From an uncultured Methylophaga sp. (GTDB lineage Bacteria > Pseudomonadota > Gammaproteobacteria > Nitrosococcales > Methylophagaceae): a stretch of 64,000 bases of DNA. A model generated the notes under the pieces. The model was not told where the DNA came from and did not search any database. It worked only from the letters and a program-made list of their open reading frames with translations. The stretch covers positions 23,945 to 87,944 of the forward strand of contig NZ_CAMYKO010000007.1 of the NCBI RefSeq assembly GCF_947259025.1. Direction: 5' to 3'. Shown piece by piece: positions 1 to 64,000 of the stretch; position 1 is the first letter of the stretch; each line of letters starts with the position of its first letter. The position numbers were made by a program, and so were the translations under genes.

Positions 1-1292
1 ATGGCGATAGCTTCTTTGGCGGGCTGAACCTGGCTGGCGTCCCACGGTGGCACATCTGCCGTGACGGCTTGTAACGCCTGCTGTTTGATATCGTCGGCAG
101 CGGCGCGCGCAAACACCAGACATTCCAGCAAAGAGTTACTGGCCATGCGATTAGCACCATGCAGGCCGGTATGCGCCGTTTCACCCACCGCATAAAGACC
201 GGGGATATCGGTACGGCCCTGTAAATCAGTCATGATGCCGCCGCAGGTATAGTGGGCAGCCGGCACCACCGGCACCGGTTCTCGGGTCATATCTATCCCC
301 AGCGCCAGGCAGCGTTTGTAGATGGTCGGGAAATGGCTTTTGATAAAGGTAGCCGGTTTGTGCGAAATATCCAGATACACACAATCGTGGCCCAGTCGTT
401 TCATTTCATGGTCAATTGCGCGTGCCACCACATCACGCGGCGCTAGTTCGCCACGGGGATGGAAGCGCTGCATAAAGCGCTCGCCGTTGGCCAGCAGCAG
501 CCTGGCACCCTCACCGCGCAATGCTTCGCTGATCAGAAATGATTTTGCCCTGGGATGAAAAAGGCAGGTGGGGTGGAACTGGACGAACTCCATATTGGCC
601 ACCCGGCATCCGGCACGCCAGCCCATTGCGATGCCATCGCCGGTCGATACATCCGGATTGCTGGTATAGAGATAGACCTTGCCGGCACCGCCGGTGGCCA
701 GCACCGTGACCGGAGCCAGAAAAGTTTTGGTTTCATCTTTTTCGATATCGAGCACGTAGCAGCCCAGCGCCTTGTTAAGCGTTTCCTTGAGATGTTTCTG
801 ACTTGTGATGAGATCAATCCCGATATGGTAGGGAAACAGACTGATGCCGGGATGGGCCTTGGCCTTGTCCAGCAACGTGGTCTCAACTTCGCGACCGGTG
901 GCATCGGCTGAGTGAATAATGCGGCGATGACTGTGACCGCCTTCCCGGGTCAAATGATAGGTTTCAGAAGTGACGCCGTCGCGGGTAAAGGTCACGCCCT
1001 GGTCAATCAGCCACTCAATATTTTCCCGGGCATGCTCCACCGTATAGCGCACGGCTTCCTCGTTGCACAAACCGGCGCCGGCGAGCAGGGTGTCATCAAT
1101 ATGTGACTGAATAGAATCAGTTTTATCCAGCACCACGGAAATGCCGCCCTGGGCATACAAAGAGGCGCCTTCATCAAGTTGTCCCTTGGATATGACCGCA
1201 ACACGGGCATGGTCTGCCATGTGCAAAGCCAGTGTCAGGCCGGCGGTGCCACTGCCGATAATCAGAATGTCAAACTGCTGTGTTGTGGTCAT
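1..1292 (-). CDS. nadB: L-aspartate oxidase, partial (3' end lies beyond window start)
   Basis: Translated by hand: ATG at 1292 gives MTTTQQFDILIIGSGTAGL (FAD-binding GxGxxG); later HYTCGG and GLHGANRMASNSLLEC; divergent from rpoE as usual. Absent from the ORF track because no stop codon lies in the window. Confidence 0.95.
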   Translation of the reverse strand, partial: MTTTQQFDILIIGSGTAGLTLALHMADHARVAVISKGQLDEGASLYAQGGISVVLDKTDSIQSHIDDTLLAGAGLCNEEAVRYTVEHARENIEWLIDQGVTFTRDGVTSETYHLTREGGHSHRRIIHSADATGREVETTLLDKAKAHPGISLFPYHIGIDLITSQKHLKETLNKALGCYVLDIEKDETKTFLAPVTVLATGGAGKVYLYTSNPDVSTGDGIAMGWRAGCRVANMEFVQFHPTCLFHPRAKSFLISEALRGEGARLLLANGERFMQRFHPRGELAPRDVVARAIDHEMKRLGHDCVYLDISHKPATFIKSHFPTIYKRCLALGIDMTREPVPVVPAAHYTCGGIMTDLQGRTDIPGLYAVGETAHTGLHGANRMASNSLLECLVFARAAADDIKQQALQAVTADVPPWDASQVQPAKEAIA

Positions 1293-1340
1293 ACGCTCTT
1301 ATACGGGTACAATAGGAGAAATTTATTTTGCATGGATTAA

Positions 1341-1368
1341 GGAACAAAGTTAAATCGAGATGGTCAAT
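1341..1368 (+). promoter_or_regulatory. Candidate sigmaE-dependent (autoregulatory) promoter of rpoE
   Basis: GGAACAA, 16 nt, TCAAT versus the sigmaE consensus GGAACTT-N16-TCAAA, about 55 bp upstream of rpoE. Confidence 0.45.
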
Positions 1369-1421
1369 CAAGCTGTTCATAAACACGAGCGCTGGCGTGT
1401 CGGTATAAGCTGGAAGATAGG

Positions 1422-2006
1422 ATGAATGCAGATCAAGAGCTAGTACGACGCGTACAGGCAGGTGATAAAAAAGCGTTTGACTTGTTGATCATGAAATATC
1501 AACAGCGGATTATCCATGTGATTACCGGCTTTGTACATGACCCGGTTGAAGCCATGGATGTGGCCCAGGAAGCTTTCATTAAAGCTTATCGCGCGCTGCC
1601 CGGCTTTCGCGGCGACAGCGCCTTCTATACCTGGCTGTATCGTATTGCTATCAATACTTCAAAAAACTATCTGACAGCCGCATCCCGCCGGCCTCCGGTG
1701 ACGGATGTGGATGCCGGTGATGCCACGATTTATTACGACGCGCCGGAATTGAAGGAATTTCAAACCCCTGAAAACAGTCTCATGAGTGATGAATTGCAAC
1801 AAGCGATTCATGAGGCGATTCAGGAATTGCCGGAGGATACGGCAACAGCCATCAAACTGCGGGAGTTTGAAGGCTTGAGTTACGAGGAAATTGCACAGGC
1901 GATGGATTGTCCAATTGGTACAGTGCGTTCCCGTATCTTTCGCGCCAGAGAGGCAATAGATAAACAGGTCAAAGCAGTGATGACGGGTGGAGAGGAACAA
2001 CAATGA
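1422..2006 (+). CDS. rpoE: RNA polymerase ECF sigma factor RpoE/AlgU
   Basis: DQELVRRVQAGDKKAFDLL, FRGDSAFYTWLYRIAINT, CPIGTVRSRIFRAREAID. Confidence 0.97.
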   Translation: MNADQELVRRVQAGDKKAFDLLIMKYQQRIIHVITGFVHDPVEAMDVAQEAFIKAYRALPGFRGDSAFYTWLYRIAINTSKNYLTAASRRPPVTDVDAGDATIYYDAPELKEFQTPENSLMSDELQQAIHEAIQELPEDTATAIKLREFEGLSYEEIAQAMDCPIGTVRSRIFRAREAIDKQVKAVMTGGEEQQ

Positions 2007-2569
2007 CTGCCAAGCAACAAGAATTATTGTCGGCATTTGTCGATGGAGAATTAAACCAACAAGAACTGGATGAGCTTTTGTCACTGATGGATTCTGATGA
2101 GAATGCCAGAGCTGACTTTCTCAGTTACCAGTTTTCCAGTGATGTATTACGAGGCTATACCAGCCGCAGTGAACCTATCGATCTAAGCAATCGTATCAGC
2201 GCTGCTCTGGAGTCTGAACCGGCTCATCAGTCAGCTAAAGCGGCTGGTGAAAAAGCCCGCGTTCTTAAATTACCGGACTGGTTCTGGAAGCAAACTGCCG
2301 GACTGGCTGCCGCAGCATCGATTGGTGCACTGGCTGTCGTCGGCGTGATTGATCAACCACAGAACTCGGTGACACCGGAACTGGCCCAGGCGCAACCCCA
2401 GCCGCAGGTGATTCAGCAACAGCCAAATGTCGCTGCTTCCAACCGCTGGACGGTGGGCGAGCGTGAAGTGGAAGACCGGCTCAACAATTATCTGGTTGAC
2501 CATAATGAATATGCTGGTGCCTCTGGTCTGTTCTCCTATGCCCGCGTCGTTTCATACGGTGAGGAGTAA
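2003..2569 (+). CDS. rseA: Anti-sigma factor RseA/MucA
   Basis: N-terminal LSAFVDGEL, one TM segment, C-terminal LNNYLVDHNEY; overlaps the rpoE stop. Confidence 0.9.
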   Translation: MTAKQQELLSAFVDGELNQQELDELLSLMDSDENARADFLSYQFSSDVLRGYTSRSEPIDLSNRISAALESEPAHQSAKAAGEKARVLKLPDWFWKQTAGLAAAASIGALAVVGVIDQPQNSVTPELAQAQPQPQVIQQQPNVAASNRWTVGEREVEDRLNNYLVDHNEYAGASGLFSYARVVSYGEE

Positions 2570-2575
2570 CATTTG

Positions 2576-3559
2576 ATGCGTTTTTTGCTTCACCTGTTTC
2601 TGGCAATGGCGCTGGCCTTACCGGCAGCGAGTTATGCGGCTGACGATGAAAAGGCCATCCAGATCCTGGAACGAATGACAGAGGCAGCAAAAAATCTCAC
2701 TTATGAAGGCGTCTTTGCCTACCAGTCAGGTAAGAACCTGCAGTCGATCCGAATCTACCATCGTGCTGATGCGCGTGGTGAATTGGAGCGGCTCATTTCA
2801 CTTAACGGTGCTGCACGCGAAGTCATCCGCAGTAATGATATGGTGACCTGTATTAATCCTGAAGGGAAGCAGGTCAATGTCAGCCGCCGGCCCCTGGGGC
2901 GCGGCTTTCCCAGTGACCTGCCGCGGCGTTTGAGTTCAGCCACACCGTTCTACGATGTCAAACTGGGCGATACCGATCGCATTGCCGGACGCAAAGCCTA
3001 TGAGTTGAACATCACCCCGGTGGATGATTACCGCTACGGTTATCGTCTGTGGGTCGATACCCAGACTTATTTGCTGCTCAAGTCAGAGTTGCTGGGCACT
3101 GATGGCGATGTGCTGGAAACCTTTGCTTTTTCTTCGATTAATACCGACGTTCACATCCCTGATCACAAACTGCGCTCACAAATGGCTGGAGAAGAGATGA
3201 CCTGGCACCGTAGTGAACCGGAAGAGCCCATCAATACAGCCACATCCAGCCAACAGTCTCGCTGGCAGACGGGTTGGTTGCCCGATGGTTTTGCTCAGGT
3301 GGCGTATCAAACCCGTCTTCGAGCCAGTAATGGCGCTGATGTTGAACAACGCGTCTATAGCGACGGACTGAGCTCTGTTTCCGTCTTTATCGAGAGAATC
3401 CGTGCGCGTCATAACCATCTGCATGGCGGCTCTCATGTCGGCGCTATCAATGCCTTTGGCACCATCATGCATGCACATTTTGTCACGGTTGTCGGTGAAG
3501 TACCTGCAGACACCGTCAAAAAAATCGGCAACCAGATTAGCTTCAGCGATACCCCCTGA
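2576..3559 (+). CDS. rseB: Periplasmic sigmaE regulator RseB/MucB
   Basis: Signal peptide, LTYEGVFAY, YRYGYRLWVD, VYSDGLSSVSVFIE. Confidence 0.92.
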   Translation: MRFLLHLFLAMALALPAASYAADDEKAIQILERMTEAAKNLTYEGVFAYQSGKNLQSIRIYHRADARGELERLISLNGAAREVIRSNDMVTCINPEGKQVNVSRRPLGRGFPSDLPRRLSSATPFYDVKLGDTDRIAGRKAYELNITPVDDYRYGYRLWVDTQTYLLLKSELLGTDGDVLETFAFSSINTDVHIPDHKLRSQMAGEEMTWHRSEPEEPINTATSSQQSRWQTGWLPDGFAQVAYQTRLRASNGADVEQRVYSDGLSSVSVFIERIRARHNHLHGGSHVGAINAFGTIMHAHFVTVVGEVPADTVKKIGNQISFSDTP

Positions 3560-3981
3560 TGATTGAGCAAAAAGCTACTGTCATAGGCCGCGAAGGCAAT
3601 ATTGTCTGGGTTGAGGCTGAGCGACAATCCACCTGTAGTCAGTGTCAGGCCCGTAAAGGTTGTGGCACCGGTATGCTTGCCAAACATGTTGGCCAGCGTT
3701 TTTCCCGTCTCGCAGTCCACACAGATGAAAAACTGGAAGCCGGCCAGCAGGTCATGGTGTCCATTCCCGAACAGGCGCTGCTGAGCGGAGCACTGATGAT
3801 GTATCTGTTGCCGCTGATATTCCTGTTTGCTACTGCGATGCTGGCACGCCTTACAGGTGTCGGGGAACTGCTCCAGATAATGGCTGGTCTACTAGGACTG
3901 TGTGCCGGATTCTACTGGGTCAAGCATCAAATCAAAGGCCATAATCCCGGCGTCCGTGTTCAAACAACAGAGGATTTCTAA
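3559..3981 (+). CDS. rseC: RseC/MucC (SoxR reducing system) protein
   Basis: CSQCQARKGCG motif and two C-terminal TM helices. Confidence 0.92.
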   Translation: MIEQKATVIGREGNIVWVEAERQSTCSQCQARKGCGTGMLAKHVGQRFSRLAVHTDEKLEAGQQVMVSIPEQALLSGALMMYLLPLIFLFATAMLARLTGVGELLQIMAGLLGLCAGFYWVKHQIKGHNPGVRVQTTEDF

Positions 3982-5405
3982 TGAGACATAGCAAAACCTG
4001 GACAGCAGTAATGATGCTGACGGCTTGGTTGCTGCTGAGCTTTAATGTACAGGCCCGCGCTTTGCCAGAATTCACCGAACTGGTGGCTGAAAACGGTGAA
4101 GCAGTCGTCAACATCAGTACCCGCAATAAACAGGAGCAATCGGGACCTTCATCAATGTTGCCCCCAGGCATGGAGATTCCGGAAGGTTCGGGCATTGAAG
4201 ACTTCTTCAAAAAATTCTTTGAAGGCTCACCAGGTATGCCCAACCCGCGCGAGAAGGAATCACTGGGTTCCGGTTTCGTATTGTCTGAGGACGGCTTCAT
4301 CCTGACCAACCACCATGTCATTCGTGACGCGGAAGAAATTATAGTTCGTTTCAGCGATCGCACCGAGATGGAAGCAGAATTGCTGGGCAGCGACGAACGC
4401 AGTGACATCGCCTTGCTCAAGGTTGATGCCAGCGGCCTAAAGGCTGTGAAGCTGGGTGATTCCAACGAACTGCAAGTTGGTGAATGGGTGTTGGCTATTG
4501 GCTCACCGTTTGGCTTTGATTATTCAGCCACTGCCGGTATTGTCAGTGCTCTGGGTCGTAGTTTGCCGAGCGATAGTTATGTTCCTTTCATTCAAACAGA
4601 CGTGGCAATCAACCCGGGTAACTCCGGTGGCCCGTTGTTCAATCTGGATGGTGAAGTCATAGGCATCAACTCACAAATATACAGCCGTACCGGCGGATTT
4701 ATGGGTGTCTCTTTTGCTATTCCCATTGATACTGTTATGAATGTTGTTGCCCAGATCAAAGATCAGGGCTATGTCAGTCGCGGCTGGCTGGGTGTTGTCA
4801 TTCAGGACATGACCCGTGAACTGGCTGAATCTTTCGGTCTTGAAAAACCAACCGGCGCGTTGGTATCCCGGGTTGTTGCTGACAGTCCAGCCTCTGATGC
4901 CGGATTCAAGGCAGGGGATGTCATTATGACTTTTGATGGTAAGAAGGTCGAAACGTCCTCAGATTTGCCTCCGATTGTCGGACGCACCAGGGTTAATAAA
5001 GAGGTCGATGTTGTGGTCATGCGTGATAATAAACGTGAAACCATTCAGGTCACCATTGACGAATTACCTGAAGAGCAGGATCTGGCTGCAGCAACTGGTA
5101 GCAGCAAACCGGGCCGCTTTGTTGCTGAGAATCTGTCGATGGAAGTATCTGAAATCAAACCGCAACAACGTGAGAAGCTCAACCTGCAGGAAGGTGGGGC
5201 TATGGTCATGAAAATAGAAAAAGGCCCGGCCATTACCGCAGGTATCCGACCTGGTGACGTGATTCTTAGCCTCAATAATGTTGATGTCAAAGGCGCAGCA
5301 CATTTGGTCGAAATTGCCATTGATTTGCCAGAAAATAAACAAATCCCTGTACTGATCCAGCGTAATGGTCAGACACAGTTTCTGGCACTGAAAATCGAAA
5401 AGTAA
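3981..5405 (+). CDS. mucD: DegQ/MucD-family periplasmic serine endoprotease
   Basis: LTNHHV, SDIALLKV, AINPGNSGGPL catalytic motifs; two PDZ domains. Confidence 0.93.
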   Translation: MRHSKTWTAVMMLTAWLLLSFNVQARALPEFTELVAENGEAVVNISTRNKQEQSGPSSMLPPGMEIPEGSGIEDFFKKFFEGSPGMPNPREKESLGSGFVLSEDGFILTNHHVIRDAEEIIVRFSDRTEMEAELLGSDERSDIALLKVDASGLKAVKLGDSNELQVGEWVLAIGSPFGFDYSATAGIVSALGRSLPSDSYVPFIQTDVAINPGNSGGPLFNLDGEVIGINSQIYSRTGGFMGVSFAIPIDTVMNVVAQIKDQGYVSRGWLGVVIQDMTRELAESFGLEKPTGALVSRVVADSPASDAGFKAGDVIMTFDGKKVETSSDLPPIVGRTRVNKEVDVVVMRDNKRETIQVTIDELPEEQDLAAATGSSKPGRFVAENLSMEVSEIKPQQREKLNLQEGGAMVMKIEKGPAITAGIRPGDVILSLNNVDVKGAAHLVEIAIDLPENKQIPVLIQRNGQTQFLALKIEK

Positions 5406-5429
5406 GCACCTGAATTATAAGGACTGATA

Positions 5430-5464
5430 AAGCAGCTGGTCGTTATGCGGCCAGCTGCTTTTTT
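5430..5464 (+). terminator. Rho-independent terminator of the rpoE operon
   Basis: AAGCAGCTGGTCG / CGGCCAGCTGCTT stem followed by a T run. Confidence 0.85.
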
Positions 5465-5519
5465 GTAACTAATGTCACAACTGGGGATTTATTTTTATTG
5501 TAGAATCCATTATATTAAT

Positions 5520-5538
5520 AAAAATGATTATCATTAAC
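5520..5538 (+). promoter_or_regulatory. Fur box upstream of the response regulator
   Basis: AAAAATGATTATCATTAAC, 15/19 match to GATAATGATAATCATTATC. Confidence 0.7.
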
Positions 5539-5551
5539 TTTTGAGATTGTT

Positions 5552-6253
5552 ATGAGCCAGGAAGACAGCAAAGCACGCATACTGATCATTGAAGATGACA
5601 ACAAACTCAACGAACAACTCCGGCAACTACTCGTCGCAGCAGGCTTTGATATTACCCAGGCCTTCGATGGCGAACAGGGCTTGTTGCGTGCTTTGCGTGA
5701 ACCCTTTGATCTGATTCTGCTGGATGTAGCCCTTCCCGGCAGAGATGGTTACAGCGTGCTGAAATCCATCCGGCAGAACCGGCAGACACCGGTGATGATG
5801 CTGACTGCCCATGGTGCCGAAGAGGAGCGCATCACTGGCCTGCGTAACGGTGCCGACGATTACCTGTCAAAGCCGTTTAATCTTACCGAGTTATTGCTGC
5901 GTATCGAGGCGATTCTGCGACGTTCTCTGCCACAGACCAAGCCGGAGAATGTCATGTCATGTCTGCGCCGCGCAGGGCTTGAGCTCGATAAAAGCAAGCA
6001 GCAGGTCAGTTTTGATGGCAAAACCATGACCTTCACGCCAATCCAGTTCAAGTTATTGTGGACCTTGATGCAACACCCCAACCAGACTTTGAGTAAACCG
6101 GCTTTATACCGGATGGTACTGGAGCGCGAATTCAGCCCCTATGACCGCAGCCTGGATATGCATATGAGCCGGGTACGCCGCAAACTGGTCGCTGCCGGTA
6201 TGGCGGTGGATCGATTACAAACCGTGCATGGTAGTGGCTATATGCTGCTATGA
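5552..6253 (+). CDS. OmpR-family response regulator (PfeR/PirR-like)
   Basis: Receiver domain (LIIEDD, LLDVALP, DDYLSKPF) plus winged helix (DRSLDMHMSRVRRKL, TVHGSGY). Confidence 0.9.
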   Translation: MSQEDSKARILIIEDDNKLNEQLRQLLVAAGFDITQAFDGEQGLLRALREPFDLILLDVALPGRDGYSVLKSIRQNRQTPVMMLTAHGAEEERITGLRNGADDYLSKPFNLTELLLRIEAILRRSLPQTKPENVMSCLRRAGLELDKSKQQVSFDGKTMTFTPIQFKLLWTLMQHPNQTLSKPALYRMVLEREFSPYDRSLDMHMSRVRRKLVAAGMAVDRLQTVHGSGYMLL

Positions 6254-7602
6254 AGCGGCGGCTTTTGTGGAAACTGAGTGCCGTTATTGTTGCCGGCACC
6301 GTGCTCTTGTTCTGGCTGATCCATATCCTCGTCAGTCAGACTGAGCAGCATATGAGCTTTATTGACAAGCAGCACCAGCAAACGCTGCTTGATTATGCTG
6401 ATAAGGCTGAACGACTCTATTTTTCGGAGGATCAGCAGGCCCTGTCCGACTGGCTGCAAGAGATTCAGCAAAAAGAGCAGACCTGGGTCGCTGTGGTGCA
6501 GTCCGATATTCAGCCACAGGCGGGTAGTACACTGTCATCACAATTCACTGAGCGTTTCCGACTGGGGCGCAACGTAGAGTGGAAAATTCATCTCTATTTC
6601 AAAGCAAATCCAATCATGGATATGCCCTTTGCCGATGGACGCACGCATTTTCTGATTACCCTCCCACAAAGGATGCGTCCGGGGGCTTACTGGCTTGAGA
6701 CCAACCTGTTGTTACAGCTTGCGCTGCCGATGATCCTGATGGCGATAATCAGCGTGGTGATTTACCGACATGTGATGTCACCGTTGCGGCAACTCGAGCG
6801 CGCCACCCACCAGTTCAGTGAAGGTCAGTTTGATGTCAGGCTGAAAAACAGTCTGGGTAAGCGTAATGATGAAATTACTGCACTGGCCGAAAAATTCGAC
6901 GCTATGGCAGAGCGAATTGGGCGATTGATTCAGAATCAGCGGCATCTGACCTCAGACCTGTCGCATGAACTGCGCACCCCGCTGACCCGGATTGAACTGG
7001 CCTTAAGCTGGGCTGAGCAGAACACACCAGATAGTGAACCACTGAGACGTATCCGCGAAGAATGCCAGCAAATGCGTGATATGGTCGAAGATACGCTCAG
7101 CCTGGCCTGGCTGGAAAACGAACAGCCTGAATTACAGAGCGATGAACTGGATCTGACTGATCTGATTGACAGCATCGTTGAAGACGCCCGCTTTGAATTC
7201 CCCGAACATCAGATTGAATTAAACCTGCCTGAATTTGCACCGCTGACTGAAAGCAGTGACCGCGCACTGGGTCATGCCATCGAAAACATCATTCGTAATG
7301 CACTGAGCCATACAGCTAAGGGTGGCAGGGTAGCAGTCAGCTTGCTCGCTCAGCATGACCATTACGTGGTGCATATCGACGATCAGGGACCGGGTGTTGC
7401 CAGTAAATACCTGGAAGATATCTTCAAACCATTCTTTCGCCTGGGAAGAGCCAGCCGTCATAAGTACCACGGTTTTGGCGTGGGATTATCTTTGGCCAAG
7501 CGTCAGATCGAGGCGGTTGGCGGTGAACTGCAAGCCACTAATATAGACAATAAGGGCTTACGTATGACCATTACCCTGCCAAAGGGTGTTGTTTCCGGGT
7601 AA
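6250..7602 (+). CDS. Sensor histidine kinase (PfeS/PirS-like)
   Basis: Two TM segments, HAMP, H-box SHELRTPL, NIIRNA, DDQGPGV, GFGVGL. Confidence 0.9.
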   Translation: MKRRLLWKLSAVIVAGTVLLFWLIHILVSQTEQHMSFIDKQHQQTLLDYADKAERLYFSEDQQALSDWLQEIQQKEQTWVAVVQSDIQPQAGSTLSSQFTERFRLGRNVEWKIHLYFKANPIMDMPFADGRTHFLITLPQRMRPGAYWLETNLLLQLALPMILMAIISVVIYRHVMSPLRQLERATHQFSEGQFDVRLKNSLGKRNDEITALAEKFDAMAERIGRLIQNQRHLTSDLSHELRTPLTRIELALSWAEQNTPDSEPLRRIREECQQMRDMVEDTLSLAWLENEQPELQSDELDLTDLIDSIVEDARFEFPEHQIELNLPEFAPLTESSDRALGHAIENIIRNALSHTAKGGRVAVSLLAQHDHYVVHIDDQGPGVASKYLEDIFKPFFRLGRASRHKYHGFGVGLSLAKRQIEAVGGELQATNIDNKGLRMTITLPKGVVSG

Positions 7603-7616
7603 CAAGTCACGGTTTT

Positions 7617-7634
7617 TGTGACAGAAATGTAACA
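7617..7634 (+). promoter_or_regulatory. Candidate OmpR-type tandem binding site
   Basis: TGTGACA-gaaa-TGTAACA direct repeat with 11-bp period upstream of the receptor. Confidence 0.4.
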
Positions 7635-7693
7635 GTTGTAAAAGTCGTTTCATTTCAATTAACTGCCAATTAAAATGCGACCTTGTTTTATTT

Positions 7694-7712
7694 GATAATG
7701 ATTATTATTAAC
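7694..7712 (+). promoter_or_regulatory. Fur box upstream of the TonB receptor
   Basis: GATAATGATTATTATTAAC, 16/19 match to consensus. Confidence 0.8.
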
Positions 7713-7721
7713 GAGGTTGTT

Positions 7722-9686
7722 GTGAGTAAGAACTTTAAGCCCATCAGTCGCCCGACTGTCCTCTCAGTCGCACTTTTAACCGCGATGGCTGCACAGACCG
7801 CTGTTGCAGAAACTGTCGTGCTGGATACTGTACAGGTCACCGGTAACACCATTACTCCGGAGCTGAACAGCGTTACGTCTGAACAGATTGAAAAAGTCCA
7901 GGCCAACGACCTTGAAGATTTATTTGGCCAGTCACCCGAAATTTCTGTAGGTGGTGGTGCTGATATCGCTCAAAAACTCTATGTCCGCGGTATTGAAGAT
8001 CAGTTGCTGAATATCAACATTGACGGGGCAGTTCAGGCAACCCGTCTATTCCACCATGCGGGGCGTATCAGTATTGAACCAGAGCTGCTCAAACGTGTTG
8101 AGGTCAACGCAGGTTCCGGTAATGCGCTTTCTGGCGCAGGTGCGCTGGGTGGTTCGGTCAAGTTTGTGACCAAAGATCCCGAAGATATGCTGAAGCCGGG
8201 CGAGGATTTCGGTGGTCTGGTTAAAGGTATGTTCTCCAGTAATACCGACTCTTTCAAAACCAACACCACGCTATTTGGGCGTCTGTCAGATGACTGGAGC
8301 GCCATGGTGTCTGCCACCAACTACAATGCCGATGCCTATGAAGATGGTAATGGTGATGAAGTTGAAGGAAGCAAATTCGATCAGGACTTTCTTTTTGCCA
8401 AAGTTGTTGGTCATCTTACTGATAGTCAGACCGTTCGTCTGAGTTACCAGAAACGCTCTGATGAAGGGGAAAGACCTTTCAGAACTCAATGGCCTGAACT
8501 GCCATGGAACCCGCTGGCGCCTCAGGATCTTGAGCGTGAAACAGTCACCTTCAATTACGAGTTAAATCCGATTGATAACCAGTATGTCGATTTGGATCTG
8601 ACGGTCTATAACATTGACTCAGAACTCGATCGTGGCGGAGACCGCGCTTATTTCGGTGGCGGTGAAAGTAAAGGCTTTGACCTCAGAAACACATCCATCT
8701 TTGGTATGCATAAAGTGACGTATGGTGTGGATTACCGTGAAGATGAGACCCATGCAGGGCCGCCCACAGACAAGAATGCACTGGAAGAAGATGTCAAAGT
8801 CAAAGGTGTTTATATCCAGGATGATATTCAAATCACTGATGCGCTTTTGTTAAGTGCGGGTCTGAGATACGACGACTATGAGCTGGACGATGCGGATAAC
8901 CAAAACTTTGATGAAGATGAGGTGAGTCACAACATTGGTTTGAATTATCACTTTACCGAGAACTGGAGTGCCTTTGCCTCGTATTCAGAAGCCTTCAAAG
9001 GGCCAACCTCTCAGGATGCCTACAAATTATTCGGTAGCTACGACGCGGATCTGAAACCCGAAGATGCTGACAACACGGAATTTGGTGTCGCATATGAATC
9101 CAGAACTTGGTTCGGTTCTGCCAAAATGTACCGTTCCAACATTGATGACTTGATTGCGGATGAGATCGGTGGTGACGTTGTATTCACTAATATTGGTGAC
9201 CTCGAGTCAGATGGTTACGTTCTTGAAGTTGGTCGTCGTTGGGAAAACCTGATGGGCCGTCTGAGTTATCACCATAACGATATTGAAATCGCGGGCAGAG
9301 ATGCAGGTGGTTACTCAACCAACGGTCAGGCAAACACTATCGGTGATAGTCTGGTGGCAACCCTTGATTATCAACTGAACCCAGCGTGGACATTCGGTTG
9401 GAATGCGCAGTTTGTGAAAGGGGAAGATAATGTCGATCTGTATGCACCATGGTTCCCAGAAGGTACGACAACGGACAAGCCTGGTTATGCTGTGCATGAC
9501 TTCTATGCTCAATGGCGTCCGTCTGCAACAGAAGATGTCACCATTACATTGACTGTGCGAAACGTCTTCGACAAATACTATCTAGACCATGCCAGTGTGG
9601 CAGATATCGCAGATATCAATGATGGTGTCAGAGGTTTTGCAGAACCTGGTCGAGATGTTCGCCTTGGCATCGCATGGCAGTTCTAA
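7722..9686 (+). CDS. TonB-dependent siderophore receptor, FetA/FrpB/VctA-like
   Basis: GTG start after GAGG; TonB box-like DTVQVTG; plug YVRG..LFHHAGRISIEPELLKRVEV; C-terminal PGRDVRLGIAWQF. Confidence 0.85.
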   Translation: MSKNFKPISRPTVLSVALLTAMAAQTAVAETVVLDTVQVTGNTITPELNSVTSEQIEKVQANDLEDLFGQSPEISVGGGADIAQKLYVRGIEDQLLNINIDGAVQATRLFHHAGRISIEPELLKRVEVNAGSGNALSGAGALGGSVKFVTKDPEDMLKPGEDFGGLVKGMFSSNTDSFKTNTTLFGRLSDDWSAMVSATNYNADAYEDGNGDEVEGSKFDQDFLFAKVVGHLTDSQTVRLSYQKRSDEGERPFRTQWPELPWNPLAPQDLERETVTFNYELNPIDNQYVDLDLTVYNIDSELDRGGDRAYFGGGESKGFDLRNTSIFGMHKVTYGVDYREDETHAGPPTDKNALEEDVKVKGVYIQDDIQITDALLLSAGLRYDDYELDDADNQNFDEDEVSHNIGLNYHFTENWSAFASYSEAFKGPTSQDAYKLFGSYDADLKPEDADNTEFGVAYESRTWFGSAKMYRSNIDDLIADEIGGDVVFTNIGDLESDGYVLEVGRRWENLMGRLSYHHNDIEIAGRDAGGYSTNGQANTIGDSLVATLDYQLNPAWTFGWNAQFVKGEDNVDLYAPWFPEGTTTDKPGYAVHDFYAQWRPSATEDVTITLTVRNVFDKYYLDHASVADIADINDGVRGFAEPGRDVRLGIAWQF

Positions 9687-9718
9687 ATCACTAACCTTCT
9701 GATGTTTGTCAGATTAAG

Positions 9719-9750
9719 CAAGCCAGGTATTTTTGTGCCTGGCTTGTTTT
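9719..9750 (+). terminator. Terminator after the TonB receptor
   Basis: CAAGCCAGGTA / TGCCTGGCTTG stem plus TTTT. Confidence 0.75.
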
Positions 9751-9854
9751 ACTTTAAGCCCCCGATTGATTCGCACTATTGCGTTTATTTAATGCAACCG
9801 GGTTAATACAGAAGATTGACTAGAGACACAGGCTGACTGAGGAAACTTTGAATT

Positions 9855-10133
9855 ATGCTGGAAAAACATGCCGTGATTGCGACCGATGAAGCCGCGCGTT
9901 TCGCACGTATGCTCTGCAAGCATTTCGCCCACAAAGTCAAAGCTGACTGGGATGAACAACGTGGCTGGGTAGAGTTTGCTATGGGCCGTTGCGATATGCA
10001 GGCCAGAGAAAAAGATTTACAGGTTCGCTGTCAGGCAGCCAATCAATCAGAGCTGGAAGAAGTGGCCGATACTATCAAATCACACTTTGATCGCTTTACT
10101 CAGCCGCAGGGGCTGGTTTTGGAATGGAGGTGA
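9855..10133 (+). CDS. DUF2218 family protein
   Basis: T..AARFARMLCKHFAHK and HFDRF motifs. Confidence 0.8.
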   Translation: MLEKHAVIATDEAARFARMLCKHFAHKVKADWDEQRGWVEFAMGRCDMQAREKDLQVRCQAANQSELEEVADTIKSHFDRFTQPQGLVLEWR

Positions 10134-10253
10134 GGAATGATCTTTGTAATGCTTTATCTATCCTCCTTATGGCTATATATATTCAGTCTAGACTAACAGC
10201 GAGAAGAAGATTGATCTCGCTGATGTCTGTGGAGTAGATGTCAACCGATGACT

Positions 10254-10658
10254 TCAGCGAGTCAACGAATCCTCATCCTGATCTTTGGGATTCATAAAAT
10301 CCGATCTTGGGTTGGTATCCGGCCCGTCCAGCAGGGCGCCTGCACGTTCGGGCAAGACTCGTTGTTCGGATAAATCACCCAGTTGTTCGTAGCCGACTGA
10401 CAGGTGATCAAATAACTCTTTGTATGAGCCTGCCATTTCCTTAAACAGGTTAGCGGTCTTGTTGTAATGCTGGTGTACCTGTTCCTGATAGGCCTCCAGC
10501 TCCAGTTGTTTCTGGGCCAGCTCCTGTTCATGTAGTTCTTCCACTTCTTTCAGTTGGGCAGTGCCACCTGGTGCCTGACGGCGGCCCAGGGCAAAACCGA
10601 TCAGGGCAGCGAAGATAATTCCTAGTACAAAAAGGGTCCAGATAGTAGCTGAAGTCAT
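10254..10658 (-). CDS. zapG: YhcB/ZapG (DUF1043) membrane protein
   Basis: N-terminal TM, coiled coil, HYNKTANLFKEMAGSYKELFDHLS. Confidence 0.75.
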   Translation of the reverse strand: MTSATIWTLFVLGIIFAALIGFALGRRQAPGGTAQLKEVEELHEQELAQKQLELEAYQEQVHQHYNKTANLFKEMAGSYKELFDHLSVGYEQLGDLSEQRVLPERAGALLDGPDTNPRSDFMNPKDQDEDSLTR

Positions 10659-10837
10659 GACGCATTCCGTTGTTGATATAGGTGTAGTCTAGCTAGGGTT
10701 GTAGTTGATGACAATGCGTATCTGTCGGTGTTCCGGCCCTTATGTTGTTCACACATTGGCAGCCGGAGTAAATAACAAATTGAGTCTGTCTATGAGTATC
10801 GTAGAATGTTCTGTGTTCTGACTCAAAGGAAAACATC

Positions 10838-11086
10838 ATGATAGATACCAAGAAAATCGAGGAAGTCGTCCAAAGCATCACTAATGCGCTGCCACCCGGT
10901 CTGGTGCAGATGCAGGAAGATGCGGAGAAGAATATTCGTGCGGCATTAACGTCCACTTTCAACAAGCTGGATTTGGTGACCCGCGAAGAGTTTGATGTAC
11001 AGACCCAGGTGCTGCACCGCACTCGTGAGAAGCTGGAAGCGCTGGAAAAGCGGGTGGCGGAACTGGAGCAGTCGTCCCGGGAATAA
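10838..11086 (+). CDS. ubiK: Ubiquinone biosynthesis accessory factor UbiK
   Basis: KLDLVTREEFDVQTQVLHRTREKLEALEKRVAELE. Confidence 0.9.
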   Translation: MIDTKKIEEVVQSITNALPPGLVQMQEDAEKNIRAALTSTFNKLDLVTREEFDVQTQVLHRTREKLEALEKRVAELEQSSRE

Positions 11087-11114
11087 CCCACAAAAACGAT
11101 AATTCGGAGAGACT

Positions 11115-11867
11115 ATGAGACGAGGATGTAAAACGGTATCAGCAGCGCTGCTGATGCTGTTGCCAATGATGCCTGCTGTTCACGCTGAGTCAGTAAAAGA
11201 CATGACAGAAACAGCCAGCAAACCCAAGCTGGAGCGACTGAAAGGTTTCTGGGTAGAAAAATACGGCCACGGTGTGCTGGCCATTGACGGTGACCTGGCC
11301 ACCTTGTCTCCCAAGGGCGATCTGAACCTCGACAATCTCTACAATGTTGAGCTTAATGGCGACGAACTGACTTTGACACCGGCTGATGGCAGCAAGAAGT
11401 TCAACAAACCCATGACCACGACGGTTGATTGGGAAGAAGAAACCTTCAGCCTTAAAAGAGGCCGCTATCAGTTTGTGCCAGCCCCCAATATCAAGGCTTC
11501 TGAGCTGGATGGTTATTGGTATGAAGAAACCAAGACCCGCGGAACGCTGGAAGTGCGCGCCATGGAGTATAAAAATAATGCGTCCAGCTATGACTTTCAC
11601 TGGTGGGAAGTGAACCCGGCCTATGGCAGTTACCAGAAAGGACTGGATGAAGATGTGCCGATGCAGATCACCAATGGTTTTGTGTTCAGTAACCCCAAAG
11701 CAGGGGATGACTATCTGCACTATGCGATCAAGCGGGAAGGTGACACGATTTATTATGTCGACACCAACGGCGCCCAGTGGTCAGAGACCAAAACCGAGAC
11801 ATTAAGGAAATATCAGCCGCCCAAAGGTTATAAAGAGCTCAAAGGCTGGATGACAGGCGAGCAATAG
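11115..11867 (+). CDS. Secreted hypothetical protein
   Basis: GGAG RBS, signal peptide ending VHA, aromatic and beta-strand-rich mature region. Confidence 0.65.
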   Translation: MRRGCKTVSAALLMLLPMMPAVHAESVKDMTETASKPKLERLKGFWVEKYGHGVLAIDGDLATLSPKGDLNLDNLYNVELNGDELTLTPADGSKKFNKPMTTTVDWEEETFSLKRGRYQFVPAPNIKASELDGYWYEETKTRGTLEVRAMEYKNNASSYDFHWWEVNPAYGSYQKGLDEDVPMQITNGFVFSNPKAGDDYLHYAIKREGDTIYYVDTNGAQWSETKTETLRKYQPPKGYKELKGWMTGEQ

Positions 11868-11906
11868 CAAGATATATTGCTGCCGACTTCAAGCTGAGAG
11901 AAAACC

Positions 11907-12221
11907 ATGTCTGAATTTACTAATGTCACGGTCACCCGTGAAGCCAATGTCTATTTTGATGGCAAAGTCAGTAGCCGTAAGGTGACGTTTGCTGATGGCA
12001 GTTATAAAACCCTGGGCTTGATGATGCCCGGTGATTATACCTTTGGCACTGAGAAAGCCGAGCTGATGGAAATCATGGCGGGTGAGTTGAGTTACCGGCT
12101 GAAAGACACCACCGAGTGGCATCAGATTAAGGCCGGTGAGTCGTTTAATATTCCGGCCAGTTCGTCCTTCGATATCAAAATTAGCGAGTTGGTTGATTAC
12201 TGCTGCACTTACCTTGACTAA
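11907..12221 (+). CDS. ppnP: Pyrimidine/purine nucleoside phosphorylase (DUF1255)
   Basis: ANVYFDGKVSSR, KTLGLMMPGDYTFGT, DYCCTYL. Confidence 0.92.
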   Translation: MSEFTNVTVTREANVYFDGKVSSRKVTFADGSYKTLGLMMPGDYTFGTEKAELMEIMAGELSYRLKDTTEWHQIKAGESFNIPASSSFDIKISELVDYCCTYLD

Positions 12222-12234
12222 AGTTCTTTTATCT

Positions 12235-12263
12235 AAAAAAAGGCGCCTTAGGGCGCCTTTTTT
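12235..12263. terminator. Bidirectional terminator
   Basis: AAAAAAAGGCGCC-TTAG-GGCGCCTTTTTT between convergent genes. Confidence 0.9.
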
Positions 12264-12278
12264 ATGCTTGGTGTAAAT

Positions 12279-12911
12279 CTACAGATCGTCACTGTTGGTG
12301 TAACCCTCGCGGATCTCGATTTCAGTGCCTTTGGGGTGCTTTTCCAGAATCATGCTGTTGTTGCCGATCGACAGCTTCATGCTGCTATCGGTGACATCCG
12401 ATACGGCGTAGGGGGTCTGGTCCAGCAGTAGCTTGTTACCGGTCAGTCGGGTGATGCTGTCATCCGGCTGGGCATCGTAGCTCAGGTCTTCACTGTAGTA
12501 GGTGATAAGCCGCGAGCGTGTTTCCATGCCTTTGTCGCTCTGTGTAAAGGTCAAAGCAAAACTAAACTCACCCTGGTGACCAATCCAGGTCGAGTCGGCC
12601 AGCATGGTGTAGTCCACGCCGCGCTTGAGCGTGACAGCACCCATTTTCAGATCACCGTTTTCCATCACAGTCAGCGTTTCAGCGGGCAGGGCCTGATCTG
12701 AACTCAGATCGAGCGTGCTTTCACCCGCATCATACTGGTAGCGTGCTTCGGTAACTTCATCCTGATTGACGATTAGGAGCCTGTTGTCGGGCAGAAACTC
12801 ATAGCTTGTGGTGCCATCCGGGGCAATATAGCGGCCCTGGAAGGTGTCATTGCCACAGGCAGTCAGCAGCAAAGGCATCATAAGTGCAAAAATGAAGGTG
12901 AATCTTTTCAT
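12279..12911 (-). CDS. Hypothetical lipoprotein
   Basis: MKRFTFIFALMMPLLLTAC lipobox; beta-rich mature part. Confidence 0.7.
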   Translation of the reverse strand: MKRFTFIFALMMPLLLTACGNDTFQGRYIAPDGTTSYEFLPDNRLLIVNQDEVTEARYQYDAGESTLDLSSDQALPAETLTVMENGDLKMGAVTLKRGVDYTMLADSTWIGHQGEFSFALTFTQSDKGMETRSRLITYYSEDLSYDAQPDDSITRLTGNKLLLDQTPYAVSDVTDSSMKLSIGNNSMILEKHPKGTEIEIREGYTNSDDL

Positions 12912-12999
12912 TGAGACAGTTTTCCTCATTGGAACAAATCAGCGTGAGGGAACAATACAATAAATGCCTGTTTCTTGCATCGACGCGAACAGCAGACAC

Positions 13000-13025
13000 A
13001 AAAAAGGCGCCGTTTGGCGCCTTTT
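13000..13025 (-). terminator. Terminator after the DUF481 gene
   Basis: AAAAAAGGCGCC-GTTT-GGCGCCTTTT. Confidence 0.8.
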
Positions 13026-13037
13026 CCGATGCATTGC

Positions 13038-14198
13038 TTAGTCCCAGTCGTAAACCAGATTCATCTGGTAACTGGTATCAGTTTTTTCAGCCTCTGGTGC
13101 CGGCATGCTGTTGTATTGACTGCGGACACTGGCTCGCAGTTTCCAGTTTTCCTGTGCCAGCGGCATTTCGCCACCGAAGTTGGTGACTACCAGGTAGTTT
13201 TTACCCGGACTGCTGAATGACGGATAGTAGGTAAAGTCATGGAACAGTTTGAGGTGACTGTTCATCCGGTAGTCAACGGCGTAGCCCAGAACGCCGGTCG
13301 GATCTTTTTCCGTGGTGCCGTCGCTGTAGCCTTCGTAACGGTAACCCACACCGGCGAAGCCTTTGAACTTGAGGTCTTCTTCACGGATAAAGAAGCGACC
13401 CAAACTGGCGGTGGCGATGGCACGCAAATCCAGTTCTTCAAAATCATCGATTTCAAAGTCAGCGGTACCGCGGGCAAACCACATACGGGTGATGTCACGC
13501 TCCAGTGAGATACCGGCCAGTTTTTCATTAACAGTTTGCTCACCGTCTTCTTTCTGGTAATTGACTTCCAGGTACATGGCCATGCGTTCGTTATCGGTTT
13601 CACGACGCAGATCACCACGGCCGCGGGCACCGAAGCGCTTGGTGTTGCCACTGGCGCCGGTCACACCAAATGCCAGGCTGCCGCTCCATGGGTCACGGAG
13701 CTTGTCGCGCTCCTGTTGCAGCGTATTGATGGCCTGTTCGTATGATTCTTTCAGTTCGGCGACTTCCTGATCCTTGGAGGTTTTGATGTCTTGAATTTCC
13801 TGTTCGTATTCTTCCTTGACCATGGTCACCTGTGGCTTGGCGGCATCGGTTGCCCAGATGCTACGGATGTTGGCCGGGTTGACATCCACTGTACCAAAAG
13901 CGGTCTGGGTCAGCTTGTGCTGGCCGTTGTTGTCAACGGTGAGTTGACCCACAATGCGGTCACGACTGTTGAGTTCAAACATGAACTTTTTGTCGGTAGA
14001 AAGTTGCTTGACGCGGCTGAAGTCGAGAGTGACATCGTCGGCGAATGCGGTGTTTATAACCAGCTCGCCATCGGCCACCTGCTTGATGCTGCCTTTAAGC
14101 AGGCTGCCGTCTTCCAGCACGACCTGGTCAGCCAGCACAGGTGTGGCTAGGGTGCTTGATATCAGAAAGAAAAGCGTCCTCAAGCTGGGCTTATTCAT
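13038..14198 (-). CDS. DUF481 (YdiY-like) outer-membrane beta-barrel protein
   Basis: Signal peptide, DQVVLEDGSLLKG, PWSGSLAFGVTGASGNT, terminal LVYDW. Confidence 0.75.
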   Translation of the reverse strand: MNKPSLRTLFFLISSTLATPVLADQVVLEDGSLLKGSIKQVADGELVINTAFADDVTLDFSRVKQLSTDKKFMFELNSRDRIVGQLTVDNNGQHKLTQTAFGTVDVNPANIRSIWATDAAKPQVTMVKEEYEQEIQDIKTSKDQEVAELKESYEQAINTLQQERDKLRDPWSGSLAFGVTGASGNTKRFGARGRGDLRRETDNERMAMYLEVNYQKEDGEQTVNEKLAGISLERDITRMWFARGTADFEIDDFEELDLRAIATASLGRFFIREEDLKFKGFAGVGYRYEGYSDGTTEKDPTGVLGYAVDYRMNSHLKLFHDFTYYPSFSSPGKNYLVVTNFGGEMPLAQENWKLRASVRSQYNSMPAPEAEKTDTSYQMNLVYDWD

Positions 14199-14371
14199 GG
14201 TATCTCCATTTGATTGGTATTAGTTGTGCGCGACACAAACTAACACATGTGCGTCTCAACTCAAAAGCGACTGGCAGACATAATCCTCATCAAAATAGTT
14301 AGGAGTCCCTCACTTCATCCGCTATTTTGATTCTGTTACAGTCCATCCATCGAGACCTCCAAGGATGGAAT

Positions 14372-15877
14372 ATGACGATTGCAACCGTTTTCAGTCGGGC
14401 GATGACCGGCGTTAAGGCTCAGGCTGTAACAGTGGAAGTGCATCTCTCCAATGGACTGCCCAGCCTGTCGATTGTTGGCATGGCAGAAACCGCGGTTAAG
14501 GAGAGCAAGGACCGGGTGCGTTCTGCCATTCTTAATTCGCAGCTCAATTTTCCGCAGCAACGAATCACCATTAATCTCGCGCCAGCTGATTTACCCAAAG
14601 AAGGCGGGCGTTTTGACTTGCCTATCGCTCTCGGAATTCTGGCAGCATCAGGTCAAATTCCCGTGAAGGTGCTGGCGGATAAAGAGTTTATCGGTGAGCT
14701 GGGGCTGACCGGCGAATGCCGCCCGGTGCGTGGTGTGTTGCCCACCGCGCTGGCAGCAGCCAAAGCCGCTCGCAGCCTATTATTACCGGCAGACAATGCC
14801 GATGAAGCCAGTTTGATAGAACAATGTGAAAGTTATGCCGGACATAGCTTGCTGGAGATCTGTGCCCACCTGCACGGTCAGCAGCCGCTGAAAATCAACC
14901 GCGGGGCTTCGGTACAGTCTGAGCCGGATTACCCTGATTTGATTGATGTTCGCGGGCAGGGCCATGCCAGACGCGCGCTGGAAATTGCCGCGGCGGGCAA
15001 TCACAGCCTGCTGTTTTCAGGTCCGCCCGGCACGGGTAAAACCATGTTGGCCAGCCGTCTGCCGGGCATATTAAGTCAAATGTCGGAGCAGGAAGCCGTG
15101 GAAACGGCCACCATCCACTCCATCGCGGCTAACGGTTTCAATATCGGCCAGTGGCAGCAACGTCCTTTTCGGGCACCGCATCATACTGCTTCGGCGGTGG
15201 CGCTGGTCGGTGGTGGCAGTCATCCCCGGCCGGGAGAGATTTCACTTGCGCATCATGGGGTGCTTTTCCTGGATGAATTGCCCGAATTCGACCGTCGTGT
15301 CTTAGAGGTACTGCGTGAGCCGATAGAATCTGGCAAGATCACGGTTTCGCGCGCGGCCAATCAGGCAGAATTTCCAGCCCGCTTTCAGTTGGTGGCGGCG
15401 ATGAATCCCTGCCCCTGCGGCTATCTGGGCGAGTCCCGCTGCCATTGTACTGAGGACCAGGTTCGGCGTTACCGGGCCAAGGTGTCGGGGCCTTTGCTGG
15501 ATCGGATCGATATGCTGGTGGATGTACCGGTGGTGGATAAAACCCTGCTGCGCAGCCGGGCCGAAGATCCCACGGCGGAGATGTCCGAGCAGGTCAGAGC
15601 CCGCGTCAGCCGGGCCAGGCACCGGCAGCTGGAACGGCAGGGCAAAGCGAACAACGTGTTAGAACAGAAAGAAATAGAGGTTTATTGTCCCTTGAAAGAC
15701 AGCGATTATCAGTTAGTGGAAAAGGCGATCACCCGTCTGGGTTTGTCGGCCCGGGCTTACCACCGCATTCTCAAAGTCGCCCGTACCATTGCCGATTTGG
15801 CCGGCAGCCGTGATATCAACACTGAACATCTCAGTGAAGCGATTGGCTATCGTCGTCTGGAAGCGGCTGGACTGTGA
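14372..15877 (+). CDS. comM: YifB/ComM Mg-chelatase-like AAA+ ATPase
   Basis: GPPGTGKTML, GEISLAHHGVLFLDELPEF, SGPLLDRID. Confidence 0.93.
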   Translation: MTIATVFSRAMTGVKAQAVTVEVHLSNGLPSLSIVGMAETAVKESKDRVRSAILNSQLNFPQQRITINLAPADLPKEGGRFDLPIALGILAASGQIPVKVLADKEFIGELGLTGECRPVRGVLPTALAAAKAARSLLLPADNADEASLIEQCESYAGHSLLEICAHLHGQQPLKINRGASVQSEPDYPDLIDVRGQGHARRALEIAAAGNHSLLFSGPPGTGKTMLASRLPGILSQMSEQEAVETATIHSIAANGFNIGQWQQRPFRAPHHTASAVALVGGGSHPRPGEISLAHHGVLFLDELPEFDRRVLEVLREPIESGKITVSRAANQAEFPARFQLVAAMNPCPCGYLGESRCHCTEDQVRRYRAKVSGPLLDRIDMLVDVPVVDKTLLRSRAEDPTAEMSEQVRARVSRARHRQLERQGKANNVLEQKEIEVYCPLKDSDYQLVEKAITRLGLSARAYHRILKVARTIADLAGSRDINTEHLSEAIGYRRLEAAGL

Positions 15878-17898
15878 ATGATCTGAATCCAGAGCAGCGG
15901 GAAGCTGCCCGTTACATCGAAGGACCGCTACTTGTTCTGGCCGGAGCCGGCAGCGGTAAAACCCGGGTGATCACCCGCAAGATCGCCTATCTGATAGAGC
16001 AATGCGGCATTAACGCCCGCAATATTGCCGCCGTCACCTTCACCAATAAAGCGGCGCGTGAAATGAAGGAGCGGGTGGCCCAGTTGATGGCTGACCGGAA
16101 AGATGTGTCTGCACGTGGTCTGATGGTGTCGACCTTTCACACGCTGGGGCTGAATATTCTGCGGCGTGAATACAAAACGCTGGGTTATCGCAGCGGTTTT
16201 TCCATTTTTGATGCCCAGGACAGCCTGTCAGTGCTGCGCGATATCATGGGCCGTGACTTCGCTGCTGATAGTGAACACGCTGAAAAAGTGCAATGGCATA
16301 TTTCCGAATGGAAAAACCAGCTGATCCTGCCTGAACAGGCCATGCAGATCGCCGAACCCGGCACGCCGCAGTCAGCGGCCAAGGTGTATCCGCTTTATGT
16401 GCAGGCACTGAAGGCCTATAACGCGGTCGACTTTGATGATTTGATCCTGCAACCGGTATTGCTGTTTCGCAATCACCGGGAAGTGCTGCAGAAATGGCAG
16501 GCCCGCATTCATTACCTGCTGGTGGATGAGTACCAGGACACCAATGGCTGCCAGTATGAGCTGGTTAAGCAACTGGTCGGCATCCGTGAAGCGTTGACGG
16601 TGGTGGGGGATGATGACCAGTCGGTGTATTCCTGGCGTGGTGCCCGGCCGGAAAACCTGGCGCAGCTGCAGACCGACTTTCCACGTTTGAAACTGATCAA
16701 ACTGGAACAGAACTATCGTTCGATGGGCCGTATCCTGCGTGTCGCTAACCAGTTAATCAGCAACAACCCGCACGTGTTCGAGAAACAGCTATGGAGCGCC
16801 ATGGGCGAGGGCGATCCAATCCGGGTTATTGGTTGTCGTGATGATGATCATGAGTCGGAAAAAGTCGTGTCCGAGCTGCTTTATCACAAGCTCAAACACC
16901 AGGCCAGCTTCAAAGACTACGCCATTCTTTACCGCAGTAACCACCAGTCGCGGCCGATTGAGAAAGTGCTGCGCGAGCATAATGTGCCGTATTTCCTGAC
17001 CGGCGGCACCTCGTTCTTCTCGCGGGTGGAAATTAAGGACATCATGGCTTACCTGCGTCTACTGGCAAACCAGGATGATGACAATGCTTTCCTGCGCGTC
17101 ATTAACACGCCCCGGCGTGGCATTGGCTCCAGCACCCTGCAGCGGCTAGGCGATTATGCCGGTGAACGTAATACCAGCCTGTTTGGGGCCTGTTTTGAAA
17201 TGGGGCTGGCTGAGCAGCTACCCGAAAAAGCCGTGGCGAATCTCAGTCATTTTGCTCACTGGCTGGTGGATATTGCCGACCGTGCCAAGCGGGGCGATTT
17301 GATGAGCGCGATCCGCGATATGATCGAAGAGATCGAGTATCGCGGCTGGCTGGAAGAAGTGAGCGGCGACCCCAACAAAGCCGAAAGGCGTATGGAAAAC
17401 GTCGAGGAGTTGCTGAGCTGGATAGATCGCATCCTAGAGCAGGATACCGAGCAGAAAGATATCGGTGATATTGCCGCAAGACTGACGCTGATGGATATTC
17501 TGGACAGGCAGGAAGATGAAAACCAGGCCGATGCGGTCCACCTGATGACCCTGCACGCGGCCAAAGGGCTGGAGTTTCCTCATGTGTTCATGATCGGCAT
17601 GGAAGAGGAAATTTTGCCGCACCGCACCAGTATCGAGGAAGATTCTATCGAAGAGGAGCGTAGGCTCTGCTATGTCGGCATCACCCGCGCCCAGCGCAGC
17701 CTGGTGATGACGCTGGCTAACAGCCGCAAGCGTTATGGCGAGAAGATGGAATGTGAAGAAAGCCGCTTTTTGCGTGAACTGCCCTCCGATCACCTGATCT
17801 GGATGTCGGAAAAGACCCAGGCTGATCCGGAGGAGCGCAAAGCCCGTAAAGATGCGCATATGTCTAACATCCGGGCCATGTTAAAGCCTGAAGCCTAG
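15874..17898 (+). CDS. rep: ATP-dependent DNA helicase Rep
   Basis: LAGAGSGKT, VDEYQDTN, LEQNYRS, HAAKGLEF, EEERRLCYVGITRA. Confidence 0.93.
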   Translation: MNDLNPEQREAARYIEGPLLVLAGAGSGKTRVITRKIAYLIEQCGINARNIAAVTFTNKAAREMKERVAQLMADRKDVSARGLMVSTFHTLGLNILRREYKTLGYRSGFSIFDAQDSLSVLRDIMGRDFAADSEHAEKVQWHISEWKNQLILPEQAMQIAEPGTPQSAAKVYPLYVQALKAYNAVDFDDLILQPVLLFRNHREVLQKWQARIHYLLVDEYQDTNGCQYELVKQLVGIREALTVVGDDDQSVYSWRGARPENLAQLQTDFPRLKLIKLEQNYRSMGRILRVANQLISNNPHVFEKQLWSAMGEGDPIRVIGCRDDDHESEKVVSELLYHKLKHQASFKDYAILYRSNHQSRPIEKVLREHNVPYFLTGGTSFFSRVEIKDIMAYLRLLANQDDDNAFLRVINTPRRGIGSSTLQRLGDYAGERNTSLFGACFEMGLAEQLPEKAVANLSHFAHWLVDIADRAKRGDLMSAIRDMIEEIEYRGWLEEVSGDPNKAERRMENVEELLSWIDRILEQDTEQKDIGDIAARLTLMDILDRQEDENQADAVHLMTLHAAKGLEFPHVFMIGMEEEILPHRTSIEEDSIEEERRLCYVGITRAQRSLVMTLANSRKRYGEKMECEESRFLRELPSDHLIWMSEKTQADPEERKARKDAHMSNIRAMLKPEA

Positions 17899-17939
17899 TG
17901 TGATATGCCGCATCAGTGGGGCAAATCACACAATTTTTT
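17898..17939 (+). terminator. Probable terminator after rep
   Basis: GTGTGAT-A-TGCC...GGCA-A-ATCACAC hairpin followed by a T run. Confidence 0.5.
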
Positions 17940-18008
17940 ACCTGACTGTTTCATTACAATCCTGAGCTGATTTTAATAGGCCATGGACAGGCACAACGAG
18001 GGATAACG

Positions 18009-20108
18009 ATGAAACACTCAAGCTATCAATGGCCGCTGAAAGTGGTCGCCGCCGCCTATCTGACTGCGATTTCCATTCAGGTCCAGGCCGAACACGGCTC
18101 GCTGAAACTGCAACCAATTGATGTCGTCGGCAACGCCGTGGCACCCGGTGATTTCGGTATTGAAGCCGATAAGCAGGAAATCCGCCAGACCCCCGGCGGT
18201 GTCAGCCTGATTGATATCGATCAGTTGAGCGAAGGTCAGGTATCCAGCCTGGAAGATGCTTTTCGATTTGTACCGGGCGTATGGGCGACCAGTCCCACCG
18301 GCACGGACAGCATCTTCCTGTCCAGTCGTGGCTCGAATCTGGATGCCATCAATTACGACACCAACGGCGTGAAACTGCTTCAGGACGGATTGCCGGTCAC
18401 TGCCGCTGACGGTAATAACCATAACCGTTTTATTGATCCGCTGAGCGCTAAATACGCGGTGTTTGCCCGTGGTGCCAATGCGATGAAATACGGTGCCAGC
18501 ACCTTGGGTGGCGCGGTGAACTTTATCAGCCGCACGGCCTATGACACCTCGCCGCTGACCCTGTCAGTCTCTGGTGGGAGCCATGGCGAGCGTCTGAGCC
18601 GTCTCACGGCAAGCAAGGTTTTCAATGATCAGGTCGATGGTCTGGTTACCATTGAAAACAAGCAATGGGATGGCTATCGAGATCACTCCAAGCATACCCG
18701 CACAGGCATTTATGCCAATGGTGGTCTGCGCCTGAGTGACAATGTGTCCACCCGTTTTTACTTCACCAAACTCGACAGTGACGAAGAACTGGCGGGCGGT
18801 CTGACCCGTGCTCAGGTTCGTGAAGATCGCGATCAGGCAGGCACTAATAATGGCAGAGATGCCGGTCACTTCCAGTTGGATGTTGATACCTGGCGTCTGG
18901 CTAATAAAACCACCTGGGACATTGATAACAACCGCCGCTTTGAATTTGGCGTGTCTTATGAAGAGCAGGAACTGTTTCACCCGATTGTCGCCGGGCAGTT
19001 TTTCAGCCTGATGATTGATAATCGTCAGCGTAATCTCGGTACCATGGCCCGCTATCACCACAAAGTAGGTAATCATGATTGGTTAATAGGCATGAACTAT
19101 GGTGTGACCTGGGTTGATGGCGGGAATTACTTCCAGTCCGGCGGCGTGAAAGGCGCCAAACAGCAGGTCAATGACAACGATGCGAATACCCTGGAACTGG
19201 TGGTACTGGATCGCTGGCAGTTTGCCGATGACTGGACCCTGGTGGCCGGGGCGCAAGCGGTTAAAGCTAACCGTGAAGTCCGTGGCAGCGATTTCAACTC
19301 AGGGGCCGTGGAACAGACCGAAGATGATTACAACAGTATTAACCCGCGTCTGGGGTTGATTTACCAGTTGAATCAGAACACCAGCCTGTACACCAACCTG
19401 AGCCGTCTGTACGAGCCACCGACAACCTATCAGTTGGATGATGGTACGACCACTGATAATGATGCGCTGGATGCGATGGAAGGCGAAGTGTTTGAGATCG
19501 GCAGCCGTGGCCATCATGCCATTAGCGACAACAGCCAGTGGGGCTGGGATATTTCGGCCTACTATGCCCAACTGGATAATGAAATTCTGTCAGTGGAAAA
19601 CCCTCAGCAACCAGGCAGATTCCTCACCAGTAACGCTGAATACACCATTCATGCTGGCATTGAAGCTTTGCTGAGCGCTGATATCGCATTAACCGATAAC
19701 CGTTACCATCGCCTGACCCCCCTGGTGAGTCTGACCTGGAATCGTTTCCGCTTTGATGACGATGACAGTTTCGGTGATAACACCCTGCCGGCAGCGCCCA
19801 AGTTCTCGCTCAAAGGTGAAATGCTTTACCGTCATAAAAACGGTTTCTATATTGGCCCTACCGTGGATTACGTAGGTGAGCGCTATGCCGATTTTGCCAA
19901 CAGTTATAAGGTGGACTCTTACACGCTGTTTGGTCTGAAAAGTGGCTGGTCCAATCAGAACTTCAAGGTCTTTGCAGAGGTGCGAAACTTGTTCGAGCGT
20001 GATTATATTGCCAGCCACAGCGTCCGGGCGGTGGCAGCAGAAGATGATGCCATCCTGAGTCCGGGAGCACCTTTATCAGCCTACGTCGGTGTCGAATACC
20101 GCATGTAA
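18009..20108 (+). CDS. TonB-dependent receptor, substrate unknown
   Basis: TPGGVSLID, LSSRGS, GVKLLQDGLPV, YGASTLGGAVNF plug motifs; terminal VGVEYRM. Confidence 0.88.
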   Translation: MKHSSYQWPLKVVAAAYLTAISIQVQAEHGSLKLQPIDVVGNAVAPGDFGIEADKQEIRQTPGGVSLIDIDQLSEGQVSSLEDAFRFVPGVWATSPTGTDSIFLSSRGSNLDAINYDTNGVKLLQDGLPVTAADGNNHNRFIDPLSAKYAVFARGANAMKYGASTLGGAVNFISRTAYDTSPLTLSVSGGSHGERLSRLTASKVFNDQVDGLVTIENKQWDGYRDHSKHTRTGIYANGGLRLSDNVSTRFYFTKLDSDEELAGGLTRAQVREDRDQAGTNNGRDAGHFQLDVDTWRLANKTTWDIDNNRRFEFGVSYEEQELFHPIVAGQFFSLMIDNRQRNLGTMARYHHKVGNHDWLIGMNYGVTWVDGGNYFQSGGVKGAKQQVNDNDANTLELVVLDRWQFADDWTLVAGAQAVKANREVRGSDFNSGAVEQTEDDYNSINPRLGLIYQLNQNTSLYTNLSRLYEPPTTYQLDDGTTTDNDALDAMEGEVFEIGSRGHHAISDNSQWGWDISAYYAQLDNEILSVENPQQPGRFLTSNAEYTIHAGIEALLSADIALTDNRYHRLTPLVSLTWNRFRFDDDDSFGDNTLPAAPKFSLKGEMLYRHKNGFYIGPTVDYVGERYADFANSYKVDSYTLFGLKSGWSNQNFKVFAEVRNLFERDYIASHSVRAVAAEDDAILSPGAPLSAYVGVEYRM

Positions 20109-20131
20109 GTTATTAATGAGCTAAACAAAAT

Positions 20132-20162
20132 AAGCCGTTGTCTTCGGGCAACGGCTTTTTTT
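20132..20162. terminator. Terminator, likely bidirectional
   Basis: AAGCCGTTGTC-TTCG-GGCAACGGCTTTTTTT. Confidence 0.9.
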
Positions 20163-20179
20163 ATGGCTGTGGATTCAGT

Positions 20180-20623
20180 TTATTGGCCGGAAATAATGCG
20201 ATCGAGCTGGTTAGCAAATTGTTGTCGATCGCGTTGATGGAAAGTTTTCTGACCGCCAGTATCGACGCCGCTGGAGCGAAGGGTATCCATAAAATCACGC
20301 ATGCTCAGGCGCGCCGCAATATTGCTTTTATCCAATAACTCGCCGCGCGGGCTGAGGCACAAAGCACCACGTTCAATGACGGTACTGGCCAGCGGAATAT
20401 CAGCGCTGATCACCAGATCGCCCTGACTGACCAGTGCAGCAATCTCATCATCAGCTTTATCGAAACCGGCAGTGACCTGTTTAAAATTAATCTGGCTGTC
20501 GGCCGGCATTTTCAGTGGATGATTGGCGATAAACGTCAGGGGCAGGCCGGTGCGGCGCGATGCCCGGAACAGGATCTCCCGCACCGGTCCTGGACAGGCA
20601 TCGGCATCCACCCAGATATGCAC
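20180..20623 (-). CDS. yaiI: YaiI/YqxD (DUF188) protein
   Basis: MHIWVDADACP, ADIPLA, MRDFMDTLRSSG. Confidence 0.92.
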   Translation of the reverse strand: MHIWVDADACPGPVREILFRASRRTGLPLTFIANHPLKMPADSQINFKQVTAGFDKADDEIAALVSQGDLVISADIPLASTVIERGALCLSPRGELLDKSNIAARLSMRDFMDTLRSSGVDTGGQKTFHQRDRQQFANQLDRIISGQ

Positions 20624-20627
20624 AGCT

Positions 20628-20951
20628 TCAGTCCTTATCGGAGCGATTCAGCGTGCGTTTATCCTGCCGCACGCGGATATGCAAAGCGGCTTTCGCCATC
20701 AGGTGGGCACTGACCGGCGCGGTAATAAACAGAAACAGGGTGACCAGCACCTCATGCAGGCTGAGGTCGCCGGTTTTGAAACTGAAATGCAGGGCAGAGG
20801 CTACCAGAATGGCACCGACGCCGAGCGTGCTGGCCTTGGTGGGGCCATGCAGACGCATATAAAAATCACGCAGTTTAAACAGCCCCAGTGAGCCAACCAG
20901 CGTGAAGAAAGCGCCGATAACAATCAAAACAGATAAAACAATGTCGAGCAT
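20628..20951 (-). CDS. mrpG: Mrp/Pha antiporter subunit G
   Basis: DFYMRLHGPTKASTLG, TAPVSAH. Confidence 0.92.
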   Translation of the reverse strand: MLDIVLSVLIVIGAFFTLVGSLGLFKLRDFYMRLHGPTKASTLGVGAILVASALHFSFKTGDLSLHEVLVTLFLFITAPVSAHLMAKAALHIRVRQDKRTLNRSDKD

Positions 20952-20953
20952 GA

Positions 20954-21223
20954 TTATTCCATGATATCGCCGCGTAGCAGGTATTTACTCAACGCCAGCG
21001 TCCCCATAAAACCCATCAGCGCGATCAATAACGCCGCTTCATAATAAAGGGTGCTGTGCAGGTTGATACCGAGCAGAATTAACAGCGCAATCGAGTTTAT
21101 ATAGAGGGTATCCAGCGCCAGGATACGGTCCGGTACATCCGGGCCTTTAAGCAGCCGCGCCAGACTCAGCAGCAGCGCAGCACAGACCATCACAAAAGCG
21201 ATATTGACGGCATAGTCCAGCAT
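20954..21223 (-). CDS. mrpF: Mrp/Pha antiporter subunit F
   Basis: KGPDVPDRILALDTL. Confidence 0.92.
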   Translation of the reverse strand: MLDYAVNIAFVMVCAALLLSLARLLKGPDVPDRILALDTLYINSIALLILLGINLHSTLYYEAALLIALMGFMGTLALSKYLLRGDIME

Positions 21224-21711
21224 CAGTTGAAAATCTCCTTGAGCGGCTTCTCAAAATGATTTTTGATTTCGTTAATGGTTGCTGTCATATCTTCCACGTG
21301 CAAAGCATGAATCAGAAGATAGGACTGATCTTCAGACAAGTCACAACTGACCGTGCCCGGCGTCAGCGAGATAGTGTTGGCCAACAGGCTGATAGCAATG
21401 GGTGAGGTCAGATCCAGAGGCAACTGGATAAAACCCGGTTGCAGCTTATCCTGCTTGGTTAGAATCAGCTTGGCTACCACCACATTGGCCACCATGATTT
21501 CATAAATCACCACGGCAACAAATTTAGCCAGCAACCACGGCCGGCGGATCACAACCTTTTCCTGCCAGAAGGACGCGGTGAACCAGGGGATAAACATCGC
21601 CAGTGCTGCACCCAGCAGCACATGACCAAAGGCTAGGGTATTATTCAGCAACAGCCAGATAATCCATAAAGCCAGGCTCAGAAAGGGATGAGGAAACCAT
21701 CTTTTCAGCAT
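21223..21711 (-). CDS. mrpE: Mrp/Pha antiporter subunit E
   Basis: LANTISLTPGT, LLIHAL. Confidence 0.92.
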   Translation of the reverse strand: MLKRWFPHPFLSLALWIIWLLLNNTLAFGHVLLGAALAMFIPWFTASFWQEKVVIRRPWLLAKFVAVVIYEIMVANVVVAKLILTKQDKLQPGFIQLPLDLTSPIAISLLANTISLTPGTVSCDLSEDQSYLLIHALHVEDMTATINEIKNHFEKPLKEIFN

Positions 21712-21712
21712 C

Positions 21713-23236
21713 TTATTCTCTCGTCACCGCCGGTTGTTGAAGCACGGCATTGATGTAGCCATCACGGTCTACATACTGGGCCGCTGCCTGTTGGGTCAGT
21801 GCTGTTAGTGGGCCGGCACTGATCACCATCAAAGGACTGATCAGTAATAATGCCACGACGACAGCCAGGGCGGAGGATTTCTGTGTTTGTCCGTCATTAT
21901 GGGTGTCGGTATTGACCTGATAAAACAGGGTTGAGCCACTTCTCGCCATGGCGATCATCATCAGCAAGCTGCCCAGCAGGATAGCGCTGAAAATCCATAC
22001 CTGCAGCGGATGGCCCAACGCCGCGTCAAGCAGCAAGACTTTGCCAAAGAAGCCCGATAATGGCGGCATGCCGGTAATACTGATGGCGGCGACCAGATAC
22101 AAACTGCCCAGCAGAATGGCCTGAGACATAGGCGGTGCACTGCGCAAACGATCAGCATAACTGCCACGTCCACGGGCAATCAGATCCGCCATCAGGAAAA
22201 AGGCGGCACCCATCAGGGTCGAATGCAGCAGGTAATAAAGACTGGCTGACAATGCCTGAGCCTGGTTTATGCCGATACCGATCAGTAGGGTCGCGACTGA
22301 GGCGAGCACCAGAAATGCCGCCTGTTCTTTCAAGCCCCGGGCAGCAAAAACACCAAATGCCCCCAGCAGCAGCGTGAGCATGCCTAACCAGAGAACGACA
22401 TCCAGATGCAGACCCGCCAGCGCGCCAGCCTGTTCACCGAACAAGGTGCCGTGAACACGAACAATCGCATAGAGCCCGACTTTGGTCATTATCGCGAACA
22501 GGGCAGCCACAGCCGCAGAGGTGTGGGCATAGGCACCGGGCAACCAGAGATAAAGCGGGAACATGGCTGCCTTGATGCCAAATACCACTAACAGCAACAT
22601 GGCCGCCGCAGCGACGATGCCCTGGTCAGCAGGACTGACTGTTGCCATTTTGTCAGCCATATCAGCGATATTCAGCGTCCCCAGCACACCGTAGAGGGTG
22701 CCCACGGCAAATAAAAACAGGCTGGAACCGACCAGGTTAATCACCACATAATGCAGCCCGCCCTTGGTACGCAGGCGCCCGCCGCCATGCAAAAGCAGGC
22801 CGTAAGAAGCCAGTAGCAGTACTTCAAAGAACACAAACAGATTAAACAGATCGCCGGTCAGAAAAGCACCATTGAGGCCGAACAACTGAATTTGATAAAG
22901 CACATGGAAATGCTCGCCCTGACGGTCAGTGTCCTGACTTATCGCATAGAGCAGGGCAAACAGGGCCAATACAGCTGTCACCAGCAACAACAGAGCCGAC
23001 AGTTGATCCAGCACCAGTACAATGCCGAACGGTGCCAGCCAGTTACCCAGCAGATACACCTCATGGCCGCTGTTGCCGGCAACCATTAATGTTTTAACAG
23101 TCAGCACGACTAGCGCGACGGTCATCGTCAGATTCACAGCGCGTTGCCAGTTCAGGCCACCTACGCGGGTAAACAGCGCCAGGATACCGCCAATCAGAGG
23201 CAGCAAAACAGGAAGAACAGGCCAGATAGAACTCAT
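21713..23236 (-). CDS. mrpD: Mrp/Pha antiporter subunit D
   Basis: GDLFNLFVFFEVLL, KAAMFPL..WLP (NuoM/N-like). Confidence 0.92.
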   Translation of the reverse strand: MSSIWPVLPVLLPLIGGILALFTRVGGLNWQRAVNLTMTVALVVLTVKTLMVAGNSGHEVYLLGNWLAPFGIVLVLDQLSALLLLVTAVLALFALLYAISQDTDRQGEHFHVLYQIQLFGLNGAFLTGDLFNLFVFFEVLLLASYGLLLHGGGRLRTKGGLHYVVINLVGSSLFLFAVGTLYGVLGTLNIADMADKMATVSPADQGIVAAAAMLLLVVFGIKAAMFPLYLWLPGAYAHTSAAVAALFAIMTKVGLYAIVRVHGTLFGEQAGALAGLHLDVVLWLGMLTLLLGAFGVFAARGLKEQAAFLVLASVATLLIGIGINQAQALSASLYYLLHSTLMGAAFFLMADLIARGRGSYADRLRSAPPMSQAILLGSLYLVAAISITGMPPLSGFFGKVLLLDAALGHPLQVWIFSAILLGSLLMMIAMARSGSTLFYQVNTDTHNDGQTQKSSALAVVVALLLISPLMVISAGPLTALTQQAAAQYVDRDGYINAVLQQPAVTRE

Positions 23237-23601
23237 GTCTGATCCGCCTTGCTTTTCGGCGCCTGTTCTTCAGCTACATAACTCATGCCATCGACATGAT
23301 CATTACCCAACTCGCTGCGGGCTTTCAAAGCCAGCACGATCAAAAAGGCAGTCATGCCAAAGGCAATGACGATCGCGGTCAGCACCAGTGCCTGTGGCAG
23401 GGGATCAGTGTAGCCGCTGGCTTCGGGTGAGATGATAGCTGCCTGGCCCACCTGCAGCCGGCCCATGGAAAACAGAAAGACATTGACCGCATACGACAGC
23501 AAAGTCAGGCCCAGCACCAGCGGAAAGGTGCGGGCGCGAAGCACCAGGTAGACTCCACTGGCTGTCATTACGCCGATAACAATGGCGACTAACCACTCCA
23601 T
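23233..23601 (-). CDS. mrpC: Mrp/Pha antiporter subunit C
   Basis: DPLPQALVLTAIVIAF. Confidence 0.92.
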   Translation of the reverse strand: MEWLVAIVIGVMTASGVYLVLRARTFPLVLGLTLLSYAVNVFLFSMGRLQVGQAAIISPEASGYTDPLPQALVLTAIVIAFGMTAFLIVLALKARSELGNDHVDGMSYVAEEQAPKSKADQT

Positions 23602-26427
23602 TTAGTAACGCTCCTGTTGTTGCATTTCGTGCGAGGCATGGCTGAGTTTGCCCAGTTCCACCAGGATCAGCACCGTCGCGCCTACTACGACCAGGAAGAC
23701 ACCTAAATCAAAGGCCATGGCACTGGCGATTTCAAACTTGCCGACCAGCGGCCACTTCAGATAGGTGAAGGTTGAGGTCAGGAAGGGATGTGACAACAGC
23801 ATGGCAACTACGCCGGTGACCACGGCAGCACTGAGTCCCAGTGCAGTGACTACATGCATATCAGCGCGAATACGTTGATTAGTCCAGTCGATGCCATTGG
23901 CCAGATATTGCGAAATCAAGGCTACGGCAGCGATCAGACCGGCAATAAAGCCGCCGCCGGGCAGGTTATGGCCACGCAGGAAAATAAACACAGCGACCAT
24001 CAGCATCAGGGGGAACAGCAGCCGGGTCAGCGTCTGCATGATAGGCGGATGCGGATCGTGGCTCCACTCCCGACCTTGAATATCACGCAACGGTGCCGGC
24101 AAGCGCAGTTGTTTGAGCATAGCGAAGATACCCAGTCCGGCCAATGCCAGTACCACGATTTCACCCAGCGTATCGAAACCGCGGAAGTCGACCAGAATCA
24201 CATTGACGACATTGGTGCCACCGCCGCCGGGTTTACTGTTCTCGATAAAGAAGTCGGAAATCGGCGCATAGTCACGGCTCATCACTGCCATGGCCAGCAG
24301 CATGACACTGACACCGGCACTGACTGAGAGTACAACATCACGGGTCATACGGCTGGCATTGCGTTCCTGAGGTGTGTGCTGAGGCAGGAAAAACAAGGCC
24401 AGCAGCAGTAACACAATAGTGACGACTTCCACGGACAGCTGGGTCAGAGCCAGGTCCGGCGCGGAGAATTTAACAAAGCCCAGCGACACGATGAGTCCCA
24501 CCACGCCGACAATGATCAGTGACACCAGTCGTTGATGATGCAACACCGCACACAAGACACTGGCCAAAATGACAAAGGCGGCCAAAGCCAGCGTCAGCAC
24601 ATCAACGGCCATCAGATTCCGATCGCCCAGCAAAGGGCTGTTGAATTGCAGATAACCGGCAACAACCGCAACGACAGCGCTTAGCAACACCCAACTGGTG
24701 GCATTCTGCAGCGAACCACGATCAAAGAGACGACTGATTTTACCGGTCGCCACCAACAGGCCATGCAGGCACATATTGAACAGAGTCCGGGCATCTATGC
24801 GCGGCAGATTCTCATCATGCCATCGGAACAGCTTATGACGGTTAAAATAGACCACCGCACCAATGCCCATCGCAATAAAGCTCATAATCAGCGGCAGGTT
24901 AATACCGTGCCAGATAGCAAGGCTGTAGGCCGGTGCCGCTTCTTGCAGACTGGCCGATACAGCCACTGTCAGAATCGGGGCAACCAGGATCATCGGTGCC
25001 ATTCCCACACCCAGGCAAAGCAGCACCAGGATATCGACCGGGATCTTCATAAAGCGTGGTGGCTCATGTGGTGTCTTGGTGAGCCCGACCGGTTCACCGT
25101 TAAAGAACACATCATGAATAAAGCGCAGCGAGTAGGCGACCGAGAAAATCGCCCCCAGGGTGACCAGCACCGGGATAGCCCAGGTCAGGATATTGCCGCC
25201 ACTGGCAGTCACGGCCTGCTGGAAGAACATTTCTTTACTCAGAAAGCCATTCAACAAGGGCACGCCGGCCATAGCCGAGGCGGCAATCATCGCAAGCACC
25301 GCAGTATGCGGCATGTACTTGAGCATGCCATTGACCTTACGCATATCACGGCTGCCGCATTCGTGGTCGATAATGCCGGCCACCATAAACAGCGAGGCTT
25401 TAAAAGTCGCATGGTTAATAATATGGAAAATCGCGGCAACAGCAGCCAGTTGTGTGCCGAAACCGAACAACAAGGTAATCAGCCCCAGATGGCTGATAGT
25501 GGAGTAGGCCAGCAGTCCCTTGAGATCATGTTTGAACAGTGCGGTGTAAGCACCGAGCACCATAGTGATCATGCCGGCACCACCGACCAGCCAGCCCCAG
25601 GCTTCGGTGCCTGATAGGGCCGGGAACAGGCGTGCCAGCATGAAGATACCGGCTTTGACCATGGTCGCCGAGTGCAGGTAAGCCGAGACAGGTGTCGGGG
25701 CTGCCATGGCATGTGGCAGCCAGAAGTGGAACGGGAACTGGGCTGACTTGGTGAATACGCCCAGCAGGATCAGCACCAGTGCCGTCAGATAAAGATCATG
25801 CTGGCGAATCAGATCGCCGGCCGCCAGTACCTCGGTCAGATTATAGCTACCGACAATATGGCCGATAATCAACACACCAGCCAGCATGGCCAGACCACCT
25901 GCACCAGTTATCGCCAGCGCCATACGGGCACCATCACGGGCATCCTGTTGATGTTGCCAATAGCTGATCAATAAAAATGAGGTCAGCGAGGTCAGCTCCC
26001 AGAAAACGACCAGCTGGATCAGGTTTTCCGACAGCACGATGCCCAGCATCGAGCCCATGAACATCAGCAAATAGGCAAAAAAGCGGCCCATCGAGTCGCC
26101 GGGAGAGAGGTAATAGCGGGCATAGAGAATGACCAGCAGGCCGATCAGCAAAATCAGAAAACTGAACAACAAGGCCAATCCGTCTAGGCGGAAAGCAAAG
26201 TCCAGTCCCAAGGCGGGCAGCCAGGACCAGCTCTGAATCAGTGTCTCGCCGGCGAAGGGTATCGACATAGCCGGCATCAGCATGATCAATGACAGCAGGG
26301 TTACCAAACCCGCCGCCCAGGCCGATGCCACCCGGTTGATATTGGCTGCCCAGGCAGCCAGCGGTGCCCCGAAAAACGGGATCAGGGCAACCAGTGGGAG
26401 ATTAAATGAGAGCAAGTCCATTAACAT
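23602..26427 (-). CDS. mrpA: Mrp/Pha antiporter subunit A/B fusion
   Basis: [34 protein letters not shown]; C-terminal MrpB domain ([16 protein letters not shown]). Confidence 0.93.
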
Positions 26428-26470
26428 TAATCAGGTCGCGCTTTGGCGATTACCCCTGTGTAGCTGATTT

Positions 26471-26502
26471 AAAAAAGCACTGCCCGGGTGCCGGACAGTG
26501 CT
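26471..26502 (-). terminator. Terminator after cytochrome c5
   Basis: Minus strand: AGCACTGTCCGG-CAC-CCGGGCAGTGCT then TTTTTT. Confidence 0.75.
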
Positions 26503-26524
26503 CGCTTTTGGTTAGTTGTATATT

Positions 26525-27007
26525 TTATTGCGCCTGCGACACCATGTAATCGACCGCGGCTTTGACATCATCATCACTCAAGTCCGGGTTACCACCACGA
26601 GCCGGCATGGTGTTGAAGCCGTTAATAGCGTGGTCATAAAGGGTTTCGATACCTTTTTCGATACGCGGCGCCCATTCATCAGCACTGCCCAGTTTGGGAG
26701 ATTGCATCAGACCAGCAGCATGACAGGTGGCACAAACGGAAGACACAATTTGTTCACCTGGACCACCGGCACCGCCAGTATCAGTCGCTTCGGCTGGCGG
26801 AGCTTCGACAGCGGGCGGTTCACCGATTTCAACCTGGGCAATCGGCTTGATACGTTCTTCAACAGCTTCAGGCTCCATACTCTCCGGCGCCGTCACATTT
26901 TTTGCGACGTTTTCCATGTTGTTAAGCACGACCAGCACCACACCAAACAGCACCATGAAAATGACCAGACTGCCGATAAAAAACTGGCCTGATTTTTTAT
27001 TATTCAT
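26525..27007 (-). CDS. Cytochrome c5 family protein
   Basis: CATCH heme motif, ERIKPIAQV, GFNTMPARGG, LSDDDVKAAVDYM. Confidence 0.92.
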   Translation of the reverse strand: MNNKKSGQFFIGSLVIFMVLFGVVLVVLNNMENVAKNVTAPESMEPEAVEERIKPIAQVEIGEPPAVEAPPAEATDTGGAGGPGEQIVSSVCATCHAAGLMQSPKLGSADEWAPRIEKGIETLYDHAINGFNTMPARGGNPDLSDDDVKAAVDYMVSQAQ

Positions 27008-27084
27008 CGTTGAACCTCAAGCATAAGATTGAAAACCTGCGGCAATTATACGGTTATCCATCACGCTGTGCCACGCCATGAGGT

Positions 27085-28098
27085 TTATTCCTCTATGGGA
27101 GTGAGTGCAATTTTACCCAGCGTATGACCACTGAGCAGTTGCTGATGTGCTTCACCCAAGCTATCGGCAGTCATCGGGCCGAGGTTGTGCTTCAGCGTGG
27201 AGCGTAAGCTGCCGTCATCCAGCATTTCCGATACCCGGTTCAGAAGTTGGTGCTGAGCGCTGATGTCATCGGTTTTAAACATTGGCCGGGTAAACATGAA
27301 TTCCCAGACAATGCCGGCGCTTTTGGTCTTGAGTTTGTCGATATTTTGCTGCTGCTGGCTGGTCACCACAAAGCAGATCATGCCCTGCGGTGCGATCAAA
27401 TCAGTGACCAGTTCGTAGTAAGGATCGGTATCGCCCAGACACAGAATATAATCGGGTGGGGCAATGTTGAGTTTCGCGTATTCCTCGCTCAGATCGTGAT
27501 GATCGATCACGTGATCCGCGCCCAGTTCCCGGCACCAGGCTGACGATTCTGGCCGTGATGCGGTGGCAACCACGTTCAGCTCAGCCACCTGTTTGGCTAA
27601 CTGAATCGCCATCGAGCCGACCCCACCGGCAGCACCGATGATCAGCAGGGTTTTGCCTGTATCCAGGTTGGGGAAAATTCTCATCCGGGAAAACAAAGCC
27701 TCCCAGGCGGTAATACTGGTCAAAGGCATGGCTGCCGCTTCAACTGCTGGCAGCTTTCTGGGGGCAAAGCCGACAATACGTTCATCCACCAGTTGATGAC
27801 TGGCATAGCAACCATCACGGCTGATATCGCCGGCATAAAATACCTTGTCACCTACTTTAAAAAGCTCGCAGTCTTTACCCGCTGCGATCACCGTGCCAGT
27901 AGCGTCCCATCCAATAAGCTTAGGCTTCTCCAACTGACCCTCAATACCCGCTTTGACTTTGGTATCGACCGGGTTGACCGCGATAGCGTCGATTTTGATC
28001 AGCAGATCTTTACCTTCAGGAACCGGCAAGGGCTGAGTGAAACGGGTGGCTGTTGTGTCGCTGCTGGTATAGCCCAGAGAAATCATTTCCTGGCTCAT
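27085..28098 (-). CDS. Zinc-binding alcohol dehydrogenase-family / quinone oxidoreductase
   Basis: AVNPVDTKV, MPLTSITAWEALF, GAAGGVGS. Confidence 0.88.
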   Translation of the reverse strand: MSQEMISLGYTSSDTTATRFTQPLPVPEGKDLLIKIDAIAVNPVDTKVKAGIEGQLEKPKLIGWDATGTVIAAGKDCELFKVGDKVFYAGDISRDGCYASHQLVDERIVGFAPRKLPAVEAAAMPLTSITAWEALFSRMRIFPNLDTGKTLLIIGAAGGVGSMAIQLAKQVAELNVVATASRPESSAWCRELGADHVIDHHDLSEEYAKLNIAPPDYILCLGDTDPYYELVTDLIAPQGMICFVVTSQQQQNIDKLKTKSAGIVWEFMFTRPMFKTDDISAQHQLLNRVSEMLDDGSLRSTLKHNLGPMTADSLGEAHQQLLSGHTLGKIALTPIEE

Positions 28099-28179
28099 AA
28101 TCTGCCTCGTTGCATGGGTGGTGGTCCATCTTAATGAAACGGGCCGGCAAAAGGCAATCGAGGGCTTTGATGTTTATTT

Positions 28180-28205
28180 TGTAACGTTTGGTGTTTGAGA
28201 CCGTC
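28180..28205 (+). promoter_or_regulatory. ECF-sigma-type promoter of the bufferin cluster
   Basis: TGTAAC-N16-CGTC, about 90 bp upstream of the first precursor. Confidence 0.5.
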
Positions 28206-28294
28206 GACACTGTAGGGAGGCGCCCCCCTACTATCATCATTAACGGCCCAGGCTGTGAGTGATGCTCGAAACCTTAATGATAGAAGGGAGTGAT

Positions 28295-28558
28295 ATGAAT
28301 AAATTGAAAACAACAACGGGACTGGCCCTGGCCGTCGCTGCAGCGGGATTGATGGGCTGTACGGCAAACCAGGCAAACACCAGTCAGGCCAGTGCCCAGG
28401 AAATGGTGCATTGTCACGGCGTTAACAAATGCGCCGGTCATAACGACTGCAAAACGGCAGATAATGCTTGTGCCGGGCAGGGGGCATGTAAAGGCCAGGG
28501 GTTTGTCACCATGTCTGCCAAAGCCTGTGGTGATGTCGGCGGCGAAGTCGGCAGTTAA
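28295..28558 (+). CDS. BufA2-like Cys-rich RiPP precursor 1 (probable lipoprotein)
   Basis: GGGAG RBS; signal ending LMG-C; core [33 protein letters not shown]; adjacent to DUF692. Confidence 0.8.
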
Positions 28559-28593
28559 TTTACTTTCGTCGCTGGACGAATAAGGAGACAAAC

Positions 28594-28926
28594 ATGAAAA
28601 AATCAACCACAGCAACTGGCGTGGCTTTGGCCTTTGCCGCAGCGAGCATGATGGGCGCTGCCACGGTTAATGCCGCACCGAGTGAATCCGCCAACGTGCA
28701 TTGTTACGGCGTCAATGTCTGTAAAGGCCATAACGACTGTAAAGTATCCGGTAATGCCTGTAAGGGGCAGAATGATTGCAAAACGGCCGATAATGCCTGT
28801 AAAGGTCAGGCCGATTGCAAAACAGCAGGCAATGCCTGTGCCGGTCAGTCTTCATGCAAAGGACAGGGCTTTGTTGCCATGTCAGCAGAGGCCTGTGATC
28901 AAATTGGTGGTACAGTCGGTAAATAA
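28594..28926 (+). CDS. BufA2-like Cys-rich RiPP precursor 2 (repeat-expanded)
   Basis: GGAG RBS; Sec signal ending VNA; core HCYGVNV + 3 x CKGxxDCKxxxNA + [13 protein letters not shown]. Confidence 0.82.
28720..28836 (+). repeat. Three imperfect 39-bp (13-aa) in-frame tandem repeats
   Basis: Units 28720-28758, 28759-28797, 28798-28836 encode [39 protein letters not shown]. Confidence 0.9.
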
Positions 28927-28993
28927 GCCGATAGGTCATCGACTTCATGTCGCTGTTGCGGCATGAAGTCGATCATCCTTTTAAGGAGCGCTT

Positions 28994-29863
28994 ATGACAC
29001 GTCCGTTTCTGGGATTCGGTCTTGGCTTGAGGACCGATCATTACCAGCACATTATTGAACATCAGCCACCGATCGACTGGTTTGAAATCTTGTCTGAAAA
29101 CTATATGGTGCCGGGCGGTAAACCGTTAGCTAACCTCGACAGAATCCGTCAGGATTACCCCATGGTGATGCACGGGGTGTCGATGTCGATAGGTAGTACC
29201 GATCCACTTAATACCCGCTATCTGGATAAGCTCAAGGCATTGATTGAGCGGGTTGAGCCTGCCTGGGTTTCTGATCATCTGTGCTGGACCACGGTGGATC
29301 ATATCAACAGTCATGATTTGCTGCCGTTGCCGTATAACGAGGCGGTGATAAAGCACATTGTTGATCGCATACAGGCGGTGCAGGACTATATCGGTCGCGA
29401 GATCCTGATCGAGAACCTGTCCAGTTATGTGACTTATCACAGCTCGGAGATGAGCGAATGGCAATTTGTCAACGAGATTGCCCGTCGCAGTGGCTGTTTC
29501 CTGCTGGTCGATATCAATAATATTTTTGTCAGTGCCAATAATCATCACTTTGATCCGCGTGACTACATCAACGGCATTGATCCGGATCGGGTCATGCAGT
29601 TTCATCTTGCCGGGCATAGCTATCATGGCGAGATGATTATTGATACCCATGATCATCCGGTGTGTGAGTCAGTCTGGGATCTCTATCAGTATGCGCTGGA
29701 GCGCTATGGCGCCGTCAGCACGATGATAGAGCGGGATGACAACATTCCTCCCTTTGCGGAACTGCATGAGGAACTGACTCGGGCTGAGACTATAGCCCGC
29801 CGGACATTGACCGCAGAACAACTGGCGATCAACAGCGGCCGGATGATGCAGGGAGTTGCCTGA
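28994..29863 (+). CDS. DUF692 multinuclear non-heme iron oxidative enzyme (BufB-like)
   Basis: GFGLGLR, WFEILSENY, HGVSMSIG, SDHLCW, ILIENLSSY, DINNIFVS, HLAGH, DTH, IERDD. Confidence 0.92.
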   Translation: MTRPFLGFGLGLRTDHYQHIIEHQPPIDWFEILSENYMVPGGKPLANLDRIRQDYPMVMHGVSMSIGSTDPLNTRYLDKLKALIERVEPAWVSDHLCWTTVDHINSHDLLPLPYNEAVIKHIVDRIQAVQDYIGREILIENLSSYVTYHSSEMSEWQFVNEIARRSGCFLLVDINNIFVSANNHHFDPRDYINGIDPDRVMQFHLAGHSYHGEMIIDTHDHPVCESVWDLYQYALERYGAVSTMIERDDNIPPFAELHEELTRAETIARRTLTAEQLAINSGRMMQGVA

Positions 29864-29865
29864 CA

Positions 29866-30663
29866 ATGGAGCTGAGGAGTTTACAGCAGCAGTTCCTCTA
29901 TCACCTGCTGGGTGAGTCAACCGGGTTGGAGAAGGTGATCGAGTCAACCCCGATGATGTCCGCCCGCGACCGGCTGAATATCTACGCCAATGGCTACCGC
30001 ATGCGGTTAAAAGAAGCGCTGCAGACCGACTTCGACAAACTCCACAGTTATCTTGGTGACGCGCAGTTTGATGCTTTGATGAATCGATATATCGACACCC
30101 ATCCATCACACACCACCAGCCTGCGTTATTTCAGTATTGCATTAGCGGAAATGCTGGCACAGGAATCACCTTACAGCGAACATATTGAGCTCGCGGAGCT
30201 GGCAAAGATTGAGCAGGCATTCGCCAACAGCTTTGATGCTGGCAATGCAGCCTGTTTGTCTCTGGAACATTTTGCTTCAATTCCTGAACAGGCCTGGCCG
30301 TCGTTACAGTTGACGATGCAACCTTCGCTGCAAATTATTGCTTGTTACAGCAATGCGTTTGCTATCTGGAAAGCCTTGTCTGCCGGTGAGCCGCCACCTG
30401 AAGCACAGCATCGTGATGAGGTTGAATACTGGGTGGTCTGGCGTCGTCCAGATCTGATTAGCCATTATCGACCTTTAGCGTTTGCCGAATATACCGCGCT
30501 CAAATCCATGTCTGAAGGGGACAGCTTTGCTGAGCTCTGCGAGCAACTGCTGGACTTGTTTTCGGAGACAGACACACCCATCAAGGCGATTGGCTTTTTA
30601 CAATCCTGGGTGCAGGAAGATATGCTGGCCGGGTTGGATTACGACGGTATTAACGCGACTTGA
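29866..30663 (+). CDS. DUF2063 partner protein (BufC-like, RRE/DNA-binding-like)
   Basis: LQQQF..HL, RLNIYANGYRMRL..AL, ELAKIEQA; directly after DUF692. Confidence 0.85.
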   Translation: MELRSLQQQFLYHLLGESTGLEKVIESTPMMSARDRLNIYANGYRMRLKEALQTDFDKLHSYLGDAQFDALMNRYIDTHPSHTTSLRYFSIALAEMLAQESPYSEHIELAELAKIEQAFANSFDAGNAACLSLEHFASIPEQAWPSLQLTMQPSLQIIACYSNAFAIWKALSAGEPPPEAQHRDEVEYWVVWRRPDLISHYRPLAFAEYTALKSMSEGDSFAELCEQLLDLFSETDTPIKAIGFLQSWVQEDMLAGLDYDGINAT

Positions 30664-31081
30664 CCAGCTTTTTCAGCGCTGTCAGGTAGTCTGCTTCAGC
30701 TGGTGGCTGGCCGTCACGTTGTGCCTGCCAAAGCATCTCTGCCAGACATTCTGCCATCGCATGTTCACAGTCATGGCGATCACCAAAGCGCAGCAGTAAT
30801 TGTTGATATAAATCGCGGATACCGGCAGGTCGGTCGGTGCTGATTTGCTCGTGCAGGGAAATATGCAGGCCCATATGCAGGAACGGATTGGAGTGACCGG
30901 CTTCTACCGGAAAGTCCTGATCCAGCTTATCGGGATCGGACAGCAGCGCATGATATTCGGGGTGCATTTCAATGATTTGTGCGACGACCTGCTCCATGGC
31001 ATCCAGCGGCTGGCCATTTTGTTGTTTGGCCCAGACATCAAAAAAGAACTGACGCAGTTGCTGGCGGTTCTGCCCAAACAT
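30650..31081 (-). CDS. DUF1841 family protein
   Basis: RQQLRQFFFDVWAK, MHPEYH, NPFLHMGLHISLHEQISTDRP; start placed at MFGQ right after the nth stop. Confidence 0.85.
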   Translation of the reverse strand: MFGQNRQQLRQFFFDVWAKQQNGQPLDAMEQVVAQIIEMHPEYHALLSDPDKLDQDFPVEAGHSNPFLHMGLHISLHEQISTDRPAGIRDLYQQLLLRFGDRHDCEHAMAECLAEMLWQAQRDGQPPAEADYLTALKKLVKSR

Positions 31082-31082
31082 A

Positions 31083-31736
31083 TCAGGCGCTGGCTCTGGC
31101 GCGACGCTGGTTATCGCGGAAAAAGTCGCAAAGGTGGCTGACGCAGCACTGTTCACACTTGGGTTTACGGGCGGTACAGACATAGCGCCCGTGCAGGATT
31201 AACCAGTGATGGGCATCCAGCATAAACTCCTTGGGTACGACTTTCATCAACTTGTCCTCCACCGCGCGCACGGTTTTGCCCTTGGCCAGGCCGGTGCGGT
31301 TGGAGAGGCGGAAAATATGGGTGTCGACTGCCATCACCGGCTGTTTAAAGACGGTGTTAAGCACCACATTGGCTGTTTTGCGGCCGACACCGGGCAGGGC
31401 TTCCAGCGCCGCTCGTTGGGCCGGGACCTCACCCTCATGCTTTTCCAGTAGAGCGCGGCAGGTTTTAATGACATTTTCGGCCTTGCTGTTAAACAGGCCG
31501 ATAGTTTTGATGTATTGCTTGAGACCGTCGACCCCCAGATCAAGTATCGCCTGCGGCGTATTGGCGACCGGGTAAAGTTTGTCAGTGGCCTTGTTTACGC
31601 TGATATCGGTGGCCTGTGCCGACAGAATCACCGCAATCAGTAACTCAAACGGGCTGCTGTAATTAAGCTCGGTGGTCGGCGCCGGGTTATGCGCTTTCAG
31701 GGTGGCGAAAAATTCACGCCTCTGGGCTTGGTTCAT
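31083..31736 (-). CDS. nth: Endonuclease III
   Basis: LPGVGRKTANVVL, VDTHIFR, CTARKPKCEQCCVSHLC Fe-S motif. Confidence 0.96.
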   Translation of the reverse strand: MNQAQRREFFATLKAHNPAPTTELNYSSPFELLIAVILSAQATDISVNKATDKLYPVANTPQAILDLGVDGLKQYIKTIGLFNSKAENVIKTCRALLEKHEGEVPAQRAALEALPGVGRKTANVVLNTVFKQPVMAVDTHIFRLSNRTGLAKGKTVRAVEDKLMKVVPKEFMLDAHHWLILHGRYVCTARKPKCEQCCVSHLCDFFRDNQRRARASA

Positions 31737-31738
31737 AA

Positions 31739-32428
31739 CTAAGCGGAGGTGGCTTCTGCCTCGACTTCAACCGGTGCTGCTTTAGGCTGACGGTCAGCCA
31801 GTTTGATATCAATAATATTTTTCAGCGCCACAATCAGGCCCAGCCCGATAAAGGCACCGGGCGGCAACAACGCCATCAGAAAACCCCGATAGTCTTCAAT
31901 TACGGTGATGGTAAAGCCACGCGCCGCCTCACCGAACATCAGGTAAGCCTGAGAAAATAATGTGCCCTGACCGATCAGTTCACGCATGGCTCCCAGTAAT
32001 ACCAGAACCGCAGTGAAACCCAGTCCCATCATCAGCCCGTCAAGCAGGGCAGGACCAACCGGGTTACGGGCAGCAAAAGCTTCTGCACGGCCGGTAATAG
32101 CGCAGTTGGTGACGATCAGGGGGATAAAGATCCCCAGGATCAGGTAAAGCTCGTGGAACCAGGCATTCATCGACAGTTCGATAATGGTGACGATAGAAGC
32201 AATGATCATCACGAACACCGGCAACCGCGCTTCATCCGGAATTTGATGGCGCAGCAGCGAGATAATACCGTTGGAGGCAACCAGTGTCAGAATCGTTGCC
32301 AGACCCAGTCCCAGTCCGTTAATGACGGTATTGGTGACGGCCAGCAAGGGGCATAGCCCGAGCAGTTGCACCAGGCCGGGGTTATTGCTCCATAAGCCGT
32401 CCTGAATAATTTGCTTGTAAGCGTTCAT
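31739..32428 (-). CDS. rsxE: Rnf/Rsx subunit E
   Basis: [25 protein letters not shown]. Confidence 0.95.
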
Positions 32429-33060
32429 GAGCTTTCCTCGCTAGGGGCAAATAATGCCTTTTTCTCATCGCGGAAATAAATCAGTGCCTCTTTGACGGCA
32501 TTGACCACAGCGCGCGGTGTAATCGTGGCACCGGTAAACTGGTCAAATTGACCGCCGTCTTTTTTCACTTTCCATTTGGCCGCAGCCGGGTCAGTGAGTG
32601 ACAGGCCTTCAAACTGTAAAATCCAGTCCGATTTATTTTCATCAATCTTATCACCCAGCCCCGGTGTTTCCTTGTGGCTGATAACACGAACACCGGCCAG
32701 CTTGCCGCTGTGATAAATGCCAACCAACATTTTGATCTGACCCGAATAACCATCCGGCGCCACCACGGTTAAAATAGCAGCCACCGGCTCACCATCAAGC
32801 CGTGCACGATAGATTTCAGTGGGTTCTTCGGTGCCCAGTGCCATCGTGGCAGGCCACTTTAAGGTGTCCTGCAATATATCGTTGTCGTATTGCTCATGCG
32901 GAATCAGGGCGTTAATGCCATCCAACAGACGCTGACGCTCGTTTTCAGTGATCTGATCGCGGGTATTGCGCTCGGTGAAGGCCACCAGTGTAGTCGCCAC
33001 GATCGCAAACAGCCCCAGTAACAGCCCCACCCGGATGATATGTTTCTGCAGCGCCATCAT
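32425..33060 (-). CDS. rsxG: Rnf/Rsx subunit G
   Basis: [28 protein letters not shown]-attachment motif. Confidence 0.95.
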
Positions 33061-34091
33061 TTGCTGGTCGCTCCGTAAACCCGCGGCTGGGTGTAGTAAT
33101 CGATCAAGGGCACCAGCATATTCATCAGCAGCACCGCAAAAGCGACGCCGTCAGGATAACCGCCCCAGATCCGGATAATATAGGTCAAAGCACCGACGCC
33201 GGCACCAAATACCAGCCGACCTTTAACGGTGGTGGAGCCCGATACCGGATCGGTGGCGATAAAAAACGCCCCCAGCATGGTACCGCCGCTGAACAAATGC
33301 AGCATCGGCGAGCCGGTGATGTCCGGTGCAAACAAGCTGGTCAGGCTGCTGAAAACAAACAGGGTCAGCAGCATTGCCACCGGCACATGCCAGTTGATTA
33401 CACCGCGGTACAGCAAAAACAAACCGCCCAGCAGGAACCACAGGTTGATCCATTCCCAGCCCAGGCCACCGAGCATGCCGAACAGATCCTGATTCACAAT
33501 ATATTCGGGCAGAATATCCAGTCCGATCTGGGTTTTCATCGCATCCAGCGGCGTGGCGCCGGATACCGTGTCAGGCACAAGACCACCACTGGTTTCACCG
33601 CTGAAAATCAACTGCAATGCCTGGCTGAAGTTGAGCGGATTATCGGCCAGTGACAGCACCGGCAGCCAAGTGGTCATTTCCAGCGGGAATGACAACAGCA
33701 ACAGCACATAGCCGACCATGGCCGGGTTGAACGGGTTATAACCCAAGCCGCCATAGAGATGTTTGGCAAACACGATAGAGAACAGTACACCGGTGACGGT
33801 CAGCCACCAGGGCGACAATGGCGGAATCGCCACCGCCAGTAACACCGCGGTGACAGCCGCGCTGCCATCACTGATAAAAGGTTTAACCGGCCGTTTACGG
33901 ATCTTCAGCATCAGCGTCTCGGCCAGCAGGGCCGTGACCAGTGCCAGGCTGATATTGATCAGTACGGCCGGACCAAAGAACACCACCATGGCAGCCACGG
34001 CTGGCACCATGGCCATCAACACCTGCAGCATTTGCAGCGTGACACGGTTCGTCCCAGCCAGAAACGGCGGACTAATCCGGAATAGGGGCAT
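33057..34091 (-). CDS. rsxD: Rnf/Rsx subunit D
   Basis: FGGLG.NPFNPA-like YGGLGYNPFNPA, SGATPL, ATDPVS, YPDGVAFAVLL; start reassigned to MPLFRISPP. Confidence 0.93.
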   Translation of the reverse strand: MPLFRISPPFLAGTNRVTLQMLQVLMAMVPAVAAMVVFFGPAVLINISLALVTALLAETLMLKIRKRPVKPFISDGSAAVTAVLLAVAIPPLSPWWLTVTGVLFSIVFAKHLYGGLGYNPFNPAMVGYVLLLLSFPLEMTTWLPVLSLADNPLNFSQALQLIFSGETSGGLVPDTVSGATPLDAMKTQIGLDILPEYIVNQDLFGMLGGLGWEWINLWFLLGGLFLLYRGVINWHVPVAMLLTLFVFSSLTSLFAPDITGSPMLHLFSGGTMLGAFFIATDPVSGSTTVKGRLVFGAGVGALTYIIRIWGGYPDGVAFAVLLMNMLVPLIDYYTQPRVYGATSK

Positions 34092-34095
34092 GCGC

Positions 34096-35616
34096 TTAAG
34101 TCTCCTTGTCGGCCGCTTCAGCCGTTTCGGCTTTAGCAGCAGCTTCTTTTTCTTTTTTGGCCTTGGAAGCCGCCAGTGCAGCTTTGCGTTGACGTTGACG
34201 CTCTTCTTTTTCGCGTTTTTCCCTTTCCATCCGGGCCTGGCGGGATTCAAAGCGCTCGCGTGCCAAATCGGATTTTTCGCGTTCACGTTCCTGGTTCATG
34301 ATTTCCGTTTTGGCAAAACGGAAATACGACACCAGTGGGATCTTGCTGGGGCAAACATAGTCGCAGCAACCACACTCGATGCAATCAAACAGGTTGTAAT
34401 CCTGGGTTTGATCAAATTCCTTGGCCCGTGAGTGCCAGTAAAGCTGTTGCGGCAGCAGGCTTGCAGGGCAGACGGAAGCACAGTCACCACAGCGAATGCA
34501 GGGCAACGGATCGGTTTTGGGTGCGGCATCTTCAACACCGACCAGAATGCAGTTGGCAGTTTTGGTTACCGGCAGATTATCACCGGACAGGTTGAAGCCC
34601 ATCATCGGTCCGCCAAGAATAAACGGCTCATCAGGCTGGCGCTTGGTTTCGGCAAATTCCAGCAGTTCCGAGATCGGCGTTCCAAACAGGGTTTCAAAGT
34701 TACCAGCATGGGTCACATCGGTGCCGGTGACGGTCACGATCCGTGAAATCAGCGGCTCGCCGTGATTGATAGCACGCCCAACTGCATAGGCGGTACCCAT
34801 ATTATGGGACACGATGCCGATATCAATTGGCAGGCCGTCACTGGGCACTTCCTTGCCGGTCACCACCTGGATGATCTGTTTTTCACCGCCGGTCGGATAA
34901 CGGGTCGGAATCACCACGATGCTGGTATTGGTCAGATGTGGACGCGCTGCCAGTGCCAGTTCCATCGCAGAAATAGCCAGTGGTTTGTTGTCTTCAATCG
35001 CCAGAATTACATTGCGTGCCCGCAGCGCATGTCGCATGATTTCGACGCCGTCGAGAATGCCGTCAGCGCGCTCGCGCATCAGCATATCGTCACAGGAGAT
35101 ATAGGGCTCACACTCAGCGCCATTAAGCAGCAGGGTTTCCACCGTGTGGTGAACGCCCGGATTCATTTTGATAAAGCTGGGGAAACCGGCGCCACCCAGC
35201 CCCACGATGCCGGCATCACGAATGATCTGACGAATTTCGTGGGCGGACATCTCGCTGAAGTTTTCTACCGGATGACGCTCGATCCATTGATCTTCACCAT
35301 CGGTTTCGATAGTAATGCAGGGGGCACTCAGACCGGAAGGGTGGGGAATAGCCTGTTCATCAATCGCCACTACGGTGCCCGAACTGGGCGCATGCAGACA
35401 CACTGAGACGTGACCGTCTGCCCGGGCAATACGCTGGCCTTTCAAAACCTTGTCACCCACGCTGACAACCGGCATCGCCGCGGCACCGATATGCTGCTGC
35501 AGAGGCAGGATCAGCTTGTCAGACAGCGGCGTTTTGCGGATTGGCGTTTGCGTGGAACGCTTTTTATGGCCACGCAGTTTCAGCCCACCGGGGAAATCAG
35601 ACAGAGGTTTGTTCAT
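34096..35616 (-). CDS. rsxC: Rnf/Rsx subunit C
   Basis: [26 protein letters not shown] and CIECGCC ferredoxin motifs; start at MNKPL. Confidence 0.94.
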
Positions 35617-36173
35617 GCCTGACCTCCGCGTTCCAGTTGCAGATGCGAGGGATCCGGCCAGCGCCAGGTGTTGGGGTTCTGCGCGACTTCCACCATATCG
35701 ATACAATCGACCGGGCAGGGTTCAAGACACAGTTCACAACCGGTGCATTCATCAGCAATGACGGTATGCATATGCTTGGCTGCGCCCAGAATGGCATCCA
35801 CCGGACAAGCCTGAATACACAAAGTGCAGCCGATACAACGCTGTTCGTCAATCACCGCCAGTGTTTTGGGTTTTTCCACGCCGCATTCTTCATCCAGCGG
35901 CTTGGGTTCAACATCAAGCAGATCGGCCAGCGACTGAATGGTGGCTTCACCACCTGGCGGGCAGCGGTTGATATCGACTTCACCGGCCGCAATCGCTTCG
36001 GCATAGGGCCGGCACCCGGCAAAGCTGCATTGTCCACACTGAGTCTGCGGCAGCAGTTTATCGATTTGCTCGACAATCGGGTCACCTTCTACTTTGAACT
36101 TGACCGAGGCAAAGCCCAGCAGCAGACCCATCACCAGTGCCAGCAAAGTTAAGGCAATAATCGCAGTCAACAT
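35613..36173 (-). CDS. rsxB: Rnf/Rsx subunit B
   Basis: [32 protein letters not shown]. Confidence 0.95.
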
Positions 36174-36177
36174 ACGG

Positions 36178-36759
36178 CTACACCTTCACCAATCCGGCGA
36201 AGCCCATGAAAGCCATGGACATCAGGCCAGCAGTAATCAGACCAATAGCAGCGCCCTGAAATGGCACCGGCACATCAGCCGCAGCCAGTCGTTCACGCAT
36301 GCCGGCAAAAATCACCAGTACCATGGAGAAACCGATCGCTGCACCAAAGCCATACAGGGCAGACTCGATAAAGCCGTGTTGCTCCTGCACATTAAGCAGG
36401 GCCACACCCAGCACGGCGCAGTTGGTGGTAATCAGGGGCAGGAAGATGCCCAGTACCTGGTAAAGCAGGGGACTGGTTTTGTGCACAACCATTTCTGTGA
36501 ATTGCACCACCACGGCGATAACAAAAATAAAGCTGATGGTGCGCAGGAAACCGATGCCGAACGGCGCCAGCAGGTATTCGTTGATGAGGTAACTGCTAAT
36601 CGACGACAAAGTCAGCACGAAAGTGGTGGCGAGCGCCATACCCATAGCGGTTTCCAGCTTACGGGAAACGCCCATGAACGGACACAGCCCCAGGAATTTT
36701 ACCAGGACGATGTTGTTCACCAGTATCGTGCTTAACAGTATCAGGGCATAGTCTGCCAT
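36178..36759 (-). CDS. rsxA: Rnf/Rsx subunit A
   Basis: [23 protein letters not shown]. Confidence 0.95.
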
Positions 36760-36950
36760 TTAATAACCTACTGATTTCCTCAGGAATTCGTTGTTATTTC
36801 AGCGCGAGCGCCGCTCAGGTGCTGAATATCAAACGTGCATTATAGCTTAAAAAGGCGGTTTTCTGAAACGTTACGGCGGCTTTATCGCCTTGTCTGATAG
36901 GGACTTAGCGAGTCGTCAAAAGACAAGGACAGCCAGCAAAACATTCCCAC

Positions 36951-38021
36951 TCAGCTTGTCGCTGATTGCCGCTCACGACGCTGACGGACAGCCTGAGCCA
37001 GTTCCTGCAGCAGCGGTGCGGTGTTATCCCACGCCATACAGGCATCGGTGATGCTCTGACCGTAAACCAGCTCCTGTCCGGGTTCGTGATTCTGCCGTCC
37101 GGCGACCAGGTTGCTTTCCAGCATCAGCCCGATAATACGTTTATCACCGTGAGCGACCTGTGAAGCGACATCGCGGCAAACGGTTTCCTGGCGGATATGA
37201 TTCTTTCCACTGTTGGCATGACTGCAGTCGATCATCATCTTGGCGTCCTGACCGGAACGGCCAATCACTTCGGCAGCGGCATTGACACTCTCGGCATCAA
37301 AGTTCGGCGAACGGCCACCGCGCAGGATGACATGGCAGTCCGGGTTGCCGGTGGTGGAGAAAATCGCTGAACGGCCTGCCTTGGTCAAAGACATGAAGTG
37401 GTGTGGTTTGGACGCCGACAGACAGGCGTCAACAGCTATCTGCAGGCCGCCGTCGGTCGCGTTCTTAAAGCCCACGGGGCAGGACAGACCCGAAGCCAGC
37501 TCGCGGTGTGCCTGACTTTCCGTGGTACGGGCACCGATAGCGCCCCAGGAAATCAGATCAGAAATATATTGCGGGCTGATCAGATCCAGATATTCGGTGG
37601 CTGCCGGAATATTCATTTCCGCCAGATCCAGCAGCAGTTTGCGGGCAATGTGCAGGCCATCATTGATTCTGAAGCTGCCATCCAGATACGGGTCGTTGAT
37701 CAGTCCCTTCCAGCCGACCACTGAGCGCGGTTTTTCAAAATACACCCGCATAATGACATGCAAATCGTCTTTTAACTCCTCGATCAGCGGCTTAAGCCTT
37801 GTGGCATATTCGCGGGCCGCGTCGGGATCGTGGATGGAGCAGGGACCAACAATCACTATCAGACGATCGTCATTTTTGTGAAGAATGTCCTGGCTTGCTT
37901 TGCGCGCAAGGAATACCGTTTCCGATGCCTGGTCGGTAATAGGCAGTTCTTCATGTAGTTGCGCCGGTGGCAGGACTTCCTGTATACCGGTGATTCGCAA
38001 ATCGTCTGTGCTGTAGAGCAT
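36951..38021 (-). CDS. aroG: DAHP synthase, class I
   Basis: VGPCSIHD, MRVYFEKPR, IGARTTESQ, DCSHANS, SITDAC; start reassigned to MLYSTDD. Confidence 0.9.
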   Translation of the reverse strand: MLYSTDDLRITGIQEVLPPAQLHEELPITDQASETVFLARKASQDILHKNDDRLIVIVGPCSIHDPDAAREYATRLKPLIEELKDDLHVIMRVYFEKPRSVVGWKGLINDPYLDGSFRINDGLHIARKLLLDLAEMNIPAATEYLDLISPQYISDLISWGAIGARTTESQAHRELASGLSCPVGFKNATDGGLQIAVDACLSASKPHHFMSLTKAGRSAIFSTTGNPDCHVILRGGRSPNFDAESVNAAAEVIGRSGQDAKMMIDCSHANSGKNHIRQETVCRDVASQVAHGDKRIIGLMLESNLVAGRQNHEPGQELVYGQSITDACMAWDNTAPLLQELAQAVRQRRERQSATS

Positions 38022-38179
38022 GATGGTCGCTATATTGTGTCTATGATTAAACAGTAAATTGTACCCGCTGCGCCGGTTTTGTGCTATGTCACCTTTGCCT
38101 GCGGGAAGAAGTTTCTCAGACCGAGTTTGCAGTGAATTGTTCATGGGCTGGCGCAACTGCCCACAAGTAACGGGGCAAA

Positions 38180-38884
38180 ATGGATAAGGAAGATTTTATG
38201 CGGTTGGTGGAATCACTCAAGCAAGGACAGGAAAAGCTGGAGTCGCTCAACTCCGAGTTTAAAAACCGGGTCGGCACCACGCTGAAAAACTGGCCGGAGA
38301 CCTTGAATAAAAAAGTCTCGGATATTCGTAATCTGTCCCTGCCCTGGACCCAGTATTTCCACTTTTTTCATGAGCCCGATGAAAATCAGGCTGTGTCGGA
38401 AGACCGGGCGCCCAGTGAAAAGTTTATTGCCCTACGTGAGCGGCTGGAAGCCCAGCTCGGTGAAGAGAGCTATGTGGGGGAATGGTTCGAGCTGGATCAA
38501 AACTGTATTAATCAGTTTGCCACCGTGACCGGTGATCAGCAGTGGATTCACACTGATCCCGCACGTGCCGAAAAAGAATCCCCCTTCAAAGCCACCATCG
38601 CCCATGGTTTTCTGACCTTGTCGCTGATTCCGATGCTGACTGATACCGTTAACCCGGAAAACGAGGCCTACCCGGAAGCCCGTCTGGTGGTGAATTACGG
38701 TATGAACAAGGTTGTTTTTCCGGCACCGGTCAAAGCCGGTAAGCGCATCCGGGCCCGTACGCGGATTATTCAGATCACGCCAATGCGACGTGGCCTGGAA
38801 CTGGTCAGGGAAGTCAAAATCGAAGTGGAAAACAGTAAGCGTCCGGCCTGTATTGCTGAACTGGTGCTCAAACTCTACGACTGA
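38180..38884 (+). CDS. MaoC-family dehydratase
   Basis: FATVTGDQQWIHTDP, TIAHGFLTLSL, NYGMNKVVFPAPV. Confidence 0.88.
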   Translation: MDKEDFMRLVESLKQGQEKLESLNSEFKNRVGTTLKNWPETLNKKVSDIRNLSLPWTQYFHFFHEPDENQAVSEDRAPSEKFIALRERLEAQLGEESYVGEWFELDQNCINQFATVTGDQQWIHTDPARAEKESPFKATIAHGFLTLSLIPMLTDTVNPENEAYPEARLVVNYGMNKVVFPAPVKAGKRIRARTRIIQITPMRRGLELVREVKIEVENSKRPACIAELVLKLYD

Positions 38885-38889
38885 TCAAT

Positions 38890-38914
38890 AAAAAGCGGCT
38901 TTCAGGCCGCTTTT
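38890..38914. terminator. Bidirectional terminator
   Basis: AAAAAGCGGC-TTTCAG-GCCGCTTTT between convergent genes. Confidence 0.8.
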
Positions 38915-38915
38915 C

Positions 38916-40361
38916 CTAATGCAGCACTGGTTCAAACAGATCGGCATTGAGCCAGAGGTGAAGCCAGATACTGGCTGCATAACCCAGCGCTATTGCCCAG
39001 ATCCATTTAAGGTGACTGAAGAAGGTGTAAATCCCTCTGGCCTGACCCATTACGGCAACACCGGCAGCTGAACCCACCGACAGCAATGAACCGCCGACAC
39101 CGGCGGTCAGAGTGACCAGCAGCCACTGACCGTGGCTCATCTCCGGCATCATCGATAAGACTGCGAACATGACAGGAATATTATCCACTACGGCAGAAAT
39201 CAGACCGACCAGAATATTGGCCGTGGTCGGACCCAGATCGCCGTACATCAGTTCCGAGCCCATCGCCAGGTAGCCGATAGTGCCCAGCCCGCCGACACAG
39301 AGAATAATGCCGTAGAAAAACATCAGCGTATCCCATTCAGCGCGCTCGATCTGACGGAAAATATTAAATGGTTTTTTGCCTTCGCCGACCTGCTCCAGTT
39401 CCATCATCAGTCGTGACTCACGCAGTTTAAGCACATAGCCGTAAATCTTAAGGAAACCAAGACCGGTCATCATGCCCACCACCGGTGGCAAATGCAGGAA
39501 GTTATGGGCGCAGACCGCCATCGCAATAGTCAGCAGGAACAGGCCGATAACCACAAAGGCGCCGTCCTTGAGCACGGCTTTATCGCCGCTTGATTCAGGC
39601 GTGACTGCTTTGACAGTCAAAGACATCAGGAACGCCGGGATTAGCCAGTTCACCAATGATGGCAGGAACAGCGCGAAAAACTCATGGAATTCAACCACCC
39701 CTTTCTGCCAGACCATCAGCGTGGTGATATCGCCGAAGGGACTGAAAGCGCCGCCGGCATTGGCAGCCACCACGATGTTGATACAGGCAACGCCAACAAA
39801 ACCCAGATTATTGCCGCCCACGGCCATGACCACGGTGGCCATCAGTAATGCCGTGGTGAGATTGTCGGCCACCGGTGAGATGAAAAAGGCCAGTAGGCCG
39901 GTCAGCCAGAAAATCGTTCTCAGGGAAAAGCCCTTGTTAATGAGCCAGGCTCGCAGACTGTCGAATACGCCGCGCTCGCCCATGGTGCCGATGTAAGTCA
40001 TGGCCGCCAGCAAAAACAAAAATAATTCGGCGTATTCGAGGAGGTTGTGACGGATCATCACCTCGGCCGTGTGATGGTAGGCCGAGTCAGGCTGCTGTGC
40101 GTAAACAAAGGCAATCAGGGCCCAGATCAGGCCGGCGGCGACCATCACCGGCTTGGACTTGCGCATATGGATTTCTTCTTCCACCACCACCAGGGCATAG
40201 GCGAAGATAAACAGGACAATGGCGGTATACCCTACCCAGTGTTGGGTCAGATCCAGCAATTTCACCGCTTCCGCCGCCTGGGCCAGTTGCGGCATCATCC
40301 ATAAAACCAGTCCCAGCAATGCCGCCGGCAGGGCGACGTTGCCCCGTGATTGCGCATTCAC
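38916..40361 (-). CDS. nhaD: Na+/H+ antiporter NhaD
   Basis: SPVADNLTTAL, NAGGAFSPFGDITTLMVW, SAVVDNIP, GGSLLSVGSAAGVA. Confidence 0.9.
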   Translation of the reverse strand: MNAQSRGNVALPAALLGLVLWMMPQLAQAAEAVKLLDLTQHWVGYTAIVLFIFAYALVVVEEEIHMRKSKPVMVAAGLIWALIAFVYAQQPDSAYHHTAEVMIRHNLLEYAELFLFLLAAMTYIGTMGERGVFDSLRAWLINKGFSLRTIFWLTGLLAFFISPVADNLTTALLMATVVMAVGGNNLGFVGVACINIVVAANAGGAFSPFGDITTLMVWQKGVVEFHEFFALFLPSLVNWLIPAFLMSLTVKAVTPESSGDKAVLKDGAFVVIGLFLLTIAMAVCAHNFLHLPPVVGMMTGLGFLKIYGYVLKLRESRLMMELEQVGEGKKPFNIFRQIERAEWDTLMFFYGIILCVGGLGTIGYLAMGSELMYGDLGPTTANILVGLISAVVDNIPVMFAVLSMMPEMSHGQWLLVTLTAGVGGSLLSVGSAAGVAVMGQARGIYTFFSHLKWIWAIALGYAASIWLHLWLNADLFEPVLH

Positions 40362-40446
40362 GTCACAAGTCCTTATTCAGATTTAAGTCAACGCGCAATC
40401 ATACTCCGCCGGGCGGGCAAAGCAACTACTCAATTTGGGTTAGTGA

Positions 40447-40917
40447 CTAGCTGATAACGCTCTTGTAAAAGCCCTGTGAGGCGTCTTCGACCAGATCAAA
40501 CACATGATCAAAGCCATTCTGGCCGCCGTAATAAGGGTCGGGCACATCCTGTTCATCACGCTGCGGCGCATAGTCAAGGAACAGCTTGACCTTGCTTTGA
40601 TACTCAGGCGGGCAGGCATCCATCAGGATGGCGTAGTTGTCCTGATCCATCGCCAGGATATGATCAAACATCTCAAAGTCATTGCGGGCGAATTTGCGGG
40701 CACGGATAAACGACAAATCAATGCCGCGCTGGCGGGCAGTCTGCTGCGCGCGGCCATCGGGCTCTTCTCCAACATGATAGGCATGGGTACCAGCGGAGTC
40801 GATCAGAAAACGGTCACGGGTACCAGACTGTTCCACCAGGCGGGTAAACACACCTTCGGCGGTGGGGGAACGGCAGATATTGCCCATGCATACAAACAAG
40901 ACTTTGATTTGGCTCAT
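40447..40917 (-). CDS. Low-molecular-weight protein-tyrosine phosphatase
   Basis: VCMGNICRSP P-loop; DVPDPYYG. Confidence 0.93.
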   Translation of the reverse strand: MSQIKVLFVCMGNICRSPTAEGVFTRLVEQSGTRDRFLIDSAGTHAYHVGEEPDGRAQQTARQRGIDLSFIRARKFARNDFEMFDHILAMDQDNYAILMDACPPEYQSKVKLFLDYAPQRDEQDVPDPYYGGQNGFDHVFDLVEDASQGFYKSVIS

Positions 40918-40926
40918 CTTTCCTCT

Positions 40927-41808
40927 TTAAACTTGAGACAGTAAACGGTCAATCATGGATTCGGCCTGGCCCAGATAGCCACCACCGAATAAATTCAGAT
41001 GATTGAGAATGTGATAAAGATTATATAGCGTTTTGCGTTGCTGATAACCGCTGTCGACCGGATATTCGTCATTGTAGGCGGTAAAGAAATCAGCGCCGAA
41101 GCCACCGAATAACTCGGTCATGGCCAGGTCGGCCTCACGATCACCGTAGTAGCACGCGGGGTCGAAAATCACCGGCTGACCTTGATCATCGCCGGAAGCA
41201 TTGCCGCCCCATAAATCACCATGCAACAAGGCCGGCGTGGGATTATGGCCGTCCAAAATTTTATCCAGATCAGCCAGTAACTTTTCGCCCTGACTCTGCA
41301 GCCGTCCACCAAAGCCATTACCGGCGGCAAAGCGCAGTTGTTGTCCCAGTCTTTCCTGTTGCCAGAAGCTCAGCCAGTCATGGCTGCGATCATTAATCTG
41401 CGGCGTACTGCCGATGGTGTTATCCATATGCCAGCCGAAGTACGGCTGCGCCACTTTGTGCATTTGCGCCAGTTGCTTGCCCAGCGTCGTGGTCGCGCCA
41501 CCGCGCATACTGCCGAGTGGGATGTATTCCAGCGCCAGGTAACTATGGCCGTCAGCGACACCGAAACCAATGACTTCGGGCACTCTGACCGATTGTGTGG
41601 CCGCCATTTCCTGCAGGCCATGCGCTTCTGCTTCAAACATCTGTCCCAGGTTGGGACTGTTGACCTTGATGAAATAGGAGGCATCACCGTTATCCAGGCG
41701 GTAAGCGCTGTTAATACAGCCGCCACCGATGCTGGAAATAGTGGCATTTTGCAGGTTTTTACCGGTGGCCGTTTCAATTTCGCTGATAATCGCATTGAAT
41801 TGTGCCAT
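40927..41808 (-). CDS. Fructosamine kinase family protein
   Basis: GGGCIN, LLHGDLWGGN, FDPACYYGDREADLAM. Confidence 0.92.
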   Translation of the reverse strand: MAQFNAIISEIETATGKNLQNATISSIGGGCINSAYRLDNGDASYFIKVNSPNLGQMFEAEAHGLQEMAATQSVRVPEVIGFGVADGHSYLALEYIPLGSMRGGATTTLGKQLAQMHKVAQPYFGWHMDNTIGSTPQINDRSHDWLSFWQQERLGQQLRFAAGNGFGGRLQSQGEKLLADLDKILDGHNPTPALLHGDLWGGNASGDDQGQPVIFDPACYYGDREADLAMTELFGGFGADFFTAYNDEYPVDSGYQQRKTLYNLYHILNHLNLFGGGYLGQAESMIDRLLSQV

Positions 41809-41896
41809 GTGGAATTCCTCTGGTTGCGGCAACTAGACATCGCTTGCCGGAGTGTTAAGCTGAGCATACATTTTGCCAAGCGCGAGGAGGTTGTCA

Positions 41897-42589
41897 ATGA
41901 CAGCACAGAAAAGCATGAATCCAAAACAACGCGTTGCTGTCCACGCGGCCAATCTGGTGGAAGTCGATATGGTGGTGGGCTTGGGCACAGGCTCCACAGC
42001 GAATCTGTTTATTGAGGCGCTGGCCGAACGTAACCGGGATGAACAGCTCAATCTCACCGTGGTCAGTAGTTCGGCCATCAGTGCGGTAAAGGCTGAGCAA
42101 GCCGGTCTCAACGTTACTGCTATCGATACGCTAAACCATATTGATATGTATGTTGATGGTGCCGATGAAGTCACGCCGGATCTGACTTTGCTTAAGGGCC
42201 GTGGTCAGGATCTGGTGCGGGAGAAACTGCTGGCTTCAGCCGCCGATCAGTTTTACGTGCTGGTGGATGAAGGCAAACTGGTCGAACAAATCGGCGACAA
42301 GTTTCCTATCCCCGTTGAGGTCATGCCAGAAGCCTGGAAACTGGTGCTGGGCGAGTTGAAAAAGCAGGGCGGTCACGGCGAATTAAGGCTGAACGCCGGT
42401 GGTGATAATGTGGCAGTGACTGCGCATGGCAGCCTGGTGCTGGATATGCACTTTGAGCATGTCGACAGTCTGGAGCTAACCATGATGCTGGATACCATTC
42501 CCGGTGTTGTCGAGCACGGTATTTTCAGTGAACTGGCCACCGCCGTGTTCATTGGCGGCGAGCAGGAAGTGGAAGAGCACTGGCGTTAG
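41897..42589 (+). CDS. rpiA: Ribose-5-phosphate isomerase A
   Basis: GAGGAGG RBS; VGLGTGST, DGADE, KGRG, GVVEHG. Confidence 0.92.
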   Translation: MTAQKSMNPKQRVAVHAANLVEVDMVVGLGTGSTANLFIEALAERNRDEQLNLTVVSSSAISAVKAEQAGLNVTAIDTLNHIDMYVDGADEVTPDLTLLKGRGQDLVREKLLASAADQFYVLVDEGKLVEQIGDKFPIPVEVMPEAWKLVLGELKKQGGHGELRLNAGGDNVAVTAHGSLVLDMHFEHVDSLELTMMLDTIPGVVEHGIFSELATAVFIGGEQEVEEHWR

Positions 42590-42595
42590 AGAATT

Positions 42596-42811
42596 AACCA
42601 CAGAGCCACAGAGATTATGGCGTAGAAAAAAATCTATCCGCAGATTACGCTGATTTTCACAGATTTATAAAATAGTTTGCCGGAACAGTGATCCAGAAAA
42701 ATATTAATTGAGATGGTTCTGCCATTTCTTACTATTCTGAAAATCTGTGTTCATCTGCGTTAATCTGCGGATGACCTAGATAAACCTCTGTGTTCTCTGT
42801 GTCTCTGTGGT
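42596..42811. repeat. Nested palindromic element, copy 1
   Basis: Outer arms ACCACAGAGCCACAGAGA (42597-42614) and CTCTGTGTTCTCTGTGTCTCTGTGGT (42786-42811); inner arms ATCCGCAGATTACGCTGATTTTCACAGATTT (42636-42666) and AAATCTGTGTTCATCTGCGTTAATCTGCGGAT (42741-42772). Confidence 0.88.
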
Positions 42812-42823
42812 GAGTACCAATAT

Positions 42824-43336
42824 TTACTTCTTCAACTCTTCCAGGATGGTTTCGGCTTTGGATTTGCCGAATTCGCCCGAACCTTCAACGCCGATATACT
42901 GAACCACGCCGTCTTTGACGATCATGGCGAAACGATAGCAGCGAACGCCCATGCCACCGCCTGTCATATCGCGATCAAGGCCCAGCGCTTTGGCATACTC
43001 GGCACTGCCGTCTGCCATCATGCGTACTTTACCGGTGGCGTTGTTTTCACGGCCCCAGGCTGCCATGACGAAACCATCGTTAACCGCCATGCACCAGATT
43101 TCATCGGCACCGGCCGCCTTGATTTCATCGGCATGCGCTACAAAACCGGGCAGGTGCTCAGCAGAACACAGTGGCGTAAAGGCACCGGGCACACCAAAAA
43201 TAACAACAGTTTTGCCTTTGACCTGTTCACCGACATCCTGTGGCTCGGGTTTCATCGGACAGCCATTTTCCGGGTCAAAATCGGGGCTTTCACTCAGTTT
43301 ACCCTCGGGCAGGGTTTGGCCAACTTCAATAGTCAT
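42824..43336 (-). CDS. Peroxiredoxin, PRX5-like
   Basis: GVPGAFTPLCSAEHLPG, VNDGFVMAAW, ADGSAEY. Confidence 0.92.
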   Translation of the reverse strand: MTIEVGQTLPEGKLSESPDFDPENGCPMKPEPQDVGEQVKGKTVVIFGVPGAFTPLCSAEHLPGFVAHADEIKAAGADEIWCMAVNDGFVMAAWGRENNATGKVRMMADGSAEYAKALGLDRDMTGGGMGVRCYRFAMIVKDGVVQYIGVEGSGEFGKSKAETILEELKK

Positions 43337-43497
43337 AAGACACCTCTTGTTAGTAGTTCAACAGACTTTTCAGCTTAGCACAGGGCATGCGCCTACTAAC
43401 AAAAAACACGGTTCGCTGACGATGGCCATGGTTTGGTTTTCACCGTTGCTGTGGTTATCATGGCGGTCATTACCGAATCAATAAAAGGAATCCACTC

Positions 43498-44511
43498 ATG
43501 GCTGAACAAATACTGCGTTGGGGTATCCTCGGGGCGGCCCGGGTCAACGATAAACTGATGCCCGCCATTGTCGAAGCGAATAATGCCAAGCTGGTGGCGA
43601 TTGCCAGCCGGCGCCCGGGGGCGGCAGCAGAAACCCTGCAGAAGCATGCGCCCAACGAAAAAGATGCCGAGGCGATGGATGATCCGGAAGCCTTGATGTC
43701 ACGCGATGATATTGACGCGATTTACTTGCCAATGGCCAATGAAGAGCATGCCGAGTGGGCCCTGAAAGCGATTAATCATGGCAAACACGTGCTGATTGAA
43801 AAGCCCATGGCATTGACCGTGGCCGATATTGACGCCATTGAAGCAGCAGCCAAAGCCAATAATGTCACGGTGATGGAAGGCTTTATGTACCGCTTTCATA
43901 CCCAGCATGATTATGTCAGGGAGCTGATTGATTCCGGCAAGATCGGCGAGGTGCGCACCGTCAAGACCGCCTTTGCCTTTCCGATGAAACCGGCGCGCCT
44001 GTATCGCATCAACCGCGATATTGAACACGGCGGCGGGGCGATGTGGGATATTGGCCCCTATGCCGTGCATACGGCCAGACACTGGTTTGATAACGAGCCA
44101 GTGGCGGCGACAGCCATGGCTAAACTCAATGAGCATGGCGCCGATGTCAGTCTCAGCGGCATTTTTGATTTTGAAGATGGTCGCTATGCGCATTTTGAGA
44201 TGAGCTTTGAGCATTGCCGCCGCAGTGAGTATCAGATCCTGGGTACCAAGGGGGGCATTCTCTGTCACGCTGCCTGGCAGCCGCCGACTGAACAGCCATT
44301 GATCAGCTACTGGACCGATGAAGGCGAGAATGAAACCATCGCCCTGTCCACGGCCAACCATTTCAACCGTGAAATCGAACATTTCTCCGATTGTGTATTG
44401 AATGGCAAAGCGCCATTCCTCAGCTTTGCTGATGCCCGTGCCAACTGCGCTGCCATCAACGCCGCCCTTAAATCAGCGAGTGAGGGGCGTACTGTAAAAG
44501 TCGGCGTATAA
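43498..44511 (+). CDS. Gfo/Idh/MocA family oxidoreductase
   Basis: LRWGILGAA, HAEWALKA..GKHVLIEKP, MEGFMYRFH, GGAMWDIGPY. Confidence 0.92.
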   Translation: MAEQILRWGILGAARVNDKLMPAIVEANNAKLVAIASRRPGAAAETLQKHAPNEKDAEAMDDPEALMSRDDIDAIYLPMANEEHAEWALKAINHGKHVLIEKPMALTVADIDAIEAAAKANNVTVMEGFMYRFHTQHDYVRELIDSGKIGEVRTVKTAFAFPMKPARLYRINRDIEHGGGAMWDIGPYAVHTARHWFDNEPVAATAMAKLNEHGADVSLSGIFDFEDGRYAHFEMSFEHCRRSEYQILGTKGGILCHAAWQPPTEQPLISYWTDEGENETIALSTANHFNREIEHFSDCVLNGKAPFLSFADARANCAAINAALKSASEGRTVKVGV

Positions 44512-44524
44512 TGCGACTTTTACT

Positions 44525-44741
44525 AACCACAGAGACACAGAGGGCACAGAGGTTATTTGGCATCATCCGCAGATGACAAAGATGACACCGATTATGCCCA
44601 AGCGTTATTGCTTCTCGCTATTTATCAACTCAAGCCAGAGGCTATTAAGCTTGCTTAAAGGCTATTAAGCTTGCTTAAAATAATCTGTGCTAATCAGCGT
44701 AATCTGCGGATAAATATATTTATCTCTGTGCCTCTGTGGTT
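44525..44741. repeat. Nested palindromic element, copy 2 (inverted relative to copy 1)
   Basis: Outer arms ACCACAGAGACACAGAGGGCACAGAG (44526-44551) and TCTCTGTGCCTCTGTGGTT (44723-44741); inner arms ATCCGCAGATGACAAAGATGACACCGATT (44565-44593) and AATCTGTGCTAATCAGCGTAATCTGCGGAT (44682-44711). Confidence 0.88.
44639..44678. repeat. Perfect 20-bp tandem duplication
   Basis: AGGCTATTAAGCTTGCTTAA twice, inside the loop of element copy 2. Confidence 0.95.
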
Positions 44742-44755
44742 CAAAGCTCTAACCA

Positions 44756-45814
44756 TCAGAATAAATTCATTTGCTGAGGATGAGGCCGGAATAAATCCCG
44801 GTTAAGCGGCTGACGCGGCTGGTTCAACCCCAATCTGGTAATGGCTTTGTTAAAGCGCTGGGCGATCATATCGGCATAGAAACCATGGCCTCGCAGCCTG
44901 TGGCCGAAGCGGGCATCATTGGTTTTGCCATCTCTGGAGTCTCTTAGCCGGTTCATGACGTGCTCGGCCTTATCGGGATAATGGCTGGCCAGCCAATCTT
45001 CGAATAATGCGCTGACCTCTCGTGGCAGCCGCAATAGCAAATATTGTATCGAGCCTGCCCCGGCCTGGACACAGGCCGCCATAATGTTTTCCAGTTCAGT
45101 GTCGGTTAACACCGGGATCACCGGCGCGATCAGTACATCGACTGGTATACCGGCATCACGCAGTGTCCGGATAGTTTGCAGACGTCTGTCAGGGCTGGCG
45201 GCACGGGGTTCCAGACTGCGAGCCAGCGTTTTATCTAGGGTGGTGACCGACAGATTGACCCGCACCAGGTTATCCGCGGCGAGATCGGTCAAAATATCGA
45301 TATCCCGTTCCACCATCGCTGACTTGGTGACGATGGTGCAGGGGTGACGGAAGCTTTGTATTACTTCCAGGATCTGGCGGGTAATTCGCTGCTCTCGTTC
45401 CACCGGCTGATAGGGATCAGTATTGGCGCCCAATGAAATCGGCGAACATTGATAGGACTTTGCCATTAATTCTTTGCGAAGCAGCGCTGCGGCATCGGGC
45501 TTGGCAGTGAGGCGGGTTTCAAAGTCGAGCCCCGGTGACAGGCCCAGATAAGCATGGCTGGGCCGGGCGAAACAATAGATGCAGCCATGTTCGCAGCCGC
45601 GGTAGACATTGATGGACTGGCTGAAAGGCAGATCGGGAGAATCATTACGGGTGATGATACTGCGTGGTGATTCAAAATCCAGCTGCGTTTTGCGTGGCGG
45701 TAATGCCTGCTCCTGATGCCAGCCGTCATCGATTGACTCGCGCTCAAACTCGCTGAATCGACTGTCCCTGTTATCTGAGGTGCCGCGTCCCTTGATGACG
45801 GGAGAACGTAGCAT
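44756..45814 (-). CDS. PA0069-family radical SAM protein
   Basis: NVYRGCEHGCIYCFAR, GANTDPYQPVE, LEPRAASP..RL. Confidence 0.9.
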   Translation of the reverse strand: MLRSPVIKGRGTSDNRDSRFSEFERESIDDGWHQEQALPPRKTQLDFESPRSIITRNDSPDLPFSQSINVYRGCEHGCIYCFARPSHAYLGLSPGLDFETRLTAKPDAAALLRKELMAKSYQCSPISLGANTDPYQPVEREQRITRQILEVIQSFRHPCTIVTKSAMVERDIDILTDLAADNLVRVNLSVTTLDKTLARSLEPRAASPDRRLQTIRTLRDAGIPVDVLIAPVIPVLTDTELENIMAACVQAGAGSIQYLLLRLPREVSALFEDWLASHYPDKAEHVMNRLRDSRDGKTNDARFGHRLRGHGFYADMIAQRFNKAITRLGLNQPRQPLNRDLFRPHPQQMNLF

Positions 45815-46533
45815 TAATCCGAGAGGTAGTACTCGATAGTCGAGACCACGCGGACTTTTTTGATGTGCGGGTTGTTTTTATCGCGCGGGCGGATGCTGAA
45901 CTGACCCTGTGAGGCTTTGCGGATTTTACCCAATTGGCTGTCCGAGTCCTGGGCAAACTTCTGCGCCACTTCGCGGGCTTTGCGGGTGGCTTCTTCAATC
46001 ATGTCCGGTTTGACCTCATTGAGTCGGGTGAACAGGTAGTCTGTCTGTGACTGGTAGTTATTGCCGGTCAGAACAACGCCCTGTTTACCCAGTTCAGACA
46101 GCTTACTCATCACCTGTCTGACAGTATCAATATCCTCGGAGTAGACAGTCACGGTCTGAATACCGGTGTAGCGAAACTGAGCGCGGCTCTGATTGCCGTA
46201 TTGCTGCGCTGATTTGTCAGTGATGGCCGGTGTGCCGATAGTGATATCGTCGCGGTCAATGTCCGCTGAGGTCAGAAAAGCGATAATGGTGTCGGTATTG
46301 CTGTCGATGTCCTGATAGAGACTCTGCAGGGTGTTATCGGCCAACGTGAACTGAATCGGCCAAATCACAATATCTGCAGTAAACTCCTGCTCGGCCAGGC
46401 CTTTGACTGTGACGCTGCGCTCATATTCCTTGACGTTGATAGCAGCGCTGGACAGCAGTGCGCCCAGTACGGTCAGCCCGGCAAACAGGGCGATGCCCAA
46501 CACCAGTGCGTTAAATCGTCCGCTCTCCTGCAT
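45814..46533 (-). CDS. SIMPL (DUF541) domain protein
   Basis: RSVTVKGLAE, KPDMIEEATRKAREVAQKFA, IRKASQGQFSI, VRVVSTIEYYL; TAATG overlap with the radical SAM gene. Confidence 0.88.
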   Translation of the reverse strand: MQESGRFNALVLGIALFAGLTVLGALLSSAAINVKEYERSVTVKGLAEQEFTADIVIWPIQFTLADNTLQSLYQDIDSNTDTIIAFLTSADIDRDDITIGTPAITDKSAQQYGNQSRAQFRYTGIQTVTVYSEDIDTVRQVMSKLSELGKQGVVLTGNNYQSQTDYLFTRLNEVKPDMIEEATRKAREVAQKFAQDSDSQLGKIRKASQGQFSIRPRDKNNPHIKKVRVVSTIEYYLSD

Positions 46534-46583
46534 GACACCCTCCTGGGTAATTGAAGTCGTCTGATTGATTCTAGCAGCTAAGT

Positions 46584-47573
46584 TTATTTACGGGAAAAAT
46601 GTTCGCGGGCATAGTCGATGCGCTGCTGAGGCGTCATTTTATGCTTATTGCCCAGAGCTTCAATCTGCCGCAGCCGCGGTACCAGTCCCTCGCCATTGGC
46701 GACCTGAATACTGAGGCCGGGCCGGGCATTGAGCTCAAGTAATACCGGACCTTTCTGCCTGTCCAGTACGATATCAGTGCCCAGATAACCCAGGCCGGAC
46801 ATTTCATAACAGGACGCGGCAAGATTTAACAGTTGCTCCCAGTGCGGCACTTTCAGTGTGAGCAGATTGGTGCCGGTATCAGGGTGGAGTAGCACAGGGC
46901 GGTCAAATTGCACGGCTTTGAGTGCACTACCATCCCCGATATTCAGACCGACACCCACGGCACCCTGATGCAGATTGGCTTTGCCATTGGAGGCTGAGGT
47001 GGAAAGCCGCATCATCGCCATCACCGGGAAACCCTTGAACACAATGACCCGGGTATCCGGAACACCTTCATAGGTATAGCCGGTGAAGCAGTCATCAAAC
47101 TCAATCAGGCTCTCGATAATCGCTACATCAGCACGACCACCCAACGAGAACAGACCAGCCAGAATATTGGATACATGCCGCTCCAGGTCGCCGATGTTGG
47201 CTATCTGCCCATTGGTTTTGTGGTAGCCGTCATCATCACGACGGGTAATGACCATAATGCCCTTACCGCCGCTGCCATGGGCCGGTTTGATACAAAAACC
47301 GGGCAGGCTGGCGATGAGGCCGGCCAGATCCTTGACTTCGTGTTGCTCGCTGATCACGCCAATTAAATCCGGCGCGGTAATACCGGCATCAAGCACGATT
47401 TGTTTGGTCTGCAATTTGTCATCGACCAGAGGAAACAGGCTGCGGTCATTGTAGCGGCTGATATAGGAAATATTACGCCGGTTCATGCCCAGCACGCCTT
47501 TCTGTGCCAGCCGGCTGGGATGGGCGTATCGTTCGCGCACTTCCCGCAACCAGTTTAGCAAGGGTCCGCTCAT
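46584..47573 (-). CDS. Alpha-L-glutamate ligase-like (RimK-related) ATP-grasp protein
   Basis: LGMNRRN, LVDDKLQTK, IKPAHGSGGKGI, GVPDTR, KANLHQGAVG, LELNARPGL. Confidence 0.92.
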   Translation of the reverse strand: MSGPLLNWLREVRERYAHPSRLAQKGVLGMNRRNISYISRYNDRSLFPLVDDKLQTKQIVLDAGITAPDLIGVISEQHEVKDLAGLIASLPGFCIKPAHGSGGKGIMVITRRDDDGYHKTNGQIANIGDLERHVSNILAGLFSLGGRADVAIIESLIEFDDCFTGYTYEGVPDTRVIVFKGFPVMAMMRLSTSASNGKANLHQGAVGVGLNIGDGSALKAVQFDRPVLLHPDTGTNLLTLKVPHWEQLLNLAASCYEMSGLGYLGTDIVLDRQKGPVLLELNARPGLSIQVANGEGLVPRLRQIEALGNKHKMTPQQRIDYAREHFSRK

Positions 47574-49084
47574 TTTTTATCCTCAACCATGGGCTTGAAG
47601 CGCTTGAGTTCCAGCAGTCGGTAACCGGTGTAGTTGCCGGCCATCAGCACAAAGGCCATGAAGACCAGTTGCAGACCCAGGAAGTTGAAGGTCAGGTGTC
47701 GGATCAGTTCATTATTCATGGCCAGATAGGCGAGGATAGCGACCAGCAAAGAGCCGCCGCCCTGAATGACGACCTGGTGCGGGCCTTCCTCTTCCCAGAG
47801 GATCGACATCCTTTCAATAGTCCAGGCCAGGATAATCATCGGGAAGAAGGTCACTTTCATGCCCTCGGTCAGGCCCAGTTTATAGGCGATAATCGAGAAC
47901 AACGCGATCATGCCGATGACCATGATGATCACCGCCGATATTCGCGCCACTAATAGCAGATTCAGATAGGACAGGTAGGAGCGGATCAACAGACCCATAC
48001 CGACAATCAGCAGAAAACCAACCAGACCGGTCAGCAGGCTGGTTTGGATAAAGGCCAATGCAATCAGCACAGGCATAAAAGTACCGGAAGTCTTGAGGCC
48101 GACCAGGATCCGCATCAGCACCACCATCAGCACGCCGACCGGGATCAGCAAAATGCCTTTGAACAGGGCCTGTTCTTCCAGTGGCAAAGTATAGAGCGAG
48201 AAGTTGAGCAGTTCATTTTCAGAGAACTTCTGATTCAGCGCAGCGCTGAAAGGCTGTTCCTGTTCGATCATCGAAAAGGTGACCATGGAGTTTTTACCAC
48301 CGACCACTTCCAGGACCGGTCCTGAGTGATATTCCCATAACAGCAGGTTATCCGGACGCCCCTGATGCCCATTTTCCGGGTGGAATAACTGATAATCCTC
48401 ACCATCAAATACCTGGATGTAATCAACCAGTTCCTGACGGCGGCGGCCATCTTCCAGTGACAGGGCGTGGACTTGGCGGGCCGGCACGCCGGCCTGTTGC
48501 AGCAATTGCACGACCCAGTTTATCTGCGGTTTAAGCTGGGCCAGCAACTCCGCATTCTGAGATTGAATACGAAATTCTTGGATCAGTTCCCGTGCCAGGG
48601 TATAAGGCGTGGAAGAGCGTTCCTGAGCACGGTCCAGCAACTGATTGGCGGCCGTGGCGTAGGGTTCTTTTTCGACATTGACCTTGAGTTCCGGCGGCTG
48701 GCTGGGTTGCGGCGGGGCGGCATAAGGGTCAAGCAACATATCCACCCGGTAATAGAGCGCTTGTTCGCCATTGGCCTGACGGATTGACCAGTCTGCACGG
48801 CTGCCACCGTTCTCTTTTTCAGAATAGGCCAGTCCATAGCCGGGGCTGGCTGTTTGTTGATTTAACTGGGTAAAGCCTGGCTGGGTGTTGGGAATCGCCA
48901 GCGAAGCCAGCACTTCATCACCGCTGGCTTCAAATTCGATTTTAGCTTCAATGGACCAGGTCTGGCGGGTTTCTCCCGGTAACCAGGGAATGTCGTAAGT
49001 ATAGTGACGGTGCAGACTGAGACTGATACCGGCAATGATCAGCAAGCCAACCAGCAGGTAAAACGGTTTGCGTGAAGCCATCAA
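47570..49084 (-). CDS. Inactive-transglutaminase / 7TM membrane protein
   Basis: W.IEAKIEF, LEDGRRRQ, GLKTSGTFMP, FFPMIILAWTIERMS, YTGYRLLEL.RF. Confidence 0.88.
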   Translation of the reverse strand: MMASRKPFYLLVGLLIIAGISLSLHRHYTYDIPWLPGETRQTWSIEAKIEFEASGDEVLASLAIPNTQPGFTQLNQQTASPGYGLAYSEKENGGSRADWSIRQANGEQALYYRVDMLLDPYAAPPQPSQPPELKVNVEKEPYATAANQLLDRAQERSSTPYTLARELIQEFRIQSQNAELLAQLKPQINWVVQLLQQAGVPARQVHALSLEDGRRRQELVDYIQVFDGEDYQLFHPENGHQGRPDNLLLWEYHSGPVLEVVGGKNSMVTFSMIEQEQPFSAALNQKFSENELLNFSLYTLPLEEQALFKGILLIPVGVLMVVLMRILVGLKTSGTFMPVLIALAFIQTSLLTGLVGFLLIVGMGLLIRSYLSYLNLLLVARISAVIIMVIGMIALFSIIAYKLGLTEGMKVTFFPMIILAWTIERMSILWEEEGPHQVVIQGGGSLLVAILAYLAMNNELIRHLTFNFLGLQLVFMAFVLMAGNYTGYRLLELKRFKPMVEDKK

Positions 49085-49095
49085 CAGGGTCCTTT

Positions 49096-49959
49096 TTATT
49101 TTTTCTTGCTTTTGCTGACTGCTGCAGGCTGGTTCTGTCCTGCCATGATTTCAGGCTTGGGCTGAACATTTTCCCTGGCGACATCCACCACGGCAACATC
49201 GCGCAAAAACTCTCTGCCCAGTAGAATCGGATAAGTCATCTGTGTGCGGTCAGTCAGGGTAAATTCGGCGACTTCAGTCATCTTACCCAACCGAACCGTC
49301 AGTGCGGCAACCGGCCGTCGGTCCAGCGTGTCTGATGAAGCCTGGCGAATACGCACATAGCGTACCAGTGGCGCCTCAACTTCGAAACTGTCATCACCGT
49401 CATCCGGCGCCAGCTTGAAGCGTACCCAGCGCTTGCCGTCTTTTTCGAATGGCGTGATATCCAGCGCACTGATAGACGAGGTAGTGGCGCCCGTATCGAC
49501 ACGCGCTTCATAGACACGATTGATGGCTTCAATCCACAGCCATTCAACGCGACCCACCACAATTTTATTGCCCAGGTCTTTCGTGCTGCTCGGGGTGGCA
49601 GAAGGTTTGGGACACTCGGCGGGTTTGGCAACGACGACCTGCGCGGGTTTGTCGAAATGCTGCTGCAACTGTGTTTGTATCGAAGCCAGGCTGTTGTCGA
49701 TTTGTTGTTGATTGTTTTCAATCTGCTGTAGTTGTTCACTGTGTTGTTGCTGCTGTCCCTGCCAATCCTGGCACAGGTTAGCGATATTCTCGGTCATTCG
49801 TGTTTCCGAGTTGCTCAGTGCAGTGTCCAGTTGTGACTGAGTGAGCGCTGGAGTGGGTGGGGTGCGGTTGATACAGCCGCTGACAAGCAGGCTGCTGACA
49901 AGCAGGCAGGGAAGAATCAGTCGTGTCATGTGAATCCTGAGTATACGTTTAGACAGCAC
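49096..49959 (-). CDS. RimK-associated aspartic-type ('ATP-dependent zinc') protease, lipoprotein
   Basis: LLVSGC lipobox, ARVDTGATTSS, LTDRTQMTYPILLGREFL. Confidence 0.85.
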   Translation of the reverse strand: MLSKRILRIHMTRLILPCLLVSSLLVSGCINRTPPTPALTQSQLDTALSNSETRMTENIANLCQDWQGQQQQHSEQLQQIENNQQQIDNSLASIQTQLQQHFDKPAQVVVAKPAECPKPSATPSSTKDLGNKIVVGRVEWLWIEAINRVYEARVDTGATTSSISALDITPFEKDGKRWVRFKLAPDDGDDSFEVEAPLVRYVRIRQASSDTLDRRPVAALTVRLGKMTEVAEFTLTDRTQMTYPILLGREFLRDVAVVDVARENVQPKPEIMAGQNQPAAVSKSKKK

Positions 49960-50048
49960 AAACTAATTTATTAGTTTAGCAGACTGGCAGCAGGCAAAGC
50001 TGTGTGTTGTTAGAAACTTTAGCAGATATGCTCAGCGGCTGTGCTGGC

Positions 50049-50816
50049 TTAGTCCGACTTTTTCATCAATAAATGCACGTAGCGACCCATATCGCGATAA
50101 GTGGGTAGGCGGCAGTAACGCTGTTCCAGAGCGAATAATTCAGCTTCATTACTGTTGTTTTTCGCTTCCCGGTTCAGGTAATCATAAAAAACGCGGATAC
50201 CGGTGTGGGTCTCTACACTGAAGCCGGCCTTTTCCATCTCAGCCCGTAAATCATGCGGAAACTGAGGGTGCGGCGGCGTCAGTTTGTGGCCCTTACCGAT
50301 ATAATGGTCATCAAGTATCGGCTGTAGTCGCCAGCCACCCTTGAGCACATTTTGATAGACCATGGCATTGCGGTTATAAAACAGCAAAGACAGATAGCCG
50401 CCGGGTTTGACTCTCTCCGCTATTGCCATCAGCGAGGTTATGGGGTCGGCAAGCCATTCCACCACGGCGTGGCACAATATCAGGTCAAATTGATTTAGTT
50501 GAACTGTCAGAGACTGGGCTGACTGGTGATAAATATCTGCCTCAAAGCCTGCTTCACTGAATTGCGAGCGGGCTTTATCCAGCATCTTTGAAGACAGGTC
50601 ACAAAGAGTGAGACGGTGGCCGTGCCGGGCCAGCCAAAGACTGATTTGTGCCTGCCCGCAGCCGGCATCCCAAACCGTCAGTGACGGTCTTTTAACAAAG
50701 CGTTGTAGATCTTCCTGCAATAATTGCAGCCGCCAACTGCCTTTGATTGTGTCGTAAATGCGGGTCTCAAAACGATCAATTAGATCGTCGAAGTTACGAT
50801 CCTGTTTTACGTTCAT
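50049..50816 (-). CDS. cmoM: tRNA cmo5U methyltransferase CmoM/SmtA-like
   Basis: QDRNFDDL, DAGCGQ SAM motif, LCHAVVEWLADP. Confidence 0.8.
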   Translation of the reverse strand: MNVKQDRNFDDLIDRFETRIYDTIKGSWRLQLLQEDLQRFVKRPSLTVWDAGCGQAQISLWLARHGHRLTLCDLSSKMLDKARSQFSEAGFEADIYHQSAQSLTVQLNQFDLILCHAVVEWLADPITSLMAIAERVKPGGYLSLLFYNRNAMVYQNVLKGGWRLQPILDDHYIGKGHKLTPPHPQFPHDLRAEMEKAGFSVETHTGIRVFYDYLNREAKNNSNEAELFALEQRYCRLPTYRDMGRYVHLLMKKSD

Positions 50817-53800
50817 CTTGCTGGGGTAACAGACTGTCCATCAACTGGTCCAACGCCACAATGCGATCTTCGGCTTCCGGCATATCCTCGCTGAAGCGCA
50901 GCTTGTCCTGGCCGTCGAGTTTGAATTTCTGCGGTTGTTTCTGGATCAGATTGATAATGGTCATCGGATCGATATTGGGTTCTTCTTCAAAGATCAGACG
51001 ACCGCCGGCATCATAGACATCGATCTTGCGAATGCCGATTTGCTTGGCTTTAAAACGCAGTTCGTGCACCGCAAACAGGGTTTTGACCTGTTCCGGTAGC
51101 AGGCCGAAGCGGTCGATCATTTCTACCTGCAGTTCGTGCAGGGCATCCATATCGGCAGCAGCACCGATGCGTTTATACAATACCAGTCGCGTGTGCACAT
51201 CAGGCAGATAATCGGATGGAATCAAAGCCGGCACATGTAGGTCAATTTCGACAAAGTGACGGCCATCATTGTTAAAGCTTGGCTCCTTGCCGGATTTCAG
51301 GGCTTTGACGGCGCGTTCCAGCAACTCATTGTATAGATTAAAGCCGATTTCCTGCATCTGGCCGCTTTGCTCATCACCCAGCAGTTCACCGGCGCCACGG
51401 ATTTCCATATCGTGGGTGGCGAGGGTAAAGCCGGTACCCAGATCTTCAATGGATTCAATCGCTTCCAGCCGTTTAACCGCGTCCTTGGTCATCACCTTTT
51501 GAGGCGGGGTGATTAAATAGGCATAAGCACGGTGATGAGAACGACCGACCCGGCCACGGATCTGATACAGCTGTGCCAGCCCCAGTTTGTCAGCACGGTC
51601 GATAAAGATGGTGTTGGCCGATGGCACGTCGATGCCGGTCTCGATAATGGTGGTGCAGACCAGCACATTAAAACGCTGGTGGTAGAAGTCGAGCATGACC
51701 TGTTCCAGTTCACGCTCACGCATCTGACCGTGGGCGACGGCGACTTTGGCTTCAGGCATAATCGCTTCCACCTCGCGGGCAATGCGCTCAATGTCCTCAA
51801 CCTTATTGTGCAGGAAGTACACCTGGCCGCCGCGCTTGATTTCACGCAGCATGCCTTCCCGTATGCGTTCACTGTCCCAACCCATTACAAAGGTCTTGAT
51901 GGCAAGTCGGCGTGCTGGTGCGGTAGCAATAATCGACAGATCGCGAATGCCGGAAATCGACATATTAAGGGTTCTGGGGATGGGGGTGGCGGTTAAAGTC
52001 AGCACATCGATCTGGGCGCGGAATTTCTTGATCTGTTCTTTCTGGGTGACACCAAAGCGGTGTTCCTCATCGAGCACAAACAGGCCCAGTCGTTTGGGTT
52101 CAATATCCTGCTGCAGCAATTTGTGGGTGCCGATGATGATATCCGCATGACCTTCGCTGATGGAGGATTTGACCCGGTCCAGTTCTTTTTTTGAGCGAAA
52201 GCGCGACAGCACTTCGACCCTGACTGGCCAGTCGGCAAAGCGGTCTTTGAAGTTTTCATAATGCTGCTGGGCGAGCAGGGTGGTGGGCACCAGAACCAGC
52301 ACCTGTTTGCCGGAATGTACGGCAAGAAAAGCGGCACGCATCGCGACTTCGGTCTTACCAAAGCCGACATCGCCGCAGACCAGGCGGTCCATCGGATGTT
52401 CGGACAACATATCCTTGGTCACGGCATCGATGGCATCCTGCTGGTCGGGCGTGGTTTCAAACGGGAAGGCCGCAGCAAAAGCCGCATAGTCTTCTCCCGG
52501 CATCGCCATCGGTGTTTTCTTGTTAGCCGCCCGTTTGGCATAAATTTCCAAAAGCTCGGCAGCCACATCCCGGGCTTTTTCGGCAGCCCGTTTACGTGCC
52601 TTTTCCCACTGACTGGTGCCCAGTTTGTGTAAGGGGGCCAGTTCCGGTGCGGCGCCCGAGTAGCGGCTGATCAGATCCAGTGAGGCTACCGGCACATAGA
52701 GCTTGTCGCCCTTGGCGTATTCCAGGGTCATGTATTCGGCCGTGACATCGCCGATATCCAGAGTTTGTAGCCCCAGATAGCGACCCACACCGTGATCTTC
52801 ATGTACTACCGCATCACCCACCGAGAGTTCGGCCAGATTGCGGATAATGGCATCGGTGTCGCGCTTCTTGCGGCTGCGACGACGGCGCTGCATGACCTGC
52901 TGTCCGAACAACTGCGCCTCGGCAATGACCGCAATGCCCAGTTCGGGCAGGATCAGGCCCTGCTCCATTGGCGCCACGGTGACCGCCAGTTTGTCATCAC
53001 CGTCGATAAAGGCATCCCAGTTTTTGACAGTACTGAGCTTGATATCGTGCTGACGCAGCATATCCAGCAGCGTTTCGCGGCGACCGGCACTTTCGGCGGC
53101 AAACAGAATGCGGCCGTCAAAACTATCGATAAACTGTTCCAGCGCCTCGCAGGGTTTATCGCGGCGCACATTCATGGTCAGTTGCGGCGGAATGCTGCTG
53201 GCATAATTAATATGGCCAGCCTTGCCTTCCTGCTCAAAGCTTTGCAGTTGCAGCCGCTGATAGTGTTTAAAGCGGGAGAACAGATCTTCTACCGGTACAA
53301 ACACAACCTGCGGCTCCAACAGCGGCCTTTCAATATCGACACGGTGCTGGCGGAATCGCTCACTGATTTCCTGCCAGAAAATGTCGGCACCATGATGGGG
53401 ATCGGCGACATTGGCGATCATCGTGTTTTCAGGCAGGTAGTCCAGCAGCGTGCTGGTCTGCTCAAAAAACAGCGGCAGGTAATATTCAATCCCGCCCGGC
53501 AGGTTGCCATCACTCACTTCACGGTAGATAAAGCTGCGCTGTGGATCACCCTCAAAGTGGCGGCGAAACTGTTGGCGGAACAACTGGATGCCGTCTTCAG
53601 TCATCGGGAATTCGCGGGCCGGCAACAGGCGAATCGAATCGATGGTTTTGATCGAGCGCTGGGTTTCCGGATCAAAGGTGCGCAGCGTGTCGATCTCATC
53701 ATCGAACAGATCAATACGGTAGGGCAGTTTGCTGCCCATCGGGTAGAGGTCGATAATGGCGCCGCGCACGGCAAATTCGCCATGCTCCATCACCTGCGAT

Positions 53801-54309
53801 ACATTGCGGTAGCCGGCCTTTTCCAGTCGCTGGCGCCAGCTTTCAATGTCAAACTGGTCACCGGTTTGCAGCATCAGTGTGTTGCCTTCCAGGAAAGCAC
53901 GCGGTGCAATGCGCTGCATCAGGGTGGCAATCGGTACAAACAAAATGCCCTGCTTGAACTCAGGCAACTGGTGCAGCGTCTGCAGGCGTTCGGAGACGAT
54001 GTCCTGATGCGGGGAGAAGGTATCGTAAGGCAGGGTTTCCCAGTCGGGAAAGTGCAAAATCGCTTGCTGTTGACTGCCCAGATAGAACTTGGCTTCCATT
54101 TCCAGTCGGTGGGCAGTCGCCATATCATCGGTGACCACCAGTACCGGGCCCTCATGTTGCTGGGCAGCTTTGGCCAGCAACAGCCCCTGGGCACTGCCAT
54201 AAAGCTGACCGGCAGAGAGGGCTTTTTTATTGTCGGCGGGTAACTGCGGATGTAATAGGTTTATCTGGGATTGGCGCACGATTTTTTGCGTATCAGGTAA
54301 AGCGGCCAT
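50794..54309 (-). CDS. mfd: Transcription-repair coupling factor
   Basis: FPDWETLPYD, VHEDHGVGRY, CGDVGFGKTEVA, DEEHRFGV, QLYQIRGRVGRS. Confidence 0.97.
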   Translation of the reverse strand: MAALPDTQKIVRQSQINLLHPQLPADNKKALSAGQLYGSAQGLLLAKAAQQHEGPVLVVTDDMATAHRLEMEAKFYLGSQQQAILHFPDWETLPYDTFSPHQDIVSERLQTLHQLPEFKQGILFVPIATLMQRIAPRAFLEGNTLMLQTGDQFDIESWRQRLEKAGYRNVSQVMEHGEFAVRGAIIDLYPMGSKLPYRIDLFDDEIDTLRTFDPETQRSIKTIDSIRLLPAREFPMTEDGIQLFRQQFRRHFEGDPQRSFIYREVSDGNLPGGIEYYLPLFFEQTSTLLDYLPENTMIANVADPHHGADIFWQEISERFRQHRVDIERPLLEPQVVFVPVEDLFSRFKHYQRLQLQSFEQEGKAGHINYASSIPPQLTMNVRRDKPCEALEQFIDSFDGRILFAAESAGRRETLLDMLRQHDIKLSTVKNWDAFIDGDDKLAVTVAPMEQGLILPELGIAVIAEAQLFGQQVMQRRRRSRKKRDTDAIIRNLAELSVGDAVVHEDHGVGRYLGLQTLDIGDVTAEYMTLEYAKGDKLYVPVASLDLISRYSGAAPELAPLHKLGTSQWEKARKRAAEKARDVAAELLEIYAKRAANKKTPMAMPGEDYAAFAAAFPFETTPDQQDAIDAVTKDMLSEHPMDRLVCGDVGFGKTEVAMRAAFLAVHSGKQVLVLVPTTLLAQQHYENFKDRFADWPVRVEVLSRFRSKKELDRVKSSISEGHADIIIGTHKLLQQDIEPKRLGLFVLDEEHRFGVTQKEQIKKFRAQIDVLTLTATPIPRTLNMSISGIRDLSIIATAPARRLAIKTFVMGWDSERIREGMLREIKRGGQVYFLHNKVEDIERIAREVEAIMPEAKVAVAHGQMRERELEQVMLDFYHQRFNVLVCTTIIETGIDVPSANTIFIDRADKLGLAQLYQIRGRVGRSHHRAYAYLITPPQKVMTKDAVKRLEAIESIEDLGTGFTLATHDMEIRGAGELLGDEQSGQMQEIGFNLYNELLERAVKALKSGKEPSFNNDGRHFVEIDLHVPALIPSDYLPDVHTRLVLYKRIGAAADMDALHELQVEMIDRFGLLPEQVKTLFAVHELRFKAKQIGIRKIDVYDAGGRLIFEEEPNIDPMTIINLIQKQPQKFKLDGQDKLRFSEDMPEAEDRIVALDQLMDSLLPQQDERKTGS

Positions 54310-54548
54310 TTTCTCATAAATTGTTGTGCTCTTGTCAGTTCGGCAAAATCAGGGCACATTATTCCCTGCATTTTATAGGGTTTGTTTATCTATTATTGGT
54401 GCCGAAGCCGGCACCTGATAAAGATCATCAAACGCTGGGTTGATAACAAAAAAGACATGCCCTTTGCCGGGCCAGACTAATAAAAACAAGGCCATCAGGC
54501 ACAAGCCATTAAGCATCTGTGCAGCAAGGGAGCGGGAGAGAGACTATA

Positions 54549-54758
54549 ATGAAAAGAATAGAAAATGTGGTATTGCTGAAGGTGATCGGCAGTTGTGAAT
54601 TGATTGCCGCACTGGCGATGTTTTATTTCTTCCATGAAGATGTGCCGGCTCTTATCGGTGGTGTGATTCTGCTGGGCCTCTCAGCCAACAGCTTCTTCCA
54701 GGCACATAAATGTTATCAGCGCCAGTATTCACCTAAGAAAAACAACAAGAGCGAGTAA
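54549..54758 (+). CDS. Small two-TM hypothetical membrane protein
   Basis: GAGAG RBS, two hydrophobic helices, basic tail; fills the gap before uvrC. Confidence 0.6.
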   Translation: MKRIENVVLLKVIGSCELIAALAMFYFFHEDVPALIGGVILLGLSANSFFQAHKCYQRQYSPKKNNKSE

Positions 54759-54771
54759 AGATTGATTGACT

Positions 54772-56610
54772 ATGGCTGAAGCCGACGCGCCACAAACAGA
54801 CAACGGGTTTGATTCGGCCGCCTTTCTGAAAAATCTGACCAGTCGCCCCGGTGTTTATCGCATGCTGGATAGCAGCGGCACCGTCATTTATGTGGGCAAA
54901 GCCAAGAACCTGAAAAAACGCGTTGCCAGTTATTTCAGAAAAACCGGGCTGCCGCCTAAAACGCGAGTGATGGTGGCCCAGATCGCGGCGATTGAAACCA
55001 CCGTGACCCACACCGAAAACGAGGCCTTAATCCTTGAGAATAATCTGATCAAGGAGTTGATGCCGCGTTACAACATTCTGCTGCGCGACGACAAAAGCTA
55101 TCCCTACCTGTTTATATCGGGCGATACTTTTCCCCGTCTGAGCCTACATCGCGGTGCCAAGCGCAAGAAAGGCCGTTATTTCGGTCCCTATCCCAGCGCC
55201 GGTGCGGTGCGCGACAGCCTCAATCTGCTGCAGAAACTGTTCCCGGTGCGTCAATGCGAAGACAGCTATTACCAGAATCGTTCGCGCCCCTGCCTGCAAT
55301 ACCAGATCAAACGTTGCACCGCCCCCTGTGTGGGGCTGGTTAGCGAAGCCGAATATCAGAAAGATATTGAACACACCATTATGTTTCTGGAAGGCAAGAA
55401 CCAGCAGGTGATGGCCGATCTGACTGAGGAAATGGAGCAGGCTTCGAGGAACTTGGAGTTTGAGCATGCCGGTGCTGTGCGCGATAAAATTATTGCGCTG
55501 CGCCGGGTGCAGGAGCGCCAGTATGTCAGTTCGGCACAGGGCGAGTTTGATGTGCTGGCGGCGATCGTCCGCGATGGCATGGCCGTGGTGGAAGTGTCAT
55601 TTATCCGTGGCGGTCGTAACCTTGGCAGCAAGAGTTATTTCCCCAAGGGCGCGGCCGACAGCCCGGAAGAATTACTGGAAGCCTTTGTTCCGCAATATTA
55701 TCTGGGCAAGGACGTGCCCGGTGAAATTCTGCTTAGCCATATACCGGCAGATCTGGCTTTACTGGAAGCCGTGTTGCAGAGCGAATCCGGTCATAAAGTC
55801 AGCCTGCGGCAGCCCAAGCGCGGGCAGGGTGTGCGTTGGATGCAGATGGTACAGACCAATGCCGACATCAGCCTGACCCAGCGCCTCAGCAGCCGCTCCA
55901 ATCTGTTGCAGCGCTTTGAAACGCTGCAGGATGCGCTGGAACTGGATGAACTGCCCAAACGCATTGAATGTTTTGACATCAGTCATACCCGAGGCGAAAA
56001 AACTGTGGCGTCTTGTGTGGTGTTCGGGCTGGAAGGGGCGATTAAGGCCGACTATCGTAAATTCAACATTGAAGGTATTACCGGCGGCGATGACTATGCG
56101 GCGATGAATCAGGCGCTGAGCCGGCGTTTTACCCGTTTGCAGAAAGGCGAGGGGAAACGCCCCGATCTTCTTTTAATAGACGGTGGTAAGGGCCAGATCA
56201 AAGAAGCACAGGAAGTCCTTGCCGAACTCAACCTGAGCGATTTACCGATTCTTGGTATTGCCAAAGGCCCGGAACGCAAGCCCGGTGAAGAAACCCTCTT
56301 TCTGGTGGGGCGCGAGGGTGAGGTCACTCTGTCCGCTGACTCGCCGGCTTTGCATTTACTGCAGCAGGTGCGCGATGAGGCGCATCGCTTTGCCATTACC
56401 GGTCACCGTCAGCGTCGTGGTAAAGCGCGCAAAACCTCGACCCTGGAGCAGATTGAGGGACTGGGCCCTAAACGCCGGCAGAAACTGTTGCAGCAATTCG
56501 GTGGCCTGCAGGAAGTTCAGCGTGCCGGGGTAGAAGCGCTGGCTAATGTCGATGGCATCAGCAAGTCGCTGGCGCAGAAAATTTATGATGTCTTCCATGG
56601 TGATAATTAA
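54772..56610 (+). CDS. uvrC: Excinuclease ABC subunit C
   Basis: PGVYRM, IYVGKAKNLKKRV, IECFDISH, IDGGKGQ, RDEAHRFAI. Confidence 0.97.
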   Translation: MAEADAPQTDNGFDSAAFLKNLTSRPGVYRMLDSSGTVIYVGKAKNLKKRVASYFRKTGLPPKTRVMVAQIAAIETTVTHTENEALILENNLIKELMPRYNILLRDDKSYPYLFISGDTFPRLSLHRGAKRKKGRYFGPYPSAGAVRDSLNLLQKLFPVRQCEDSYYQNRSRPCLQYQIKRCTAPCVGLVSEAEYQKDIEHTIMFLEGKNQQVMADLTEEMEQASRNLEFEHAGAVRDKIIALRRVQERQYVSSAQGEFDVLAAIVRDGMAVVEVSFIRGGRNLGSKSYFPKGAADSPEELLEAFVPQYYLGKDVPGEILLSHIPADLALLEAVLQSESGHKVSLRQPKRGQGVRWMQMVQTNADISLTQRLSSRSNLLQRFETLQDALELDELPKRIECFDISHTRGEKTVASCVVFGLEGAIKADYRKFNIEGITGGDDYAAMNQALSRRFTRLQKGEGKRPDLLLIDGGKGQIKEAQEVLAELNLSDLPILGIAKGPERKPGEETLFLVGREGEVTLSADSPALHLLQQVRDEAHRFAITGHRQRRGKARKTSTLEQIEGLGPKRRQKLLQQFGGLQEVQRAGVEALANVDGISKSLAQKIYDVFHGDN

Positions 56611-56698
56611 AGCCCTGTCCGCTACCGGTCTTCAGCGTTTCTGTATCCAACATGGCTTAGTGCTAAGATAACGACGATTTTTATAATAAGTGACGACA

Positions 56699-57256
56699 AT
56701 GTTGAATTTGCCCAATATCCTGAGCCTGCTGCGGATCGTACTGATCCCGGTACTGGTGCTGCTTTATTTCCTGCCCTACGAGAGTGCGACTATCTGGGCG
56801 ACCGGGGTATTTGTGGTGGCTGCGGTGACAGACTGGCTGGATGGTTATCTGGCCCGTAAATGGGATCAGACGTCACCGTTCGGGGCGTTTATCGATCCGG
56901 TCGCCGATAAGTTAATCGTTGTTGTGGCGCTGGTCATGATCCTGTTCAAGTCACCGGCCTGGTATGTGGTGATACCGGTGATTTTAATTATCGCCAGGGA
57001 GATCACGATTTCCGCTTTGCGCGAGTGGATGGCTGAACTGGGACAGCGTGCTGCTGTAAAAGTCTCCAAGCTCGGCAAGTGGAAAACCACCTTTCAGATG
57101 ATTGCCATTGGCTGCTTGATTTTCTATAAACCCTTATTCGGATTGCCAATTTTTGAAATCGGCGTGGTGCTGCTCTATCTGGCTGCGTGGCTGACTTTAC
57201 AGTCGATGTGGAATTATTTACGTGCTGCTCTGCCATTGTTGCTGGATAAGGGTTGA
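56699..57256 (+). CDS. pgsA: CDP-diacylglycerol--glycerol-3-phosphate 3-phosphatidyltransferase
   Basis: NLPNILSLLR, TDWLDGYLAR, FGAFIDPVADK, GKWKT. Confidence 0.95.
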   Translation: MLNLPNILSLLRIVLIPVLVLLYFLPYESATIWATGVFVVAAVTDWLDGYLARKWDQTSPFGAFIDPVADKLIVVVALVMILFKSPAWYVVIPVILIIAREITISALREWMAELGQRAAVKVSKLGKWKTTFQMIAIGCLIFYKPLFGLPIFEIGVVLLYLAAWLTLQSMWNYLRAALPLLLDKG

Positions 57257-57280
57257 CATAAAAATTTAACCCCCTATAAT
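57253..57280 (+). promoter_or_regulatory. Sigma70 promoter of the tRNA operon
   Basis: Perfect TTGACA-N16-TATAAT followed by a GC-rich discriminator GCTCCAC. Confidence 0.9.
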
Positions 57281-57294
57281 GCTCCACTTCCTCA

Positions 57295-57370
57295 GCGGGA
57301 ATAGCTCAGCTGGTAGAGCACAACCTTGCCAAGGTTGGGGTCGCGAGTTCGAATCTCGTTTCCCGCTCCA
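57295..57370 (+). tRNA. tRNA-Gly (GCC)
   Basis: GCGGGAATAGCTCAG...CTTGCCAAG...GTTCGAATCTCGTTTCCCGCTCCA, 76 nt. Confidence 0.98.
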
Positions 57371-57433
57371 GAATTCCTAAAAAGCCGCGGTTAGTCGAAG
57401 TTACTACTGCGGCTTTTTAGTATTGCCCCCAAG

Positions 57434-57507
57434 GGCTGGGTGGCAGAGTGGTTATGCAGCGGACTGCAACTCCGTGTACGCCGGTTCGATTCCGACCCCA
57501 GCCTCCA
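57434..57507 (+). tRNA. tRNA-Cys (GCA)
   Basis: GGCTGGGTGGCAGAGTGG...ACTGCAACT...GTTCGATTCCGACCCCAGCCTCCA, 74 nt. Confidence 0.97.
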
Positions 57508-57607
57508 TTTTCTCTTTTCACACTTCCCCGTAACATCTCAAAACGTTGATATATCAACGTATAACGCTGTTATTTATTCCCCTGACACCTCATAACCTTT
57601 CTAGACA

Positions 57608-57663
57608 TACCACCAAAATTGGTGGTAACTTCGGTGGTAACTCCATACCCGCTGGTGGTAACT
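57608..57663. repeat. Integrase arm-type site candidates
   Basis: GGTGGTAACT at 57621, 57633 and 57654; inverted TACCACCAA at 57608-57616. Confidence 0.7.
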
Positions 57664-58875
57664 ATGGCTCTCACCGATATTCAGATCAAAAACGCCAAGC
57701 CCGAGACCAAGCAATACAAACTCTCCGCTGGCCTTGGCCTGTACCTAATCGTTTCTCCTAATGGCGGGAAGTGGTGGCGCTTTCGCTATCGCTTCGCAGA
57801 CAAGCAAAAAGAACTCTCCCTTGGCACTTACCCTGATGTGTCGCTCAAAGAGGCTGCGCAGAAGCGTGATGATTACCGCGCAATGGTCAAAAATGGTGAT
57901 GACCCGCTCTATGAACGGAAACTGGATAAGCTGACCCGGCGCACAGCCTCAGAGAATAGTTTTGAGGCAGTTGTTAGGGAGTGGCACACCAAGCACCAAG
58001 GGAACTGGTCAACAGATCATGCTGAGCGCACTCTCACCCGATTTGAAAAAGACGTGTTTCCTTGGATAGGTACACGCGAGACAAAACAGATCGGCGCTCC
58101 TGAACTGCTAGCCGTACTTCGCAGAGTGGAAAGTAGGGGAGCGCTAGACACTGCGCACCGAATCCACCAGCAATGCGGCCAGGTATTCCGTTACGCCATA
58201 GCAACTGGCAGAGCAGAGAGGGACCCAGCAGCGGACTTGAAGGGCGCATTACCCCCGAACAGAGCAAAGCATCATGCCTCAATTACTGAGCCACAGCAGG
58301 TAGGAGCGTTGATGCGAGCAATTAGCGGCTATTCCGGCGCTTTCATTACTGCCTGTGCCTTACAACTAGCCCCGTTGTTATTTGTGCGTCCGGGCGAACT
58401 CAGGCAGGCCGAATGGCAAGAAATGGACCTGGAAAAGGCAGAGTGGCGCATACCCGCAGATAAAATGAAAATGGGCGTCATGCACATCGTTCCCTTATCT
58501 AGGCAGGCTCTGGCAATTCTCAGAGAGCTTCAGCCTCTCACAGGTGGTGGTAAGTATCTATTCCCCTCAAACCGAACAAAAACACGCCCAATGAGTGATA
58601 ACACGCTTAATGGGGCTTTGCGTCGCCTAGGCTTCACCAAGGATGAAATGACCGCTCATGGATTCAGGAGTATGGCTTCCACGCTGCTGAATGAGCAGGG
58701 CTGGAATAGTGACGCGATAGAACGACAACTGGCCCACAGTGAAAAGAATGGGGTTAGGGCAGCTTATAACTATGCGGAGTACTTACCAGAGCGGAAGAAG
58801 ATGATGCAGGCATGGGCAGATTATCTGGAGGGCCTGGAAAGTGGAGCGGACGTTATAGCAATTAATAGGGCATAA
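57664..58875 (+). CDS. P4/CP4-57-like tyrosine integrase
   Basis: MALTDIQIKNAK, GLYLIV..NGGKWWRFRY arm-binding domain; VRPGELR, HIVPLS, HGFR, QLAH, AYNY catalytic motifs. Confidence 0.95.
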   Translation: MALTDIQIKNAKPETKQYKLSAGLGLYLIVSPNGGKWWRFRYRFADKQKELSLGTYPDVSLKEAAQKRDDYRAMVKNGDDPLYERKLDKLTRRTASENSFEAVVREWHTKHQGNWSTDHAERTLTRFEKDVFPWIGTRETKQIGAPELLAVLRRVESRGALDTAHRIHQQCGQVFRYAIATGRAERDPAADLKGALPPNRAKHHASITEPQQVGALMRAISGYSGAFITACALQLAPLLFVRPGELRQAEWQEMDLEKAEWRIPADKMKMGVMHIVPLSRQALAILRELQPLTGGGKYLFPSNRTKTRPMSDNTLNGALRRLGFTKDEMTAHGFRSMASTLLNEQGWNSDAIERQLAHSEKNGVRAAYNYAEYLPERKKMMQAWADYLEGLESGADVIAINRA

Positions 58876-58986
58876 AATCATTATTTTGGGGGATTTGTTC
58901 AAACCTCAAAATGTTTTAGCGTCGGAGCTGGTGCTGGAACCACCAGCCCGACTAATCACCACCATAACTACACAGGAGTTATCGCA

Positions 58987-59361
58987 ATGACTGACAGTAA
59001 TCTTAAACTTTCAGGTTATGAAATTGAAAACCCAATAGCAGCGCTCATTGATGAGCTAGCGGAAATTGTTTCACCTGCCCGTGTTGCTGGACGCGATATA
59101 GAGACCAGGAACAGGCTGTTTAAACTAGCAGAAAATGCGCTCACGGAGCTTGAAATGTGGGGTGAGGCAGTTGGACACATTTCTTGGCTTGCAAGTACAC
59201 ACGGTGAAGCCGACAGGGACACAATTCGCTTTCTTGGTATTACTTCACAAATGCAGGGCCGGTTTCTTACCATCAACCGCTCTGTAGATTCTCTGAGATG
59301 GAACACAGTACACAACTACAACAGAAGATCAGGGGATGTGACCTTTATTAATTTTGAGTAA
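58987..59361 (+). CDS. Island hypothetical protein
   Basis: ACAGGAG RBS, 124 aa, codirectional with the island genes. Confidence 0.6.
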   Translation: MTDSNLKLSGYEIENPIAALIDELAEIVSPARVAGRDIETRNRLFKLAENALTELEMWGEAVGHISWLASTHGEADRDTIRFLGITSQMQGRFLTINRSVDSLRWNTVHNYNRRSGDVTFINFE

Positions 59362-59373
59362 ATAGATGATTTA

Positions 59374-59425
59374 CCAAGCCTAGGGTAGCTCCCGAAAAGC
59401 TGGCACGTTCATCAGCCTGGCTTGG
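59374..59425 (+). ncRNA. Candidate structured RNA (three-way junction) between int and alpA
   Basis: CCAAGCC/GGCTTGG closing stem, GGG-TAGCT-CCC, GAAAA linker, GCTG-N10-CAGC. Confidence 0.4.
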
Positions 59426-59455
59426 TTTTCTTTTGGACGATGCGAGGAACGGCGC

Positions 59456-59815
59456 ATGGAGAAGAAGCAATATAAATCATATAGCGTAACTGCTCGAGGT
59501 GGCTACGTTATACCACCGGATGAGAAAACGCTTGTAAAAAAATGGGGCGAGACGGAAAGGGGGGAGAGCAAGAATCCGGGGCAGGAGTTAGCAGCACGCA
59601 AGAAGAGAAAAAATAAAACCATTAGAGATGACATACGCAGAGCGGCCGGTGAAATGATACAAAGAGGTGGACGCCTAAATCATGCTCAGATGAGCGATGA
59701 AATAATAAAAACGGGCATCCAGGGGAAACATGGCCGAAAATTCGTGATGGATGCCGTAAAAGAGGAGTGTGACGCACGTGGACGATCAGACTTGGTATCT
59801 GGTCGTAAAAAATAG
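59456..59815 (+). CDS. Island hypothetical basic protein
   Basis: GAGGA RBS, 119 aa, Lys/Arg-rich. Confidence 0.55.
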   Translation: MEKKQYKSYSVTARGGYVIPPDEKTLVKKWGETERGESKNPGQELAARKKRKNKTIRDDIRRAAGEMIQRGGRLNHAQMSDEIIKTGIQGKHGRKFVMDAVKEECDARGRSDLVSGRKK

Positions 59816-59936
59816 AGGCTGGTTAACCTCTACGTTAAGGTTAACCTTAACGTAAATAGACACTAGAGAAGGCCCTCTCTCTTGATCAATATTATCACCG
59901 TGACTGAAAAAGTAAGAGTTACGGAGGTAATAAGCA

Positions 59937-60140
59937 ATGTCACAATTAATTAAACTGCCTGAGGTTATTAAGTTAACAGGCCTATCTAGTGCTAGTGTCT
60001 ACAGGCTAGCCGCTGCAAAAAAATTCCCATCACCCATTAAATTAAGTCCAGGGGGACGTTCATCAGCATGGGTTGCCGAAGAGGTCCAGAGCTGGATTGA
60101 TGAGCGTATAGCCGCTGCTCGTGGTGGTGAGGTGCTGTAA
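59937..60140 (+). CDS. alpA: AlpA-family phage regulator / excisionase-like protein
   Basis: LIKLPEVIKLTGLS.ASVYRL....KFPSPIKL...SSAWVAEEVQSWI. Confidence 0.9.
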   Translation: MSQLIKLPEVIKLTGLSSASVYRLAAAKKFPSPIKLSPGGRSSAWVAEEVQSWIDERIAAARGGEVL

Positions 60141-60568
60141 TGGCTTATCAGTTGCATATACCTGTACCAAAATCGAGCAGGCAACGTGCAAGGCCCGTGA
60201 GTGTTACCAAAGTAATCACGCCAGTCAGTAACTGGAAGCCATGCATAAAAAATTTAAAAGGTCTGATAGCTGATTCTGTCTCCCTCATTGATCAGCGGTT
60301 ATTGAGAGTCGATAAGTCCATATATTGGCGTGGTGATATGGCTAGGTCTTGGCTGCTTTTCTATCTGACGCAATACCATCAAGTCTCAGATGTTTTTCTC
60401 ACACAAGCGGTCGGTCTGGCTGACTTGGCTTCAACGGTAAAGTCACTACAAGGGAAAAAGTACAGGGTTCCCATCAATGCCACTGCTGGCACTGATGAAG
60501 ATCAGCACGGGAATTTGGTTCCATGTGTTTATTACAGCCTTGATGAGTCCTTGGTAAGGGTGGAGTGA
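60140..60568 (+). CDS. Island hypothetical protein
   Basis: TAATG-coupled to alpA; 142 aa. Confidence 0.6.
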   Translation: MAYQLHIPVPKSSRQRARPVSVTKVITPVSNWKPCIKNLKGLIADSVSLIDQRLLRVDKSIYWRGDMARSWLLFYLTQYHQVSDVFLTQAVGLADLASTVKSLQGKKYRVPINATAGTDEDQHGNLVPCVYYSLDESLVRVE

Positions 60569-60571
60569 CTC

Positions 60572-60868
60572 ATGGATGAGGCACTTAAACATCGTGTAAA
60601 AATTTTAGAGTATCTGGAGCAGGGCAAACGGCTTACAACTCTATACGCTCGTGAAGAGATGGGTGTGATGCATCCAGGTGCACGGGTTATGGAATTGAGA
60701 AGCTCCGGCTACATCATTGAGACTGTTTTGAAAACGGAAAAAGATGCATCAGGGAGGCCTCATCGGGTTGCTGAGTATTATTTAGCTGAACACAAGCCAA
60801 TAGCAAACCGAGCAGAACAAGGTGATCTCTTCTCTGAAGAAGGGGGGCAGCATGGCGCGAACTTTTGA
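60572..60868 (+). CDS. Phage-type winged HTH protein (HTH_39-like)
   Basis: ILEYLEQGKRLTTLYAREEMGVMHPGARVMELRSSGYIIET. Confidence 0.75.
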   Translation: MDEALKHRVKILEYLEQGKRLTTLYAREEMGVMHPGARVMELRSSGYIIETVLKTEKDASGRPHRVAEYYLAEHKPIANRAEQGDLFSEEGGQHGANF

Positions 60869-61880
60869 TCAGATTAGACCTTACATGCAGGGGCGCTGGC
60901 TTTCCATATTGACTCATCTCGCACCGGCATTGGCTGAAGCTGTAGAGAGATGCCCTAGGCACGTTCCATGCCCCGTTCATGGCGGACGGGATGGGTTCAG
61001 GCTATACAAAAACGCTGACGAAACAGGAGGGGGGATCTGTAATAGTTGCGGGTCTTACCCTGATGGGTTCGCATTATTGTCTTGGGTTAATGGCTGGACC
61101 TTGCCAGATACGCTTCAGGCGGTGGCAAATCACCTGGGTATTACCGAAGCGGGAAAGAGGGTAAACCTACCACCAAAACAAAGCCCGAGTGATTACGCAG
61201 CCAGACAGGAAAAAGCGGCAAAGCGTAAACGTGACGCGCTGAAGTCTGCCTGGCGTTCATTGTTGCCTTTATCTGACAAACAGGCAGAACCGGCCAGACA
61301 ATACCTCATCAATCGCGGGCTTTCCGATTGCCTGGATCAGCTTCCTGCTGATCTGTTTTATCACCCTCAGCTTGAATATTGGCACGATGGTAAAAGCTAC
61401 GGGCACTATCCGGCGCTGGTGGCTGTTGTTAGAGGGGCTGATGGTGCTGAGGTCACACTCCATAGAACGTATCTGGATCAGTCAGGGAAAAAGGCTGATG
61501 TTCCCACTGTTAAAAAGCTCATGTCACCGGCTACCCCCGGCAGCTCAAGAGGGGGCGCTATTCGTCTTTATCCACCAGCCAAAGAGCTGATAGTGGCTGA
61601 GGGGGTAGAGACTGCCCTGGCGTTGCACTTGGCACTAGGGAAACCCTGCTGGGCCTGTGTCAGTGCTGGTGGCCTAGAGGCGGTAGCAATACCAGAGAAT
61701 GTGGAGCGGGTCATTGTCGGCGCTGATAACGACGCAAACGGGGCAGGCCAAAAAGCAGCCTATGAGTTAACCAACAGGCTGATAAAACAAGATAGGCATA
61801 TACAGGTAAAGATCATCATTCCTGATCACGTCGGGGCAGATTGGTTGGACGTGTTCAACGGTGAGGAAAAAATAGCATGA
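60852..61880 (+). CDS. Primase with P4-alpha-type Zn ribbon and Toprim domain
   Basis: CPVHGGRDGFR..ICNSCG; LHRTYL; VAEGVETAL; GADND. Confidence 0.85.
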   Translation: MARTFDQIRPYMQGRWLSILTHLAPALAEAVERCPRHVPCPVHGGRDGFRLYKNADETGGGICNSCGSYPDGFALLSWVNGWTLPDTLQAVANHLGITEAGKRVNLPPKQSPSDYAARQEKAAKRKRDALKSAWRSLLPLSDKQAEPARQYLINRGLSDCLDQLPADLFYHPQLEYWHDGKSYGHYPALVAVVRGADGAEVTLHRTYLDQSGKKADVPTVKKLMSPATPGSSRGGAIRLYPPAKELIVAEGVETALALHLALGKPCWACVSAGGLEAVAIPENVERVIVGADNDANGAGQKAAYELTNRLIKQDRHIQVKIIIPDHVGADWLDVFNGEEKIA

Positions 61881-63445
61881 CAGATAAAATTAAACAGGCA
61901 GTGAATGAGGCTAAATCATTCAATACAGGGAGTGTGGAGCATATCTGGCCCACGCCTAAGCCTTTGCCTGATATTACGGCCTCTGGGGACTCTGACGGCT
62001 TCCCTTACGAGACATTACCACCAGCATTACTCCAAGCGGCTGAAGAGGTAGCACGCTTTAGCAAAGTACCGTTAATGGCCCCGGCTATATCTGGTTTGGG
62101 TACATTGGCGGTAGCTATCGGTAAAAAGGCAGTGATTGAAGAGAGGCCCGGACTGGAACATAACCCGACTTTTTTCTATGTGCTGGTGGCGGGAACAGGT
62201 GAGAGGAAAAGCCCGGTATTCAGTTATATGGTTAAGCCATTGGATGATTGGGAGCGACTCAGGGAGCGTGATCACAAACAGGAGTTAGTAGCGGCTAGGC
62301 ATCACAATGACCTGAAAGACAATCTAATCAAGTCAGCCAAAAGCGCCGCAACAAAAGAGGGAGCAAACCTGGAGCAGATAGCAGACCAGATAGCTGAACT
62401 GGAGCAGCAAAAAAAGCCGATCCCGATTAAGCCCTCATTGTTTACGACGGACACCACTGAAGAGAAGCTCTTCCAGAAAATGCACGCGAGGGGTGAAGCC
62501 TACGCGATGATGTCAGCAGAGAGCAGGAAGTTTATGGAATCGCTCATGGGAAGTGGCCGCAATGGTGAGGGTACTGGTGACAATCTTTACCTGTCCGGTT
62601 TTTCTGGTGACAAAGTGACACGGGACCGGGTAGGCAGTGGCGACGGTGGAGAGGAGCTGGTGATGTATAAGCCCTGTTTAAATGTCACCGTTATGATCCA
62701 GCCAGATAAATATCTGGCGCTTGCCAATCATAAGGACTTGAGAGCTTCCGGCCTGATAGCCCGGCTATGGCCTGTTTGGTTGCCATCGCTGGTGGGAGAG
62801 AGGATAGAGACATTGGATGAGGCCGGGCTTGATCGGGATAGGTTGAAACCTTTCCATGATCAGGTGACAAGCTTTATTGATGCTGCTCAGCCACTTGATG
62901 AGCAGGGAGATATAACCAGACATGAGGCGACATTAAGTGAGGCGGCAAAGCTGGCACGTCTTGAGCTGGCGAACCGTATAGAACGGGCAATGGGTGATGA
63001 TGGGGAGCTGGCCGACGTTAGGGACATAGCATCAAAGTCAGCCTCACAGATATGCAAACTGGCCTTAGTGCTTCATCTGGCAAGCCAGCCAGAATTGATC
63101 AGCCAGCCCAGCAGCCAAATAAGCATTGAGACATGGAACAGAGCAGAAACCCTGGGTAATTTCTTTATGCGGGAGGCTATCCGGTCCCAGCGTGGGGCTG
63201 AGGATGGGGAGCACTTAAGACACGCTCGCCGTGTGCTGGACTGGTTGAAGAGAAAGGGGCATAAGGAAATAACAGCCCGCGAGATAGGGCGCAGTGCGCC
63301 ACGGCCAAAACTAAGTAAATCAGAGCTGGTGGATGTGTTGGGAGTGTTAACAGAGCCTCCCTATCAATGGCTCAAGCAGACAGGGCAGACCAATAAGGGA
63401 GCACCTGTTTATAGCGTTCACCCTGACTTATTCCAAAGTGACTGA
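61877..63445 (+). CDS. DUF3987 / YfjI-family replication ATPase
   Basis: WPTPKPL, FPYETLP, AGTGERKSP, DTTEEKL, PCLNVTVMIQP, GLIAR, C-terminal winged helix. Confidence 0.8.
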   Translation: MTDKIKQAVNEAKSFNTGSVEHIWPTPKPLPDITASGDSDGFPYETLPPALLQAAEEVARFSKVPLMAPAISGLGTLAVAIGKKAVIEERPGLEHNPTFFYVLVAGTGERKSPVFSYMVKPLDDWERLRERDHKQELVAARHHNDLKDNLIKSAKSAATKEGANLEQIADQIAELEQQKKPIPIKPSLFTTDTTEEKLFQKMHARGEAYAMMSAESRKFMESLMGSGRNGEGTGDNLYLSGFSGDKVTRDRVGSGDGGEELVMYKPCLNVTVMIQPDKYLALANHKDLRASGLIARLWPVWLPSLVGERIETLDEAGLDRDRLKPFHDQVTSFIDAAQPLDEQGDITRHEATLSEAAKLARLELANRIERAMGDDGELADVRDIASKSASQICKLALVLHLASQPELISQPSSQISIETWNRAETLGNFFMREAIRSQRGAEDGEHLRHARRVLDWLKRKGHKEITAREIGRSAPRPKLSKSELVDVLGVLTEPPYQWLKQTGQTNKGAPVYSVHPDLFQSD

Positions 63446-63449
63446 CAAT

Positions 63450-63522
63450 CGCGACACCGCGACGGGGTAGGCACCTGAAACCAGAATAGAAAATAGCTGA
63501 TTTTGAGTGTCGCGCTGTCGCG
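63450..63522. repeat. Iteron-like convergent heptamer pairs (candidate ori)
   Basis: CGCGACA/CGCGACG at 63450 and 63458; TGTCGCG at 63508 and 63516. Confidence 0.6.
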
Positions 63523-63539
63523 GTTTTACTGGTTGAGAT

Positions 63540-63926
63540 ATGAACATGAGCTTAGATGATGACCTGGCAGAATTTAACAAGGGCTTGGGAACGGTATTTA
63601 AAGATAAGCCGATAGGCCACCAGCAGCCTGAAGAGGTGATCAGGGCTGAGGTTGAGAAGTCACCCTGGCAAAAGCGACGGACCAAGAGAACGCATAGCAA
63701 TACATTTTCAATGGTAATGAGTTACTTGCACCATGAAGGGGACCGGCGCTGGCTGGTGGATAAACTGACCTGCTTACCTTTGGCAAAGCGTGAACCGGCA
63801 ATGATGAGGTATGCGCAAATCTTCGAGGAAACTCTCCAGCGGGAACAAGATCAGAACAGGAAACAGGGAGAGGCCCGGAGAGCTTCTAATACCTGGTTGG
63901 TTGAGCTGGTGGAAAAGCAGCAATGA
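63540..63926 (+). CDS. Island hypothetical protein
   Basis: 128-aa ORF downstream of the candidate ori. Confidence 0.55.
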   Translation: MNMSLDDDLAEFNKGLGTVFKDKPIGHQQPEEVIRAEVEKSPWQKRRTKRTHSNTFSMVMSYLHHEGDRRWLVDKLTCLPLAKREPAMMRYAQIFEETLQREQDQNRKQGEARRASNTWLVELVEKQQ

Positions 63927-64000
63927 CTCCCTTTTGCCATGACATTTATTTGCTGATAGGTTGGCGTTAATCCCTATTCAGTATACTGAAGCTGTAACTG

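Follow-up and report, generated by a model that had tools for sequence, protein, structure and literature searches.

A four-gene bufferin-type locus

The window, a 64,000 nt stretch of the Methylophaga sp. assembly GCF_947259025.1 (contig NZ_CAMYKO010000007.1), carries four consecutive plus-strand genes. Two small precursors are encoded first, by bufA2-I (28295-28558; 87 aa) and bufA2-II (28594-28926; 110 aa). These are followed by bufB (28994-29863), which encodes a 289 aa MNIO (DUF692) maturase, and by bufC (29866-30663), which encodes its 265 aa DUF2063 partner with an RRE-like C-terminal half. Each gene is preceded by a Shine-Dalgarno-like sequence, and bufC starts 2 nt past the bufB stop. 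The initial annotation had placed a four-gene cluster at 28295-30663, in exact agreement with the ORF listing and the sequence.

Both precursors match the BufA2 profile NF050166 (80.1 bits for precursor I and 110.2 bits for precursor II; cut-off 60), and neither matches NF050137 or NF050188. They are 48% identical to each other (E 1e-26) and both contain the motif HCxGVNxCxGHNDCK...CKGQGF...C, which bears out the earlier description of two paralogous BufA2-like precursors that share this motif. That description was incomplete, as it left out the lipobox of precursor I and the fact that precursor II has 10, not six, core cysteines. Sec-type signals could be read by eye in both. In precursor I, a K-rich n-region and an Ala/Leu h-region end in a lipobox (L19-M20-G21-C22), and a 16-aa Ser/Thr/Ala/Gln linker separates the lipobox from the core. 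In precursor II, the same n- and h-regions are followed by TVNA/AP, a signal-peptidase-I type signal. The h-region motif G9, A13, A16, A17 is conserved in an alignment of 52 sequences.

The core of precursor I contains six cysteines (C40, C46, C52, C59, C65 and C78; spacing C5C5C6C5C12C), and that of precursor II contains 10 (C37, C43, C49, C56, C62, C69, C75, C82, C88 and C101; spacing C5C5C6C5C6C5C6C5C12C). The extra cysteines lie in a 26 aa insert (residues 49-74; 28738-28815, plus strand) made up of two additional 13-residue, two-Cys units; the insert is a gap in all six-Cys homologues (alignment A2). A structural reading of these units was dropped, as the AlphaFold2 model of precursor II, built from the 52-sequence alignment, had a pLDDT of 52.8 overall and below 50 across the insert. 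Among 52 aligned homologues, six cysteines (C37, C43, C75, C82, C88 and C101 in precursor II) never vary, which is far beyond chance. Cys-Lys dipeptides occur at two of the four central cysteines of precursor I and at seven of the eight of precursor II. The 10-Cys form was also found in five related loci (L011, L013, L016, L017 and L018) and in about 20 clusters of a global protein collection.

Genes this short might be reading frames that arose by chance, or functionless duplicates in decay, but small size alone speaks for this and we give it virtually no chance of being correct. It is refuted by the profile scores above curated cut-offs, by orthologues at the same position in related genomes, by the roughly 1500 homologues in the global collection, and by high RNA coverage.

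The curated models for BufA2, DUF692 and DUF2063 matched each family that the initial annotation had named. BufB matches PF05114 (E 2.4e-111) and scores 393.1 bits against the MNIO_BufB equivalog NF050167 (cut-off 310). Its scores against the other MNIO equivalogs fall below their cut-offs (HvfB, 262.2 bits against 360; MbnB TIGR04159, 66.6 against 325; also ApyH and ChrH), so BufB scores as a bufferin-type MNIO, and the refuting case of a non-bufferin MNIO finds no support. The structures nearest to it by sequence are 3BWW, TglH (8HCI) and MbnB. Within an ERDDN motif, BufB carries Asp248-Asp249, and 76 of 80 relatives also have Asp-Asp. This pair is said to mark Cys-Lys-type MNIOs, while a Phe is tied to Lys-Cys substrates (PMC13097082). 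BufC matches PF09836 (DUF2063) with 69.5 bits (cut-off 27.2) and reaches 33.3 bits against the HvfC model (cut-off 142). A PDB sequence search with BufC gave no match, and its relatives emerged from a fold search alone. The AlphaFold2 model (pLDDT 94.9) is best matched in Foldseek by NGO1945 (3DEE; E 2e-7, TM 0.72 on the target) and TglI (8HI7/8HCI) and, more weakly, by lasso-peptide RRE proteins.

Based on the curated-model scores of all four genes, the fold of BufC and the six invariant cysteines, we assign the locus to the Buf2-type bufferin ('Cys-Lys captophorin') operons, and we consider it probable that it works as proposed below. The cluster is a genuine and fairly ordinary member of the bufferin family, a kind that is already known and in which exported peptides have their cysteines made into copper-binding rings by an iron enzyme.

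Transcripts, the intergenic hairpin and the upstream region

In marine metatranscriptomes, both precursor genes are found together on an abundant RNA of about 750 nt, which ends at a hairpin ahead of bufB. A terminator scan located this stem-loop between bufA2-II and bufB (28938-28982, plus strand; 16 bp plus a CAUCCUUUU tail), with a fold energy of -33.4 kcal/mol (z -5.7). The RNA 3' ends at 28979 (X25) and 28981 (X13) adjoin it, and contigs of X12, X27 and X28 continue into bufB. Word depth was about 98-103 for the precursor contigs in X25 and X13 compared with 0-16 for bufB/bufC pieces in the same runs, contig word depth being a poor measure of expression; the upstream ADH gene had a depth of 0 in these runs. 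Stems of at least 8 bp are present in the bufA-bufB spacer of 64 of 78 related loci, compared with 22 of 78 control windows. The hairpin is a candidate for a leaky intrinsic terminator or an RNA-stabilising 3' hairpin. Since the operon is strongly represented in these metatranscriptomes, the bufferin system is actively used in the marine environment rather than lying silent.

Upstream of bufA2-I, where a scan for sigma-70 promoters found no site, lies a candidate ECF-sigma-type promoter (28181-28205, plus strand) with a -35 element GTAAC (28181-28185), a 16-nt spacer and a -10 element CGTC (28202-28205). In nine of 76 related loci, seven of them among the Methylophaga-type loci L011-L020, the pattern GTAA[CT]-N15-17-CGTC lies no more than 250 nt ahead of the first precursor gene; its background frequency is 0.004 per 250 nt. 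Alphaproteobacterial loci have GTAACC-N16-CGTA, and the Caulobacter sigmaF motif is GTAACC-N16-CGAA (PMC3511200). The 5' leader contains a near-perfect palindrome of 20 nt (28214-28233, plus strand; GTAGGGAGGC/GCCCCCCTAC), and L010, L011, L013, L014 and L016 have hairpins at the equivalent position past the -10 box, although their sequences differ. The 5' ends of the RNA contigs lie inside the palindrome, at 28226 (X25 and X27) or 28227 (X28). This is about 20 nt past the putative -10 element. With an ECF promoter the expected distance is shorter, so that either the start site or the promoter has been wrongly assigned.

Which sigma factor might act here? A Caulobacter-like SigF/NrsF module was set aside, because a profile search of the genome found no NrsF (PF06532); likewise, no SigF/NrsF pair adjoins any buf locus in the genome. 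The ECF sigma gene within the window (1422-2006) was rejected as a specific regulator since it encodes RpoE, accompanied by RseA, RseB and RseC. A motif nearly identical to the buf promoter precedes an hvfA-like gene, which encodes an Hvf-type precursor, is followed by HvfX/DoxX and MsrP genes, and adjoins genes for an ECF sigma factor (C5:153913-154524) and a small anti-sigma factor of the HxxxCxxC (zinc-finger) type. It also precedes a DsbD-like gene. A genome-wide scan returned two strict and nine relaxed matches with about four expected by chance, so that regulon membership is tentative; the matches are suggestive only by their orientation and by the genes concerned (hvfA-like, DsbD-like and anti-sigma). 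Still, a motif common to buf and to an Hvf-type locus beside an NrsF-less sigma/anti-sigma pair offers a lead on regulation outside the Alphaproteobacteria.

A probable single enzyme pair for two precursors

The arrangement of the locus raises the possibility that one BufB/BufC pair makes two products. This is a reasonable reading, supported by indirect evidence. The genome encodes a single BufB, which has the Asp-Asp pair where the other MNIO has Asp-Phe. All of the family cysteines are kept in both precursors. Seawater RNA contigs span both precursor genes, and the pair recurs in related loci.

Alternatively, only one of the small proteins may be the true substrate of BufB/BufC. The other would then be an unmodified, Cys-rich, disulfide-bonded periplasmic protein, or would be processed by a second, HvfB/HvfC-like MNIO/DUF2063 pair that is indeed encoded in the genome. 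The scarcity of Cys-Lys in precursor I relative to precursor II fits this explanation, as do stand-alone precursor genes in the literature, the products of which may be matured by enzymes encoded elsewhere or stay unmodified. However, both precursors pass the BufA2 equivalog model with all six family cysteines in place, a single RNA contig spans both genes, and the pair has been kept across several genera. Additionally, the second MNIO is of the HvfB type (451 bits; cut-off 360), carries the Phe associated with Lys-Cys substrates, and has a cognate-type precursor of its own, an EGKCG peptide encoded elsewhere. We therefore regard a single substrate as quite unlikely, and proceed on the reading that both precursors are matured by BufB/BufC.

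The combination of an anchored copy followed by a soluble copy is found in about 10 related loci, in related gammaproteobacteria, and first copies with a lipobox occur in L010, L017-L019, L021-L023 and L025-L027. Fused 12-Cys forms with a lipobox were also found (n=11). A maximum-likelihood tree of 120 core domains (51 columns) was mostly unresolved and does not separate a single origin of the pair from repeated origins; its only supported clade unites Bradyrhizobium-type first copies (100/99). In several lineages (L017/L018 and L019), the two copies from one locus are each other's neighbours in the tree, pointing to duplication on more than one occasion or to gene conversion. The buf cassette is present in two of 37 Methylophaga species. 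Recent horizontal transfer was considered and set aside, because the GC content of the cassette (50-53%) is only slightly lower than that of its flanks (54-57%) and other Methylophaga-type genomes have this chromosomal site occupied as well. The locus is thus better described as a variable cassette than as an evident recent import.

Proposed model and comparison with known systems

In the Buf2 family, the hallmark of maturation is the conversion of central cysteines to 5-thiooxazoles, with a loss of 4 Da each and absorbance near 305 nm. Based on the locus and on this family, we propose a model in which every step after transcription is inferred. When the cell meets envelope, copper or thiol stress, an ECF-type sigma factor would act at the GTAAC-N16-CGTC promoter. 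Most transcripts would end at the hairpin past bufA2-II, giving the abundant RNA of about 750 nt with both precursor genes, and a minority would read through into bufB and bufC, so that precursors are made in excess of enzymes. This stop is proposed because of the contig depth, the 3' ends, the read-through contigs and the retention of the hairpin in 64 of 78 loci. In the cytoplasm, a BufB-BufC complex would act on both precursors and oxidise their central cysteines, yielding four 5-thiooxazoles in precursor I and as many as eight in precursor II. The two outermost core cysteines would be spared and form a disulfide, as in Caulobacter Buf2. Both products would then be exported by Sec. Cleavage of precursor I at the lipobox and lipidation of Cys22 would leave it tethered to a membrane through the 16-residue linker, whereas precursor II would be cut by signal peptidase I and released into the periplasm. 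Jointly, the two products would sequester excess periplasmic copper. The thiooxazole chemistry and the copper role are carried over from Caulobacter Buf1 and Buf2 (PMC11626156).

It is also possible that the products are made as we propose but serve mainly in defence against oxidative or chlorine stress, or in handling some other thiophilic metal, within an ECF regulon for thiol stress. We consider this unlikely. The near-identical motifs at the hvfA-like/HvfX-DoxX/MsrP locus, beside its ECF sigma/anti-sigma genes, and at the DsbD-like gene would fit such a role, and according to the portion of PMC4436054 available to us, SigF/NrsF-type systems govern MsrP-type hypochlorite defence in other bacteria. 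Moreover, the ORF listing places no copper-export genes next to the operon. On the other hand, the only experiments on the family demonstrate induction by copper, binding of copper and protection against it (PMC11626156; PMC13097082), and the link between the sigma factor and the operon is a short motif with a genome-wide count near chance. Copper sequestration is thus the role that we retain.

A bolder version of the model, which we hold to be possible but rather doubtful, is that the two products form a two-tier pair, a soluble 10-Cys copper sponge of high capacity in the periplasm and a membrane-tethered 6-Cys acceptor, within one NrsF-less ECF regulon and at a ratio set by hairpins. A hint that the pair is obligate comes from other gammaproteobacteria, where two such domains are often fused in a single lipoprotein. 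The regulon may include the buf pair, the Hvf-type captophorin, DoxX/HvfX, MsrP and perhaps DsbD. The small zinc-finger anti-sigma factor, acting in the cytoplasm, would take the place of NrsF in holding the ECF sigma factor; if so, the trigger would be thiol or redox damage in the cytoplasm, not a periplasmic metal. The conserved 5' leader hairpin and the 3' attenuator would together set the ratio of precursor to enzyme.

Bufferins and captophorins, modified peptides that bind copper in the periplasm, form a very large class that was recognised only recently and of which few members have been studied. The buf locus described here leaves the general picture of this class unchanged. It is, however, a compact natural test case for three questions: whether one BufB/BufC pair serves several precursors, whether labour is divided between lipid-anchored and soluble forms, and how the excess of precursor over enzyme is set, with the hairpin as a putative attenuator.

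The idea of one enzyme for tandem precursors is already published. As far as the accessible text of a Buf2 survey goes, it covers tandem precursor genes and reports lipoprotein signals in about 16% of Buf2 precursors (PMC12452194). The same text gives precursors with six (90%) or 12 cysteines only; it does not give the 10-Cys form with two 13-residue units, nor does it describe a regular pairing of an anchored first and a soluble second precursor.

The closest known system is Buf2 of Caulobacter vibrioides (bufA2-bufB2-bufC2, CCNA_02999-03001; BUF_6/12Cys family). In both systems the precursors are exported, rich in Cys and members of one HMM family, the MNIO is of the BufB type and its partner is a DUF2063/RRE protein; neither cluster contains a DoxX gene. 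The upstream motif resembles the sigmaF promoter (GTAAC…CG..), and by analogy the expected chemistry would be the same, with thiooxazoles at the central cysteines and a disulfide between the outer ones. Where Caulobacter has a single precursor gene, the Methylophaga locus has two, of which bufA2-I encodes a lipoprotein signal and bufA2-II a core with 10 cysteines in place of six; the Methylophaga genome lacks NrsF, and a terminator-like hairpin splits the precursor genes from the enzyme genes.

HvfA/oxazolin, fontiphorin and gonophorin (EGKCG-type, Lys-Cys captophorins; HvfB/HvfC/HvfX) share the enzyme superfamily and the partner fold and, by analogy, probably the thiooxazole chemistry (after structural revision) and a copper-related role. 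Such a system is also present in the Methylophaga genome, split over two loci. However, the window precursors lack EGKCG repeats, HvfB/FonB-type enzymes have Phe where BufB has Asp, and the scores of BufB (262 against the HvfB cut-off of 360) and BufC (33 bits, far under 142) set them apart. The Microbulbifer mmr cluster (PMC12538549) was discarded as a close comparator since it is EGKCG-type. Finally, methanobactin (MbnA/MbnB/MbnC) resembles the buf system in that a copper ligand is made from a ribosomal peptide through the action of an MNIO on its cysteines. It differs in that BufB scores 66.6 bits against the MbnB cut-off of 325, in that the partner is a DUF2063 protein and not MbnC, in that the buf precursors are Sec-exported small proteins rather than short leader-core peptides, and in that the role here would, by analogy, be copper detoxification instead of acquisition.

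Two precursor genes before one maturase pair

The initial annotation placed a bufferin-type cluster at 28295-30663, with two tandem precursors ahead of a single DUF692-DUF2063 pair. We found four genes on the + strand at exactly these coordinates: the precursor genes bufA2-I (28295-28558, 87 aa) and bufA2-II (28594-28926, 110 aa), the MNIO (DUF692) maturase gene bufB (28994-29863, 289 aa) and the DUF2063 partner gene bufC (29866-30663, 265 aa). Each is preceded by a Shine-Dalgarno-like sequence, and the gap between bufB and bufC is 2 nt. The precursors proved to be paralogues, as claimed; they are 48% identical (E 1e-26), have the quoted Cys motif in common, and both score above the cut-off of 60 bits of NCBIfam NF050166, 'BufA2 family periplasmic bufferin-type metallophore' (80.1 bits for precursor I and 110.2 bits for precursor II). 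The enzyme pair was likewise recovered, as BufB matches Pfam PF05114 (E 2e-111) and a DUF2063 domain was found in BufC. In HMM searches BufB came out as a bufferin maturase and not among the non-bufferin MNIOs, an outcome that would have refuted the annotation: it exceeds the cut-off of NF050167, 'MNIO family bufferin maturase' (393.1 vs 310 bits), and falls below those of the HvfB (262 vs 360), ApyH, MbnB and ChrH models. Its nearest solved structures by sequence are 3BWW, TglH and MbnB. The AlphaFold2 model of BufC (pLDDT 94.9) most resembles NGO1945 (3DEE) and TglI, and lasso-peptide RRE proteins match it less well. NGO1945 serves as the partner protein in the gonococcal captophorin system.

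The signal peptide of precursor I ends in L-M-G-C22, a lipobox, and is followed by a 16-residue Thr/Ala/Asn/Gln/Ser linker and a core of six Cys (spacing C5C5C6C5C12C). Precursor II has almost the same n- and h-region, but its signal peptide ends in …TVNA/AP without a Cys, and its signal is thus predicted to be of the signal-peptidase-I type. Its core contains ten Cys (C5C5C6C5C6C5C6C5C12C), with two extra 13-residue two-Cys units at residues 49-74 (nt 28738-28815). The six family Cys are invariant in an alignment of 52 homologues, and signal-peptide positions G9, A13, A16 and A17 are invariant or nearly so. This conservation exceeds the needs of export alone, and it fits the possibility, raised in PMC11626156, of a leader function overlapping the signal peptide. 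In Caulobacter Buf2, a disulfide joins the outer Cys and a change of -4 Da occurs at each of the four central Cys (PMC11626156). Based on analogy with that system, precursor I would carry four thiooxazoles and precursor II up to eight. Thiooxazole chemistry, lipidation, metal binding and induction are all predicted properties of these bufferins.

We fetched 80 loci around BufB relatives and typed their precursors; a script assigned an architecture to 78. One soluble 6-Cys precursor was the commonest arrangement (26 loci), followed by two soluble 6-Cys precursors of the Bradyrhizobium type (17), a 12-Cys fusion with a lipobox (11), and a lipobox copy then a soluble copy, both 6-Cys (7). The remainder had a single lipobox precursor with six Cys (4) or ten Cys (3), a 12-Cys fusion without a lipobox (3), or other single cases (5). 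A lipobox 6-Cys precursor followed by a soluble 10-Cys precursor, as in the window, was found at two loci, in a Cycloclasticus sponge symbiont and a Piscirickettsiaceae MAG. Locus L023 was counted as having one soluble precursor, yet a partly masked lipobox copy lies before it, making it an eighth lipobox-then-soluble locus. These counts show that tandem precursors are common near related BufB proteins, at about one third of loci, and the usual gammaproteobacterial order is anchored copy first, soluble copy second. Of 1505 hits, ~20 clusters represent the 10-Cys form, a small, marine subfamily. The domain tree is too poorly resolved to show whether the pair had a single origin.

Proposed pairing of both precursors with BufB/BufC

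It had been inferred that one enzyme pair matures both precursors. Our results support this proposal, short of proof. BufB of this operon is the sole BufB in the genome. An HvfB-type MNIO and HvfC-type DUF2063 partner are encoded elsewhere in the genome (C5:676624-679037; 4625-7038 of L006; 451 vs 360 bits and 312 vs 142 bits), far from the EGKCG precursor that is the cognate type for such a pair. The residue adjoining the catalytic Asp is Phe in Lys-Cys-type MNIOs and Asp in Cys-Lys-type enzymes, where it contacts the substrate Lys (PMC13097082). BufB has ERDDN vs ERDFN in the HvfB-like enzyme of the same genome, and Asp-Asp is present in 76 of 80 BufB relatives. This contrast supports the pairing of both BufA2 proteins with BufB/BufC and argues against cross-talk with the Hvf-type pair, without proving it. 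Separately, the HvfB/HvfC-type pair is preceded by a gene for a secreted protein of 251 aa that contains one CGC motif and matches no Pfam or NCBIfam model.

Transcripts and candidate regulation

Contigs from marine metatranscriptomes map to the operon. By contig word depth, a rough measure only, precursor RNA reached 98 in run X25 (28226-28979) and 103 in run X13 (28272-28981), compared in these two runs with 0-16 for bufB and bufC pieces and 0 for the upstream ADH gene. Both contigs end directly after a 16-bp stem-loop in the bufA2-II/bufB spacer (28938-28973; fold energy -33.4 kcal/mol, z -5.7) and its CAUCCUUUU tail, and beyond these 3' ends they carry A-rich non-genomic tails. Read-through into bufB does occur, because contigs from runs X12, X27 and X28 cross the hairpin and reach 29308-29558. 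This spacer contains a stem of 8 bp or more at 64 of 78 related loci vs 22 of 78 control windows, and at 47 of these loci a T-rich tail follows. We take the hairpin to act either as a terminator with some read-through or by stabilising the 3' end, which would leave precursor in excess over enzyme, a common design in RiPP operons.

Upstream of bufA2-I lies a candidate promoter, GTAAC (28181-85) and CGTC (28202-05) separated by 16 nt. GTAA[CT]-N15-17-CGTC precedes the first precursor at 9 of 76 related loci (background 0.004 per 250 nt), seven of them among the Methylophaga-type loci L011-L020. Bradyrhizobium-type loci have GTAACC-N16-CGTA upstream, and the Caulobacter sigmaF site driving buf1 and buf2 is GTAACC-N16-CGAA (PMC3511200). 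RNA 5' ends at 28226/28227 (three runs, two studies) fall inside a 20-nt leader palindrome (28214-28233), ~20 nt past the -10 box; they may mark where transcription starts or where the RNA is processed, or a 5' hairpin may have biased the libraries. Relatives have hairpins of unrelated sequence at this position, several followed by T-runs, and the palindrome may attenuate transcription in the leader or stabilise the RNA, or the pattern may be an artefact of the libraries.

NrsF was not found in this genome. A candidate regulator is an ECF sigma factor (C5:153913-154524), whose gene overlaps that of a 79-aa HxxxCxxC anti-sigma factor (NF052368). Divergent from this pair, GTAAC-N17-GTCTA, almost the motif of the bufA2 operon, precedes an hvfA-like EGKCG precursor ORF (107 aa; NF050137, 54.7 bits vs cut-off 19.5), followed by HvfX/DoxX (238.6 vs 80) and MsrP (410.7 vs 207) genes; the whole region, C5:153913-156501, is outside the window. 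The motif is short and occurs across the genome about as often as expected by chance; we therefore propose, as a hypothesis, a regulon common to the buf operon and this Hvf-type locus. The GTAAC…GTCTA motif also occurs at C4:110224-110251, immediately before a DsbD-like gene (622 aa), which could be a further member of the putative regulon or a chance match. A strict copy at C5:153984-154011 (- strand) lies within the ECF sigma gene, at its 3' end and 75 nt before the anti-sigma start; it could serve as an internal promoter for feedback or again be a chance match. The window itself contains rpoE-rseA-rseB-rseC with a DegP/HtrA-type protease gene after it (1422-5405), the general envelope-stress sigma operon; this has no connection with the motif that precedes the buf operon.

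A variable cassette encoding a Buf2 system

The window comes from a Methylophaga genome, and the closest BufB is that of Methylophaga sp. OBS4 (81%). Of 37 species genomes in the genus, just 2 encode a BufB orthologue; an HvfB-type MNIO is present in nearly all. The flanking ADH and DUF1841 genes directly adjoin each other in five complete congeners (gaps 9-78 bp), giving a precise empty site that corresponds to 28099-30649; bufC overlaps the convergent DUF1841 gene by 14 nt. The same site is occupied by a buf cassette in other Methylophaga-type genomes, and cassette GC differs only slightly from that of the flanks. Thus, the operon is a variable cassette of 2.55 kb whose location is fixed.

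In sum, we add the anchored-plus-soluble pairing, expression in situ with precursor-specific RNA, a conserved attenuator hairpin, a promoter motif common with an Hvf-type locus, and a cassette-like distribution. These are useful leads, not surprising ones. The accessible part of a Buf2 survey (PMC12452194) makes no mention of the pairing rule or the 10-Cys form, and both are small variations. The operon is a Buf2 bufferin system of an already described kind, and it has also been proposed before that one enzyme serves several substrates.

Follow-up and report, generated by a model that had tools for sequence, protein, structure and literature searches.

How many thiooxazoles can a single bufferin scaffold carry, and how many copper ions does it gain thereby? 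This question is raised by a locus from an uncultured Methylophaga sp., which we analysed within a stretch of 64,000 nucleotides (assembly GCF_947259025.1, contig NZ_CAMYKO010000007.1, positions 23,945 to 87,944; hereafter the window, to which all coordinates refer). Bufferins form a very large and recently recognised class of copper-detoxifying modified peptides. Thiooxazole conversion and copper binding are known only for Buf1 and Buf2 of Caulobacter (PMC11626156). Buf1 contains two thiooxazoles and binds Cu in a 1:1 ratio; coordination is 2N2S and the affinity femtomolar or tighter (PMC11626156). In Buf2, modification spares CysI and CysVI, which are probably linked by a disulfide, and a loss of 4 Da at each of the central four cysteines is consistent with 5-thiooxazoles (PMC11626156). 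Six cysteines are found in 90% of Buf2 precursors (PMC12452194), and published surveys report only 6-Cys and 12-Cys forms. The window encodes a Buf2 precursor with ten, which corrects the generalisation that these precursors have either 6 or 12 cysteines.

Two precursor genes were found in tandem on the + strand. The first, bufA2a (28295..28558), encodes an 87-aa protein with seven cysteines, six of them core residues and one belonging to an LMG-C lipobox. The second, bufA2b (28594..28926), encodes a 110-aa protein with ten core cysteines and a Sec signal of the signal-peptidase-I type (MKK, a hydrophobic core and VNA/AP), both signals being judged by inspection. With 80.1 bits for bufA2a and 110.2 bits for bufA2b, both products score above the 60-bit cut-off of NCBIfam NF050166 (BufA2 family periplasmic bufferin-type metallophore), in agreement with the original prediction that both genes encode BufA2-type bufferin precursors. 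The match of bufA2b is split between profile positions 2-60 and 37-78 because of inserted units. Indeed, where bufA2a has a single unit (28430-28468), bufA2b has three 39-bp units spanning exactly 28720-28836, each encoding CKGxNDCKxxxNA. Unit 1 (28720..28758), unit 2 (28759..28797) and unit 3 (28798..28836), all on the + strand, were delimited with Tandem Repeats Finder and by unit comparison, with homolog signatures as further evidence; that of unit 1, CKGHNDCK[VI]xGNx, is kept in 28 proteins. The segment ahead of unit 1 ends with VHCYGVNV. A terminal degenerate unit (28837..28875, + strand), found in all BufA2 proteins and having its counterpart at 28469-28507 in bufA2a, runs into the C-terminal scaffold. 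Tandem Repeats Finder reported the array at 28714-28839 with a period of 39, 3.2 copies, 75% matches and a score of 133. Unit pairs differ at 9-11 of 39 bases (copies 72-77% identical), and each pair shows 4-5 synonymous and 2-4 non-synonymous codon differences. The claims that ten rather than six core cysteines come from three units rather than one, and that the 39-bp repeats contain many synonymous differences, thus hold, the predicted coordinates matching the unit boundaries exactly.

The ten cysteines of the bufA2b product (spacing 6,6,7,6,7,6,7,6,13) lie within one domain, a count unlike the six per domain, or 12 where the domain is duplicated, by which BufA2 proteins are recognised. Seven of the eight central cysteines are followed by a lysine, forming Cys-Lys dyads. 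The protein keeps the first cysteine, the last cysteine and the flanking scaffold of BufA2. Since its deviation is a loop expansion, we count bufA2b as a variant inside the BufA2 family, not as a non-member.

Downstream of the precursors, bufB (28994..29863, + strand) encodes a 289-aa MNIO-family bufferin maturase (NF050167, 393.1 bits for a cut-off of 310; PF05114, 371.6 bits) and bufC (29866..30663, + strand) a 265-aa DUF2063 partner protein (PF09836, 69.5 bits for a cut-off of 27.2), whose match to the HvfC family is weak (33 bits). Based on the NF050166, NF050167/PF05114 and PF09836 matches and on the gene order bufA2a-bufA2b-bufB-bufC, all on the + strand, the locus is assigned to the buf2-type clusters. 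No DoxX gene was found among the adjacent genes scanned, and the cassette is flanked by genes for a zinc-dependent alcohol dehydrogenase (adh) and a DUF1841 protein. The locus resembles Caulobacter vibrioides Buf2 (bufA2-bufB2-bufC2, CCNA_03001-02999; Buf_6/12Cys, NF050166) in HMM membership, Sec signal, precursor/MNIO/DUF2063 order, lack of a DoxX, sigma or anti-sigma gene in the cluster, conservation of the first and last cysteines and presence of Cys-Lys motifs in the loop. Unlike Caulobacter Buf2, it contains two tandem precursors, a lipidated one-unit form and a soluble three-unit form, and the latter has eight central cysteines instead of four, with the 13-residue unit tripled. A profile search of the 2.70-Mb genome revealed it as the sole BufA2 locus. 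The second MNIO of this genome belongs to an HvfB/HvfC pair (451 and 312 bits; C5:677480-678244 of the window's genome, G000, locus L109), a pair kept throughout the genus. It has no EGKCG-type precursor beside it; directly upstream lies a gene for a 251-aa secreted protein without NCBIfam match.

To what extent are such precursors exceptional? HMMER was run exhaustively against 1.84 billion representatives clustered at 50% identity and yielded 753 family members, of which the best 150 were tabulated. Core cysteines numbered six in 122 of these 150, 12 in seven and ten in four. In keeping with the original prediction, three units are hence not the common BufA2 type and six cysteines are the rule. 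The four 10-Cys representatives among these best 150 of 753 comprise two of the Methylophaga-type clade, one of Methylotenera type (P0147) and one further protein, P0170. In P0170, which is rich in His and has 10 Cys, two extra CKxHGKCGQNG units of 11 residues are present, an evidently independent expansion. The Methylotenera (betaproteobacterial) form, a three-unit lipoprotein also encoded at L026:2920-3264, has its own unit signatures and a long BufB branch; this expansion, too, looks independent. Neither a two-unit form nor one with at least four units was detected among these 150 representatives or among the closest 120 of 1740 homolog clusters, with the exception of an odd 8-Cys BufA2 protein (P0246), which may be truncated.

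A similar picture emerged at the genome level. BufA2 scored above the cut-off in 86 of 401 genomes, consisting of the window's own and 400 others drawn evenly from the same class, and of these only the window's own gave the split hit that marks the three-unit form (0 of the 85 other BufA2-positive genomes). Within GTDB species genomes, the three-unit form was encountered in Methylophaga and other Methylophagaceae genomes and MAGs, a Cycloclasticus sponge symbiont, a Piscirickettsiaceae MAG and one Methylotenera MAG. These surveys show the three-unit form to be rare. It occupies a conserved site in the chromosome and belongs mostly to Methylophagaceae, Cycloclasticus and their relatives. The bufferin papers and supplements searched nowhere mention a Buf2 with ten cysteines and an expanded loop. 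A "10 Cys" row in the supplement of PMC12452194 was considered as a prior case of Buf2 and rejected, as this row covers unclassified precursors. The ten-cysteine loop-expanded BufA2 has apparently not yet been described.

The expansion also differs from the other known route to a raised cysteine count in a BufA2 precursor. 12-Cys Buf2 proteins (e.g., WP_077285100 of Cognaticolwellia aestuarii, Fig. 3h of PMC12452194) are common in marine Gammaproteobacteria (58 of 80 loci) and double the whole six-Cys domain together with its scaffold, giving two clasps with four central cysteines each. bufA2b instead expands the loop of one scaffold, with a single clasp and eight central cysteines. Three 12-Cys BufA2/BufB loci of gammaproteobacterial type (L049, L050 and L083) were found in MAGs labelled as a Halobacteria archaeon, a Myxococcota and Chitinophaga pinensis. 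The BufB protein of the first is nearly identical to one from a gammaproteobacterial MAG, which makes binning contamination or mislabelling likely.

Tandem repeats of 39 bp are prone to slippage, and the array could in principle be a recent product of replication slippage, or an assembly artefact, devoid of function. The age of the repeat speaks directly to this. Among 5.8 billion clustered proteins, 1740 relatives were retrieved. The nearest 120 of them fall into three classes: proteins of about 110 aa with ten core cysteines, of about 84 aa with six, and of about 150 aa with 12, the last being whole-domain duplications. The repeat aligns gap-free over 27 three-unit homologs (down to about 51-62% identity), and all ten cysteines are invariant or nearly so, P0007 alone being without one. 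This 110-aa protein, encoded on a 927-kb contig, is a natural three-unit variant in which the loop cysteine at position 75 is replaced by glycine, leaving nine. The units carry distinct signatures that recur from species to species: CKGHNDCK[VI]xGNx for unit 1, CxGxNDCKTAxNx for unit 2 and CKGQ[AS]xCKTAGNA for unit 3. Since identity is higher at the same position between species (0.78) than between positions within a protein (0.58-0.66), the units are orthologous by position and have not evolved in concert. For the 39 codons of the repeat, dN/dS lies at 0.04-0.17, dS being saturated or close to 1. The expansion is common to at least 10 species-level genomes and about 20 metagenomic clusters. 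These comparisons show an old expansion maintained by purifying selection: the taxonomic spread, the position-specific signatures and the low dN/dS all bear out the original prediction, which had favoured an old and retained expansion over recent slippage. Copies that are merely 72-77% identical, the recurrence of three units with equal position-specific signatures across numerous independent assemblies, at protein identities as low as about 62%, and dN/dS values far below 1 refute recent slippage or misassembly, which we regard as hardly credible even though a one-step 78-bp indel (see below) separates two related loci.

The history of the cassette itself is one of patchy retention. BufA2 and BufB are both below the cut-off or absent in 24 other species of the same genus. 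In the two closest genomes (G022 and G023, loci L107 and L108), adh and the DUF1841 gene are adjacent, about 78 bp apart, and the buf cassette (28099-30663) is missing. Such a pattern is what a fresh horizontal insertion would leave, an explanation that we rejected, as the cytc-adh, buf cassette, DUF1841-nth arrangement is equally found at nine other Methylophagaceae loci. Given this shared synteny, the cassette is ancestral at the adh/DUF1841 site and was patchily lost.

Phylogenetic analysis of BufB grouped the ten gammaproteobacterial three-unit loci in one clade (98/86), which includes a one-unit locus, L015. When a second one-unit locus, L110, was added in a BufB+BufC tree, two sister pairs were recovered, the window with L015 (97/98) and L005 with L110 (100/100), each joining one three-unit and one one-unit locus. 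Since three units are found in 10 of the 12 clade members, one gain followed by two contractions to one unit is the most parsimonious history, and probably the true one. Outside the repeat, the window protein is 83-85% identical to other three-unit proteins versus 69% to the one-unit protein of L015. Between L005 and L110, one uninterrupted in-frame indel of 78 bp is seen, with ends within repeated TGT-AAA-GG codons, which shows that a single step can add or remove two units. Such a change may explain the absence of a two-unit form. The first half of unit 3 resembles the terminal unit, an "AABB" pattern suggesting that 13 residues were duplicated on two occasions; the L005/L110 alignment is just as compatible with a 78-bp event in one step. 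Unit number is thus evolutionarily labile, yet only one-unit and three-unit states were seen in the lineage. This qualifies the proposal that the bufferin is "tuned by repeat number": two states do exist at an orthologous locus but they form no graded series, so that tuning is weakly supported. The full set of eight loop cysteines appears to be dispensable, since P0007 is without one of them and two lineages are back at one unit.

Loci of this clade also vary in how the precursors are partnered and anchored; in the BufA2 family at large, the share of members with a lipoprotein signal is about 16%. A lipidated one-unit precursor accompanies a soluble three-unit one in the window, L004, L008 and L012, and two lipidated one-unit genes accompany a soluble three-unit gene in L005. 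A lipidated three-unit precursor is found alone in L006 and L009-L011, and together with a soluble one-unit precursor in L007. The lipidated three-unit precursors (L006, L007, L009, L010 and L011) form one clade (100/99). Their signal and linker are like those of the lipidated one-unit paralog and their C-terminus is like that of the soluble three-unit paralog, which faintly suggests, the segments being short, a fusion by unequal recombination between tandem genes.

What would the additional cysteines do? The BufA2 class corresponds to the "Cys-Lys" group of precursors, with HNDCK/NACKG motifs (PMC13097082), and the added cysteines of bufA2b copy the NDCK and NACKG contexts of the family. Because these contexts are repeated and all four central cysteines of Caulobacter Buf2 are modified (PMC11626156), modification of the extra ones, or a gain in metal sites through them, as the original prediction of a multivalent bufferin had it, is plausible. 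By analogy with Caulobacter Buf1 and Buf2, eight thiooxazoles instead of four, and up to four copper sites instead of two, are a reasonable expectation. We consider it likely that bufA2b encodes a soluble periplasmic BufA2 bufferin with a triplicated loop unit, converted to eight thiooxazoles by one BufB/BufC pair and offering up to four copper sites; within this reading, modification of all eight cysteines, copper stoichiometry and a role in copper stress are drawn by analogy. The product would be exported through Sec and remain soluble in the periplasm as a bufferin. It would keep the scaffold, with the first cysteine on an N-terminal beta-strand and the last on a short C-terminal helix, this pair probably forming a disulfide clasp, and the loop inside the clasp would present eight cysteines where the usual form has four. 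The single downstream BufB/BufC pair would act on both precursors, turning the loop cysteines into 5-thiooxazoles iteratively. With two thiooxazoles per copper in a 2N2S arrangement, as in Buf1, up to four copper ions could be held versus two in the one-unit paralog. The operon would then deliver a lipid-anchored bufferin of low capacity and a soluble one of high capacity.

Structure prediction informs this model only in part. In two AlphaFold2 runs, made with 27 and 55 sequences, mean pLDDT for bufA2b was 46 and 51.6. Both runs recovered E35-38, E93-96, H98-103 and E107-109 with pLDDT of only 65-72, and pLDDT was below 50 over the whole expanded loop. The AlphaFold check proposed with the original prediction therefore recovers scaffold elements around the first and last cysteines but no confident structure for the expanded loop, giving no geometry in support of four discrete sites. 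Low confidence of this kind is to be expected of a loop bearing many modifications and folding around metal.

A loop with pLDDT below 50 is also compatible with a structural role for the four extra cysteines, which could form added disulfides, or persist as plain thiols, and stiffen the longer loop while the thiooxazole and copper counts stay at the six-Cys level. Some bufferin cysteines are indeed unmodified and form disulfides (PMC11626156), and minor species of Buf1 and Buf2 with an extra labile S-S between modified residues have been reported. We nevertheless regard this alternative as unlikely, for the added cysteines are exact copies of the NDCK/NACKG contexts of the Cys-Lys class (PMC13097082) and position-specific conservation covers the lysine and glycine beside each cysteine, not the cysteine alone. 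Such conservation fits enzyme recognition better than simple disulfide pairing.

The geometry of the bound metal could differ as well. The regular C-x5-C-x6 spacing, repeated four times in a flexible loop, would suit a polynuclear Cu(I)-sulfur cluster wrapped by the eight modified cysteines, as in metallothioneins or Csp proteins, and providing cooperative, high-capacity storage. Large bufferins have been speculated to act as metal reservoirs (PMC11626156), and beta-helix models of EGKCG repeat precursors, with inward-pointing cysteines, have been likened to copper storage proteins (PMC12452194). The sole coordination solved in the family, that of Buf1, is mononuclear 2N2S, and we hold such a cluster to be quite improbable. 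Were it to exist, the thiooxazole-bearing loop would be a ribosomally made, enzyme-modified, periplasmic functional analogue of metallothionein, an idea that we consider decidedly doubtful, and the repeated switching between one and three units at the locus would be the outcome of selection acting, in marine methylotrophs and hydrocarbon degraders, on the capacity to buffer copper.

Returning to the mononuclear, thiooxazole-based reading of bufA2b, iterative conversion of short cysteine repeats has a parallel in the EGKCG-repeat captophorins (oxazolin/HvfA, fontiphorin FonA and Microbulbifer MmrA/bulbicupramide), which also combine an MNIO with a DUF2063 protein and a variable number of short Cys repeats. 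Each repeat cysteine is converted in these peptides (seven thiooxazoles in fontiphorin; 5-8 Cys in MmrA) and repeat number varies between strains. They differ from bufA2b by membership of another precursor family (Lys-Cys instead of Cys-Lys), repeats of 5 or 17 residues, an MNIO of the HvfB subfamily and the lack of a disulfide-clasped folded scaffold. The window provides a natural matched set, with one-unit and three-unit precursors under a single BufB/BufC pair and one-unit orthologs in the sister genomes of L015 and L110. Such a set is well suited to tests of iterative MNIO processing and of the scaling of metal stoichiometry with unit number.

Finally, two putative regulatory elements were identified. 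A perfect 16-bp hairpin (28938..28973, + strand; -33.4 kcal/mol, z = -5.7), detected in a scan for terminator-like structures, lies between the bufA2b stop codon and the ribosome-binding site of bufB. Hairpins with perfect stems of 12-17 bp are found between the last bufA2 gene and bufB at related loci in every case (L004-L012, L015, L026, L028, L045, L077 and L079). Their sequences are unrelated between loci, and several are followed by a T-run. The element is a probable attenuator or mRNA-stabilising structure and looks as if it would set the precursor-to-enzyme ratio. That its position is kept across loci suggests an operon built for more precursor than enzyme.

Upstream of the cassette, a candidate ECF-type promoter, TGTAAC-N16-CGTC (28180..28205, + strand), was recognised in an alignment of the regions preceding 9 syntenic loci, in which TTGTAAC and GTC.A are the sole invariant blocks. 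In its -35 core the candidate is similar to the sigmaF site of Caulobacter, GTAACC-N16-CGAA, which drives the buf operons there (PMC3511200). [quoted passage not shown] Both the motif and the lack of NrsF set the locus apart from Caulobacter Buf2. An rpoE-rseA pair is located at 1422-2569 of the window. A second exact match to TGTAAC-N16-CGTC occurs at 70-95, antisense within nadB (3-1292, minus strand), and is identical to the buf site at 21 of 26 positions. With 0.22 matches expected and two reached in 2 of 100 shuffles, this second match is probably due to chance.

Follow-up and report, generated by a model that had tools for sequence, protein, structure and literature searches.

The two nested palindromes at 42596..42812 and 44525..44741 of the window (the whole stretch of DNA analysed, 64,000 nucleotides), here termed E18 and E19, are very probably gene-less composites of two related families of inverted word arrays, each of which is tied to its own clade of GxxExxY proteins.

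Nested architecture of E18 and E19

E18 and E19 are both 217 bp long, have no assigned strand, and contain no ORF of at least 50 aa. E18 is a gene-less nested hairpin element between rpiA, encoding ribose-5-phosphate isomerase A (41873..42589, + strand; PF06026, E 1.6e-54), and a redoxin/AhpC-TSA peroxiredoxin gene (42824..43336, - strand; PF08534, E 1.7e-33), starting 6 nt past the rpiA stop codon and ending 11 nt short of that of the redoxin gene. Its outer left arm (42596..42613, +) consists of two CACAGAG words, AACCACAGAGCCACAGAG, and its inner left arm (42635..42664, +) of three CGCAGAT-type words (TATCCGCAGAT TA CGCTGAT TTT CACAGAT); these are followed by a 78-nt loop (42665..42742) that lacks an ORF and is unique in the genome, by the inner right arm (42743..42773, -; ATCTGTG..ATCTGCG..ATCTGCGGATG), and by an outer right arm (42786..42812, -) of three CTCTGTG words that ends in GGTG. 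The outer arms AACCACAGAGCCACAGAG and CTCTGTGTTCTCTGTGTCTCTGTGGTG are complementary at 94% over 18 nt. An earlier note on this DNA had placed the start of E18 correctly at 42596, but its end at 42811 is one position short.

E19 is a composite of the same type in the opposite orientation, lying between a Gfo/Idh/MocA oxidoreductase gene (43498..44511, +) and a radical SAM gene (44756..45814, -; PF04055). Three CACAGAG words form its outer left arm (44525..44551, +) and two CTCTGTG words, ending in GGTT, its outer right arm (44724..44741, -), again with 94% complementarity over 18 nt. The words of the inner left arm (44564..44592, +; CATCCGCAGAT GA CAAAGAT GA CACCGAT) are decayed, the inner right arm (44683..44712, -) reads ATCTGTG..ATCAGCG..ATCTGCGGATA, and the unique 89-nt loop (44593..44682) contains a 20-bp tandem duplication at 44639-44678. 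A small hairpin with a 10-bp stem (44494..44523, no strand assigned) overlaps the stop codon of the Gfo/Idh/MocA gene and directly abuts E19. Profile matches of the flanking genes bear out that both elements sit between convergent gene pairs, and the nested design of outer CACAGAG arms, inner CGCAGAT-type arms and a central loop that had been read from the sequence holds for both.

The two elements align better when one is reverse-complemented (score 126) than in direct orientation (score 66), as the earlier note had observed, and the linker strings that it quoted are present. Over the terminal 70 nt, 54-57 positions match, in comparison with a mean of 37 and a maximum of 43 in shuffles, while the similarity of the two loops is at background, in agreement with the claim that the loops are unrelated; each is unique in the genome. 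CACAGAGNNCACAGAG has 2 matches in the window where 0.00 are expected, and the 4 exact copies of ATCCGCAGAT in the window all lie inside E18 and E19. As RNA, E18 folds at -83.8 kcal/mol (z = -9.0) and E19 at -79.3 kcal/mol (z = -6.1). Chance palindromes are ruled out by the excess of CACAGAGNNCACAGAG over expectation together with these z-scores.

Two word-array families in the genome

E18 and E19 belong to dispersed, largely gene-less families, as the earlier note had supposed: about 20 elements with CACAGAG arms, which measure 91-725 bp and all share their inverted termini, and about 13 with CGCAGAT arms are present in the source genome. Of the 37 genomes compared within the genus, 25-26 have such arms. 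Further copies exist, the two sites are not identical and ancestral throughout the relatives, and no full match to a described repeat family was found. Since each arm type can be found by itself as well as inside or outside the other, the architecture is not fixed; CGCAGAT arms stand alone at 4 loci and lie outside a CACAGAG element at G000 C5:209597-209806. The arm consensus is (T)AACC-ACAGAG-n-CACAGAG-nn-CACAGAG for the outer type and (T)ATCC-GCAGAT-nn-CRCAGAT-nnn-CRCAGAT for the inner type. In both families an arm is thus an array of 2-3 tandem 7-nt words (C-R-C-N-R-A-K) with a period of 8-10 nt, repeated in inverted orientation, and E18 and E19 have this organisation.

Among 40 arms, words 1 and 2 are near-invariant, with 0.05 and 0.15 mismatches per 7 nt, respectively. 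Spacers, linkers and loops vary freely among elements: 10 forms of the 2-nt spacer exist, none of 10 elements has the same form on both arms, and 9 of 20 elements have three words on one arm and two on the other. Because the words are near-invariant while the spacers vary freely, the constraint acts on word sequence and not on pairing, contrary to the earlier proposal that the arms are conserved for pairing.

Between copies, arm identity reaches only 72-85% over stretches of 45-83 nt. The copies are therefore old, and neutral loops would have drifted past recognition, so the proposal of an exchangeable payload between conserved arms finds no support. No loop is shared among the eight nested elements ("dolls") or with any other place in the genome, and inspection by eye revealed neither a clade B gene remnant nor an ancestral intergenic hairpin in loops or flanks. 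With no shared loop and arms only this much alike, the genome holds no recent element. Half-arm alignments distinguish the two halves of the composites and reveal a left/right asymmetry common to the copies (scores of 64 versus 31 for E18 against reverse-complemented E19, 59 versus 30 for E6 against E19, and 59 versus 31 for E6 against E14): the whole E18/E19 composite was copied together, and by now it is old. Arms with at most one mismatch make up 54% of the inner type and 78% of the outer type (P = 0.06), the orphan arms being only slightly more decayed.

GxxExxY genes and their arms

The association of similar arms with GxxExxY genes, which the earlier note had suggested, proved real, both in the source genome and in its relatives. 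E4, a CACAGAG element of 477 bp, carries a gene for a GxxExxY PD-(D/E)XK nuclease (PF13366/TIGR04256); genes of the RuMP pathway lie near it. All six clade A genes (E4 and five congeners) are directly flanked by CACAGAG arms. CGCAGAT arms flank all eight intact clade B genes and two of three clade B pseudogenes in repeat scans, and the remaining pseudogene has exact CGCAGAT arm matches on either side, making 11 congeners in all. A third gene, in the source genome, has CACGGAA arms, a third word family of which no dispersed gene-less copies were found. Identity between clades A and B is about 38%, and clade B is monophyletic (SH-aLRT 96). No ORF other than GxxExxY was found within the arms in the source genome and 17 congeners, and E18 and E19, which lack the nuclease gene, are gene-less derivatives of these GxxExxY-associated word-array elements. 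As the source genome has the clade A (CACAGAG) nuclease only, we take the outer arms of E18 and E19 as cognate and the inner arms as orphan relics. A link to four-helix-bundle genes, likewise suggested in the note, failed, since PF05635 is absent from the source genome and the only copy in the genus has arms of a different word.

The GxxExxY protein is 120-130 aa long. A search by sequence found no solved structure; among solved folds, those of Cas4 SSO0001 and the Holliday-junction resolvase Hjc come closest to the structure model (pLDDT 97), and all 78 sequences compared retain the D, E and K of the catalytic motif. On these grounds the protein looks like an active nuclease. A 2012 survey of PD-(D/E)XK proteins lists GxxExxY only as "Unknown", with multiple transfers (PMC3424549). 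Inverted word-array arms are present at 28 of 40 GxxExxY loci from many phyla, and the gene-in-arms layout recurs across these phyla with differing words. Outside the genus the word variant has no association with the protein tree (14 changes versus 13.2 in shuffles), so that the claim that the protein reads the word draws on the deep split of clades A, B and C only. The covariation of clade and arm type is thin: the independent events number just 2-3, and co-inheritance would produce it equally well.

Within the genus, arm number follows the gene. Exact arm matches average 22 per genome where the gene is present (n=17) and 3.3 where it is absent (n=20), and 10 genomes match neither arm type and also lack the gene. 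G038, which has clade B only, has 0 CACAGAG and 24 CGCAGAT matches; in the clade A genomes G000 and G041 the corresponding numbers are 28 versus 9 and 19 versus 3. G008 and G018 are exceptions, having clade A only and yet 19 and 14 exact CGCAGAT arms, respectively. All checkable gene-bearing copies lie directly 3' of dhaL (15 genomes by coordinates and one from flanking sequence), with clades A and B intermixed among the dhaL identity groups. The gene copy is syntenic and single, unlike a transposon, while gene-less arms occupy variable sites and are commonest in gene-bearing genomes. In three genomes the elements cluster around the gene-bearing copy (Poisson P = 1e-4, 4e-7 and 5e-4), a pattern that may reflect regional hot spots, as other clusters have no gene nearby.

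These data bear on two alternative views of what the arms are. The word arrays could be sites for another DNA-binding protein of the host, with a role in nucleoid organisation or topology like that of REP/BIME with gyrase and IHF, and the nuclease gene a passenger at one site. Conserved words with free spacers suit reiterated protein sites, and the elements are old, stable and regionally clustered; however, ten congeners without any arms would be odd for a core host function, every gene-bearing cassette has one specific arm type per protein clade, and the gene-in-arms layout recurs across phyla while the words change, all of which makes this view quite improbable. Alternatively, the elements could be ordinary MITEs of an unrecognised IS family, moved by a conventional transposase that is lost or lies elsewhere, with GxxExxY as captured cargo. 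Terminal inverted repeats of 18-30 bp and 20-30 intergenic copies are in keeping with MITEs, as is the T-A found before ACC at 24 of 40 ends, a feature also of TA-targeting MITEs like the Correia elements, although this T-A is symmetric with the repeat and may belong to it. No consistent target-site duplication or longer direct repeat was seen. Against such an origin, the copies have only their terminal 45-83 nt in common and share no internal sequence, no transposase-bearing longer copy was seen, and the arm type switches along with the GxxExxY clade. The earlier note had further suggested looking for RAYT or IS200 genes inside longer copies, but no Y1 transposase of this kind (PF01797) was found in the 99.9% complete genome, while control genomes were matched. 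We regard a MITE origin as highly improbable. Correia/NEMIS MITEs measure 100-220 bp, end in T-A and have inverted repeats of about 26 bp at their termini; they adjoin genes and are co-transcribed with them, and their hairpins can be RNase III substrates or terminators. Copies of Correia elements share their whole sequence, in contrast to the elements described here, which share arms only, have arms of tandem words, and have a cognate gene.

Gene junctions and the proposed mechanism

The distance to a stop codon is 0-15 nt for most elements, and 12 of 26 are tightly between convergent genes. Occupancy of the sites differs among species: at the rpiA/prx junction most of 18 congeners have a gap of ~30-70 nt, G007 has a small hairpin and G016 a different CACAGAG element. 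The locus termed site 2 is still occupied in five species. The dhaL site has a plain 17-bp hairpin in arm-free species and a gene-less CGCAGAT element in G010.

Such positions raise the possibility that the arms act in RNA for the host, as long 3'-end hairpins (bidirectional terminators, 3' exonuclease barriers or RNase III sites) under host selection, with GxxExxY merely inside them like the S23p ORF in the 23S rRNA intervening sequence (IVS). The location just past stop codons and mostly between convergent genes, the replacement of small terminator-like hairpins found at empty sites of relatives, the great stability of the folds and the retention of site 2 in five species would all be expected on this account, and a stem of ~28 bp with an ORF in the loop is the geometry of the Coxiella IVS, the stem of which is cut by RNase III (PMC4990558). 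A structural constraint would nevertheless permit compensatory changes, whereas the words are fixed, the spacers of the two arms differ and many elements combine three words with two. In addition, the hairpins are not followed by a U-tract, Rfam covariance models gave 0 matches at E <= 1 over 42000-45500, and both the tracking of gene presence by arm number and the tandem-word design common to many phyla would be left unexplained. A role in RNA is therefore, in our judgement, unlikely. The IVS of Coxiella burnetii resembles the gene-bearing elements in its length of ~430-480 nt, in the 28-30-bp terminal inverted repeats around one small ORF, and in a sporadic distribution that suggests horizontal transfer (PMC4990558), but the elements described here lie between protein-coding genes rather than in rRNA helices (9, 25 or 45), and their ORF is a nuclease rather than a four-helix-bundle protein, or is absent, as in E18 and E19.

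The system that the word arrays most resemble is REP/REPIN-RAYT, in which a single-copy, vertically kept gene lies between its own inverted repeats and the repeat type is specific to the gene clade. In that system, tens of inverted doublets without a gene are intergenic, often at gene 3' ends, and genomes that lack the gene have few repeats or none. It differs in that the enzyme here is a PD-(D/E)XK protein of 120-130 aa, with putative catalysis and mobility, and not a Y1 HUH transposase, in that an arm comprises 2-3 tandem 7-nt words and not one imperfect palindrome, and in that loops differ from copy to copy. A REPIN/RAYT-like mechanism with a different enzyme is plausible but uncertain, and because neither a target duplication nor a recent copy was found it is one that we infer; the identity of E18 and E19 and this mechanism, taken jointly, are about evenly balanced between right and wrong. 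The single nuclease gene resident in a genome at the fixed site after dhaL would encode a protein that reads the 7-nt words reiterated in its own arms, its target probably being an extruded hairpin or cruciform. Word recognition would then drive the slow spread and/or upkeep of non-autonomous arm pairs. These would settle directly downstream of stop codons and, in most cases, where two genes converge, at the place of the ordinary terminator hairpin of element-free relatives.

Dolls would arise when one family lodges in the loop of the other, in either order, and would then be copied whole. Nested insertions of MITEs and repeats, such as IS elements that target REP loops, likewise place one palindromic element inside the loop of another, and here both orders and, in a relative, a triple doll occur; the difference is that the two families have homologous designs and that both are linked to clades of a single protein family. 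The 43-nt linkers of the triple doll are perfectly complementary, which points to arm-to-arm copying and not to plain insertion.

More broadly, we tentatively suggest that GxxExxY proteins and word arrays could form a previously unrecognised, phylum-spanning class of nuclease plus repeat. Each clade would read its own 7-nt word, present two or three times per arm, on hairpin or cruciform DNA, and the nuclease would copy or maintain gene-less arm pairs at terminator positions as a functional analogue of REPIN/RAYT with another fold. Rival clades would displace one another at the fixed master locus, the dhaL/dhaK junction, and dolls would be substrates addressed to two nucleases. In the literature, we found no published work with the arm sequences, no description of the pairing of GxxExxY with word-array arms and no published name for the element, GxxExxY and PF13366 being mentioned only in passing.

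In practical terms, the elements account for spurious ORFs (e.g. ..NHRGTEDTE..) and for palindromes that disturb annotation and assembly, and they are relevant to an old puzzle, the hairpin inserts with ORFs that occur in 23S rRNA. The genus offers a compact natural experiment, with two nuclease clades that have their own words, one fixed master site, gene-less copy numbers that track the gene, and ten arm-free, gene-free species as controls. Cognate and non-cognate combinations could be compared in a methylotroph, which is probably culturable. For GxxExxY (TIGR04256/PF13366), a very large family with no known function, the word arrays provide a concrete candidate substrate.

Nested elements and a dispersed arm family

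Two nested palindromic elements are present in the window, as the earlier note described: E18 (42596-42812), at the rpiA/prx junction (site 1), and E19 (44525-44741), at the Gfo-Idh/radical SAM junction (site 2). E18 has two outer CACAGAG words on its left and three on its right, inner arms at 42635-42664 and 42743-42773, and a loop of 78 nt; E19 has three and two, inner arms at 44564-44592 and 44683-44712, and a loop of 89 nt, with three CGCAGAT-type words per inner arm in both. The double-word pattern had 2 matches in the window versus 0.00 expected, and 4/4 exact window copies of ATCCGCAGAT lie inside E18 and E19. E18 aligns to the reverse complement of E19 with a score of 126 (66 in the other orientation), and their terminal 70 nt are identical at 54-57 positions (shuffle mean 37), with loop similarity at background. 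Predicted RNA folds reach -83.8 kcal/mol (z = -9.0) for E18 and -79.3 kcal/mol (z = -6.1) for E19. Convergent gene pairs flank both, encoding RpiA and a redoxin around E18 and, around E19, a radical SAM protein and a Gfo/Idh/MocA oxidoreductase. ORFs of >=50 aa are absent from both, their region has no Rfam match, and no report of such arm sequences was found in the literature.

The 2.70-Mb genome that includes the window (G000; 8 contigs) holds 20 CACAGAG-armed elements (E1-E20) of 91-725 bp with common inverted termini, AACCACAGAGGCACAGAG(nnCACAGAG), bearing out the proposal of a dispersed gene-less family. Inside these termini four types of content occur. Seven elements, and an eighth in decayed form, enclose CGCAGAT arms; some contain copies of an abundant REP-like hairpin (GTCATTGCGAGG..GCAATCC) and some unique sequence; and the 477-bp E4 (C1:181895-182371) encodes a 123-aa GxxExxY protein (PF13366/TIGR04256). 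E18 and E19 are very probably gene-less composite members of the CACAGAG and CGCAGAT arm families. These arms are homologous in build ((T)AACC-ACAGAG... vs (T)ATCC-GCAGAT..., three words each, period 8-10 nt). CGCAGAT arms also stand without a CACAGAG partner at four loci in G000, and at C5:209597-209806 they enclose a CACAGAG element; nesting therefore occurs in both orders, and the doll is no fixed design.

The REP-like hairpin (GTCAYTGCGAGG..n..GCARTCCAG) is very abundant in G000, within E1, E8 and E11-E13 and often in long tandem arrays of alternating orientation (outside the window, for example, C4:166337-166765, C4:191574-194985, C6:214267-214884 and C6:222323-223039). The arms themselves form tandem arrays at C5:86558-87282 and C5:105120-105492, one having a single left arm and then three ~215 bp units each closed by a right arm, the other two left arms and then one right arm, a pattern suggestive of unequal recombination or of repeated insertions at arms. 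A third word, CACGGAA, makes up the arms of the second GxxExxY gene of G000 (C6:147294-147654) and has no dispersed gene-less copies in G000; this locus (C6:147240-147846 and C6:148715) has CACGGAA/CACGAAA arms and, close by, further partial arm copies.

A resident gene and its arms

Seventeen of the 37 genomes of the genus carry the PF13366 gene, one copy apiece except for the two of G000. The proteins form two clades ~38% identical to one another, of which clade B is monophyletic (SH-aLRT 96). CACAGAG arms directly flank 6/6 clade A genes, and CGCAGAT arms flank 8/8 intact clade B genes and 2/3 clade B pseudogenes checked in repeat scans, the third lying between exact CGCAGAT arm matches. 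These flanking arms, those of E4 included, uphold the suggested link to GxxExxY genes. In 16/16 checkable genomes (of 17) the gene-bearing copy lies directly 3' of dhaL, between convergent dhaL and dhaK, and clades A and B are intermixed over dhaL identity groups, so the copy is resident at one locus, where clades replace each other, rather than a free transposon. At this site, a plain 17-bp hairpin is found in arm-free species, a gene-less CGCAGAT element in G010 and a mini-element in G039. G018 has a triple doll after dhaL (CACAGAG > CGCAGAT > CACAGAG > clade A gene; L029:1-801 = G018:C70:19750-20550) whose 43-nt linkers show perfect complementarity, a sign of arm-to-arm copying; part of its right end recurs further downstream. 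Beside dhaL/dhaK in G000, translations of C1:184485-188212 read as duplicated hexulose-phosphate synthase-like genes and a transaldolase gene, suggesting a RuMP-pathway methylotroph.

Arm numbers follow the gene. Exact-arm matches (CACAGAG plus CGCAGAT, 37 genomes) average 22 in the 17 genomes with it and 3.3 in the 20 without, and 10 of these 20 have neither type. G000 (28 + 9) and G041 (19 + 3), with clade A, and G038 (0 + 24), with only clade B, contrast with the exceptions G008 (10 + 19) and G018 (11 + 14), with only clade A; in G018 its doll suggests recent replacement of a clade B gene. Of the orphan CGCAGAT arms of G000, 54% have <=1 mismatch, against 78% of its cognate CACAGAG arms (P = 0.06), a somewhat greater decay of the former. 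Gene-less copies cluster near the dhaL site in G000 (4/24 within 13 kb, Poisson P 1e-4), G008 (6/14 within 30 kb, P 4e-7) and G034 (3/11 within 20 kb, P 5e-4), which may be partly regional because other clusters exist.

Element sites and probable constraint on the words

A stop codon is found 0-15 nt from most elements, and 12/26 fit closely between convergent genes; at E10 and E20, both neighbouring genes take their stop codon from the element's terminal TAA or TGA. Both window sites are polymorphic between species. Site 1 is a ~30-70 nt gap in most of 18 congeners, with a plain hairpin (GGGAGCGAAATACTTCGCTCCC) inside 45 nt in G007 and a CACAGAG-armed element differing from E18 in G016. Site 2 has long been occupied: G004, G041 and G045 have in common an orthologous pair of CGCAGAT arms around a short, conserved loop, with just the right one of the CACAGAG arms, and G016 retains the right half alone. 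In all four a small membrane-protein gene (~65 aa, motif GKLPGDI, presumably DUF2905-like) follows, between element and radical SAM gene; it is missing in G000 (window 44742-44755, compared with L014:1670-1870, L011:2660-2866 and L017:2975-3180), implying that formation or turnover of E19 was accompanied by a ~200 bp deletion.

The main rival to recognition of the arms by the GxxExxY protein is an RNA-level role, as a 3'-end hairpin or in RNase III processing, with which the stable predicted folds and the positions beside stop codons are compatible. Over 40 CACAGAG arms, mismatches per 7 nt are 0.05 in word 1 and 0.15 in word 2, and the 2-nt spacer ahead of word 3 takes ten different forms, equal on both arms in 0/10 elements with a third word on each; in 9/20 elements the arms are unequal, three words facing two. 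This pattern is that expected of reiterated protein-recognition sites, and would mean that the words are constrained in their sequence, not in their ability to pair, contrary to the idea in the earlier note of arms conserved for pairing. Similarity between elements is confined to the terminal 45-83 nt (72-85% there), no two elements have a common loop, and the E18 and E19 loops match nothing elsewhere in the genome. The copies are probably old; neutral drift would then suffice for unrelated loops, and the exchangeable payload once proposed is not needed. In the dolls the left half can be told from the right, with the same asymmetry across copies (half-arm alignment scores 64 versus 31 for E18 against reverse-complemented E19, 59 versus 30 for E6 against E19, and 59 versus 31 for E6 against E14), so the composite has been duplicated whole, several times or more.

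The protein, known systems and a candidate mechanism

The AlphaFold2 model of the GxxExxY protein has a mean pLDDT of 97.1, and the D, E and K of a PD-(D/E)XK site are invariant in 78 sequences. An extruded hairpin or cruciform would be a fitting substrate for such a small, probably dimeric and structure-specific, nuclease. The nearest solved folds were Cas4 SSO0001 (TM 0.54) and Hjc, a Holliday-junction resolvase of archaea (TM 0.48), with every Foldseek E-value >0.001; sequence searches found no solved relative. PF13366 was entered only as "Unknown" in a 2012 superfamily survey (PMC3424549). A search of species-representative genomes with a profile built from the proteins of the genus found at least 586 relatives, in many bacterial phyla and Methanothrix, and 28 of 40 loci inspected beyond the genus have inverted word-array arms around the gene or directly against it, with words including CACAGAG, CACGGAG, CGCAGAG, CACAAAG, CGCGGAG, CGCAAAG, CACGAAG and CACCGAG. 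Word variant and protein tree are not associated there (14 changes vs 13.2 in shuffles), so the case for word reading by the protein comes from the deep divergence of clades A, B and C, for which co-inheritance of protein clade and arm word may also account.

By analogy, REPIN/RAYT is the closest known system in behaviour, sharing a resident gene in single copy enclosed by inverted repeats of its own, a repeat type specific to each clade, gene-less doublets in the tens, and repeats that are lost with the gene. However, its defining Y1 transposase is absent from G000, despite the abundant REP-like hairpins, and the arm here is a word array rather than a single palindrome. In geometry the closest is the Coxiella 23S IVS, of 444 nt with a 28-bp stem cut by RNase III and an ORF in its loop (PMC4990558), from which these elements differ in location and ORF family. 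The sole 23S_rRNA_IVP gene (four-helix-bundle, PF05635) in the genus (L147:1259-1868 = G016:C14, around 30542-30847) has 28-nt inverted arms of a CCCACT-type word, laid out as in GxxExxY cassettes with a different word family. Correia-type MITEs are similar in size, inverted repeats, terminal TA and position next to genes, but resemble one another over their whole length, unlike the copies here. The mechanism we put forward, plausible though short of probable, is that the resident GxxExxY nuclease recognises the arm words and thereby would spread, or maintain, arm pairs at terminator positions.
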